NCBI GenBank assembly: GCA_030688545.1
Contig: JAUYHT010000002.1
Location: 210,001 to 242,000, forward strand
Direction of reading: 5' to 3'
DNA: 32,000 nt
Source of the DNA: Candidatus Iainarchaeum sp.
GTDB taxonomy: Archaea; Iainarchaeota; Iainarchaeia; Iainarchaeales; VGJJ01
Shown here: piece by piece, positions 1 through 32,000 of the stretch
How the letters are laid out: every line of letters starts with the position of its first letter
Position numbering within the stretch: the first letter of the stretch is position 1
The notes under the pieces: generated by a model
Database searches by the model: none
Seen by the model: only the letters and a program-made list of their open reading frames with translations
What the model was told of the DNA's origin: nothing
Position numbers and translations under genes: made by a program

Positions 1-1
1 C

Positions 2-1198
2 AATTATATGCACGTGTTGGGGGTACTCCTCCTCGATCACGCGCCCTTCAAACACGCCGTGGTGAGTGGAAACATATTGGCTTCCGACGGAAGCAAGATG
101 TCCAAATCGAAAAAGAATTTCACCGACCCCTTCACCATTTTTGACACCTATGGAGCAGATGCCTTGCGCTTTTACCTGATGCAATCCCCCGTGACGCAAG
201 CGCAAGATATCCATTTCAAGGATGAGGGAGTGCAGGAAGTGTATCGAAAGGTCATCCTGCCCGCGGCCAACACATTGGATTTCTATCGGATGTATGCCGC
301 TCAAAAAACTAAATTGGAAAACCCCCATTCCCCTCACATTTTAGACAAATGGATTATCGCGCGCCTCCACCAGACCCTTTCCCGCGTGACGGAAGGGTTG
401 GATGGATATGATACTATTACTCCCTGCCAGGCCTTATCCAGCTTCATCAGCGATCTTTCCACGTGGTATCTCCGCCGGAGCCGGGAACGCGTCAAAGGAA
501 CGAATGACCAGGATAAAATGGACGCCATTCGTACCTTGGCTTATGTCCTCCACCAATTGAGTCACCTGCTCGCCCCAATTACTCCCTTCCTCGCGGAAGA
601 AATTTTCCAAACACTCAAGAAAATGCATCCCGGGATGAAAGAAAGCGTGCACCTCGAAGACTGGCCCCGCGCGGATGAAAAAATGATTGATCCAATCATC
701 CTCCAGAACATGGACGCCTGCCGGGAAGCCGTGCGCCTCGCCCTTGACCAGAGGGAACGCCATAAAATACCGATTCGGCAGCCCTTGTCAAAAGCCACGC
801 TCTATGGGATTACTTTAAACGACGCTATGTCATCCATTTTCAAGGATGAATTACATGTGAAGGAAGTGTCCTTCGCGGAGGCCGGAAAAGACGGGGTGCG
901 GGTGGAACTGGACACCACACTCACTCCCACCCTCCTCGCGGAAGGCGCGGCGCGGGAACTCATGCGGGCCATCCAGGATTTGAGGAAGAAGGCCAATATG
1001 CAGCCCCAGGAAGAAGTGGAGGTGTTCCTGGAATCCTCTCCCCAATTCCAAAAAATGATTTCTCCTCATTCGGAGGAGGTGAAAGCCAAGGTGCGGGCCC
1101 GCACCATCACTTATAGTAAGGCCACTAATCCATTGCAGGAAACCAATATCATCATCAAAGAGGAACCCCTTACCATACAACTCCAGAAAAGGACGTGA
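2..1198 (+). CDS. ileS: Isoleucyl-tRNA synthetase, C-terminal portion (5' end outside window)
   Basis: ORF is open to the window edge. It has the class I KMSKS loop (DGSKMSKSKKN). The anticodon-binding pattern ILDKWIIARL...FISDLSTWYLRRSRERV...LLAPITPFLAEEIFQ is IleRS-like rather than ValRS or LeuRS. Confidence 0.85.
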   Translation, partial: NYMHVLGVLLLDHAPFKHAVVSGNILASDGSKMSKSKKNFTDPFTIFDTYGADALRFYLMQSPVTQAQDIHFKDEGVQEVYRKVILPAANTLDFYRMYAAQKTKLENPHSPHILDKWIIARLHQTLSRVTEGLDGYDTITPCQALSSFISDLSTWYLRRSRERVKGTNDQDKMDAIRTLAYVLHQLSHLLAPITPFLAEEIFQTLKKMHPGMKESVHLEDWPRADEKMIDPIILQNMDACREAVRLALDQRERHKIPIRQPLSKATLYGITLNDAMSSIFKDELHVKEVSFAEAGKDGVRVELDTTLTPTLLAEGAARELMRAIQDLRKKANMQPQEEVEVFLESSPQFQKMISPHSEEVKAKVRARTITYSKATNPLQETNIIIKEEPLTIQLQKRT

Positions 1199-1207
1199 AA
1201 CCCATCT

Positions 1208-2203
1208 ATGCCCCGAGAGATACTCCCCACCCCCAACCCATCCTTCAAGCGCAAACAGACCCAGAAGAGCATTGATCCTAACAAGCTCCGCGAGATCCGG
1301 GGATTTGAATTTTCCCCCCAGATGAGCGTGAAGGAATTCGTGGGCTACTACCAGCATATGGGATTCCAGGCCTCCCACCTCACGCAGGGAATGGAGATCA
1401 TCAAGGAAGCCCGAGAGGACCACTGCGAGATATTCCTGTCATGCACCTCTAACATGGGAAGCTCCGGCCTGCGAGAACTTATTGCTCAACTCATTCGGGA
1501 CAAGAAGATTAGCTGCCTCATCACCACCACCGGATTGATTGAGGAGGACGTTATAAAAACATTCAATGCATTCCGTTTAGGGGAATTCGATGTCTCGGAT
1601 GAAGAGGTGAAGGCCAATAAGCTCAACCGCATCGGCAACATCTACGTGCCGGATGCGCATTACGTGCAGTTCGAATCCTGGCACAACGAATTCATGCAAA
1701 CCCTGTACAAGGAAAAGAAGATCTGGCCCGCGCACGAATACATTTTACGCATGGGCCAGAAATTAAAGGATGAGCACTCCATATTGTATTGGGCCGCCAA
1801 ACGGGGCGTCCCAATAATTGTCCCCGGATTCGTGGATGGGGCGATGGGGGACCACTGGTATTTTTTCAATCAAAACAAAAAGCCGGAGGAACGCCTGATC
1901 ATCGACCAAACGGCCACGCTGAAAGTATTTTACGACCAAATACTCGCAGCCGACAAGACCTGCGGCGTCATCCTGGGGGGAGGGATTGCCAAGCACCACC
2001 TCATCGGGGCCGCCATCCTGCGGGACGGATTGGATTATGCGGTGTATATGGGAACCGGCACCCCCTACGATGGATCGCTCAGCGGTGCCCATCCCCAGGA
2101 AGCCATCTCATGGAACAAGCTCAAGGAACGCCGCCACAGCGCCCACATCGAATGCGAGGCCACGATCGGGTTTCCCCTGCTCATGACGGGGTTCTACCTC
2201 TGA
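1208..2203 (+). CDS. dys: Deoxyhypusine synthase
   Basis: 331-aa ORF starting 9 nt after the ileS stop. It contains the DHS-family blocks SCTSNMGSSGLRE, VPGFVDGAMGD, LGGGIAKHH and GTPYDGSLSGA. Confidence 0.9.
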   Translation: MPREILPTPNPSFKRKQTQKSIDPNKLREIRGFEFSPQMSVKEFVGYYQHMGFQASHLTQGMEIIKEAREDHCEIFLSCTSNMGSSGLRELIAQLIRDKKISCLITTTGLIEEDVIKTFNAFRLGEFDVSDEEVKANKLNRIGNIYVPDAHYVQFESWHNEFMQTLYKEKKIWPAHEYILRMGQKLKDEHSILYWAAKRGVPIIVPGFVDGAMGDHWYFFNQNKKPEERLIIDQTATLKVFYDQILAADKTCGVILGGGIAKHHLIGAAILRDGLDYAVYMGTGTPYDGSLSGAHPQEAISWNKLKERRHSAHIECEATIGFPLLMTGFYL

Positions 2204-2296
2204 AACTTTTTAGAAAAAAGTTTCATCAAAAGAAACTTTTTAGAAAAAAGTTTCATCAAAAAACGACTTTTTAGGAAAAAGGCCGGCGAAAAAAAT
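2202..2296. repeat. Tandem 30-bp repeat (2202-2231, 2232-2261) with palindromic core GAAACTTTTT-AGA-AAAAAGTTTC, plus a related CTTTTT-AGG-AAAAAG/GGCCGGCGAAAAA tail
   Basis: The two 30-mers are identical by direct reading. A third copy lies at 21563-21592, and a related inverted copy lies at 10556-10586. Confidence 0.9.
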
Positions 2297-2414
2297 GGTG
2301 AAAATAGTCTACTAAAAATTTGGTCAACTTTTTGGCAAAAGGCTGAATAGCAGATAGTTCTCTCTTCGAGAAAAAGGAGGTTCATAATCCTTTCTTCTTT
2401 TGGAAAAGGAAACC

Positions 2415-2444
2415 ATTAAATATCATAATGATAACATAATGATA
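2415..2444 (+). promoter_or_regulatory. TATA-like box (ATTAAATAT) plus two tandem CATAATGATA repeats abutting the vapB-like ATG
   Basis: CATAATGATA occurs at 2424-2433 and 2435-2444. The AT-rich box is centred about 27 nt upstream of ATG 2446. This is a plausible autoregulatory operator of the TA pair. Confidence 0.4.
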
Positions 2445-2445
2445 T

Positions 2446-2673
2446 ATGGAAAAAATACTGATCCGCTTGGATGGGAAACCCGAGAAGGTCCTGCACGATC
2501 TCCTGGAGAAAGGCATCTATAAGACCAAGACGGAAGCCATCCGCGCAGGCATTATGCAGCTCCAGTGGAAGGAAAATTTCACTGCCGAGTGGATGAAATT
2601 GCAGCAGGCCGCCCAAAAAAATAAGCGTAGTATTAAAGAGATCCAGGACGCCCTGAGTAATCTCGATAAATAA
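2446..2673 (+). CDS. Ribbon-helix-helix (CopG/VapB-like) antitoxin
   Basis: 75 aa. It has an N-terminal beta-strand (KILIRLD) followed by two helices (KVLHDLLEKG, KTEAIRAGIMQL). Its stop overlaps the start of the PIN gene (TAATG). Confidence 0.7.
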   Translation: MEKILIRLDGKPEKVLHDLLEKGIYKTKTEAIRAGIMQLQWKENFTAEWMKLQQAAQKNKRSIKEIQDALSNLDK

Positions 2674-3095
2674 TGGTTATCGCGTTCATCGACACCAATC
2701 CATTTGTCTATGCCATCCATTTCCCTGAATCGAACTCCAGCAAGATAATGGAACTCATAGGAATGCATGCGATTGAAGCGATTGTTTCTGAATTGGTATT
2801 ACGCGAGATTGACATCGTGCTCCGGCGAACAGCCAATCCATCTATTGCAACGGAAACGGCCCGCCTCATCCGACGCCATTGTTCGGTTATTCCCCGGTAT
2901 GCCATTGAGGAAACGATGATCCAGTGGCGTGGCCAGATCAAGGAGAAGGATTTGGAGAATTTGGCCGTTGTGAAACAATATTCGATACCCCGTCTAGTCT
3001 CCTGGGACCGGGACTATTTACCCTTCCCAGAATACCGGACACCCAAACAATTTATTCAAGAGATGGGAGGTGTTCCGGCGCCAACTGAATATTAA
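2673..3095 (+). CDS. PIN-domain toxin (VapC-like)
   Basis: 140 aa. It has the N-terminal FIDTNPFVY motif with the conserved Asp, further acidic residues (LREID, WDRD), and translational coupling to the upstream RHH gene. Confidence 0.8.
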   Translation: MVIAFIDTNPFVYAIHFPESNSSKIMELIGMHAIEAIVSELVLREIDIVLRRTANPSIATETARLIRRHCSVIPRYAIEETMIQWRGQIKEKDLENLAVVKQYSIPRLVSWDRDYLPFPEYRTPKQFIQEMGGVPAPTEY

Positions 3096-3149
3096 TTTCT
3101 TTTCCAAAAAAAAAATTGGACCAAAAGAAACCATTTTATTAACCCCAAA

Positions 3150-3407
3150 ATGACTAATCATAGGATGACTGACAAGCAATCCAGCGATGAAGTCGAGGAC
3201 ACGGAAGACATCTACGACGAGGACCAGATCGCCGAGGAGATGGAAGAGGACGAATTGAAACCGGCTGAAGCGGGATTCATGGAAGGCTATATGAATCCCG
3301 ACCAAACGGAGCGGGAAATCGAGGCCACGCGGAAATCGAAAAAAACCATGCGCCGGCCCACTTCTGCGGGCGAAAAGGATTTCGGGCGGAAGGAAAAGAA
3401 GAAATAA
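3150..3407 (+). CDS. Hypothetical small protein with acidic N-terminus and basic C-terminus
   Basis: 85-aa ORF in an otherwise empty gap. No family recognised. Confidence 0.4.
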   Translation: MTNHRMTDKQSSDEVEDTEDIYDEDQIAEEMEEDELKPAEAGFMEGYMNPDQTEREIEATRKSKKTMRRPTSAGEKDFGRKEKKK

Positions 3408-3516
3408 TTCAACTCAAGAGTTTGAATCAAAACCCAATCGAAAAAGAATCCTTTTGTTTCGGGGAACAAGATATTTTTTGTTTGAAACAGATTATGGGCG
3501 AATGATTTGGAATAGG

Positions 3517-3687
3517 TTAGGCGAGCCCGTGCAGTACAAGCATGAGGATGATTACCACGATCGCGGCCCCGATAACCATGGGGGGCGTGAGGACGGGACC
3601 GCCCTCATCAGTGTCGAAGAAGCGCTGAATTCCAATGCTGGAGGAAGGACCTTGTCCCTGGGGCGCGGTTTGGGTGAACTTGACCAT
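3517..3687 (-). CDS. secG: Preprotein translocase subunit Sec61-beta (archaeal SecG)
   Basis: 56 aa from the internal ATG at 3687: MVKFTQTAPQGQGPSSSIGIQRFFDTDEGGPVLTPPMVIGAAIVVIILMLVLHGLA. This matches the Sec61-beta pattern (S-aGl-RyF, short linker, C-terminal TM). A TATA-like TTTATAT box lies 27 nt upstream. Confidence 0.8.
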   Translation of the reverse strand: MVKFTQTAPQGQGPSSSIGIQRFFDTDEGGPVLTPPMVIGAAIVVIILMLVLHGLA

Positions 3688-3710
3688 ACTAAAGGTGGGA
3701 CGCATCACCC

Positions 3711-3718
3711 ATATAAAT
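3711..3718. promoter_or_regulatory. Shared AT-rich TATA-like box between divergent genes
   Basis: ATATAAAT lies about 27 nt from ATG 3687 (minus strand) and about 28 nt from ATG 3742 (plus strand). Confidence 0.4.
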
Positions 3719-3741
3719 GAGCAGGGGGATTGTGTCCTCGT

Positions 3742-4656
3742 ATGCCTCCCATGCGCCCCATTCTCCGTGACATATATCATGTCGGGGTGGCGCTCGTTCT
3801 GGTACTGGTCATCCTGGGTTTAATCACGTGGTCGGGGTTCCTCTCCTGCCGCGACATCCCGGGGTGGTGCGACGTGTATTATGGGATCAAGGGCTCCCCC
3901 AAAACGCTCATCGTTTTCGGGGACGATGGATTAGGCAATCCGGATTGGCTGGCCCAGCAACTGCGCGATCCTAATGGGGCGCACGCGAGCAACCTCTCTC
4001 GGCAACAATTGGATTTCGTTTCCGCCGGAAACCTGAAAGAATTCGATTTGGTAATTGTCACCCGCGCGCGAACCATGCCCACGGAAAAATTAAAGGCCTT
4101 CATGGAATACGCGGACGCGGGAGGAAGGCTCATTTGGACGGGGGACGCGGGAACGGGACTGACGAATGAAGACCAGTTCCTGTACGCTGATGATTTGGAT
4201 GAGAATGCCGGGCACGAGATTTTAACGCCCTGGGCTAGGAAGGATAGTGAAACCAATACCCCCATCCGATTTGACCAATACATTTCAGCCGCCTACCAGG
4301 GGAATTGGTGTGAAGTAAGGGAGTGTGCCATCGAACAACAAGTGGGGTTGCTCGTTCCCGAAACCGGAGCCGACCACCCCCTCATATTTGGGATTGCCAA
4401 TAACCTGAACCTGTACGGGGATTTTTCGCTCGTGCGGGAACTGGGAATAGGCAGCACCATCGTTTTGAGCGTGGACACGCAAACCCTTGTTCGGGACACC
4501 GGAGGAAAGGAATTAGGGCGCGTATTCCCGCTCATCATCACTTCTGGAGTGGGGGAGAAAATAGTCTACTACGCCGTGCCCCCGGAGTACTATGGCGCTC
4601 CCCCCATGACCTATAAGCTGCTCCTCGAGAACTTGTACGTGGGGATGCTGCGATGA
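3742..4656 (+). CDS. Membrane-anchored protein, paralog of 5342-6313 (possible class I glutamine-amidotransferase-like/ThuA-like fold)
   Basis: It has an N-terminal TM (VALVLVLVILGLITW). The strand/helix pattern is TLIVFGDD...FDLVIVTR...FMEYADAGGRLIWTGDAG. The C-terminal blocks DHPLIFGI and FPLIITSG..KIVYYAVPP are mirrored in the paralog. The ORF track starts at TTG 3730, and ATG 3742 fits the TATA spacing better. Confidence 0.6.
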   Translation: MPPMRPILRDIYHVGVALVLVLVILGLITWSGFLSCRDIPGWCDVYYGIKGSPKTLIVFGDDGLGNPDWLAQQLRDPNGAHASNLSRQQLDFVSAGNLKEFDLVIVTRARTMPTEKLKAFMEYADAGGRLIWTGDAGTGLTNEDQFLYADDLDENAGHEILTPWARKDSETNTPIRFDQYISAAYQGNWCEVRECAIEQQVGLLVPETGADHPLIFGIANNLNLYGDFSLVRELGIGSTIVLSVDTQTLVRDTGGKELGRVFPLIITSGVGEKIVYYAVPPEYYGAPPMTYKLLLENLYVGMLR

Positions 4657-5345
4657 GCCCCCAAGTGGAACGGTTCAACAATCGGTTAAAACGAAATTCC
4701 AAAGTGGTTATCCTTCGACGGCACCTGAACCCTTCATTTAGAATAGAAAATGGAGAAATTAATGAAATTCGCGCGGCACGTGTCTCAGGACCAATTCTTA
4801 TATCACCCTTTTATGCTGGGGGTGATCCTAAAAATTATCCAGCCAAATTAGCTATATCTATCGCGTTTGTGTTATCTGCTAATCCATTTATAGCACAAAT
4901 TATCCAACGATTTTATTCCGAACTACCCCTGGATCAACCCATCATCATGCCCCCCTTCGAACGCTTTTATCCGGAAGGATGGATTCAGGCCAGCCGCATC
5001 AAGGAAACCCACCCCATCTATTATGTGGATATGAAAGGAAACCTTGTTTTCGTCAAAAATTCGCGAATGGAATATTTCCGCTATCTCTTTCAGAAATCCC
5101 TGCTCGGAAGATTGGGATATAATCCCTGGTGGTGGCGGGGATACATCGAGCCTCCTAAAGCACCGGAACCGGTTAAGAAGTGGGCTAAGGAGCAATTACG
5201 CAAATTGATGGAAAAAATTCCCAGAAAACCGGTACTAAAACCATCCCTCGTTCCTGTTCATTTTCGTCGTTCTGATCCTAAGTTTCAGGACAATTCTTCA
5301 TCCAGACGACCCAAAAGGATGCGGCGTGGATCACGAGGGAGATGA
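4653..5345 (+). CDS. Hypothetical protein with very basic C-terminal tail
   Basis: 230-aa ORF with ATGA overlaps to both neighbours. The first third is visibly AT-rich. No family recognised. Confidence 0.5.
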   Translation: MSPQVERFNNRLKRNSKVVILRRHLNPSFRIENGEINEIRAARVSGPILISPFYAGGDPKNYPAKLAISIAFVLSANPFIAQIIQRFYSELPLDQPIIMPPFERFYPEGWIQASRIKETHPIYYVDMKGNLVFVKNSRMEYFRYLFQKSLLGRLGYNPWWWRGYIEPPKAPEPVKKWAKEQLRKLMEKIPRKPVLKPSLVPVHFRRSDPKFQDNSSSRRPKRMRRGSRGR

Positions 5346-6313
5346 CCTATTTCCCACCCCCCACCCAATTGTTTATAAAGGAGTTAACGTCTTTACCTGC
5401 CAGGACACCCATCTGGGTTATTGGGGAAAATATCTATAGTGAGGAGGAAACACGCATGGCTTACGAGGACGAGGGCGCGGAATTGCCCCCACTGGACGGG
5501 GGTTCTTTCAGCTCCAAACTGCATTTCAATCTGGAAGCCTTGATCCCCATCATCCTTATCGTCATCATCGGATTCCTCCTCCTCGCCCGATTGGGAGTGG
5601 TTGATTCATCTACTCCCATCCTGGGACCGGTGGTGGGTTTCATTTCCCCTAATGCCACTGCCCGCGTGCTCATTGTAGGCGCCCCATCACCTGAACTGAT
5701 GGCCGTGCTCAATGCCAATAAAGACTTGGTGGGCAATCCAATTGTTAGAGTGGCGGAAGCCTTCGCGCGGGACCCCAGCAACCAATTGGCGCAATTCGAC
5801 ATCGTGATCATGGATCAATCCGGGCAACTCTCAAAAGAGATTCCCCGACAACTTGGGGATGCGCTCCAAGACTATGTGAAAACCGGAGGAAAACTCATCA
5901 TCATCCAAAATTCAGGGATTCAGCGCCCGGGGGCATTAGACATCTTAGGTTGGAAGGCCAACTTTGGGAATATCGTGCCGGTGAACTGCGACATCATATT
6001 GGATGGACAACCCACCTGCAAACGACCCATCGCCGTGGTGGGGGTTATCTGGCGGCAGGACTTCAAACATCCCATCATGCTGGGCATCGAACGCGTGCCC
6101 GCGGAAGCCGAAGCGGGCTACTTGCTCCTGGAAACCTATGACATCGGGGTCACCGGAAACGAGATAGCGTACATTGAAGACGCCCGCACGGGACAGAATT
6201 TCCCGGCCATCGTCGAACACGCTCAGCTCGGCGGAGGAAAGGTCATCTATTTCAATTACAATCCCGGCATCACTGCGGGCATACTTGAAAATACGATTAA
6301 ATACCTGCGTTGA
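5342..6313 (+). CDS. Membrane-anchored protein, paralog of 3742-4656
   Basis: It has a TM (LIPIILIVIIGFLLLARLGVV). It also has ARVLIVGA...FDIVIMDQ...YVKTGGKLIIIQNSG, KHPIMLGI and FPAIVEHAQLGGGKVIYFNYNPG, collinear with the first gene of the operon. Confidence 0.65.
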   Translation: MTYFPPPTQLFIKELTSLPARTPIWVIGENIYSEEETRMAYEDEGAELPPLDGGSFSSKLHFNLEALIPIILIVIIGFLLLARLGVVDSSTPILGPVVGFISPNATARVLIVGAPSPELMAVLNANKDLVGNPIVRVAEAFARDPSNQLAQFDIVIMDQSGQLSKEIPRQLGDALQDYVKTGGKLIIIQNSGIQRPGALDILGWKANFGNIVPVNCDIILDGQPTCKRPIAVVGVIWRQDFKHPIMLGIERVPAEAEAGYLLLETYDIGVTGNEIAYIEDARTGQNFPAIVEHAQLGGGKVIYFNYNPGITAGILENTIKYLR

Positions 6314-6425
6314 TGACCAATAAGGAAAGCTCTTTTGATGGCGCTGGTACTGGTATTATTGACGACGATGGGATGGGCCCAAGAGGTGAATGGGTCAGTG
6401 GCCGGATTGGGAGACCATGCTGGTC

Positions 6426-6764
6426 TCAAAACCCTTCACTCCCAAAATTTCTGAGAACATGTTTGATTTCATCAATCGTCTTTTGCTGATCCTTCTTACC
6501 GGACATTCGTACGAATTTGATCAACAAATCATTTAGTTCCTTTGAAGATAGAAATTTCAACCTAAACTGATCAGTGATGAAGTAGAATCTGAAATTTTCG
6601 TATTTTATTTCCTTTATAACAATATTTCCAACCGTTCCAAGAGGTTTCCCTTTTTGAGGATTTTCCTCCAGCGTCAACAATAAAGAAAATATTTCCACGG
6701 ACTTTTTTTGGAAGACTTTGTTGATTTTTTCTTCCAACGCATGTGTAATGATTACTTTTGCCAT
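6426..6764 (-). CDS. RelE/ParE-like toxin (tentative)
   Basis: 112 aa. The pattern LEENPQKGKPLGTVGNIVIKEIKYENFRFYFI resembles the RelE/ParE core. It overlaps the upstream antitoxin-like gene by 13 nt and lies in AT-rich DNA. Confidence 0.5.
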   Translation of the reverse strand: MAKVIITHALEEKINKVFQKKSVEIFSLLLTLEENPQKGKPLGTVGNIVIKEIKYENFRFYFITDQFRLKFLSSKELNDLLIKFVRMSGKKDQQKTIDEIKHVLRNFGSEGF

Positions 6765-6958
6765 TTGGCTTTCGCCCTCTCCAATGCATTGGCGACAGAA
6801 TCCGTGTTTGATTCATCCATCAGAAGCATTTGTAATTGTTTTTCTTTGGCTATCTCAACCAGCCTTCGGAGAATAGCGTCGTAAGTCTCTCCCTTCACGC
6901 CGAAGCTCTTTATTTCTTCTTTTACTTCGTCTGAAACGGCCATTGTGCTACCCATCAT
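6752..6958 (-). CDS. Small antitoxin-like protein (archaeal VapB/DUF217-like)
   Basis: 68 aa. MAVSDEVKEEIKSFGVKGETYDAILRRLVE matches the ISDEVYE.L...GeSfSDvI.RLl pattern of archaeal putative antitoxins. A GGAGGG motif lies just upstream. Confidence 0.6.
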   Translation of the reverse strand: MMGSTMAVSDEVKEEIKSFGVKGETYDAILRRLVEIAKEKQLQMLLMDESNTDSVANALERAKAKWQK

Positions 6959-7212
6959 TTCCCTCCAATACTATTTTTTATAATCGTTATAATCATTACA
7001 TTGATTACATTATATAAATCGTAAGGCCAATTCAGAAAACTACGATTCCAGCCATTTGGGGCGAGAACGACATCTTTAAAGCCGCCGCAACCCTCTGGGA
7101 GACCATGAAACCCCTTAATGTGCAGGAAGCCAGTTTGCCCAAAAAGGGGGTTCAGAATCCAAGGTTTTAACCCCTGATTGTGCCAAGCTTCATTTCCCAT
7201 AGCCTTTTATAG

Positions 7213-7250
7213 TCATGATGATGTCATGATGGTTCATGACCAGCCATGAC
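7213..7250 (+). promoter_or_regulatory. Four phased (T/C)CATGA motifs over the start of a wHTH regulator gene
   Basis: TCATGA occurs at 7213, 7224 and 7234, and CCATGA at 7244, a 10-11 bp spacing. A CTTTTATAG box lies at 7204-7212. Confidence 0.35.
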
Positions 7251-7715
7251 GATCCATTATTCTCGGCCCAGGCCCTGATACAACGGGTTTCTCCCGAGTT
7301 CGCCGACTTGACGGCGGATATTAGAGAAGTCGCCCAGGCCTCCAAGGACCCGGCTTTGCTCGCCGTCCTCCTCTTCAAACTTGCCCAAGAGCGCCAGAGG
7401 ACCAATCAACTGCTCCAAGACATTTATGATAAATACGACCAACTGGCCTTCGCCCAGAAAACAAGTCCCTCCCTATCCCCAACTATCCTCCCATCCCTCG
7501 CCTCCCATACTGTTTCCATTCTCCCCGAAGCCGATCAAAAAATCATGGCGCTCGTGGAGGAAAAGAAACACATCGATGCCCAGCTCGTGAAGGACGCATT
7601 AGGTTACAAGAACACCAATGCCGCGTCGCAACGCCTGAACGGGCTGGTGAAGAATGGACACTTGAATAAGGTTCAATCCGGAAAGAAGGTGGTGTTCCTG
7701 CTGCGAAGCACGTGA
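7236..7715 (+). CDS. Putative winged-helix DNA-binding protein
   Basis: 159 aa. The C-terminal block LPEADQKIMALVEEKKHIDAQLVKDALGYKNTNAASQRLNGLVKNGHLNKV is wHTH-like (MarR/TrmB style). Confidence 0.55.
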   Translation: MTSHDDPLFSAQALIQRVSPEFADLTADIREVAQASKDPALLAVLLFKLAQERQRTNQLLQDIYDKYDQLAFAQKTSPSLSPTILPSLASHTVSILPEADQKIMALVEEKKHIDAQLVKDALGYKNTNAASQRLNGLVKNGHLNKVQSGKKVVFLLRST

Positions 7716-7828
7716 CACTCAAAACCAATCGGGGCGCGCATTCCCTCCCAACTCCCAACCCAAGATGGACATTCGCGCTCCGATTCCCCCTTTCCAGAAC
7801 GACCAACCCTTTGCCTACCAACCAACCC

Positions 7829-7850
7829 GGGGGGCGGGAAACCGCCCCCC
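7829..7850. terminator. GC-rich hairpin GGGGGGCGG-GAAA-CCGCCCCCC between convergent genes
   Basis: Perfect 9-bp stem with a GAAA loop, read directly. T-rich sequence follows it. Confidence 0.35.
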
Positions 7851-7953
7851 ACCCATGCTTCTCTTCGTTTCTAATTTGGCCAAACTAAAATAGTTATTTT
7901 CAAACATGGAACAAGTTTGTTATATTAAAAAAATGGATTTTTTTACCCAATAA

Positions 7954-8427
7954 TCATTCGTTGAGATCGCCCAACTCATGAATCTGGTTGCGCAAATCGT
8001 CCACGCGCTTCTTGGACACTTGCATCATGGCCATGGCGGCATCGGCCTCAGGGTCCTTAACCTCCAATTCGATGGCCCCTTTCTTGGTGCGTTTGAAGGA
8101 AACCTCTTTCCCGAAATGGTTTTGCAGATGATCCAACAAATCCTCCTCCTGAAGAATGCGCTTTAGTTTCATTGAAATGAGATTCTTGAGCTTGTTCAAT
8201 TCAAGGATATGGGATTCCACTTCCTGCAACGCGTCTTCGGTTTTGGCCGCTGAAAATTTCACGGGAATGGGTTCAAGACCCGCATCCATCACCGTATCCA
8301 GCAATTTCTCGTGCTTGGCATGCAATTTCTCCGCGACGCGGGTGAATGAATCAATGTCCTGGTCGATCTTCTTGAGGAGGGATTTCAACACCTCCTCCCT
8401 CTGTTTCAAGGGCTTGTCGGATGGCAT
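7954..8427 (-). CDS. Hypothetical coiled-coil protein
   Basis: 157 aa from ATG 8427 (MPSDKPLKQ...). A CTTTTTATTGG box lies 26 nt upstream. The sequence is heptad-like and rich in K, E and L. Confidence 0.55.
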   Translation of the reverse strand: MPSDKPLKQREEVLKSLLKKIDQDIDSFTRVAEKLHAKHEKLLDTVMDAGLEPIPVKFSAAKTEDALQEVESHILELNKLKNLISMKLKRILQEEDLLDHLQNHFGKEVSFKRTKKGAIELEVKDPEADAAMAMMQVSKKRVDDLRNQIHELGDLNE

Positions 8428-8470
8428 GAGAAAAATATGAATCCCCCCAATAAAAAGGATCCGTTTTCCC

Positions 8471-9031
8471 CTAAAACGTGTGCTTGATCCACATCCCAAT
8501 GGCCACGCCGAATAGGATAAGGGAAATCCCTAAAACCAAACTTTCAAAGAGCATGCCGGTGGAGAACCATTCCATCCCTAACTGGGAAACATTCCGGGCT
8601 ACCTCGGGGGCCGCTGGCATCAGGGTGTCATTAGCGGTGGTGGCCATTGACGAAAAACCCTCGTTGGCTCCCGGGCCGTTGACCCAAGGTAAAAAGCGCT
8701 GAGACAACAAATAGGCTGCCCCCATCACCCCAACAATAGAGGAGCCCAACAACACAAGAATACGCTTATCCGCCGGTTGGAGAAGGGCCTTCCCTTTCAC
8801 GGTTAATTCAATATACTTCCATTTGTGCCCATCATCCATTTCTCGTACCAACCCCGCGCGCGCGAGGATATCCACGTGCTCCTTAATCGTCGGGGCGGCC
8901 ACCCCTATTTCTTTGGCCAATTCACTCTGGGTCTTCCGGCGCAGGAGTAAGGCTTTCAATACAGAAATACGCGTGTCCCCCGCGAGGGCCTTGAAGACAT
9001 CCTTATCCAATGTGATCTCGGAGGTACTCAT
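8471..9031 (-). CDS. ArsR-family wHTH regulator fused to a C-terminal membrane domain
   Basis: It contains LAGDTRISVLKALLLRRKTQSELAKEIGVAAPTIKEHVDILARAGLV, followed by hydrophobic segments (ILVLLGSSIVGVMGAAYLL, LVLGISLILFGVAIGMWI). Confidence 0.75.
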   Translation of the reverse strand: MSTSEITLDKDVFKALAGDTRISVLKALLLRRKTQSELAKEIGVAAPTIKEHVDILARAGLVREMDDGHKWKYIELTVKGKALLQPADKRILVLLGSSIVGVMGAAYLLSQRFLPWVNGPGANEGFSSMATTANDTLMPAAPEVARNVSQLGMEWFSTGMLFESLVLGISLILFGVAIGMWIKHTF

Positions 9032-9129
9032 ACAATAAACGTGGACCGACGCCTTAAAATGCCGCTCGAAAACCCAGGGAAAAACCTGACCACGCCCGGT
9101 TTTAAATAGCGCAACCTGGAAAGGAAACC

Positions 9130-10440
9130 ATGCCCACCCCCACCTTCGAAACCGCCTTCGCCGGGAAAGACACCATTATCGGCCGCTCGGACGCCGATGT
9201 GAAACTATATGGCGAGGATGGAACGGCCTACATCGGCAAGATGGTCATGTCCTCCGGGGAAAACCCCGTGTTGGGGAGAAAGGTATTAATGGATGTGGCC
9301 AAACCCCATGTGGTGCTGATCTGCGGCAAGAGGGGCGAGGGAAAATCCTATTCTTTAGCCGTCCTCCTTGAAGAATTCTCCCGCTTGACTCCTTCTATTC
9401 GCCAGCGCACCGCGGTGATCGCCGTGGACATGGTGGGAATATTCTGGACCCTCAAAATTCCTAATCACCCGGAAGCCAAGGAGTTGAAAGAGTGGGGATT
9501 GTCGCCCGACGCTATCCCCGTACGCGTACTGGTGCCCAAAGGAAAACTCCCTTTCTACCGCGAAAAAGATATTCCAGTGGATGACGCCTTCACCCTGCGC
9601 GTAAGCGAATTGGACATCACGGAATGGATGGCCATGTTCAAATATTCGTGGCGCGATCCTGAAGCCATCCTATTAGGACGCGTGCTCGATACCTTGAAAG
9701 AAAAACTGGGCACGCGCTTCGGGATGGAGGATATCTTCCACGCCATCGAAATAGATTCTGACACTGAAAACTTAACCAAACACGCCCTGAAAAACCGGCT
9801 CGGGATGACCAAAGAGTGGGGGTTGCTTGAAAAAGAAGGCACGCGCCTCGCTGACATCGCCCAACCCGGAACCATCACCATCATCGATGTCTCCGCGTAC
9901 CGCCAAGCCATCGGGATGGAGGGGACAAAGGATATTATCGTCGCGCTTCTGGGAAAAAAGCTCTTCGAAGAACGCATGCTCTACCGCAAGGAAGAAGAAA
10001 TCCGACTCATGAAGGGGATGGGCCGGCAGAGCGCGATGCCCATCGTCTGGCTGATGATCGATGAAGCACACATGTTCATGCCCAAGGATGAAGATAACAT
10101 CGCCACGAATGTGTTATTAGAATGGGTGCGCGTGGGACGCCAGCCCGGATTAAGTTTGGTTTTAGCCACGCAACGTCCCAACAAACTCCACCCCGATGCC
10201 ATCTCGCAATGCGACCTATTCATCTCCCACCGCATGACCTCACAAGAAGATATCCTCGCAGTGTCGCAACTGAGACCATCCTACATGCACGGGGATTTCG
10301 ATAAATTGTATGGCACCATGCCCCGAGGAAGGGGATTCGCCCTCATCCTCGACGACAACGCTGAAACCATCTACACCGTGAAGATCCGCCCCCGCCTGAC
10401 CTGGGATGGGGGAACGACGGCGAGCGCATTCACGAAATGA
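9130..10440 (+). CDS. HerA/FtsK-superfamily (DUF87-like) ATPase
   Basis: It has Walker A CGKRGEGKS, Walker B VWLMIDEAH, the LATQRP motif and DLFISHRMTSQED. A TATA-like TTTTAAATA box lies 26 nt upstream of the ATG. Confidence 0.8.
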   Translation: MPTPTFETAFAGKDTIIGRSDADVKLYGEDGTAYIGKMVMSSGENPVLGRKVLMDVAKPHVVLICGKRGEGKSYSLAVLLEEFSRLTPSIRQRTAVIAVDMVGIFWTLKIPNHPEAKELKEWGLSPDAIPVRVLVPKGKLPFYREKDIPVDDAFTLRVSELDITEWMAMFKYSWRDPEAILLGRVLDTLKEKLGTRFGMEDIFHAIEIDSDTENLTKHALKNRLGMTKEWGLLEKEGTRLADIAQPGTITIIDVSAYRQAIGMEGTKDIIVALLGKKLFEERMLYRKEEEIRLMKGMGRQSAMPIVWLMIDEAHMFMPKDEDNIATNVLLEWVRVGRQPGLSLVLATQRPNKLHPDAISQCDLFISHRMTSQEDILAVSQLRPSYMHGDFDKLYGTMPRGRGFALILDDNAETIYTVKIRPRLTWDGGTTASAFTK

Positions 10441-10518
10441 CTTCCCCCCGACCTAAAGGCCAGGGTATCCATGGTGCGCATGAACATCATCCGGCTCGCG
10501 TGATCGCTCGCCCAACAC

Positions 10519-10536
10519 GGGCGACGCATGTCGCCC
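10519..10536. terminator. GC-rich hairpin GGGCGAC-GCAT-GTCGCCC downstream of the ATPase gene
   Basis: Perfect 7-bp inverted repeat, read directly. Confidence 0.3.
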
Positions 10537-10555
10537 TAAATGGCGAGGTATCAAC

Positions 10556-10586
10556 CTTTTTCGCCGGCCTTTTTTCTAAAAAGGCC
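10556..10586. repeat. Inverted copy of the palindromic repeat family (TTTTTCGCCGGCC + GGCCTTTTT-TCT-AAAAAGGCC)
   Basis: Its reverse complement reads GGCCTTTTTAGAAAAAAGGCCGGCGAAAAA. This shares the TTTTTAGAAAAAA core and the GGCCGGCGAAAAA tail with 2202-2296. Confidence 0.7.
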
Positions 10587-10657
10587 GAATGAAACTGAAC
10601 CCTTTCAATTCCCGTCCCAATAGGCCTTAAAAAAGCCCTGGGGGTGGAGTGGAGTAT

Positions 10658-11965
10658 ATGCCCCCATCCCGCCTCCAGAAATGGATAGGTCATTCCCTCT
10701 TCCCTTTTTTCTATTTGGGCGGCCTCCTCCTCCTGGGGTTGTTGACCTTTTTTGGTCCGCTTCAGTGGATATTGGTTGGGTTCAATATTCTCCTCCTTTA
10801 CATTGCGTGCTTCTTCCTTCTCAGTTATTTCGAGTGGGAGACCCAACCGGTGCCAACGTTAGTCAAATGGCCCATGCTGAGCATCCTCATCCCCGCCTAC
10901 AACCGGGGAGAAAGTCTCCGCACCTGCCTCCAACACGTGCTCGCAATGGAGTACCCGGGAAAGAAAGAGATCATCGTGCTCAATGATGCCTCCACCGATC
11001 AAACACGGGAAATACTGAAAACGTTTGAAGGAAAAATTCAAATCATCCATTTCAAGAAGAACCAAGGGAAAGCCCGCATTCTCAACCATGGGTTAACGCT
11101 CGTGAAAGGGACATTCGTCGCGGTCATTGATGGAGACTCTTATCCAAGAAAAGACGCCTTCCTGTATGCCATCCCCCATTTGGTCACCCAGGAAAAAATA
11201 GGGGCCGTCACCACCATCGTGCGCGTGCACAACAACCATGGATGGTTGCCCCGCATCCAGGAGATGGAATATTTCCTATCCTTTGGTCTGCACAACAACA
11301 TGCTTTCTTCTCATGATGGGGTGTATGTAACCCCGGGACCATTCACCGTATACCGAAAAAAAGCCCTGGACGAGATGGGGGGCTATGATATCCACAACAT
11401 CACGGAAGACATGGAGATTACCTTCCACCTGCACGCCATTGGATACCAAGTACTCGTGGAGCCCCGCGCGCAAGTATATACTGATGTACCTGATACTCTT
11501 CCCAAGCTCTGGCGGCAGCGCAACCGCTGGAGCTATGGCAGCTGGCAGACCATGTTCAAATACCGAAAAGAACTCTTCTCTCCCACCAAATCATTCTTCT
11601 ATTTCTTCTTCCCCCAGCGCCTCATCATGGAGGGGAGTTCGGTCATATTTCTCTTCATGCTTATCCGAATGGGGGCTGATGCCTTCAACCAAATCACTCA
11701 AACCTATTTCTCATGGGCCTCCATAGGATTTGAACAGATTGCCGTACCATCATTCTATGTGACGGGAACCCTTTTCCTGTATTGGACCCTCATCCTCATG
11801 TGGGTGGTGCTGCTGGCCCTCGGCATTCACATCGCCCGGGCCTCCTTCGATTGGCGATCCCTTCCCAGCCTCATCATATTTGTCACGGCCTATGGCCTAT
11901 TTATCATCACTGTGCAGGCCTACAGCCTCGCCCGCGTGGTAATGGGGGGAAAACAGGCATGGTGA
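10658..11965 (+). CDS. Family 2 glycosyltransferase, membrane-integral processive synthase type (NodC/PgaC/cellulose-synthase-like)
   Basis: It has ILIPAYN, VLNDASTDQT, VIDGDSYP, ITEDMEITF and QRNRW (the QxxRW motif). TM segments flank the catalytic domain. The ORF track starts at GTG 10649, and ATG 10658 fits a CTTAAAAAAG box 28 nt upstream. Confidence 0.85.
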   Translation: MPPSRLQKWIGHSLFPFFYLGGLLLLGLLTFFGPLQWILVGFNILLLYIACFFLLSYFEWETQPVPTLVKWPMLSILIPAYNRGESLRTCLQHVLAMEYPGKKEIIVLNDASTDQTREILKTFEGKIQIIHFKKNQGKARILNHGLTLVKGTFVAVIDGDSYPRKDAFLYAIPHLVTQEKIGAVTTIVRVHNNHGWLPRIQEMEYFLSFGLHNNMLSSHDGVYVTPGPFTVYRKKALDEMGGYDIHNITEDMEITFHLHAIGYQVLVEPRAQVYTDVPDTLPKLWRQRNRWSYGSWQTMFKYRKELFSPTKSFFYFFFPQRLIMEGSSVIFLFMLIRMGADAFNQITQTYFSWASIGFEQIAVPSFYVTGTLFLYWTLILMWVVLLALGIHIARASFDWRSLPSLIIFVTAYGLFIITVQAYSLARVVMGGKQAW

Positions 11966-12606
11966 ATATTTATGCCCGCGCGCTCCTCCTCACTATCCTA
12001 ATTGTGGGGGCATGGGTGGTATTCTCGTATTCCTTCGAGGGCCAACGCAATGCCGATTTGCTCTCCCAAATCGATTCAGTCATAACCCAAGAGGCAGCTA
12101 CAAGATCCTATCTGGATTACCTCGAGAGCAGAGGAGAGGAGGAACGCTATTGCCAAGTATTTCAGACCCACATCCAACAGCAGAATGAGAAACTCTTCCC
12201 CTTGCTCGCGTCCCTCGAGGAGGCCAGCCACAATGCCCTCGCCAATGATTACATCAAGGTTCGCCAGCGATTCCAATCCGCCAATGCCCAATTATTCTTT
12301 TCTCTCAAACTATACCAAATCAAATGCCCGTCATCCGAGGCGCTGCAGCGACCCATCCTCTATTTTTTCCCCGATAACGCCCCGTGCTCGGATTGCCTTT
12401 TACAATCCCAAATACTGGATGACGTGCGCGATACCTGCAAAACACCAATCCAAATTTTTGCCTTTCCTGTGAAGGGGGGCATTGAGACGGTGGATCTTTT
12501 GGTCACCGATTACCAGATTACCCATACTCCTTCCCTGGTCATCGATGACGTGGTTTACCCGGGCGTCCAAACCCGTACCGCTATCCAGGAATTATTGGCG
12601 TGCTGA
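11959..12606 (+). CDS. Membrane-anchored thioredoxin-fold protein (CSDC active-site-like motif)
   Basis: It starts at MVNIYARALLLTILIVGAWVV, with an ATGGTGA overlap onto the GT2 stop. It has PILYFFPDNAPCSDC followed by THTPSLVIDDVVYPG, a cis-Pro-like TP motif. Confidence 0.6.
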   Translation: MVNIYARALLLTILIVGAWVVFSYSFEGQRNADLLSQIDSVITQEAATRSYLDYLESRGEEERYCQVFQTHIQQQNEKLFPLLASLEEASHNALANDYIKVRQRFQSANAQLFFSLKLYQIKCPSSEALQRPILYFFPDNAPCSDCLLQSQILDDVRDTCKTPIQIFAFPVKGGIETVDLLVTDYQITHTPSLVIDDVVYPGVQTRTAIQELLAC

Positions 12607-12611
12607 AGGGG

Positions 12612-12950
12612 ATGGTTTATTTAGGAGCCTTTCTTCCCCTCGGAATGGTTTTCCTGGAATCCGGGGAAGTGATGCTATTATTCATCGCGGCGTTAGGATA
12701 TATCCCTGTTGTCTGGACATATCGCCACAACCCGGAAACCAAACTCTTCACGTGGGGGTATTCCCTGCTCCTTTTGGGATTAGTATCGGCCATCCTGGGA
12801 ACATTTCTCTGGCCAACCATTTTTGAGATCCTCGAACATGGAATGGGTATTCTCCTGCCCGCCATCCTCTTTTTCCTCTACGCGCAACGAAATTACCACA
12901 AGAGCGTCTTCCTCCGAAAGAAGATGGAAGAGCTGGATGACGGGAGCTGA
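12612..12950 (+). CDS. Small multi-pass membrane protein
   Basis: It has about 4 hydrophobic segments. The alternative GTG start at 12600 overlaps the upstream stop. No family recognised. Confidence 0.5.
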   Translation: MVYLGAFLPLGMVFLESGEVMLLFIAALGYIPVVWTYRHNPETKLFTWGYSLLLLGLVSAILGTFLWPTIFEILEHGMGILLPAILFFLYAQRNYHKSVFLRKKMEELDDGS

Positions 12951-12955
12951 AACGA

Positions 12956-13249
12956 ATGATCGACCTCATCCTCGCTACCGACATCCTGGCGGTGCCCCTG
13001 TTCCTGGGTGCCTTCATCTACGCCTGGAAGAGTGTGCCCCACATGGAGGAAAAGATTGCCTATTGGGTCATATTCGCATTCGGGATGCTCACCATGTTCG
13101 GGTGGAACCTCGCGCTCGTGCTTGAAACGCTTGGCTACGCCGCTCCCATCGTGGCGGCCTGGAAAATCCCCATCATCGCCAACGCCATCACCAACCTCAT
13201 CATCTGCTCCATCCTCGCCTTCATCGACTATGCCCGGCCATTCGATTAA
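12956..13249 (+). CDS. Small multi-pass membrane protein
   Basis: 97 aa with 3 hydrophobic segments, starting 5 nt after the previous stop. Confidence 0.5.
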   Translation: MIDLILATDILAVPLFLGAFIYAWKSVPHMEEKIAYWVIFAFGMLTMFGWNLALVLETLGYAAPIVAAWKIPIIANAITNLIICSILAFIDYARPFD

Positions 13250-13275
13250 AAATCTAAAATAATTCAGGACCAGAA

Positions 13276-13295
13276 AGACCCAAGCAGAATTGAAC
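13276..13295 (-). pseudogene. Decayed copy of the tRNA-Val T-loop/3' acceptor segment
   Basis: The minus strand reads GTTCAATTCTGCTTGGGTCT versus tRNA GTTCAACTCTGCCCGGGCCT. Extended by one base this is 16 of 21 identical, and 4 of the differences are C-to-T. It lies about 60-80 nt 3' of the tRNA. Confidence 0.4.
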
Positions 13296-13355
13296 ATGGT
13301 CCAGTTTCGATTGGACCAACCGAAGACTACCATCGAGGATTCTTCGAATCCTCAG

Positions 13356-13427
13356 TAGGCCCGGGCAGAGTTGAACTGCCGTCTCGACCGTGTGAAGGTC
13401 GCGTGATAGCCGTTACACTACGGGCCT
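13356..13427 (-). tRNA. tRNA-Val (anticodon CAC)
   Basis: Hand-folded cloverleaf: AGGCCCG TA GTGT AACGGCTA TCAC G CGACC TTCACAC GGTCG AGAC GGCAG TTCAACT CTGCC CGGGCCT A. No CCA is encoded. Confidence 0.85.
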
Positions 13428-13524
13428 ATATTTTACTCAAAAGGAGAAAGGCGACATTTATTCCCCCTCCCATATGAAAACCCAACAAATAAGGCTTATA
13501 AAAGGGCGCGGCGTACTGGCCTCC

Positions 13525-14589
13525 ATGCGGAAAGGCATCCTCATCCTCGCGTTGCTCGTGTTTAGTGGAATGGTCTGGGCCCAAGAACTCACCTTAATTG
13601 GCCCCACTCACGTCCCCACCCTCATCCCCTTCACCTTTTTCACCGATCTTCCCCCCACGGACCAATTCAGCGAAGCTACGGTATACCTGGACGAACAACC
13701 CGCCGCCACCGCCTACCCAAGCGGTCATTGCGCAATCCTTCCTGAATGGGTGGGAAACGTTCTCTCGTGCACTATTTTCGACCGCGACCCCTCTTCCACG
13801 GGGGGATTGACTATGGTTTTCGTCCACTCCGGGTTCGCCAAGGGAGACCACCGCATCCGCGTATCCACAACCGGGAACACGAGCGCCACCCAGGAATTAT
13901 CAATCATCTCCGAGGATGTCCTGGGGGGAACCACCCTGGATAGTTTGAAAGCCAGCATGGTGGATGTGGAGAACCGCCTGCTACAAATAACCAATTCCTT
14001 AGATGAGTATACGATTACCATTCAAAACCTGCAACTGGAATTGAACACCAATCAGCAGATAGGGGAATCCCAAAGAAATAATCTGCAGCAATCATTGGAT
14101 GACGCTCGCATACAATTGGAATCCCAGCAAGGAACCATTGATGGTTTGAATGCTCAATTGCGCGCGGTCGAAAAAGAGGTCGCCAAATCATTCAAGAATC
14201 CTTTCGCAGGAGAGGAAGAAATTAACGCCCAATCGACAACCCCCCCACCCATTGTTCCAGACGATGATGAAAACAACCCTCCCGCCACGGGATTCGTTGT
14301 TGGTAACAATGCCCCCCTCATTGGACTCGGAATCCTTATTGTGGCGGGCGCATTGGTCCTATTCCATTTCCGCGGACGCCTCCCTTCAATCGGAAAAAAG
14401 AGTGGGCCCTTCTTCGAAGGAAGCATGGATGCCCTATTCAAAGGCGTTCCATCTCGCGAGGATTCTTCTCTCACCCCGCGCCGGTTCGCCAGCATATCCA
14501 GAGAGGAAGCCCGGCTGAGGAATGACGTGGAAACCAACCCTCCCGAAAAAGTCAATTTCTCCGAATTGATCCGAAAAGAACGGGACTAA
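13525..14589 (+). CDS. Secreted/membrane-anchored coiled-coil surface protein
   Basis: It has a signal-peptide-like MRKGILILALLVFSGMVWAQE, with a CTTATAAAAG box 26 nt upstream. The ORF track start at 13474 is probably too long. It also has a Q/L-rich coiled region and a TM (LIGLGILIVAGALVLF) followed by a cytoplasmic tail. Confidence 0.6.
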   Translation: MRKGILILALLVFSGMVWAQELTLIGPTHVPTLIPFTFFTDLPPTDQFSEATVYLDEQPAATAYPSGHCAILPEWVGNVLSCTIFDRDPSSTGGLTMVFVHSGFAKGDHRIRVSTTGNTSATQELSIISEDVLGGTTLDSLKASMVDVENRLLQITNSLDEYTITIQNLQLELNTNQQIGESQRNNLQQSLDDARIQLESQQGTIDGLNAQLRAVEKEVAKSFKNPFAGEEEINAQSTTPPPIVPDDDENNPPATGFVVGNNAPLIGLGILIVAGALVLFHFRGRLPSIGKKSGPFFEGSMDALFKGVPSREDSSLTPRRFASISREEARLRNDVETNPPEKVNFSELIRKERD

Positions 14590-14644
14590 TTTTCCACAAA
14601 ACCCCCCTCCTCGTTTTAATTCCTTCCAACCCATTCCATGATAC

Positions 14645-14728
14645 GCAGGGGTACCGAAGTGGACAAACGGAACGCGTTTAGGCCGCGTTGGCTTAGTGCC
14701 TTCGGAGGTTCGAATCCTCCCTCCTGCA
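14645..14728 (+). tRNA. tRNA-Leu (anticodon UAG), type II with long variable arm
   Basis: Hand fold: GCAGGGG TA CCGAAGTGGACAAACGG A ACGCG TTTAGGC CGCGT TGGCTTAGTGCCTTC GGAGG TTCGAAT CCTCC CTCCTGC A. Confidence 0.9.
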
Positions 14729-14819
14729 TGCCCAAATTCCATTTGGGCGTTCGGAATTAGGGAGGTTTCACAGAAACCTCCCGGCTAACTAGTTTTCGCC
14801 AACCTTTTCCCAAAAGGTT

Positions 14820-14843
14820 GGTTCTGAATCCTCCCTCCTGCAT
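14820..14843 (+). pseudogene. Duplicate of the tRNA-Leu(UAG) T-loop/3' acceptor end
   Basis: GGTTC-T-GAATCCTCCCTCCTGCAT matches tRNA GGTTCGAATCCTCCCTCCTGCAT (14707-14729). There is an 18-nt exact match plus a 1-nt insertion in the T-loop. No partner 5' strand is present. Confidence 0.7.
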
Positions 14844-14979
14844 CGAGGGTCTTGTTCCTCGATCCCGCTCACGTGTTATGTTTTCTGAGGACAGAAAAGT
14901 GTGTGTTTAACCTAATCTTTTAATATCATGCCAAATGGCATTCAATTACAGACATTCATCCTTTATCAGAAAAGGTCCT

Positions 14980-15225
14980 TTAGTCGTATACTCGCGGCCG
15001 CTTGTCTATTTTAGTCACCAAAACTATTTTCTCTGGATGTTTAACTTTGTAAAGAGCGCGATAGCCCCCAATCCTGAAGCGATGAACGGGTTCGCCGTTA
15101 TCCCTGGTAATAAATTTTGAATCTGAAGGAAATGGATCTTCAGATAGACGTTTTAGCCTTTCAATAATACGTTCTCGAAGATGTTTGTCTAACTTATCAA
15201 GAAACTTTTCCGCATGCTGCGACAA
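14980..15225 (-). CDS. RelE/ParE-family toxin
   Basis: It has FRIGGYRALYKVKHPEKIVLVTKIDKRPRVY, the RIGDYRxIY...HR..vY pattern. The listed start is TTG. The in-frame upstream residues IYAVH suggest the true start may be a few codons earlier. Confidence 0.8.
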   Translation of the reverse strand: MSQHAEKFLDKLDKHLRERIIERLKRLSEDPFPSDSKFITRDNGEPVHRFRIGGYRALYKVKHPEKIVLVTKIDKRPRVYD

Positions 15226-15241
15226 ATGAACAGCATAGATA

Positions 15242-15415
15242 CTATATCAGCCTCTTTGTCTTTCCTACTTTCAAATCTTTTTCAGCTTCCTTAATAGACT
15301 CTACATCATCATCAGTTAATACCAGATCAAAATCTACCAAGCGTCCTTTAATGAAGTCTAAGTCGCTACGAATATTTTTGAGTTCTTTCAAAATCGCCTT
15401 CGTTTCCGTTTCCAT
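15242..15415 (-). CDS. Small antitoxin partner of the RelE-like toxin
   Basis: 57 aa from ATG 15415 (METETKAILKELKNIRSDL...). A TTTTTTAAG box lies 27 nt upstream, and the stop lies 16 nt before the toxin start. Confidence 0.6.
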   Translation of the reverse strand: METETKAILKELKNIRSDLDFIKGRLVDFDLVLTDDDVESIKEAEKDLKVGKTKRLI

Positions 15416-15575
15416 AATAATTATCTCATACTTTTGACTTAAAAAACTATACACCAAAAAGACCTTTTCAGACTGATTTTATTAGGTTGTTTTGAAGCTT
15501 TATCTCACCATTTTTTCATTATTGTAAAATAACCCCCCTGACGATGGAAGTAATTAAATTCCTGAAATACTTCTG

Positions 15576-16205
15576 ATGTCCATGGCCGCTGATCAAACCA
15601 ATGCTGCGAATCAATTCATAACTAAAAATATGAAAACGATCGAAATGGCCGCTTTTTATGTTCGAAAACAATTATCTTCATTCAGGTTAACCAAAGAAGA
15701 CCTAATCAGCATGATTACATTGAAGATTATTCGAAATTTCACTTTTGTTGCCGATAGAGGCACACCAAAGGCTTACATTTTTATTATTGCCAGACATCTC
15801 ATAGTCGATACTTTACGTAAGAAAAGAATACGCATTAAACCAACATCATTCTCAAATATCGCAACCGATATTAGCTTGGAAGACCAATTCGAAACAAAAA
15901 AAGAAAGCGGATTGGATCCGGAAACACGAGATTGGTTGATTCAAAATATTATGCAACTACCATATCCACATCGCACCGTATTATTATTGAAATACGAAGG
16001 GATGACTAATGTGGCTATCGCCCGCCACCTTGGCATCCGGGTGAATCCAATAGCCAAGGGATACCATCTTGTGAAAAAAGCACATCAAATATTGCGTGAT
16101 CATTTAGAGAAAAAAAAAGATCCCTTTTTCCTGGACCAACAGAAGCCCCGTAAAAGAAAACCTGGCCCAAAACGATTAGGAAGACCGCGCAAACCTACAA
16201 GATAG
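15576..16205 (+). CDS. ECF-type sigma-70-family-like protein with AT-hook-like basic tail
   Basis: The region-2-like block is KEDLISMITLKIIRNFTFVADRGTPKAYIFIIARHLIVDTLRKKR. The region-4-like block is LPYPHRTVLLLKYEGMTNVAIARHLGIRVNPIAKGYHLVKKAHQILRDHL. The tail is KPRKRKPGPKRLGRPRKPTR. The surrounding DNA is AT-rich. Confidence 0.65.
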   Translation: MSMAADQTNAANQFITKNMKTIEMAAFYVRKQLSSFRLTKEDLISMITLKIIRNFTFVADRGTPKAYIFIIARHLIVDTLRKKRIRIKPTSFSNIATDISLEDQFETKKESGLDPETRDWLIQNIMQLPYPHRTVLLLKYEGMTNVAIARHLGIRVNPIAKGYHLVKKAHQILRDHLEKKKDPFFLDQQKPRKRKPGPKRLGRPRKPTR

Positions 16206-16248
16206 TATTCTTAAATCGTCCCCTTCCCAGTTGAGATGGAATTATGTT

Positions 16249-16322
16249 GCCCGTGTGGTGTAGTCTGGATAGCATAAAGGCTTCCGGAGCCTTTGACCTG
16301 GGTTCAAATCCCAGCACGGGTG
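16249..16322 (+). tRNA. tRNA-Arg (anticodon CCG)
   Basis: Hand fold: GCCCGTG TG GTGT AGTCTGGATA GCAT A AAGGC TTCCGGA GCCTT TGAC CTGGG TTCAAAT CCCAG CACGGGT G. It has a G1-U72 wobble and is followed by a T5 run. Confidence 0.85.
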
Positions 16323-16432
16323 TTTTTAGGGATTTGGAGAAAGGTGTCGCCAATATTGTTCCCTGGGCAATAGAGAGTTTATTCCAACCCCTCACGAGTA
16401 TTCTTTTAATCGTTCGAATATCCCAATAGGGT

Positions 16433-17017
16433 ATGCGTCTGGAAGACCTTTCATTCCAAACCGGAGAAAACGTATACGCCCCCCGGGAAGACTCCTGGCT
16501 GCTAGCTCACGCGATATTGAAAAACAAAAAGATCGTGCGCGGGAAGAAATGCCTCGATATGGGCTGCGGGAGCGGCATCCAGACCGCCGCAATGCTCCTG
16601 GTGGGAGGAAAAGAGGAAACCTATTCGGATATCGCCCCGGAAGCCTTGCACGCAACTGCTTCCTTGGTGGAACGATATTTCCCCAGCGCCAAAACCAAAC
16701 CCGTGCAGGGCGATCTATTCCAGCACGTGAAAGGAACATTTGATGTCATCGCCTTCAACCCCCCCTATGTCCCCTCCACCACCATCCGCTGGCGCGACAC
16801 AGATGGAGGAAAAAAAGGACGTGAAATCATCGATGCGTTTTTGGAAAAACTTGCCGACCACCTGAAACCGGGCGGGCATTGTTTTCTCCTCCAATCCAGC
16901 CTCAACATTCCCGAGATGACCGAACAGAAAATGAAAAAATTGGGAATGACTGGGAAAATCATTGCCACCCAAAAACTCTTCATGGAAGAACTCCAGGTGT
17001 GGCACCTCCAGATCTGA
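16433..17017 (+). CDS. HemK-related/Mtq2-like SAM-dependent methyltransferase
   Basis: It has motif I LDMGCGSGIQT and motif IV FNPPY. A TTCTTTTAAT box lies 27 nt upstream of the ATG. Confidence 0.8.
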   Translation: MRLEDLSFQTGENVYAPREDSWLLAHAILKNKKIVRGKKCLDMGCGSGIQTAAMLLVGGKEETYSDIAPEALHATASLVERYFPSAKTKPVQGDLFQHVKGTFDVIAFNPPYVPSTTIRWRDTDGGKKGREIIDAFLEKLADHLKPGGHCFLLQSSLNIPEMTEQKMKKLGMTGKIIATQKLFMEELQVWHLQI

Positions 17018-17031
17018 TCCTGTTAGAAACG

Positions 17032-18093
17032 TCAGGGGGTTCCAATGTCTACACAGCAGCCCATAATGCAGACTGGGTGGCCTTGACCAGAACCTCCGAA
17101 ACCGCAATCCTGATTGGTGGTGCAGCCGGGAGGACATCTGCTTCGGCAAGGCTCCGGGTTGGGGACGCACTGGCACCCCGCGCACACATATCCCGAAGAA
17201 ACCGTCGTCCCATCTGGACAAACGACTCCAAACGTCCCGGAACCCGCGCAATCGCTATCCGCCTCGCACACCTCGTTGTTCCCCGGATCCAAAACCCCAT
17301 TCCCGCAGAAGCCCATACCCTGATAGATGGAGATATCCGATACCCCATCACAAGGAGCGGTGGGAAAGCATTTCAGACCCGCATCCCCTACTAGATTACC
17401 ATTAGGTCCGGAAGGGCCGCCATTCCTCGAACAATCGGGATTGCATGTACCATCCTGGCATAAAATAGTTCCGGGAGAGCATGATCCTGTATCACAATAC
17501 TGGCAGAAAGAGATATCGAACCCCGTGCACGCGTTATTGCAACCCAATTCCCCATTGCACAATTGGATCCCTCCCTCGGTGTAGAAATCCGTGCAATCCA
17601 ACCAATCCCCAAGATTCGTCAAATCGCAGGCTTCTGTGATGCCCCCGCTCGCGGAACCATCCTCGATTCGATAATCGCCACAATATTGGTAGGTGAAGGT
17701 GGTGTATCCTCCTGTACGGGCACATACGACCTCAGCGATAACAAATTCATTGGGGTCATTTTCCAATCTCCCATTGAAGCAGCTCCATCCCCGAAGGTCA
17801 GGGAGGACCCCGGAGAGATTGTATTGGTAGCCACTATCATTAGGAAAATCCACCTCAGTGCTGCATGAACCGCTGATCGCGTAAAAATCCGTGGGACACA
17901 CCGCTTCGCAAAACTTATACCGTGCACCCGAGGATCCATCACATGCCTGGGTGATGGTAATAATATCGTCTTCTATTTCCTCGGCTGAATGACCGAAAAA
18001 AATAGCTTGACCCGCGGCCAGAGCCAAGGTTACCAAAAATAGGATAACGATTCCCGACATGGGCCATTTGAAAATTTGAAACCAATATTTCAT
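17032..18093 (-). CDS. Membrane-anchored cysteine-rich surface protein (six-Cys module plus long Cys-rich extension)
   Basis: It has an N-terminal TM (IVILFLVTLALAAG) and the GHSAEEI...six-Cys module shared with the two upstream genes. The tail has many Cys, including YCGDYRIEDG...EACD and FCGNGVLDPGNNEVCEADSDC units. Confidence 0.7.
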   Translation of the reverse strand: MKYWFQIFKWPMSGIVILFLVTLALAAGQAIFFGHSAEEIEDDIITITQACDGSSGARYKFCEAVCPTDFYAISGSCSTEVDFPNDSGYQYNLSGVLPDLRGWSCFNGRLENDPNEFVIAEVVCARTGGYTTFTYQYCGDYRIEDGSASGGITEACDLTNLGDWLDCTDFYTEGGIQLCNGELGCNNACTGFDISFCQYCDTGSCSPGTILCQDGTCNPDCSRNGGPSGPNGNLVGDAGLKCFPTAPCDGVSDISIYQGMGFCGNGVLDPGNNEVCEADSDCAGSGTFGVVCPDGTTVSSGYVCAGCQCVPNPEPCRSRCPPGCTTNQDCGFGGSGQGHPVCIMGCCVDIGTP

Positions 18094-18482
18094 GGACTCA
18101 CCTTCAAACAGATTACCTGCGCCCTCAAGAAGCTACTCGGGCCATGGGAGCCATCCGAACACTCCCAAAATTTTTGATTCGTGGACGCATCAGTAAGACC
18201 AAAGGCCTGGTACGCATAGCCAGTGAAAGAAATACAATTGCCACCGACCGCGACTTCGTCCGGCAGGATACAAGTAGCACGGCAGGGATTCCCGGCACCC
18301 GATGCATACCCTTGGAAATTGGTGCAATCCGTATCATATACAACGGTTTTCAATGCGATTTCATCTGGAGAATGCCCGAAGATCCGGGGGATATTAGTGC
18401 CATAAGCGGCAATCACCACTGCCAAAGCCACAACCAATACCCCCACTAAATGCCAACGCATGGCCGCGGGCGAATAAACCAT
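18090..18482 (-). CDS. Membrane-anchored six-Cys module protein (paralog)
   Basis: It has a TM (LVGVLVVALAVVIAAYG) followed by GHSPDEI...DC...PCRATC...EVAVGGNC...WEC...AQVIC. It overlaps the next gene by ATGA. Confidence 0.65.
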   Translation of the reverse strand: MVYSPAAMRWHLVGVLVVALAVVIAAYGTNIPRIFGHSPDEIALKTVVYDTDCTNFQGYASGAGNPCRATCILPDEVAVGGNCISFTGYAYQAFGLTDASTNQKFWECSDGSHGPSSFLRAQVICLKVSP

Positions 18483-18899
18483 TTAATTGACCTCCATGCA
18501 CTTTACTTCCGCGATGAATTTCCCGTTAAGATATCCAACGGTCGGCCAAGACAAATCCGTGCATTCCCACCGATAATAAGAAGAAATCCCCATCTTCCAA
18601 TAAACCCACCCCGCCCCATTGATGCAATTTCCACCCACGGCAACCTCATTTCCCAATTGGCAATCCGCATAGCACTGCGGGAAATTACTTCCAGAGCAAT
18701 CCACCTGGTATGAATTGAACGTATATTCTATTTCATTTGAGGGGTGACCCATTTTAGCGGGATCGCTGTTTCCGCAAAAAGGGTTATTGGGGTCTGGACA
18801 ATACCCCTGCACTAATACCATTATTCCGACCATCCCCAATCCAATCAAGATGATGGATGGGAGTATTGGGGATTTCAAAAAGAAGGGAATTTCCATCAT
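18483..18899 (-). CDS. Membrane-anchored six-Cys module protein (paralog)
   Basis: It has a TM (ILPSIILIGLGMVGIMVLV) followed by GHPSNEI...DC...QCYADC...EVAVGGNC...WEC...AEVKC. ATG 18899 is preferred over TTG 18920 because a TTTTTAATT box lies about 28 nt upstream. Confidence 0.65.
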   Translation of the reverse strand: MMEIPFFLKSPILPSIILIGLGMVGIMVLVQGYCPDPNNPFCGNSDPAKMGHPSNEIEYTFNSYQVDCSGSNFPQCYADCQLGNEVAVGGNCINGAGWVYWKMGISSYYRWECTDLSWPTVGYLNGKFIAEVKCMEVN

Positions 18900-19055
18900 A
18901 CCGGGGACACGAATCCCCAATTAAAAACCGCTGCCTGTAAACGTTATCAAACCCTTTAAATGCCCTCTGGGATCCTATTCCGACAGACCTACTATGGGAT
19001 CAAAGGAAGAGATTCCAATTGTCACCTCAAAATAACACCTCATGATGCGATTGAA

Positions 19056-19139
19056 GCACGGATACCCAAGCGGTCTAAGGGGCCAGGTTCAGAACCTGGT
19101 GGCTTAGTGCCTTCGGAGGTTCGAATCCTCCTCCGTGCA
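19056..19139 (+). tRNA. tRNA-Leu (anticodon CAG), type II
   Basis: Hand fold: GCACGGA TA CCCAAGCGGTCTAAGGG G CCAGG TTCAGAA CCTGG TGGCTTAGTGCCTTC GGAGG TTCGAAT CCTCC TCCGTGC A. The variable and T arms are identical to those of tRNA-Leu(UAG). Confidence 0.9.
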
Positions 19140-19262
19140 TGGCCCGTTCCGTCGGGCCGCTGCGGAGTTAGGGCTCCCTAGCAGGAGCCCAGACAAAAAG
19201 AATCGAAATGGCCTAATTGGCCACTCTCTCGGGGTATTTTTGTATTCGAATAAAAAAAATAA

Positions 19263-19290
19263 TTGAAGCAGGTTTCCAAACCTGCTTCAA
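19263..19290. terminator. 13-bp inverted repeat TTGAAGCAGGTTT-CC-AAACCTGCTTCAA with adjacent A8/T8 run
   Basis: Read directly. It overlaps the stop of the minus-strand lipoprotein gene. On the minus strand the hairpin is followed by a T-run, which looks like an intrinsic terminator. Confidence 0.5.
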
Positions 19291-19820
19291 GAGAAATCGA
19301 AAACAGTATCTTTTACGGCCATATACGTTTTCCCATCATATATAAAATCGATTTCTAGATAAACCGTGCTATCTGGTACGAATCCCTCATCGAATTCCAA
19401 CCTTATTTCTTTTCCGAGAAATCCGTAATCCGAATCGATAACGATGTTATTCCATTCTTTGATAAGATCCGTTTTTACTGTTTTGAATTTCGAGTCATAA
19501 TCTGAATCATAAACCCTGGCATTCAATAGTCCCTCGGCTCGGACTAATTTCCCTTCTTTATTTTCAGGTTGAATAGTAACCTTGATTCCATCCACCTCTG
19601 GATCGGCATCCCAGTTATCCATAGACGCGGACCAGATTGATAATGTCGAGACTTCAGGTTTAGATTCCTGCTTAGACGGTGCAGAGGCTTGAGACACCGT
19701 ATCGTTTTCTCCACTTGAAGCCGTATTTTCAGTGTCAGAATAGGTTGGTTTACTTGTGCACCCGGCAAGGAATAACATCGCGACCAATAATACCCCAACA
19801 TAAATTTTGAATTGACTCAT
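19287..19820 (-). CDS. Putative lipoprotein
   Basis: It starts at MSQFKIYVGVLLVAMLFLAGC, with a lipobox-like LAGC. A strong GGAGG motif lies 8 nt upstream of ATG 19820. The DNA is AT-rich. Confidence 0.7.
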   Translation of the reverse strand: MSQFKIYVGVLLVAMLFLAGCTSKPTYSDTENTASSGENDTVSQASAPSKQESKPEVSTLSIWSASMDNWDADPEVDGIKVTIQPENKEGKLVRAEGLLNARVYDSDYDSKFKTVKTDLIKEWNNIVIDSDYGFLGKEIRLEFDEGFVPDSTVYLEIDFIYDGKTYMAVKDTVFDFS

Positions 19821-19870
19821 TTTTTCTCCTCCTTTTTTCCACCCCATCACAGGCTCATTAGATTTTATTT

Positions 19871-20257
19871 TCATTTTTCATCCTTCACCTTATTCTTTTT
19901 TTTAAATTCAATATTTCCTTTTTCAGATAGGACTTCTTTACGTTCTTCGTATTCCTCTTTGGTTATTTCCCCATCTGCATATTTTCGTTTCAATACGATC
20001 AGCGGTGATTCAATGCTTGTAGTAGCAGGCGTGTTGTTGACAACAGTGACCTGCTGGATCTGTTGGGTTACCCCCGCCACGATTTTTGCTGGATCTTCAG
20101 CTAATGTAGCAATTTTCCATGTTTTACCAAACATCCACAAACCAACCGGAAGTCCAATAATGGTTAGGCAGGCTATCAAGGCTAATATGACCCAAAGCAA
20201 GGCCACCCACCATCCAATTAAAATAAACCAAATAACCCGGACTACCGTACTTGCCAT
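19871..20257 (-). CDS. YccF-like (DUF307) membrane domain fused to a SHOCT-like C-terminal motif
   Basis: It has IWFILIGWWVALLWVILALIACLTIIGLPVGLWMF, followed by LKRKYADGEITKEEYEERKEVL. Confidence 0.65.
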   Translation of the reverse strand: MASTVVRVIWFILIGWWVALLWVILALIACLTIIGLPVGLWMFGKTWKIATLAEDPAKIVAGVTQQIQQVTVVNNTPATTSIESPLIVLKRKYADGEITKEEYEERKEVLSEKGNIEFKKKNKVKDEK

Positions 20258-20354
20258 TCCCTGGACACCTCGTAAGCCCAGAATACCTCAATAGTATATA
20301 ATCCTACGCTCATTCTAACGCCGCTATTTAACTCCATAAAAAGCCGTTCCCAGA

Positions 20355-20630
20355 ATGTGGGACCTGGTTTCATTTGTACGGCGGGGGAGGCTACGGATGC
20401 AGATTTTGGAGTCCCTCATTCGGCCAAATAACCCCACGGATCTGGCCAAGCGCCTCCACTCACATCGCCCCACCGTTTCGATGGTGATCCAAGACCTCCA
20501 GGCCAAACACCTGGTGAAGCGCCTCAATCCTGAAGAGAAGAACGTAAGCATCTACACGATAACCCCAGAAGGGGCGCGGGTGCTCAAGGCAGTGCAATCC
20601 ATGCGCTATGCCGCGGATGAAGATAAATAG
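20355..20630 (+). CDS. Small winged-helix transcriptional regulator
   Basis: It has RMQILESLIRPNNPTDLAKRLHSHRPTVSMVIQDLQAKHLVKRL followed by a wing (VSIYTITPEG). A TATTTAAC box lies 27 nt upstream. Confidence 0.65.
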   Translation: MWDLVSFVRRGRLRMQILESLIRPNNPTDLAKRLHSHRPTVSMVIQDLQAKHLVKRLNPEEKNVSIYTITPEGARVLKAVQSMRYAADEDK

Positions 20631-20795
20631 ACTTGTCCAATTCTTTTCGAACTCATACCTGGGTTACCCCATCTGGCCCATTGGATCTTGAACAGGAAAG
20701 TCATCCTCCCTCGAGGACATTTCATTTAACCAAGAAAACGATGGAAAAAAAATGTTCAATATTGCGGTAAAATCAACTATCTTCCAATCTAATAG

Positions 20796-21395
20796 TTAGT
20801 GCCGCCAATACCTTACAACCGCATACACCAATGCCACGATGATAAGCAATACCACCAACACGTCAACAAGGGCTTGGTGCTGAGCAACGATGAAATAGTT
20901 TTCCTGCAGGGCATAACCGAATGACGCCAGGAAGAGATTCCACATCCCCGCGCCCGCGATGGTCATGGCCGCAAACTTCCCGGGAGGCATGTTGCTCATC
21001 CCGGCCGGAATGGAAATGAGATGTCTTACCACGGGAACAAAACGGCCAATGAATACCGTGGCATGCCCCCGCTTGGCAAACCAATCCTCGACCATACGCA
21101 AATGTTTCCGTTTCAACCCGAAAATTTCCCCGTGGCTCACGATGAAGTCCCTTCCGAAATATTTTCCGGTGTAATAGGAAACGAAGGAGCCGGCCAGACT
21201 CCCCAACGTTGCAAACCCAACAACTAGAACGAAATCAAGATTCCCTTTGGCCGCCGCCCACCCTGCAAAAGGCATCACCAATTCGCTGGGAATGGGAATG
21301 ATCATGGATTCCCAAGTCATCAGGATGAATATTCCAAAATACCCCGTGGTCGCAATGAGGACGGCGAAGGATTCGGCAAGGACCTCGAACACCAT
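20796..21395 (-). CDS. DedA/SNARE-associated family membrane protein
   Basis: It has FGIFILMTWESMIIPIPSELVMPFAG, GRFVPVVRHLISIPAGM, and about 4-5 TM segments. Confidence 0.85.
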   Translation of the reverse strand: MVFEVLAESFAVLIATTGYFGIFILMTWESMIIPIPSELVMPFAGWAAAKGNLDFVLVVGFATLGSLAGSFVSYYTGKYFGRDFIVSHGEIFGLKRKHLRMVEDWFAKRGHATVFIGRFVPVVRHLISIPAGMSNMPPGKFAAMTIAGAGMWNLFLASFGYALQENYFIVAQHQALVDVLVVLLIIVALVYAVVRYWRH

Positions 21396-21470
21396 GCTTT
21401 CCCCACCCTTTTGGGATTGAAAAAGGGAGAGGGTGAGAAGGCTTTTAGGGGGATATTAGCCCACTATATA

Positions 21471-21533
21471 GGCGTGATGATGACGTAAACCCCAGCTGAC
21501 ACCAGATGATGAATTAACTCACGTCTGAACGCC
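21471..21533 (+). ncRNA. C/D box sRNA (2'-O-methylation guide)
   Basis: The terminal stem is GGCGT/ACGCC. The C box ATGATGA is at 21477-21483, followed by a 12-nt guide (CGTAAACCCCAG) and D' CTGA at 21496-21499. The C' box ATGATGA is at 21506-21512, followed by a 12-nt guide (ATTAACTCACGT) and D CTGA at 21525-21528. A CTTTTAGG box lies about 25 nt upstream. Confidence 0.85.
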
Positions 21534-21540
21534 AATCTTT

Positions 21541-21625
21541 TTAAAAAAAAGATTGATCAAAAGAAACTTTTTAGAAAAAAGTTTCATCAAAAAACGACCT
21601 TTTTGAAAAAAACGAATTTGGAAAA
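21541..21625. repeat. Third locus of the palindromic repeat family
   Basis: 21563-21592 is identical to the 30-mer at 2202-2231. It is flanked by a degenerate GATTGATCAAAA and by AACGACCTTTTTGAAAAAAACG, collinear with 2262-2282. Confidence 0.85.
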
Positions 21626-21739
21626 AAAACTAAACCAGGAAGTCATGTTTTGGCTTTAAAAAAAATCTCCCGAAAAGGGAACTGACATCCTGGCCCCCCA
21701 TTCTTAATCCTTAAATAGGGGGAATCATTTTCATTTGCC

Positions 21740-22435
21740 ATGACCCTCACCCTCTCCTTCGAGAAGAAGGATATCCCCCTTTTGGTGAATGGACTATCAC
21801 ATTATCCTTCGCTCCCCACCCCCTCCCCCTATGAGAAGGCGCGGCACACCGTGGGGGTGTGCCAAGTCACATTATACACGAGCGGGAAAATAGTTATTCA
21901 AGGGAAAAATTCCCTCATCGAAAAAGAGGTGCGACAAACCATCCAGGAATGGGTGGGGGAGGATGGGGAACTGATATTCGGGCTCGATGAGACGGGGAGG
22001 GGAGAACTCAATGGTCCATTAGTGGTAGCGGGAGTGCTTGGAAAACGAAATGCCCTGCGCGGAATCCGGGATTCCAAGAAAACAAAGGATGTTCCTGCGC
22101 GTTACACCGAAACCACCGGAAATAGTTGGCTACAAGCGAGCGTGAGCGTGAACGCGACGGCTGTGGATATCCTGCGGGAGAAGGGATTTACTATGAATGA
22201 GGTGGAGGCTATCATCGCCGAACACCTGCACGCGCTCACCCAGAAACTCTTTCCAGAAAGCCAAACCATCATGGATGGCGCACCCTTGAAACGCGGGTTG
22301 CGTGGCATTGTTTTCCGAGAAAAAGCGGACGACATCGAACCCAGTGTGAGCGCGGCGAGCATCATCGCCAAACACTTGAGAAACGAAAGTGGGGATACGG
22401 ATGAAAGGAAGACGTGGAAGCGGAAGACCCAATAA
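21740..22435 (+). CDS. Type 2 RNase H with RNase HIII-style N-terminal (TBP-like) domain
   Basis: The N-terminus has VTLYTSGKIVIQGKNS, like the RNase HIII DUF3378 pattern. The catalytic blocks are GLDETGRGELNGPLVVAGV, RDSKK, IMDGAP and KADDIEPSVSAASIIAK. A TTAAATAGG box lies 26 nt upstream. Confidence 0.7.
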   Translation: MTLTLSFEKKDIPLLVNGLSHYPSLPTPSPYEKARHTVGVCQVTLYTSGKIVIQGKNSLIEKEVRQTIQEWVGEDGELIFGLDETGRGELNGPLVVAGVLGKRNALRGIRDSKKTKDVPARYTETTGNSWLQASVSVNATAVDILREKGFTMNEVEAIIAEHLHALTQKLFPESQTIMDGAPLKRGLRGIVFREKADDIEPSVSAASIIAKHLRNESGDTDERKTWKRKTQ

Positions 22436-22958
22436 TCGGGGCGGGAAATCTCCCCGTAAAGGAAAAAATGGGAAGAAAAACCTCTTTCCTCTACGGAAGG
22501 TAGGAGAAGGGGAGGGTATATTTGAAAGGAGGGAAAAAAGGTCAACCTATCTGCGAAAATTATTCGATTCATATCGGAAAAAACCTCCAAATTGGCATAC
22601 CGAGAATTTGGACCTCCAGAATCGGAAGAGAATACTATTTGAGCGACATGAACTCCAATTGACTTATGCCATTTTTGAATCTGTTAATTCTCTATTCTTA
22701 AATAAAAAAGATCTAAGGGATTTAGCTAAAAGGAGATTGGAGACCATTGTCGATTTGTGCCGGATAGAACAGAAGATCTATCTGTCCTTATTATTTAGGA
22801 ATCAGATTAGAAGTAAAGAAGACATCACCAAGTACCGACAAATTGTAAGGGAGTTGTATTTCAAGGAAATAGCTTTTACAGAGCGCTTGCATAACCGCAT
22901 ATTATTCGAAAGGCACGTGCGCGATCTAATTGAGGATTATAAGGTTAAACCAAAGTGA
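22401..22958 (+). CDS. Hypothetical protein with Arg/Lys/Gly-rich N-terminus
   Basis: The ORF is in AT-rich DNA and overlaps the RNase H 3' end by 35 nt (ATG 22401; the track lists GTG 22389). It has an internal RILFERH repeat. No family recognised. Confidence 0.4.
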   Translation: MKGRRGSGRPNNRGGKSPRKGKNGKKNLFPLRKVGEGEGIFERREKRSTYLRKLFDSYRKKPPNWHTENLDLQNRKRILFERHELQLTYAIFESVNSLFLNKKDLRDLAKRRLETIVDLCRIEQKIYLSLLFRNQIRSKEDITKYRQIVRELYFKEIAFTERLHNRILFERHVRDLIEDYKVKPK

Positions 22959-23529
22959 TTCCCCGCCCGAGTTCGGCTATCTCTTTCTCAGTCAATTTCC
23001 ATTTTTTTACGCGTTCTCCCAAGATAGCACTCCCCCCATCCGGGTCCAGCACGCGCACGGTGAAAGGGGTTTTCCCCTCTCTGAATTGTGTTACAATCTC
23101 CCGCACCGCACGGGCATTGTTTTTTTCTTCCGCGTTCCCATTCCGGATGAATGAATCCAAAACCATTTCCACCCGCTCGAGCAACCCCTCTATGTTTGTA
23201 TAGAAACCCTCCGAGACCATCCCGGGTTCCATGCGGAAACCAATTTGGGGAATTTCAACCGTTCCGGAAGAATTTCGAATGAGTTTGGCGGAAAGCCCTT
23301 TCTCGTCCTTGATTATTATTTCAAAACCCATGGGTTGGTTGAATTCAAGGCTCATTACATCAGAAAATCGAAATCCACAATGCTCGCATATTACTGTTTG
23401 GATCATCATCTTCCCAAAATGGGGAACTTTTTCCACGAGCTGAACGATTTTAGCTCCCTTCCCACACTGAGGGCAGGGGGTTGTCACGAGGGAGGAAGAC
23501 TCATGAGGATGGCCGCGAGGCATACTCAC
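22945..23529 (-). CDS. ZPR1-type zinc-finger protein
   Basis: It has CPQCG-x21-CEHCG followed by a ZPR1-like beta domain (EFNQPMGFEIIIKDEKGLSAKLIRNSSGTVEIPQIG). Confidence 0.8.
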   Translation of the reverse strand: MSMPRGHPHESSSLVTTPCPQCGKGAKIVQLVEKVPHFGKMMIQTVICEHCGFRFSDVMSLEFNQPMGFEIIIKDEKGLSAKLIRNSSGTVEIPQIGFRMEPGMVSEGFYTNIEGLLERVEMVLDSFIRNGNAEEKNNARAVREIVTQFREGKTPFTVRVLDPDGGSAILGERVKKWKLTEKEIAELGRGITLV

Positions 23530-23909
23530 GCCTTCTTCTTCCGTTTCTTGGTCCGGACTGTGATTCTCTCCTCGATTGGAAATTCCGGGTTGGAAAGGGG
23601 TTCGGGGGGCATGATCCGCACGCTCTCGGCAGGAGGTTGAATGTATTGGGCGAGCCGCGCAATGGCCCGCTCGAGATCGTTCAGACGCGAATGAATTTGG
23701 GTGAATTTGATGGTGGTGGATTGTACATGCGCGTCCAACTTGGCTGATAGGTTAGGAGAAACAATATCCCCACCCTCCGTATAATGAGCGGCTGGAGGAA
23801 TGAACGCCACATTCACGTGGCGACGCTTCTTTGGCAGAGTGGAGATGAACCAATTGGCCACCCCCAGCATGAGGATGGAGAGGATGAGTCCGATGGTAAA
23901 GGGCTCCAT
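23526..23909 (-). CDS. Hypothetical N-terminally anchored membrane protein
   Basis: It has a TM (FTIGLILSILMLGVANWFI), an ATGA overlap with the ZPR1 gene, and a basic C-terminus. Confidence 0.5.
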   Translation of the reverse strand: MEPFTIGLILSILMLGVANWFISTLPKKRRHVNVAFIPPAAHYTEGGDIVSPNLSAKLDAHVQSTTIKFTQIHSRLNDLERAIARLAQYIQPPAESVRIMPPEPLSNPEFPIEERITVRTKKRKKKA

Positions 23910-23943
23910 GTATATCCCTATCCATGAGCAGCGTTTAAAGGCC

Positions 23944-24708
23944 TTAGGGAAAAAACCGTCTGAACAACCCCATTTGGGCTGCCTGCACCTCGGCGAGGGA
24001 TACTCTTTTTAGGGCGGCCACGCGCGCCCCCACCTCCACGATTAAAGCGGGGGTTCCTGGTTTTCCCGAAAAGGGAATGGGGGCATCCGTCTCCAGGCCA
24101 ATGGATGCCAATGGCATCTCTCGGATAAAGGCATCGATATGGGGGGACGAAAGAATGGTGGGACCCACGGTGCACACCCAATTCTTCTCGATGAGTATTT
24201 TGGCTTGGGAGGAAGAACCATTGAACCAGTGCAAGAGCACGTGTTTCGCTTCCTCTTCCACGAGAATGTCTATTACTCGCTGCTTAGCATGCCGGGAATG
24301 CACCTCAAGCAATTTTCCCGTTTGATTGGACCAATGAATAAACCGGCGGAATACTTTTTCCTGAACCGCCTGCTGATCGACCGTTTTACCATACAGGAAA
24401 TCCAACCCCGTTTCACCCAGGAAAGGGGCATCAGGTATCATCTTTTCAAGGGTTTCCAATGTGGCATCCACCTGGGACACAGGGACTTGGATGACGTGCT
24501 CGGGGTGCCAACCCACCCCCACGAGGGCCTCCGGATAAGGGGTGGCGCGGGCCTTATTTTGCACCCAATTTTGGACATCCACGCTGTTCACCAACCATAA
24601 TCCCACACCCTCCCGGCGGGCGGCCAATGCATCCTCAGGAAGCGTGGGGGAATCCAATACGTGCGTGTGAAAATCGATCCACGTCACAGGGCTTTCAGGA
24701 GTAGTCAT
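23944..24708 (-). CDS. TatD-family metal-dependent hydrolase
   Basis: It has WIDFHTHV (the HxH motif), LEVHSRHA, LLHWFNGS and GLETDAP. ATG 24708 (MTTPESP...) is preferred over the longer track ORF because a TATTTTAAA box lies 27 nt upstream. Confidence 0.85.
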   Translation of the reverse strand: MTTPESPVTWIDFHTHVLDSPTLPEDALAARREGVGLWLVNSVDVQNWVQNKARATPYPEALVGVGWHPEHVIQVPVSQVDATLETLEKMIPDAPFLGETGLDFLYGKTVDQQAVQEKVFRRFIHWSNQTGKLLEVHSRHAKQRVIDILVEEEAKHVLLHWFNGSSSQAKILIEKNWVCTVGPTILSSPHIDAFIREMPLASIGLETDAPIPFSGKPGTPALIVEVGARVAALKRVSLAEVQAAQMGLFRRFFP

Positions 24709-24763
24709 ATGACTCCTTGGGAAAACGGCGTATTTTAAAGCCGTTCCCCGGCCAAAATGGGGT

Positions 24764-26038
24764 ATGGCCGCATCCCACCCCCAGCAGGAGCGCATCGAGG
24801 AAAACCCATCTTCCACTCCACCCAAATCCTCTCCGCTCCAAACTTATTCTCCCTCCCCCACCCCATCAACCACCTCTCCACCCTCCCCGACTCAACCCAT
24901 TAACCCTCCACCCGACCCAAATCCTTCAGTCCCCCCACTCCCCCATTCTCCGCATCGGGCGCTCATCATCGGGGGAATTCTCATCCTTCTCATTCTCATT
25001 GTGGGGGTGTTAGTGTACACCAAGTTTGTGTCCCCTCCAACTAATGGAGTGCCGGATGACCTAACCATGGTCCAGGTCCGGGTGGTGGTGGATGACGCCT
25101 GCGATTTTTGCCTGCAGACGAATACTATTCTCGCCAAGCTGGATGAATCCAATATCCGCTACACCACCGAAACCATTAGCCTGCACAGCCCGGAAGGAAA
25201 ACAGTTGGTCGCTGATTTCGACATCCCCTACGCCCCCACGGCCCTCATCAGTGTCGCGGGTCTGGATCAGAACATCCAGATTCAGGCCGCCCTCCAGGGA
25301 CGTTTTATTCGGAACCCCTTTCGCATTGTGAATGGGTTTGTGGTGGCGCCCGAACAATATCTCACCAACCAAGCTTTCCCAGTTACGTATACTAGCCCCC
25401 CCACCGCCTGCTCCTCATCTCCAGGAAAAATTCCCTTACGCGCCTATCTGGACTTCGGGGAATGCACTCCTTGTGTAGAGGCCTACTTGGTTACCCAGCG
25501 GTTGGAAACCAAATACCCTGCATTGGATGTTGAAATAACGCCCATCATGTTTGGTTTCCCCCGCACCCCCGCGCAAGCGGCCGCGGCCTTCGTGAGCAAC
25601 AAGGGAGCGGTTTGCACCCAAGAAATGGGATTCTTCGAGGATTACCAGGAATGCCATTTCTTTGACTCCCAATTCTATGGAAGCTTGGACCTCAACCGCA
25701 TGCTCGCCTGTCTGAGTGACGCAGGAGGAAAAAGCCAGGAGACCAAATCCCAATTCCAAACCTGCGTAGGAGATGCGGATGGAAAAGCGGAACAACGACT
25801 CGTGGTCCAGACGAAAGAATCCCAGGCCTGGAACCCATCCCCCTGGGTGACGCCCTGGTTTGTATTGGACTGCACCTACGCGTTCACGGGTCACAATGCC
25901 ATAGAAGCTTACCTCTGTTCTACCCACCCCGAACTGGAAGGATGCACAGCCATTCTAGATGCCCTCTCCATGGATGTCAATGCGGCCAATGACCTGAGTG
26001 AACCGGACACCAACAAAAGCCAGCCCCTCGCGGAATGA
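24764..26038 (+). CDS. Membrane-anchored protein with two CxxC thioredoxin-fold modules (second DsbA-like)
   Basis: It has a Pro/Ser/Thr-rich N-terminal tail and a TM (ALIIGGILILLILIVGVLVY). Module 1 has VVVDDACDFC...IPYAPTALI. Module 2 has LDFGECTPC...an inserted helical region...VTPWFVLD. Confidence 0.65.
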   Translation: MAASHPQQERIEENPSSTPPKSSPLQTYSPSPTPSTTSPPSPTQPINPPPDPNPSVPPLPHSPHRALIIGGILILLILIVGVLVYTKFVSPPTNGVPDDLTMVQVRVVVDDACDFCLQTNTILAKLDESNIRYTTETISLHSPEGKQLVADFDIPYAPTALISVAGLDQNIQIQAALQGRFIRNPFRIVNGFVVAPEQYLTNQAFPVTYTSPPTACSSSPGKIPLRAYLDFGECTPCVEAYLVTQRLETKYPALDVEITPIMFGFPRTPAQAAAAFVSNKGAVCTQEMGFFEDYQECHFFDSQFYGSLDLNRMLACLSDAGGKSQETKSQFQTCVGDADGKAEQRLVVQTKESQAWNPSPWVTPWFVLDCTYAFTGHNAIEAYLCSTHPELEGCTAILDALSMDVNAANDLSEPDTNKSQPLAE

Positions 26039-26155
26039 GGAAAACAGTTCCCTCGTTGATCCCCCAGAAAAATACCCATAATAACCCAATTTTTGAACCC
26101 CCAACCCACTTTTCCATATTCCCTTTAATTGGATATTCCACCCCACCCAAGTAGA

Positions 26156-27289
26156 ATGACTACTAACGTCTCCATTGCCTACGCCAATGCCCTCGCCAAA
26201 TACGAGAATGCCAAAACCCCCTCGGAAAAACTGGCCGCATTAGAAGAGATGCGTTCGCACGCCCCCGCCCACAAAGGGGGGGAAAAGATGCGGGGGGAAA
26301 TCAACCGCAAGATATCCCAATTGCGCGCCGACCTCGAGAAAGAAAAGAAACAGGCCGCCAAACGGGGAGGGGGGGCCACGCTCGCGGTAAAAAAAGAAGG
26401 AGCCGGGCAAGTAGTACTCGTGGGATTGCCTAACGCTGGAAAAAGCACGTTCTTCAACGCCCTCACGGGTTTGACCACGCCAGTGGAAGACTACGAATTT
26501 ACCACTTCCACTCCCGAGATAGGAATGGTGGACTTCAAGGGCGCCAAAATACAACTCGTGGATTTGCCCCCCATCCTGGAAGGGAGCAGCGAAGGAAAGG
26601 CGAATGGGAAGGAAATATTGGCCATTGTCCGAAATGCGGATGCCATCGCCATGATGCTGAACGTGGCCACGCAGGATGAGGATTACCGCATCCTTTCCCA
26701 CGAACTAAACCAAAGCGGCATCCTCCTCAATCGAAAACGCCCCAACATCCGCATTACTCCCACCCCATTCCCAGGTATTTCCATCACGGGGAAAGAATAC
26801 CTTCGTATTCCTCAGGAGAAATTCGTTGAATTTCTCAAAGGAAGAGGGATGCACAATGTAGAGGTCATTCTCCAGGAGCCCACGACGCTCGAGAATGCCA
26901 TCGAATCGCTGGATGAAACATTGGTGTACAAGCGCACCATGCTCGTGTACACGAAAGGAAGCCCCACCCGGCGCGTGGAAACCGGGGAAACCGCTCTCCA
27001 CATCGCGTGGGACCCCCAAAATCCCCGACCAAATGAAATAGCTGAAAAGATGTTCGAGGTCATCGAAAAAGTCTATGTCTACACCAAAAAAGCAGGAGAA
27101 GACGCCTCCAAAATCCCCCTCGTAGCCCCCAAAGGGGCCACGGTGCTTGACATCGCGGAACAAGTGCACAAGGATATCGTGCGCACATTCAAATACGCCA
27201 AAGTATGGGGTAGCTCCAAATTCGAAGGCCAGCGGGTCGCCAAAGACTATCCCGTGCAAAACGGGGATGTCATCGAATTCAACTGGTAG
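26156..27289 (+). CDS. DRG/Rbg-family OBG-like GTPase with C-terminal TGS domain
   Basis: It has G1 LVGLPNAGKST, YEFTT, and a TGS-like block VWGSSKFEGQRVAKDYPVQNGDVIEF. ATG 26156 is preferred because a CTTTAATT box lies 29 nt upstream, and the TTG at 26129 lies inside that box. Confidence 0.8.
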   Translation: MTTNVSIAYANALAKYENAKTPSEKLAALEEMRSHAPAHKGGEKMRGEINRKISQLRADLEKEKKQAAKRGGGATLAVKKEGAGQVVLVGLPNAGKSTFFNALTGLTTPVEDYEFTTSTPEIGMVDFKGAKIQLVDLPPILEGSSEGKANGKEILAIVRNADAIAMMLNVATQDEDYRILSHELNQSGILLNRKRPNIRITPTPFPGISITGKEYLRIPQEKFVEFLKGRGMHNVEVILQEPTTLENAIESLDETLVYKRTMLVYTKGSPTRRVETGETALHIAWDPQNPRPNEIAEKMFEVIEKVYVYTKKAGEDASKIPLVAPKGATVLDIAEQVHKDIVRTFKYAKVWGSSKFEGQRVAKDYPVQNGDVIEFNW

Positions 27290-27290
27290 T

Positions 27291-27436
27291 GGCCGTTTTC
27301 GTCCGGCCGCACCGAGGGACGAGGGAGGGTTACACCCTCCCGGCGGCCGAAACGACTGGTTCACCGACAACCTACTATCGAGCATGCCACCCGAGGGATT
27401 ACGGGATTCTTCGATCCCCCGGCGGCCGAAATGACT
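27291..27436 (+). other. GC-rich structured intergenic element (candidate sRNA or 3' UTR structure)
   Basis: It has a GGGAGGG-TTACA-CCCTCCC hairpin. The 19-nt motif CCCGGCGGCCGAAA(C/T)GACT occurs at 27339-27357 and 27418-27436. Either copy can pair with 27294-27310. Confidence 0.3.
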
Positions 27437-27535
27437 CAATTATCGGAACCATGATGAATGCATTCGAAAGGTCGACACAAATCCGCGCTTCGACCCTTGC
27501 TCACCCTTTTTATTCAGGTTAGATGGAATCCCTTC

Positions 27536-28210
27536 ATGGAGAGCCGAGAGATCATTGCATCCATTCACCAAATTTTTGACCGATTTACCATTATCCCCAA
27601 CATGCGCGAACACATGTTTCGAGCCGGGGCCGCGACGGCATACATTTGCGACCATTGGAAAGGGCCCCCGTTGAACAAGGATAACATGGTGGCGACCAGC
27701 CTCATTCACGATTTGGGGAATTTGGCGAAGATGGATTTCGTGAACCCCAAACCAATTGCCATGTATGGAGATGAACCGCTCGACTATTGGAAAAAAGTTC
27801 AAGCGGACACCATCCAAAAATATGGTTCGGCCGACGATCATGTGGTCACCCGAAAAATGATTCACGAATTGGGGGTGAACGCGCGGGTCACATTCCTCAT
27901 CGAAAACAAGGAGTTCATCAACAATGATTTTGTACTGGCTTCGGATGATTGGGAGCTCAAGATTTGCACGTATGCCGATCAGAGAATAGGACCATACGGA
28001 GTGATGTCCCTCGAAGATAGGTTTAAGGAAGTCAAGGAAAGGTACGCCCACCGGAAAAATACGAGTATGACCCATCCTAAAGTGGACCTATTCATTGCAT
28101 GCTCATTCAAGATTGAAGCGCAGATTGCACCATTACTAGACGTTCCTGTCTCGGCCATCACCGATGCAGCTATCCAACCATATATCGAAATGTATCGAGG
28201 TTCGAAATAA
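27536..28210 (+). CDS. HD-domain phosphohydrolase
   Basis: It has the SLIHDLGN (HD) motif. A TTTTTATT box lies 26 nt upstream of ATG 27536. The track ORF starts earlier, at 27458. Confidence 0.7.
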   Translation: MESREIIASIHQIFDRFTIIPNMREHMFRAGAATAYICDHWKGPPLNKDNMVATSLIHDLGNLAKMDFVNPKPIAMYGDEPLDYWKKVQADTIQKYGSADDHVVTRKMIHELGVNARVTFLIENKEFINNDFVLASDDWELKICTYADQRIGPYGVMSLEDRFKEVKERYAHRKNTSMTHPKVDLFIACSFKIEAQIAPLLDVPVSAITDAAIQPYIEMYRGSK

Positions 28211-28212
28211 TA

Positions 28213-29505
28213 TTACCTTCCCACGCGCCCTTTCAAATATTTCCAGCCGAACCGGATGAGCAAAAGGAGGGCGATCCCTCCTAAGAGGTAGGCGAGGCCG
28301 GTGATGATATTCTGGGATAAGACGTCATTCTCCGCATCCGGGTTGAATACGCCAGCTACGTGTATTTTTTTTACCAGGGCTTTGGCGGCGGGAACATTTG
28401 AATTAACTCCTGCATATTGGCGCTGGTCAAATTGGTTTTGAATCAGGGCCCAGGATTTGTCTAACGCGGCCACGCTGGTTTGATCAACCCAATAGGGTTT
28501 GACATCCTCACGCAGGATGAAGGTGGCCGCTTCCTGGAGGGAAATGAACCCAGTGGTGTTCTGGAGGGATGTGTCTTCTCCGTGGATGGAAGTATAAGCC
28601 TCTTTCCTAAACAGACGGGTCTCGAGTTCGGCATCGAACGCCGCCACGCGCGTGGGAATGGCTATAGTTTCTGCTCCAAAACGCTGGGCATTGTCAGCGG
28701 CGATGGCCGCATAGGGAGAAATAGCTGACCCCAATGTCTGGTTGGCTGAAAGAGGGGATATGAGGGCAATGAACTGGGATTTCTCATCCACGCTTAATCC
28801 TTCAGCAGTGGCAATCGCATTCTTGACCTGGGATACCTCCCCATCATACGTCCCCGCCGCATCCTTGAGGGCGTTCAAGCGGGAAAACACATTCCCATAT
28901 TCATCCGGCAATCGTAACACTTCCTGGGTGTCAATGGTCACTCCCAAAAAAACAGCTTCCTTTCCCGAGAGTAAACGGATATCTTGGGCCCCCTGCCTCA
29001 ATTCATTTGACAGATCATCCAGTTTGGGCCGGAGCGCGGCCACTTTGGGTTTCAGGGAATTATCATCAATGGAATCCCGCACCACCTCCACGTCGAAACG
29101 CTCATTCTCCACCGCGTTGGCCAACTCCTCCAGCTTGGAGGCCGTGGTTAGGGAAATAGTCCACTGCGAGGAACTCTTTAGGAAATCAATCCGTTGCACC
29201 CACCATTGAGCGGATAAGAGGTCGGAGCGGAGATTACTTTGAGGAACAATCTCCCCATCTTTGTCGCCTATGGGAATGAGGGTGCGTATTCCGTCATTCT
29301 CATACACCCCCACCACCCAATACTTGGCGCTCCCATTCGTCTGGGAAAGCGCCTTGAACACCGCGGCCCGCTCACCGGGTTCAAGATAATGGCCATTCAC
29401 CACTATGTTTTCAGCATCCAAGGCCTGCAACCCCCACGCTCCAGAAGCCGAAATGATGAACACGGCCATGAGAATGGCATGGAATGCGGTAGCCCCCCCT
29501 TTCAT
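28213..29505 (-). CDS. Type I membrane/surface protein of unknown function
   Basis: It has a signal-like N-terminus (FHAILMAVFIISASGAWG) and a C-terminal TM plus basic tail (GLAYLLGGIALLLLIRFGWKYLKGRVGR). Confidence 0.6.
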   Translation of the reverse strand: MKGGATAFHAILMAVFIISASGAWGLQALDAENIVVNGHYLEPGERAAVFKALSQTNGSAKYWVVGVYENDGIRTLIPIGDKDGEIVPQSNLRSDLLSAQWWVQRIDFLKSSSQWTISLTTASKLEELANAVENERFDVEVVRDSIDDNSLKPKVAALRPKLDDLSNELRQGAQDIRLLSGKEAVFLGVTIDTQEVLRLPDEYGNVFSRLNALKDAAGTYDGEVSQVKNAIATAEGLSVDEKSQFIALISPLSANQTLGSAISPYAAIAADNAQRFGAETIAIPTRVAAFDAELETRLFRKEAYTSIHGEDTSLQNTTGFISLQEAATFILREDVKPYWVDQTSVAALDKSWALIQNQFDQRQYAGVNSNVPAAKALVKKIHVAGVFNPDAENDVLSQNIITGLAYLLGGIALLLLIRFGWKYLKGRVGR

Positions 29506-29605
29506 AAGCGGAAAACCCCATTATAGGTTATAATTCCTCCCATCCCTTTGTTTTTTCTACGCGGGTTTGTTGAGTTCCAATATCTCTGATAAACCGCCAA
29601 AAAAA

Positions 29606-29698
29606 GGGGTTGTCGTGTATCCGGCCAAAAACCTCCGGCCGCATGGAAGGTAGGGTACCCACTTAAAGGTTGGCACCCATACCTCTCACGGTAACTCC
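29606..29698 (+). other. tRNA-Trp-derived structured element (candidate ncRNA or decayed tRNA paralog)
   Basis: Its 5' end, including the upstream A7 run, copies the tRNA-Trp 5' end. GGGGTTGTCGTG (29606-29617) can pair with CACGGTAACTCC (29687-29698), enclosing two hairpins. There is no canonical T-arm. Confidence 0.35.
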
Positions 29699-29709
29699 AA
29701 ACAAAAAAA

Positions 29710-29782
29710 GGGGTTGTAGTGTAACCTGGTAGCACGGCAGGCTCCAGACCTGCAAATCGGGGTTCAAATCCCTGCGACCCCA
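29710..29782 (+). tRNA. tRNA-Trp (anticodon CCA)
   Basis: Hand fold: GGGGTTG TA GTGT AACCTGGTA GCAC G GCAGG CTCCAGA CCTGC AAAT CGGGG TTCAAAT CCCTG CGACCCC A. There is no intron. Confidence 0.9.
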
Positions 29783-29884
29783 TTTCCAAATTCTATTGGG
29801 GGGATCGGGAGGGAGGGACGACATACTCTTCTCCGGCTTTCTTTTGACCGGGCGCGACTTTTCTTTGAAAAAGAAAAGGGGTGC

Positions 29885-29914
29885 GTTCCGAATCCCTGCG
29901 ACCCCATTTCCAAA
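29885..29914 (+). pseudogene. Duplicate of the tRNA-Trp T-loop/3' acceptor end plus 3' flank
   Basis: AATCCCTGCGACCCCATTTCCAAA (29891-29914) is identical to 29767-29790. The upstream T-stem is not conserved, so no T-arm can form. Confidence 0.7.
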
Positions 29915-30018
29915 ACATAAAAAAAAGGTTCATCCGGTGCGCGGATTCTCAAATTAAAAGAGGGGAATCATCGCACCCTTCCTGCTCGTTTTTATTTTCG
30001 GATAGTAAGAAATAGAGT

Positions 30019-30483
30019 ATGCCCATCCGCGAAGCCACCATAAAAGAAGCGCCCACCGTGCTCGCTTTCATCCAAGAATTCTTCCCATACAAACACATGG
30101 ATCTCCCCACCCTGGAGCAGAGGATGCAGGATCTGAACATCGCCATCCTCGTGTATGAGGAAGGGAAAACCATCCATGGTTTCGTGGACATCGAGATCAT
30201 TACTCCCTCCGCGGGAGAGGTGCGGCTGAATGGCGTCGCGGTGAGGAAAGAATCCCAATACCATGGTATTGGGGGACAATTAGTAAAGGCGGCCATCGCC
30301 TGGAGCGAAGAAAGGGGAATGACGCGAATGGTTTTGCTAGTGGAACCTACCAATGCGCCCGCCAAACAATTGTACACCATTTTAGGATTTGTATTCGAAA
30401 AAGAAGCGCCTCCCATCGAGGGAAAGCCCGTGGAGCAATGGGCCAAAAAACTCCACCCCCCTAAACCGGAATACGTGCACTGA
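30019..30483 (+). CDS. GNAT-family N-acetyltransferase
   Basis: It has LNGVAVRKESQYHGIGGQLVKAAIAW (acetyl-CoA-binding motif A) and AKQLYTILGF. A TTTTTATTTT box lies 25 nt upstream. Confidence 0.8.
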   Translation: MPIREATIKEAPTVLAFIQEFFPYKHMDLPTLEQRMQDLNIAILVYEEGKTIHGFVDIEIITPSAGEVRLNGVAVRKESQYHGIGGQLVKAAIAWSEERGMTRMVLLVEPTNAPAKQLYTILGFVFEKEAPPIEGKPVEQWAKKLHPPKPEYVH

Positions 30484-30534
30484 TACTGGATTAATACGGT
30501 TTGATTACAAAAGACTTGGTTGTGGTTTGTTCAC

Positions 30535-31983
30535 TTAGTATGTTTTAGAAAACAAGGTGTACCATTCCGCAGTCTGGCCGCAATGCCCACACACCCCTTT
30601 CTCTGGTTGCTCATCCAATGGGATGCATCGCGAGGTCGCGGTGGTCTTTTCTTTTAGGGCTTTCTCGCACTCGGGACGCCCGCAGAACTTCATTCGAATG
30701 ATCTTGCGCTGCTGCAAAGCCTCCTCGAAGGCTTTCATGGTGTCTACGGTGATTAGGCTTCCATGGAGGAAGGATTCAGCCTTGGAAAATAGGGCATGAT
30801 GCATGGCCTCCAATTCGGATTCCACGGCTTGGGTTATCTGGGAAAGGGAAACCGTTTTTTTCTCCCCCGTATCGCGCCGAACAAGGATGCATTGGTCCTG
30901 CGCCACGTCCCGCGGGCCCAATTCGATTCGGAGGGGAATGCCCTTCAATTCCCATTCGTTGAATTTCCATCCCGGAGAATACCCGTCGCGGTCATCCACG
31001 AACGCTCCAAAAGAAGAGAGGGTGGTCTCCAGACCCCGCGCGGCCTTCAACACCCCCTCCCGGGTATCGGTGAAGAGAATTGGAACAATGGCCACTTTTT
31101 GGCGCGCCAGACGGGGAGGGAGAACCAATCCCTTATCATCCCCATGCACCATGACCAAAGCGCCCAACAGACGCGTGGAAATGCCCCAGGAATTCTGGTA
31201 GGGAAGATGGGCTTTCTCATCCTCGCCCGAGAACACCGTGCCAAAGGCTTTGGCAAACCGCTGACCCAAATCATGAGAGGTGCCCATCTGCAATGCTTTC
31301 CCATCCGGCATGAGGGCTTCGATGGTATAGGTTTCATCCGCCCCCGCAAAGCGTTCCATTTCCGTCTTTCTTCCCGCGATCACAGGTACGGCCAGCAATT
31401 CGTGGGACAATTTTTGGTATTCCATGAGGAAACGCAGGGCCTCATCCTTGGCTTCTTCATGCGTGGCATAGGCGCAATGCCCTTCCTGCCAGAGGAATTC
31501 CCTCCCCCGGAGGAAGAACTTAGTCATCTTAATTTCCCAGCGCACGATGTTACACCACTGGTTGATGCGCAATGGCAGATCGCGGTGGGATTGAATCCAT
31601 TTGGCGAACATGTCATTGATGATGGTTTCACTCGTGGGACGAATGGCTAAACGCTCGGCCCCCGCTTCCTCCTTTTCCTGGGCAATCCATGCCACTTCGG
31701 GAGCGAAGCCTTCCGCGTGGGATTTTTCCTTATTGAAAAAGGATTCGGGTATGAGGAGGGGGAAATAAGCGTTCTCCACGTCCAACACCTTCAAACGGGA
31801 ATTGAAATACGCTTGGATATCTTCCCAGAGCCGCATCGAGCCGGGACGATAAACCATGAAACCGTGCACGGGAGAATAATCCGCGAGCCCCGCCTTCAAG
31901 ACAACCTGGGTGTACCACTCAGATAAATCATCGGCTTTCTTCACGGTGACCCCCACCAGGGTTGGGGTGTTAGGCTTGGGCAT
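30535..31983 (-). CDS. proS: Prolyl-tRNA synthetase, archaeal/eukaryal type
   Basis: It has AIRPTSETI, FFLRGREFLWQEGH and GTSHDLGQRFAKAF. The C-terminal zinc-binding domain has CGRPECE...CGHCG, and the protein ends in Y. Confidence 0.9.
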   Translation of the reverse strand: MPKPNTPTLVGVTVKKADDLSEWYTQVVLKAGLADYSPVHGFMVYRPGSMRLWEDIQAYFNSRLKVLDVENAYFPLLIPESFFNKEKSHAEGFAPEVAWIAQEKEEAGAERLAIRPTSETIINDMFAKWIQSHRDLPLRINQWCNIVRWEIKMTKFFLRGREFLWQEGHCAYATHEEAKDEALRFLMEYQKLSHELLAVPVIAGRKTEMERFAGADETYTIEALMPDGKALQMGTSHDLGQRFAKAFGTVFSGEDEKAHLPYQNSWGISTRLLGALVMVHGDDKGLVLPPRLARQKVAIVPILFTDTREGVLKAARGLETTLSSFGAFVDDRDGYSPGWKFNEWELKGIPLRIELGPRDVAQDQCILVRRDTGEKKTVSLSQITQAVESELEAMHHALFSKAESFLHGSLITVDTMKAFEEALQQRKIIRMKFCGRPECEKALKEKTTATSRCIPLDEQPEKGVCGHCGQTAEWYTLFSKTY

Positions 31984-32000
31984 ACCACCATCCTACTCCC

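Follow-up and report, generated by a model that had tools for sequence, protein, structure and literature searches.

Organization of the tRNA-Leu/tRNA-Arg spacer

Within the 32,000-nucleotide stretch of DNA analyzed here (the window), a short AT-rich islet lies between a tRNA-Leu gene and a tRNA-Arg gene. It consists of two divergent units, a toxin-antitoxin cassette on the minus strand and a gene encoding a sigma-70-like protein on the plus strand. These three genes are the supported ones; the other open reading frames (ORFs) in the islet are without support. The sigma-like gene ends 42 bp short of the tRNA-Arg(CCG) gene, counted from its stop codon. The features of the locus are as follows:

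14645..14728, plus strand: tRNA-Leu(TAG), left anchor of the insertion site (ARAGORN; Rfam tRNA, 51.6 bits)
14712..14729, plus strand: first copy of an exact 18-nt direct repeat, the tRNA-Leu 3′ end
14730..14825, plus strand: 97-bp spacer between the two repeat copies, with three near-perfect hairpins and normal GC
14826..14843, plus strand: second repeat copy, a partial tRNA-Leu 3′-end duplicate (similarity from about 14820, with one indel)
14844..16247, no strand: AT-rich lineage-specific islet (GC, tetranucleotides, genes absent from seven syntenic relatives)
14980..15225, minus strand: RelE/ParE-family toxin gene (PF05016 ParE_toxin; phrog_1213)
15242..15415, minus strand: antitoxin gene, 57 aa from its ATG (ORF open up to a TTG at 15457)
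15438..15447, minus strand: TATA-like box GTTTTTTAAG ahead of the antitoxin gene (−32 to −23 relative to its ATG), kept in the L022 cassette (putative promoter)
15551..15559, plus strand: TATA-like box TAATTAAAT ahead of the sigma-like gene (about −31 to −23 relative to its second ATG, 15582; putative promoter)
15576..16205, plus strand: sigma-70 family (ECF-type) gene, 209 aa (PF04542, TIGR02937, AF2 model, Foldseek)
16248..16323, plus strand: tRNA-Arg(CCG), right anchor of the insertion site (ARAGORN; Rfam)

An earlier note, made from the sequence alone, had taken the genome to be archaeal, and this is correct. Genes for deoxyhypusine synthase, an archaeal-type ProRS, and HemK2/MTQ2 occur in the window, and NCBI attributes the protein identical to the sigma-like product (P0001, 100%) to the MAG of a Candidatus Diapherotrites archaeon. 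The host belongs to the Iainarchaeota/Diapherotrites, within the DPANN archaea.

The islet is compositionally foreign and absent from syntenic relatives

The visibly AT-rich character that the same note had ascribed to the DNA between the two tRNA genes was borne out by three measures of composition. The islet has a GC content of 37.5% versus 50.5% in the remainder of the window. This is the lowest value among all 1404-bp windows, about 3.5 standard deviations under their mean. Its tetranucleotide distance is the largest anywhere in the 32 kb, and third-position GC (GC3) in its three genes ranges from 0.35 to 0.36, compared with 0.59 to 0.72 for housekeeping genes.

Comparison with related genomes, which the note had proposed as a check, also supported an insertion. 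The islet genes are missing from seven syntenic relatives in which gene order is otherwise kept (GT2, a 274-aa gene, tRNA-Val, a 371-aa gene, tRNA-Leu, tRNA-Arg, HemK2, tRNA-Leu, RNase HII), and the position of tRNA-Leu after the 371-aa gene is retained. The spacer between tRNA-Leu and tRNA-Arg measures 1519 bp here versus 16 to 307 bp in the relatives, with only 16 to 17 bp in L011 and L012. Among JGI metagenome contigs scanned with HemK2, no closer empty-site relative was found, nothing exceeding 51% identity. The tRNA-Leu/Arg/Leu cluster of Iainarchaeota is a hot spot for small foreign or variable DNA.

A sharp GC drop, a bacterial-type gene, and k-mers shared by the flanking tRNA genes are also what a bacterial fragment misjoined into an archaeal contig might produce, and the earlier note had offered mis-assembly as an alternative. 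Two Logan contigs, which derive from two different runs and a different assembler than the MAG, speak against this: L002 (4431 bp, run SRR13727534) corresponds to window positions 14695 to 19125 and L001 (run SRR26726065) to 15522 to 16788, each at 100% identity. Moreover, both flanks are syntenic with relatives, the MAG contig is 418,565 bp long, and the toxin-antitoxin cassette of the islet is of a DPANN type (see below). We conclude that an assembly or binning artefact is almost certainly not the explanation.

The tRNA-Leu 3′-end repeat does not delimit the islet

We confirmed that the 3′ end of tRNA-Leu is partially duplicated, as had been noted, and found that the duplicate lies to the left of the islet. 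The match extends over approximately 23 of 24 nt from position 14820 in a sequence alignment (one indel included). The second copy has an alignment score of 21/25 where the next best site outside tRNA-Leu genes reaches at most 12, and an exact 18-mer repeat within 2 kb far exceeds chance expectation. The proposed role of the repeat as a boundary of the islet was rejected: the two copies are 97 bp apart with the islet beyond them, and near tRNA-Arg no further copy was found, the best match there scoring 7, at noise level. The enclosed segment could represent what is left of an integrated element, or it could be a structured trailer. The interval from 14729 to 14843 has a folding energy of −46.1 kcal/mol (z = −5.5), and none of 200 shuffles was as stable.

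No direct repeats bracketing the islet (attL/attR) were found, none of the three supported islet genes encodes an integrase or recombinase, and PADLOC matched no defense system. A 25-nt inverted repeat (80%; 14966 to 14990 and 15448 to 15472) around the toxin-antitoxin cassette was discounted, as about 0.6 such pairs would be expected by chance per 2 kb (a rough estimate) and it is not kept in L022. As a tRNA-associated integrative element, the islet is at most a decayed remnant.

A DPANN-type toxin-antitoxin cassette

The earlier reading of a RelE/antitoxin pair was upheld by profile matches and by the recurrence of the pairing. The toxin matches PF05016 (E = 7e-8, 33.3 bits, cutoff 23) and the RelE-like PHROG family phrog_1213 (E = 6e-14), and its alignment to nine homologues contains 31 invariant columns. 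Its sole canonical start is a TTG, while the N terminus typical of the family runs on in frame from an ATC at 15238 to 15240. We detected 292 toxin homologues; among the 120 matches listed, all named ones are from DPANN (Diapherotrites, Woesearchaeota, Nanoarchaeota, Aenigmarchaeota, and Altiarchaeota) and share 65 to 80% identity with the islet protein. The antitoxin ORF lies immediately upstream and ends 16 nt short of the toxin start, and its exact 57-aa product is also called on L002. Profile searches matched it to no curated family; a 57- to 58-aa ORF precedes the toxin in L022 and L026 to L035 as well, and the islet cassette is homologous to that of L022 at the DNA level. In other contexts the cassette sits amid housekeeping genes. 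We also considered whether the sigma-like gene and the cassette form a conserved pair and rejected this, because in L022 and in ten Woesearchaeota contexts no sigma gene accompanies the cassette.

The 209-aa protein belongs to the sigma-70/ECF family

Both its sequence and its predicted fold place the 209-aa protein in the sigma-70/ECF family, as the earlier note had read it. (NCBI calls a product of 207 aa from the second ATG, at 15582.) It matches NCBIfam TIGR02937 sigma70-ECF over residues 10 to 160 (54.2 bits, cutoff 42.9, E = 1e-14). Of the two domain profiles that had been suggested as a check, Sigma70_r2 (PF04542) was matched above its cutoff (27.4 bits, cutoff 24, E = 3e-6, residues 38 to 84), whereas Sigma70_r4_2 (PF08281) fell below its own (20 bits, cutoff 25.7, E = 5.5e-4, residues 120 to 157). 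The AF2 model (pLDDT 82.8) comprises two helical domains, and each of the 13 best Foldseek matches in the PDB (E = 2.5e-5 to 5e-3) is an ECF sigma factor or an ECF-RpoB model. The predicted parts of the protein are as follows:

15576..15836, plus strand: sigma2 domain, residues 1 to 87 (helices with pLDDT 89 to 97; Sigma70_r2 match)
15837..15917, plus strand: sigma2-sigma4 linker, residues 88 to 114, predicted disordered (pLDDT below 50 at 94 to 109)
15918..16118, plus strand: sigma4 helix-turn-helix domain, residues 115 to 181 (model; Sigma70_r4_2 under cutoff)
16119..16202, plus strand: basic tail, residues 182 to 209, with AT-hook-like core G202-R-P-R-K-P207 at 16179 to 16196 (sequence)

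The architecture is minimal, with neither region 1.1 nor sigma3 and with a low-confidence linker of 27 residues. The modeled sigma4 helices span residues 115 to 126, 130 to 140, 145 to 152, and 161 to 181. Overall, the protein retains 26 of the 39 positions of the ECF consensus, including E41, D42, A72, R73, D78, and R81 of the sigma2 signature and L128, P129, R133, G142, A149, L152, and G153 of the sigma4 signature. Two positions of the region 2.2 core-binding motif are altered (Q45S and F48T), although some bacterial ECF sigma factors, a minority, have the same residues there, and the sigma4 recognition helix carries T158P and R162G. Neither sigma2 nor sigma4 shows obvious degeneration of its residues, so the sequence gives no grounds to argue that polymerase binding has been lost. 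No anti-sigma gene adjoins the sigma-like gene, which is followed by tRNA-Arg and preceded by the divergent toxin-antitoxin pair.

The AT-hook-like tail (GRPRKP) that had been pointed out is present at the C terminus. The protein ends in KPRKRKPGPKRLGRPRKPTR, with GRP at residues 202 to 204, and 14 of its last 35 residues are lysine or arginine. The core reads KRLGRPRKP, with L replacing the first R, in a tail that is predicted to be unstructured. In an alignment of 70 ECF-like proteins, none of the 69 other members has both a GRP and a tail this basic. The Pfam AT_hook profile gave no match in the sigma-like protein at E values up to 1. The tail could bind the minor groove of AT-rich DNA.

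The sigma-like protein is an orphan of likely bacterial ultimate origin

A word-indexed search of 5.8 billion proteins recovered only the sigma-like protein itself. In an exhaustive phmmer search of 1.84 billion representatives, the best nonself match had an E value of 1.9e-7 and all matches were 24 to 36% identical; the protein is therefore an orphan with no relative above approximately 36% identity in that set. The named top matches are scattered over bacteria (Clostridia, Flavipsychrobacter, Nitrospina, and Pseudomonadota), with one labeled Methanomethylicota on a short contig. For two of the matches the surroundings are those of an ordinary ECF locus in bacteria, with a FecR or LysR neighbor. 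Since the nearest named proteins are ECF sigma factors from bacteria, including one with a FecR anti-sigma neighbor, the ultimate origin of the gene is likely bacterial and might even be recent.

The immediate source, judged from sequence features, is more likely to have been the low-GC mobile gene pool of archaea (DPANN) than a bacterium, because the gene shares its GC3 with the DPANN-type cassette, is preceded by a TATA-like box at the distance usual in the host, and has no Shine-Dalgarno sequence. The placement of this box was judged against 20 host upstream regions, in which TATA boxes occupy the same position, and a Shine-Dalgarno sequence was found in neither islet unit. TATA-like motifs easily arise in DNA of 35% GC.

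Horizontal acquisition itself, which the earlier note had suggested, is well founded, given the foreign composition of the segment and its absence from seven syntenic relatives. The direct bacterial or viral donor that the note had envisaged did not emerge: identities are 24 to 36% throughout, and no closer relative of the protein was found among GenBank phages (protein and DNA), PLSDB plasmids, or IMG/VR. A DPANN virus or provirus might have left a remnant at the tRNA cluster, which would make the sigma-like protein a transcription regulator of viral origin. Such an origin would suit a site that adjoins a tRNA gene and carries a tRNA 3′-end duplicate, and it would agree with the match of the protein to phrog_1740 (sigma-like; E = 1.4e-8), that of the toxin to phrog_1213, and the occurrence of phage ECF-like sigma factors among the structural matches. 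DPANN viruses, one of them a prophage, have been reported to carry RpoS-like sigma genes (PMC12647753). The islet, however, has no gene for an integrase, a capsid, or a terminase and no other viral gene; relatives are lacking from the phage, plasmid, and IMG/VR collections; the same toxin-antitoxin cassette is found elsewhere amid housekeeping genes; and the phage sigma factors match the predicted structure no better than cellular ones do. On balance, a viral remnant seems improbable.

A probable role in DNA binding

Bacterial transcription initiation is defined by sigma factors, and archaeal initiation uses TBP, TFB, and TFE. We consider it probable that the locus is a lineage-specific, horizontally acquired islet of 1.4 kb, composed of a DPANN-type cassette and an orphan ECF-type gene whose product is most likely a DNA-binding regulator. 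A regulatory role, which the earlier note had also suggested and which is a reasonable reading, appears the most likely one because the polymerase of the host depends on TBP/TFB and no anti-sigma partner accompanies the gene; the protein is probably not a promoter-specificity subunit of RNA polymerase. Under the proposed sequence of events, a low-GC archaeal mobile element would have delivered the islet into the tRNA-Leu(TAG)-tRNA-Arg(CCG) spacer and subsequently lost its integrase and outer att site, with the toxin-antitoxin cassette probably helping to retain the DNA. The ECF-type protein would have gained a Lys/Arg/Pro-rich tail with a GRP (AT-hook-like) core and could act as a sequence-specific regulator, binding through the sigma4 helix-turn-helix and a minor-groove-binding tail. 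Its putative targets are perhaps AT-rich foreign DNA, its own islet included.

We give very little credence to the idea that the protein is a working sigma factor that redirects transcription, whether by binding the archaeal polymerase (clamp coiled-coil/flap) or the bacterial polymerase of a neighboring cell. The largely intact sigma2 and sigma4 signature residues, a linker that is of the usual length and disordered in the model, and the repeated retention of sigma-70 genes in DPANN would fit such activity. Archaeal initiation nevertheless proceeds through TBP, TFB, and TFE, and to our knowledge no interaction between a sigma factor and an archaeal polymerase has been described. The protein also lacks a secretion signal, and the two region 2.2 changes count against core binding, though their presence in some bacterial ECF proteins tempers this. 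A specific form of the idea, in which the protein would dock on the archaeal polymerase and compete with or replace TFB/TFE at AT-rich foreign promoters chosen by the tail, or else would engage the bacterial polymerase of a partner cell, is equally remote. If a polymerase-binding factor did prove to be the case, the selection of promoters by sigma-type factors would have passed from one domain of life to another.

The sigma-like gene could instead be silent cargo, a recent passenger without function that persists only through the stabilizing cassette and will decay in time. The gene is indeed an orphan known from one lineage, with relatives that lack it; it has neither an anti-sigma partner nor a cognate bacterial polymerase; and its composition has not drifted toward that of the host. 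Yet the ORF of 209 codons is intact in DNA of 37% GC, the two-domain model is confident and the ECF signature residues are kept, a TATA box stands at a host-typical distance, and the sequence is identical across two sequencing runs. That sigma-70 genes recur across DPANN genomes (PMC8204110) further argues against pure accident. We regard a functionless passenger as rather unlikely and favor the DNA-binding regulator.

Comparison with known systems

Sigma-70 genes without anti-sigma factors have been described in DPANN genomes, mainly those of Woesearchaeota (Castelle et al. 2021, Front Microbiol 12:660052; PMC8204110), where the protein family was named fam00359. Such genes have been known in DPANN since 2021, and the islet does not represent a new kind of system; intact DPANN sigma-70-family genes are a documented yet unexplained oddity (PMC8204110), of which it offers a compact, clean case. 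The insertion is verified and relatives retain the ancestral empty site, and the gene combines a putative archaeal-style promoter with the lack of an anti-sigma partner and an added AT-hook-like tail. The locus is thus a convenient candidate for distinguishing between an ordinary DNA-binding regulator, silent cargo, and polymerase contact, and it marks the tRNA-Leu/Arg/Leu cluster as a place where small foreign inserts accumulate in Iainarchaeota.

The islet resembles tRNA-associated genomic islands in its position on the 3′ side of a tRNA gene, the partial 3′-end duplicate, its odd composition, and its absence from relatives. It differs from them in having no integrase and no distal repeat and in that the repeats enclose only 97 bp. 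Its cassette is like other DPANN type II RelE/ParE cassettes in toxin identity (65 to 80%) and in the 57- to 58-aa antitoxin gene upstream. Among these cassettes it alone adjoins a sigma-like gene, and its toxin has ATC, not ATG, at the usual start, with the TTG five codons on. With AT-hook motifs of the HMGA type (R-G-R-P), the tail shares a GRP core in a predicted-disordered sequence rich in proline and lysine or arginine; its core, in contrast, is L-G-R-P, occurs in a single copy, and gives no profile match.

Bacterial group IV ECF sigma factors (SigL and SigH of M. tuberculosis, RpoE of E. coli, and SigW of B. subtilis) have the same sigma2-linker-sigma4 organization in approximately 200 aa, and the islet protein shares their ED...ARxxxxDxxR and LP...R...G...IA..LG signatures. 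Its best structural matches are ECF sigma factors in holoenzyme complexes. It differs from them in its location on an archaeal chromosome, in the lack of an adjoining anti-sigma gene, and in its basic GRP tail. A close parallel is with the DPANN sigma-70 genes reported previously (PMC8204110), which likewise have archaeal neighbors and no anti-sigma factor and for which mis-binning was excluded, a likeness of phenomenon. The islet gene is set apart from these by having no close relative, by its occurrence in Iainarchaeota/Diapherotrites, and by its place in an AT-rich insertion beside a toxin-antitoxin cassette.

Composition and limits of the islet

The DNA between tRNA-Leu(TAG) and tRNA-Arg(CCG) had been singled out in the earlier note as more AT-rich than its surroundings, and its composition bears this out. 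GC content is 33 to 41% at ~14.8 to 16.2 kb versus 48 to 57% in the flanks. The islet itself (14844-16247) has 37.5% GC versus 50.5% for the remainder of the window, which is the minimum among all 1404-bp windows (~3.5 SD under their mean), and its tetranucleotide distance from the remainder is the largest. GC3 is 0.35 to 0.36 in the three islet genes versus 0.59 to 0.72 in housekeeping genes. The islet genes and their bordering tRNAs are as follows.

14645-14728, tRNA-Leu(TAG) (ARAGORN and Rfam)
14980-15225, minus strand, RelE/ParE toxin ORF (PF05016, E 7e-8; PHROG RelE-like, E 6e-14)
15242-15415, minus strand, small antitoxin ORF, conserved upstream partner of the toxin in other genomes
15576-16205, plus strand, sigma-like ORF, 209 aa (Pfam Sigma70_r2 and NCBIfam TIGR02937)
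16248-16323, tRNA-Arg(CCG) (ARAGORN and Rfam)

The reported duplicate of the tRNA-Leu 3′ end exists: the last 18 nt of tRNA-Leu(TAG) (14712-14729) recur exactly at 14826-14843. However, the two copies bracket just 97 bp of normal GC, the AT-rich DNA starts past the second copy, and no third copy was found near tRNA-Arg. The 97-bp spacer folds into three near-perfect hairpins; for the 115-nt stretch 14729-14843 after tRNA-Leu(TAG) the folding energy is −46.1 kcal/mol (z = −5.5). A similar trailer (19140-19200; 61 nt, folding z −3.3) follows tRNA-Leu(CAG). In both, a first hairpin precedes GGA(A/G)TTAGGG, which opens a second hairpin whose stem differs in sequence between the trailers while pairing is kept. 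These trailers could be terminators, processing signals, or element remnants.

A bacterial-type gene in such DNA could also be an assembly artefact. The window nevertheless encodes archaeal markers (deoxyhypusine synthase, archaeal-type ProRS [TIGR00408, 551 bits], HemK2/MTQ2, and a DRG-like GTPase), the nearest HemK2 genes belong to Candidatus Iainarchaeum MAGs, and the identical sigma-like protein at NCBI lies on a 418,565-bp contig of a Candidatus Diapherotrites archaeon MAG. Two Logan contigs match at 100%: one (SRR26726065) covers 15522-16788, and the other (SRR13727534, 4431 bp) covers 14695-19125; its left end falls within tRNA-Leu(TAG), its right end reaches tRNA-Leu(CAG), and the hairpin spacer, complete islet, tRNA-Arg, and HemK2 lie between. 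Because these come from a different assembler and two different runs, at least one of them independent of the MAG, a chimeric join at the islet is very unlikely, and the mis-assembly alternative is rejected.

The insertion site in related genomes

Seven Iainarchaeota relatives (HemK2 48 to 55% identical) share a conserved gene order around the site: GT2, a 274-aa gene, tRNA-Val, a 371-aa gene, tRNA-Leu(TAG), tRNA-Arg(CCG), HemK2, tRNA-Leu(CAG), and RNase HII, with tRNA-Arg(CCG) at that place in four of the seven. The toxin, antitoxin, and sigma-like genes are absent from all seven syntenic loci.

Distance between tRNA-Leu(TAG) and tRNA-Arg(CCG) in four relatives (L loci) and in this window
L011, 16 bp
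L012, 17 bp
L006, 166 bp
L005, 307 bp
This window, 1519 bp

The presence of different DNA at the site in further relatives marks this tRNA cluster as a hot spot of variable DNA. Between HemK2 and tRNA-Leu(CAG), 17032-18920 (minus strand) is another variable module of this cluster. It carries three genes whose products (353, 130, and 145 aa) are rich in cysteine or look secreted and match no Pfam family; homologues occur in L003, L006, and L036, some in multiple copies, and in most other relatives tRNA-Leu(CAG) lies about 50 to 200 bp behind HemK2. Immediately past tRNA-Leu(CAG) is a second AT-rich islet (~19140-20300; GC 37 to 42%, GC3 0.38 to 0.39), whose distal edge lacks a copy of the tRNA 3′ end. 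Its two genes are missing from all syntenic relatives.

19287-19874, minus strand, 195-aa protein, N terminus resembling a signal or lipoprotein sequence
19871-20257, minus strand, SHOCT/YccF-domain membrane protein

The tRNA-Leu/tRNA-Arg spacers of L005 (5150-5423) and L006 (4555-4646) contain units of about 90 to 95 nt, three in tandem in the former and one in the latter. The start of each resembles the tRNA-Arg 5′ end (GCCCGTGTGGTGyAGTC), and two hairpins follow; in the second the TTTTCAA loop is conserved and the stem shows compensatory changes. Folding z is about −3.1 to −3.6 in three of the four, and neither ARAGORN nor Rfam recognises them; they may be tRNA-derived small RNAs. Elsewhere in the window, long ORFs of 308, 230, 323, 424, and 430 aa (3730-6313, 24764-26038, and 28213-29505) matched no Pfam family at a cut-off of E 1e-3.

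A DPANN toxin-antitoxin cassette

The proposed RelE/antitoxin pair is present, the toxin identified by PF05016 and PHROG and the antitoxin, which belongs to no curated family, by its conserved upstream pairing elsewhere. The toxin has 292 homologues; among the 120 matches listed, every named one is from a DPANN archaeon, with identities of 80% in Diapherotrites and 65 to 70% in Woesearchaeota, Nanoarchaeota, Aenigmarchaeota, and Altiarchaeota. At the DNA level the entire cassette can be aligned with its counterpart in another Diapherotrites MAG (locus L022), which has purine-biosynthesis genes on one side and a methyltransferase-family gene on the other and again a GC content below that of its flanks. 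In Woesearchaeota the cassette adjoins an Orc1/Cdc6-type gene. No sigma gene accompanies it at any of these sites.

Upstream of its TTG (15226-15240, minus strand) the toxin frame reads I-Y-A-V-H where the family N terminus is M-Y-A-V-E; the start position holds ATC in place of the expected ATG, and ATT in L022 (about 2270-2285). The toxin in this lineage could use a non-canonical start codon or be shortened N-terminally; its 81-aa product is absent from records of called genes. A 25-nt inverted repeat (80% complementary; 14966-14990 and 15448-15472) lies exactly at both cassette ends, but was rejected as a cassette feature, being near a rough estimate of chance expectation and not kept around the L022 cassette.

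The sigma-like protein

Profile and structure searches agree with the earlier reading of the 209-aa protein as sigma-70-like. Sigma70_r2 scored 27.4 bits (cut-off 24) and TIGR02937 (sigma70-ECF) 54.2 bits (cut-off 42.9; E 1e-14; residues 10 to 160), whereas Sigma70_r4_2 on its own stayed below threshold (20 versus 25.7 bits). An AlphaFold2 model from 70 aligned sequences (mean pLDDT 82.8) predicts the following layout.

Residues 1-87, helical sigma2 domain (pLDDT about 90 to 97)
Residues 88-114, disordered linker
Residues 115-181, sigma4 helix-turn-helix domain
After residue 181, C-terminal tail without regular structure

The best Foldseek matches in the PDB were ECF sigma factors (E from 2.5e-5), including Mycobacterium tuberculosis SigL and SigH in initiation complexes and BldN; SigL also topped a phmmer search of PDB sequences (E 3e-4). 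Of the 39 positions conserved at 50% or more in an alignment of 69 ECF-like proteins, the protein retains 26 (including E41, D42, A72, R73, D78, R81, L128, P129, R133, G142, A149, L152, and G153) and carries the changes Q45S, F48T, N74H, E147A, T158P, and R162G. The putative AT-hook-like tail is a K/R/P-rich segment ending LGRPRKPTR, found in none of the other 69; the AT_hook profile returned no match to it.

By sequence the protein is an orphan. It matched itself alone in a word-indexed search of 5.8 billion proteins, and when 1.84 billion representatives were searched exhaustively, 85 matches at E up to 1e-3 were obtained (best non-self E 1.9e-7; identities 24 to 36%). Named matches come from scattered bacterial phyla and lie in ordinary ECF loci. 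The islet might instead be a viral remnant; a 2025 study described rpoS-like genes in DPANN viruses, one a prophage (PMC12647753). Phage, plasmid, and IMG/VR searches yielded no closer relative, and phage sigma factors matched the structure no better than cellular ones. Host genes in the window typically have a TTTTAAAT-like box about 25 to 33 nt 5′ of the ATG. For the sigma-like gene, counting from the second ATG (15582, used as the start by NCBI), the sequence at this distance is TAATTAAAT; for the antitoxin gene the sequence at this distance is GTTTTTTAAG, kept in L022. Neither gene has a Shine-Dalgarno sequence. We infer that the family is ultimately bacterial and that the islet's immediate source was probably a low-GC archaeal mobile element.

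Possible role and precedents

An intact ECF-type protein is encoded on an archaeal chromosome, on foreign DNA beside an addiction-type toxin-antitoxin module and with no adjoining anti-sigma gene. Its disordered linker and retained ECF residues would suit a genuinely polymerase-binding factor, although this reading is unlikely. Since transcription by archaeal polymerases starts with TBP, TFB, and TFE, the most plausible role is that of a DNA-binding regulator using the predicted sigma4 helix-turn-helix and basic GRP tail. Less probably the gene could be silent cargo on foreign DNA; its intact frame and host-typical upstream box speak against this. The toxin-antitoxin pair would favor retention of the islet.

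Genes of the sigma-70 family were described from DPANN genomes, above all those of Woesearchaeota, by Castelle et al. (2021), who ruled out mis-binning, detected no anti-sigma factor, and did not settle what the genes do (PMC8204110). In NCBI the identical protein already bears the annotation "sigma-70 family sigma factor". From these reports and this annotation it follows that the sigma-like gene is a real, well-delimited addition to an already known, unexplained DPANN sigma-70 class. What sets it apart is the orphan sequence, the AT-hook-like tail, and the possibility of mapping its insertion site against relatives in which that site is empty.

What the first reader, a model, noticed from the sequence alone, without database searches (positions are those of the whole stretch)
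17032..18920. Tight operon of three paralogous membrane-anchored cysteine-rich proteins sharing an unrecognised six-Cys module
The three minus-strand genes abut or overlap: TAA then ATG at 18483/18482, and an ATGA overlap at 18090-18093. Each product has one N-terminal hydrophobic helix followed by the same ~90-aa module. The module reads G-H-[SP]-x-x-E-I ... C ... C-x3-C ... A-[VI]-[GS]-G-x-C ... W-x-C ... A-x-V-x-C, with six invariant Cys, and EVAVGGNC is identical in two copies. The last protein adds a ~230-aa tail with about 28 further Cys by hand count. That tail includes two CG[DN]...E-x-CD units resembling the Myxococcus-type cysteine-rich repeat. I cannot assign the N-terminal module to a named family. 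This looks like a dedicated disulfide-stabilised surface or adhesin set, the kind of gene set expected to mediate cell-cell contact in a small-genome archaeon.
Basis: partly seen in the sequence, partly recalled or inferred. Interest (0 to 1): 0.7.

Follow-up and report, generated by a model that had tools for sequence, protein, structure and literature searches.

The report
Archaeal three-gene disulfide-rich surface protein set
Three adjacent genes of a tiny (DPANN) archaeon encode an undescribed, lineage-restricted family of outward-facing, disulfide-locked small proteins; their predicted fold most resembles the cysteine-rich tail of human PCSK9 and the hormone resistin, and their function is still unknown.

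Summary
Three minus-strand genes (A 18483-18899, B 18090-18482, C 17032-18093) abut (TAA|ATG) or overlap (ATGA). Each encodes a K/R-rich N-terminus, one hydrophobic helix, a GH[SP]xxEI motif and a ~95-aa module with six Cys. C adds a 225-aa tail with 28 more Cys.

The family is real but very small: about 40 representative clusters among 1.84 billion proteins. Named members are Candidatus Diapherotrites, and none lie on viral contigs. Pfam, NCBIfam, PHROGs, PADLOC and PDB sequences give no significant match.

The His and all six Cys are invariant in every aligned member (44/44, 55/55). All 52 family proteins have an even Cys count after the helix, and charge bias gives N-in/C-out. Both point to extracytoplasmic disulfides.

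AlphaFold (pLDDT 87.6) predicts a six-stranded beta-sandwich. [quoted passage not shown]

Gene order A-B-C recurs in five independent contigs at the same chromosomal site, and A, B and C form separate orthologous clades.

Most likely this is a co-assembled, possibly trimeric, cell-surface complex with C's tail as the binding part. That function is inferred. It is a new family and moderately interesting.

The parts
18483..18899 (-). Gene A (138 aa from ATG 18899; the mechanical ORF extends to TTG 18920). It has a K-containing N-terminus, a hydrophobic helix, an extra Cys pair (C34, C42), GHPSNEI, and the six-Cys module.
   Evidence: (P0004 = NCBI Q8P05_01800, 138 aa)
18801..18869 (-). A: hydrophobic helix (residues 11-33), either a signal anchor or a signal peptide
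   Evidence: KD 19-aa mean 2.66
18486..18767 (-). A: six-Cys module (residues 45-138; GH motif at 18729-18749)
18090..18482 (-). Gene B (130 aa; NCBI Q8P05_01795). Its ATG directly follows A's TAA, and an SD-like GGAGGT lies 8 nt upstream.
18402..18452 (-). B: hydrophobic helix (residues 11-27)
18096..18395 (-). B: six-Cys module (residues 30-129; GH motif at 18357-18377; Cys 53, 67, 71, 83, 108, 125). This is the sequence that was modelled: six beta-strands, pLDDT 87.6.
17032..18093 (-). Gene C (353 aa, 34 Cys). Its ATG overlaps B's stop (ATGA), and an SD-like GAAGGTGA lies upstream.
18013..18060 (-). C: hydrophobic helix (residues 12-27)
17710..18012 (-). C: six-Cys module (residues 28-128; GH motif at 17974-17994)
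17494..17682 (-). C tail unit 1 (residues 138-200), CG[DN]YxIE...E.CD..N.GD..DC.DF...LCNG.L.C...C..FDIS.C.YC, conserved in at least 80% of C-type proteins
17167..17310 (-). C tail unit 2 (residues 262-309), FCG[DN]G...E.C[ED]...VCPDGT..SSG..C..C.C
17035..17166 (-). C tail C-terminal Cys-rich cap (residues 310-353), ending in ...GCC
18917..18960 (-). Promoter-like AT-rich elements upstream of A: TTTAAA (18955-18960) and TTTTTAA (18921-18927). The second lies about 22-28 nt before ATG 18899, as expected for a TATA box of a leaderless archaeal mRNA. This is inferred, not tested.

Best explanation
The three genes form one operon. It encodes a lineage-specific (Diapherotrites-type DPANN) set of extracytoplasmic proteins.

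Each protein is inserted N-in/C-out by one N-terminal hydrophobic helix, which is either a signal anchor or possibly a cleaved signal peptide. Outside the cell, each displays one module of about 95 aa: a six-stranded beta-sandwich locked by three disulfides. A short neck carrying an invariant His (GH[ST]xxE[IV]) precedes the module.

The predicted fold is that of the modules of the PCSK9 Cys/His-rich domain and of resistin. In those proteins, three such units pack around a (pseudo-)threefold axis.

A, B and C are translationally coupled, keep a fixed gene order, and each belongs to its own conserved orthologous clade. I therefore propose that they assemble into one hetero-oligomeric head on the cell surface, most simply a 1:1:1 trimer. 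C's 225-aa tail, with 14 predicted disulfides, would project outward as the ligand- or partner-binding part.

Shown:
- operon structure
- family membership and invariant residues
- even-Cys rule and charge bias
- predicted fold and its best structural match
- conserved order and orthology

Inferred:
- disulfide connectivity (C1-C2, C3-C6, C4-C5, by analogy with PCSK9)
- hetero-oligomer formation
- the binding or adhesive role
- the role of the invariant His
For: Operon:
- TAA|ATG and ATGA junctions, with SD-like motifs before B and C.

Family:
- The profile finds about 40 representatives in 1.84e9 proteins.
- His and six Cys are invariant in 44/44 and 55/55 sequences.

Outside the cell and disulfide-bonded:
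- 52/52 proteins have an even Cys count after the helix (6, 8, 10, 12, 26...38), so Cys are gained and lost in pairs.
- K+R 2.3 versus D+E 0.6 before the helix, and 0.2 versus 1.7 in the 15 aa after it.
- A syntenic membrane protein with two CxxC motifs matches Pyrococcus protein disulfide oxidoreductase (E = 1.7e-5).

Fold:
- Two independent AF2 models (pLDDT 73.8 and 87.6, pTM 0.66 and 0.77) both have six strands.
- With the better model, the top 15 Foldseek PDB hits are all the PCSK9 C-terminal domain (probability 0.97-0.99, TM 0.50-0.55, 15-17% identity).
- A PCSK9 CHRD module also has six strands and six Cys in three disulfides, and M1-M3 pack like the resistin homotrimer (PMC9113161).
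- Family spacings C3-x10-17-C4-x20-34-C5-x14-46-C6 parallel PCSK9 C2-x8-9-C3-x18-25-C4-x11-23-C5.

Acting together:
- A-B-C order is found in the window, L001, L003, L007 and L008, and partially in L005, always between RNase HII and the HemK2 methyltransferase.
- Modules cluster by type (A, B, C, b2, c2), not by genome.
- The tail occurs only fused to C-type modules.
Against: - Homology to PCSK9 or resistin is not detectable by sequence. The profile gives 0 hits against PDB sequences at E <= 10. hhalign gives score 12.8, P = 0.07. Only 1 of 39 members touches Pfam Resistin, at E = 0.2. Foldseek E-values are 0.06-0.3, and TM about 0.5 is borderline.
- The Cys pattern differs: an invariant C-x3-C is present and the terminal CC doublet is absent.
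- No multimer prediction could be run, so the hetero-oligomer rests only on analogy and gene arrangement.
- Some genomes carry a two-gene set (short + long) at the same site (L004, L005, L007). That does not fit a strict 1:1:1 trimer.
- No known adhesin or lectin domain is present, and no functionally informative neighbour is conserved.
- Anchor versus cleaved signal peptide is unresolved.
Confidence: 0.5

Rival explanations
1. The three are independent secreted or surface-attached binding proteins that form no obligate complex. Under this view they are a small paralogous family of disulfide-stabilised adhesins or ligand binders that diversified by duplication, and the tight operon only ensures co-expression.
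For: The topology and disulfide evidence is the same as for the best explanation. Set size varies (two-gene and three-gene sets). Paralogs are strongly diverged (25-36% identity). A possible signal-peptidase junction (small residue then Tyr) lies at the end of the helix.
Against: The strict A-B-C order and the separate, conserved orthologous clades across genomes argue for non-redundant, co-dependent roles. Translational coupling suggests stoichiometric production. The best-matching fold is one that works as a (pseudo-)trimer.
Confidence: 0.27
2. They are small secreted signalling or antagonistic Cys-rich proteins (resistin-like or defensin-like). The signal peptide would be cleaved to release them, and they would act on neighbouring or host cells rather than on the producer's surface.
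For: Mature A and B would be about 95-105 aa, the size of resistin. The fold match is to resistin-type modules. The hydrophobic segment is only 16-20 aa and ends at an A/G-Y junction.
Against: The hydrophobic segments are strongly hydrophobic (KD 2.0-3.1) and the N-termini are K/R-rich, as in signal anchors. There is no export, immunity or processing gene in the conserved neighbourhood. C is large and modular, more like a structural surface protein.
Confidence: 0.1
3. They are type IV pilin-like filament subunits. A and B would be major or minor pilins (N-terminal hydrophobic helix plus a small disulfide-bonded beta head), and C would be a tip adhesin.
For: The architecture is superficially pilin-like: a short charged N-terminus, a hydrophobic helix and a small beta domain with disulfides. 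Several paralogs plus one larger protein sit in one operon.
Against: The family N-termini show no conserved class III signal-peptide cleavage motif ([KR]-[GA] before the helix). The helix is only about 17-22 aa and a Gly/Pro-rich linker follows it, whereas pilins have the long alpha-1 helix. The models contain no such helix. No pilus ATPase, platform or prepilin-peptidase gene lies in any of the conserved neighbourhoods. The fold search returns no pilins.
Confidence: 0.06
4. They are cytoplasmic or membrane-proximal metal-binding (Zn or Fe-S) Cys clusters rather than disulfide-bonded proteins.
For: There is an invariant C-x3-C plus an invariant His. DPANN archaea often live in anoxic settings where external disulfides are less expected (general knowledge).
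Against: The positive-inside bias places the Cys-rich part outside. The even-Cys rule holds in 52/52 proteins over counts from 6 to 38, which is hard to explain by metal sites. The predicted beta-sandwich places Cys as in the disulfide-bonded PCSK9 modules.
Confidence: 0.04

Closest known systems
[quoted passage not shown]
   Same: The module is about 75-95 aa, with six beta-strands and six Cys predicted to form three disulfides. It is the best and most consistent structural match (top 15 Foldseek hits, probability 0.97-0.99, TM 0.50-0.55). Spacing of four of the six Cys runs in parallel (PMC9113161). Three modules act together in PCSK9, and here there are three genes.
   Different: There is no detectable sequence homology. 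This family has an invariant C-x3-C and lacks the terminal CC doublet, so one disulfide must be wired differently. PCSK9 has three modules fused in one vertebrate secreted protease, whereas here each module is on its own polypeptide with its own N-terminal hydrophobic helix, in an archaeon. The invariant GH..E neck has no PCSK9 counterpart.
Resistin / RELM family (Pfam PF06954)
   Same: Both are small secreted Cys-rich beta-sandwich heads that trimerise. The CHRD is structurally homologous to the resistin homotrimer (PMC9113161; PMC9816786). The local pattern C-P-x-G-x-A-V-L-S-C in resistin (sequence verified against 1rfx_A) resembles C-P-x-x-x-x-A-V-S-G-x-C here.
   Different: Resistin has 10 head Cys and an N-terminal coiled coil instead of a hydrophobic helix. 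It does not appear among the top 50 Foldseek hits. Only 1 of 39 members touches PF06954, at E = 0.2.
Myxococcus cysteine-rich repeat (TIGR02232 / Pfam DUF4215)
   Same: The tail units begin CG[DN][GY]-x-[IV]-[ED]-x-G-E-x-C[DE]-x-x-N, a pattern reminiscent of that repeat (the resemblance is from my own knowledge of the repeat consensus).
   Different: Neither model is hit by any of eight C-type tails, even at E <= 5-10. The rest of unit 1 (DC.DF...LCNG...FDIS.C.YC) is specific to this family, and tail homologs are found only in this family.
Trimeric receptor-binding knobs (R-type pyocin and phage tail-fibre tips, H-type lectins)
   Same: These are small six- to eight-stranded beta-sandwiches that work as trimers at the tip of a fibre. 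They appeared in the first fold search (6ct8, 6cl6, 2ccv) and weakly in the viral library.
   Different: Probabilities are low (0.2-0.5), and they drop out of the top ranks with the better model. They are not Cys-rich. The family is absent from viral contigs and PHROGs.

Membership tests
PCSK9 CHRD module (PCSK9_C1/C2/C3) | Significant match to the Pfam or PDB sequence models | tested here: not met
   Pfam scans of A, B, C and of all 39 modules gave no PCSK9_C hit. The profile against PDB sequences gave 0 hits at E <= 10. hhalign against M1-M3 gave score 12.8, P = 0.07.
PCSK9 CHRD module (PCSK9_C1/C2/C3) | Six-stranded beta-sandwich fold | tested here: met
   The AF2 models have six strands. 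The top 15 Foldseek PDB hits are all PCSK9 CHRD, with probability 0.97-0.99 and TM 0.50-0.55. This rests on a predicted structure, and the E-values are only 0.06-0.3.
PCSK9 CHRD module (PCSK9_C1/C2/C3) | Cys motif C-x17-19-C-x8-9-C-x18-25-C-x11-23-CC with disulfides 1-6, 2-5, 3-4 (PMC9113161) | tested here: not met
   The family motif is C-x4-16-C-x3-C-x10-17-C-x20-34-C-x14-46-C. There are six Cys and four spacings run in parallel, but there is no CC doublet and an extra C-x3-C is present. Connectivity could not be checked because no coordinates were available.
Resistin (PF06954) | Match to PF06954 above the gathering threshold | tested here: not met
   1 of 39 members matches, at E = 0.2. A, B and C give none.
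Myxococcus cysteine-rich repeat (TIGR02232 / DUF4215) | HMM match to the repeat model | tested here: not met
   Pfam on the isolated tail at E <= 5 gave 0 families. NCBIfam on eight tails at E <= 10 gave no TIGR02232 hit.
Archaeal type IV pilin (class III signal peptide) | Short charged leader ending in [KR]-[GA] immediately before the hydrophobic helix, plus a long N-terminal alpha-helix | tested here: not met
   The N-termini of 44 members show no conserved cleavage motif. The helix is 16-22 aa and a Gly/Pro linker follows it. The models show no long helix.
Extracytoplasmic disulfide-bonded protein (general class) | N-in/C-out topology and all Cys paired | tested here: met
   Positive-inside bias and an even Cys count in 52/52 proteins. 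This is sequence statistics only, with no experimental test.

The most novel reading that the evidence does not exclude
These are the first prokaryotic proteins with the resistin / PCSK9-CHRD fold. Three separately encoded, membrane-tethered modules would assemble into a heterotrimeric head, an 'unfused' counterpart of the M1-M2-M3 pseudo-trimer. The invariant neck His (with Glu) would sit on or near the threefold axis, for example binding a metal as in phage tail fibres. The complex, tipped by C's 14-disulfide tail, would be the device by which these ultrasmall archaea attach to a partner cell or surface.
Probability: 0.2. Interest if true: 0.7.

Novelty: new variant of a known kind. Interest (0 to 1): 0.47.

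Why it matters
DPANN archaea are thought to depend on contact with other cells, yet the surface molecules involved are almost entirely unknown. This is a clean, conserved, lineage-specific surface gene set that could be tested directly.

The resistin / PCSK9-CHRD fold has so far been discussed as an animal feature. A confident archaeal look-alike, split over three genes, would bear on how such disulfide-rich (pseudo-)trimeric heads arise, whether by fusion or by convergence.

On the practical side, the family has no Pfam or NCBIfam model and could be added as a new domain family: the six-Cys module with its GH..E neck, and the separate C-type tail.

Tried and rejected
- Pfam, NCBIfam, PHROGs and PADLOC scans of A, B, C, the isolated tail, all 39 modules and eight tails gave nothing significant.
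- phmmer and profile searches against PDB sequences gave one weak hit to a mildew effector for protein C (8oxk_A, E = 0.0098), which I took as Cys-composition noise and did not follow up. The module and tail profiles gave nothing at E <= 10.
- hhalign of the family profile against PCSK9 M1-M3 was not significant. An alignment of resistin head sequences was prepared, but the comparison was not run.
- P0025 (1544 aa, six partial matches) turned out to be a bacterial Ig-like repeat protein and is not a member.
- The viral fold library gave only generic small beta-sandwiches. The viral contig scan found no relatives, so the set is not a mobile or viral element.
- Genome and metagenome contig scans added only two new loci, L007 and L008. 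The broad alignments were too divergent for the pattern search.
- I considered whether the TM + GH..E N-terminus is a general leader shared with other proteins. In 70+ kb of related loci it occurs only in this family.
- I considered signal-peptidase cleavage directly before the invariant His, which would create an N-terminal His. I rejected it on sequence grounds: the -3 position is a large hydrophobic residue, and the site lies 10-14 aa past the helix.
- Cluster look-ups gave no organism names for divergent members.
- Literature searches found nothing on this family.
- Model coordinates are not exposed, so disulfide geometry could not be measured.
Full report
**1. The observation**

The junctions read 'gtc aat TAA ATG gtt' (A stop and B start adjacent at 18483/18482) and 'cc ATGA aa' (B stop and C start overlapping at 18090-18093). 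SD-like GGAGGT and GAAGGTGA motifs precede the B and C start codons.

A most likely starts at ATG 18899 (138 aa, as in the NCBI call P0004) rather than at the upstream TTG 18920. A TTTTTAA element lies about 25 nt upstream of that ATG.

Pairwise BLASTP gives A-B E = 8e-15, B-C E = 3e-9 and A-C 0.036. 'EVAVGGNCI' is identical in A and B. C has 34 Cys, 28 of them in the tail. The description is therefore correct apart from small details.

**2. Source and context**

B and A are identical to hypothetical proteins Q8P05_01795 and Q8P05_01800 of a Candidatus Diapherotrites archaeon MAG (418-kb contig).

The window carries archaeal housekeeping genes: deoxyhypusine synthase, a HerA-like ATPase, ZPR1, TatD, RNase HII, archaeal-type ProRS and HemK2/MTQ2.

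The cluster converges on the HemK2 methyltransferase gene (16433-17017). In relatives it lies between that gene and RNase HII. In the window, a tRNA-Leu, a lipoprotein-like gene, a YccF/SHOCT gene and a DedA gene are inserted between RNase HII and the cluster.

**3. The family**

Word-indexed searches found only a handful of relatives.

An exhaustive HMM search of 1.84 billion representative proteins with a nine-sequence module profile found 40 proteins at E <= 1e-3. One of them, P0025, is a spurious Ig-repeat protein.

All true members share the same plan:
- a K/R-rich N-terminus;
- a hydrophobic helix ending in [A/G]-Y;
- a Gly/Pro linker;
- GH[ST]xxE[IV];
- the six-Cys module.

In 44 members the His and all six Cys are invariant, G is 42/44, E is 39/44 and W is 37/44 with 6 Y. 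The invariant residues hold in 55 sequences once locus-derived genes are added.

The motif is H-x13-52-C-x4-16-C-x3-C-x10-17-C-x20-34-C-x14-46-C.

Pfam, NCBIfam, PHROGs, PADLOC and PDB sequences give no significant hit. No relatives were found on viral contigs. Named members are all Candidatus Diapherotrites. The family is therefore real, narrow and undescribed, and literature searches found nothing on it.

**4. Topology and redox state**

The hydrophobic segments score 1.8-3.1 (19-aa Kyte-Doolittle mean). Before the helix there are on average 2.3 K+R against 0.6 D+E. In the 15 residues after it there are 0.2 K+R against 1.7 D+E. This positive-inside bias puts the Cys-rich parts outside the cell.

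All 52 family proteins examined have an even number of Cys after the helix (6, 8, 10, 12, 26, 28, 30, 32, 34, 36, 38). Extra Cys therefore always come in pairs, for example C34/C42 of A. This is the signature of fully disulfide-bonded proteins.

About 6 kb away in conserved synteny lies a 424-aa single-pass membrane protein (24764-26038) with two conserved CxxC motifs. Its profile matches Pyrococcus protein disulfide oxidoreductase (1a8l_A, E = 1.7e-5). This is circumstantial support for a disulfide-handling capacity, but its sidedness is ambiguous.

Whether the N-terminal helix stays as an anchor or is removed at the conserved small-residue/Tyr junction cannot be decided here.

**5. Fold**

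With nine sequences AF2 gave pLDDT 73.8 and pTM 0.66. With 39 sequences it gave pLDDT 87.6 and pTM 0.77. Both models have the same six strands.

Pyocin fibre knobs and H-type lectins also appeared. With the better model the top 15 hits are all PCSK9 (probability 0.97-0.99, TM 0.50-0.55, 15-17% identity over about 87 columns, E 0.06-0.3).

According to PMC9113161, each CHRD module has six strands and six Cys forming three disulfides (1-6, 2-5, 3-4), and M1-M3 resemble the resistin homotrimer.

The family's C3-C4-C5-C6 spacings parallel PCSK9's C2-C3-C4-C5. By analogy I infer C4-C5, C3-C6 and a family-specific C1-C2 bond.

Sequence-level homology is not detectable:
- the profile against PDB sequences finds nothing;
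- hhalign against the verified PCSK9 modules (sequences checked) gives P = 0.07, although in the expected register;
- only 1 of 39 members grazes Pfam Resistin, at E = 0.2.

The claim is therefore 'same fold type'. I do not claim membership of the family.

**6. The tail of C**

The tail is conserved among C-type proteins. It consists of:
- unit 1, CG[DN]YxIE...E.CD..N.GD..DC.DF...LCNG.L.C...C..FDIS.C.YC;
- a Cys-rich linker;
- unit 2, FCG[DN]G...E.C[ED]...VCPDGT...;
- a cap ending in GCC.

A profile search with the tail finds only C-type proteins of this family. Neither Pfam nor TIGR02232 is hit. The Myxococcus-repeat resemblance is therefore pattern-level only.

**7. Arrangement and orthology**

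A-B-C in that order occurs in the window, L001, L003, L007 and L008, and is starting in the truncated L005. L007, L005 and probably L004 also carry an upstream short+long pair (b2-c2) at the same site.

In a neighbour-joining tree the modules group by type (A, B, C, b2, c2), each clade holding members from several genomes. All tail-bearing modules form one superclade. The paralogs are therefore old and individually maintained, which argues for distinct roles that depend on each other.

**8. Interpretation**

The supported core is that these are co-expressed, extracytoplasmic, disulfide-locked beta-sandwich proteins of a DPANN-restricted family.

The mechanistic proposal is that the three heads assemble into a hetero-oligomer, most simply a trimer as in PCSK9 CHRD or resistin, with C's tail as the binding part. 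It rests on the fold analogy, translational coupling, fixed order and type-specific conservation. The two-gene sets weaken it, and no multimer modelling could be run.

The rivals, weighed in the structured fields, are:
- independent binders;
- released signalling or antagonistic proteins;
- pilin-like subunits;
- metal-binding clusters.

The role of the invariant His (with Glu) in the neck is unexplained. pLDDT there is about 82, which suggests it packs on the domain.

**9. Verdict**

This is a new, unannotated family with a fold resemblance that is unexpected in an archaeon. The function is unproven. Interest is moderate.

Noticed in passing
window 14850-16100 (ORFs 14980-15225 -, 15242-15457 -, 15576-16205 +), flanked by tRNA-Leu 14645-14728 and tRNA-Arg 16248-16323: A low-GC island (0.32-0.40 against about 0.50) lies between two tRNA genes. 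It carries a RelE/ParE-like toxin, a small antitoxin-like ORF and a bacterial-type sigma-70/ECF-like protein (TIGR02937, E = 1e-14). This is an odd gene for an archaeal genome and is probably horizontally acquired.
   Followed up: partly
window 24764-26038 (+); orthologs L001:2062-3279 (-) and L003:3227-4516 (-): A conserved 405-429-aa single-pass membrane protein with 12 Cys and two conserved CxxC motifs. Its profile matches Pyrococcus protein disulfide oxidoreductase (1a8l_A, E = 1.7e-5). It is a candidate membrane-anchored disulfide oxidoreductase syntenic with the Cys-rich cluster. Pfam finds nothing in the window copy.
   Followed up: partly
window 19287-19874 (-) and 19871-20257 (-): A 195-aa protein with a bacterial-style lipobox (LFLAGC) overlaps by 4 nt a YccF + SHOCT membrane protein. 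Together with DedA/UptA-like 20796-21395 (-), these genes are inserted between RNase HII and the cluster in this genome only.
   Followed up: no
L007:1837-3189 and L005:568-1950 (also L004:2710-4186): A second, two-gene set of the same family (short b2 + long c2 with a Pro-rich tail variant) lies directly upstream of the A-B-C set at the same chromosomal site in some relatives.
   Followed up: partly
window 18093 vs 18060 (gene C start); window 18920 vs 18899 (gene A start): Gene callers disagree on the starts. One public call of C (P0045, 342 aa) starts at Met12, but the ATGA overlap and the K/R-rich N-termini of orthologs favour 18093. For A, the NCBI start at ATG 18899 fits better than the longest-ORF TTG 18920.
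   Followed up: yes
P0023 (family member from another metagenome), N-terminal 30 residues: The predicted protein begins with a translated tRNA gene ('GFEPRSRASEALMLSRLHHAG', the same reading as across the window's tRNA). A tRNA therefore also lies just upstream of the cluster in that genome, and the public gene call is over-extended.
   Followed up: no
window 3730-6313 (+), three consecutive ORFs (308, 230, 323 aa); also 13474-14589 (+) and 28213-29505 (-): Several sizeable ORFs have no Pfam match at E <= 1e-3. The 371-aa protein at 13474-14589 shows only weak coiled-coil-type hits.
   Followed up: no
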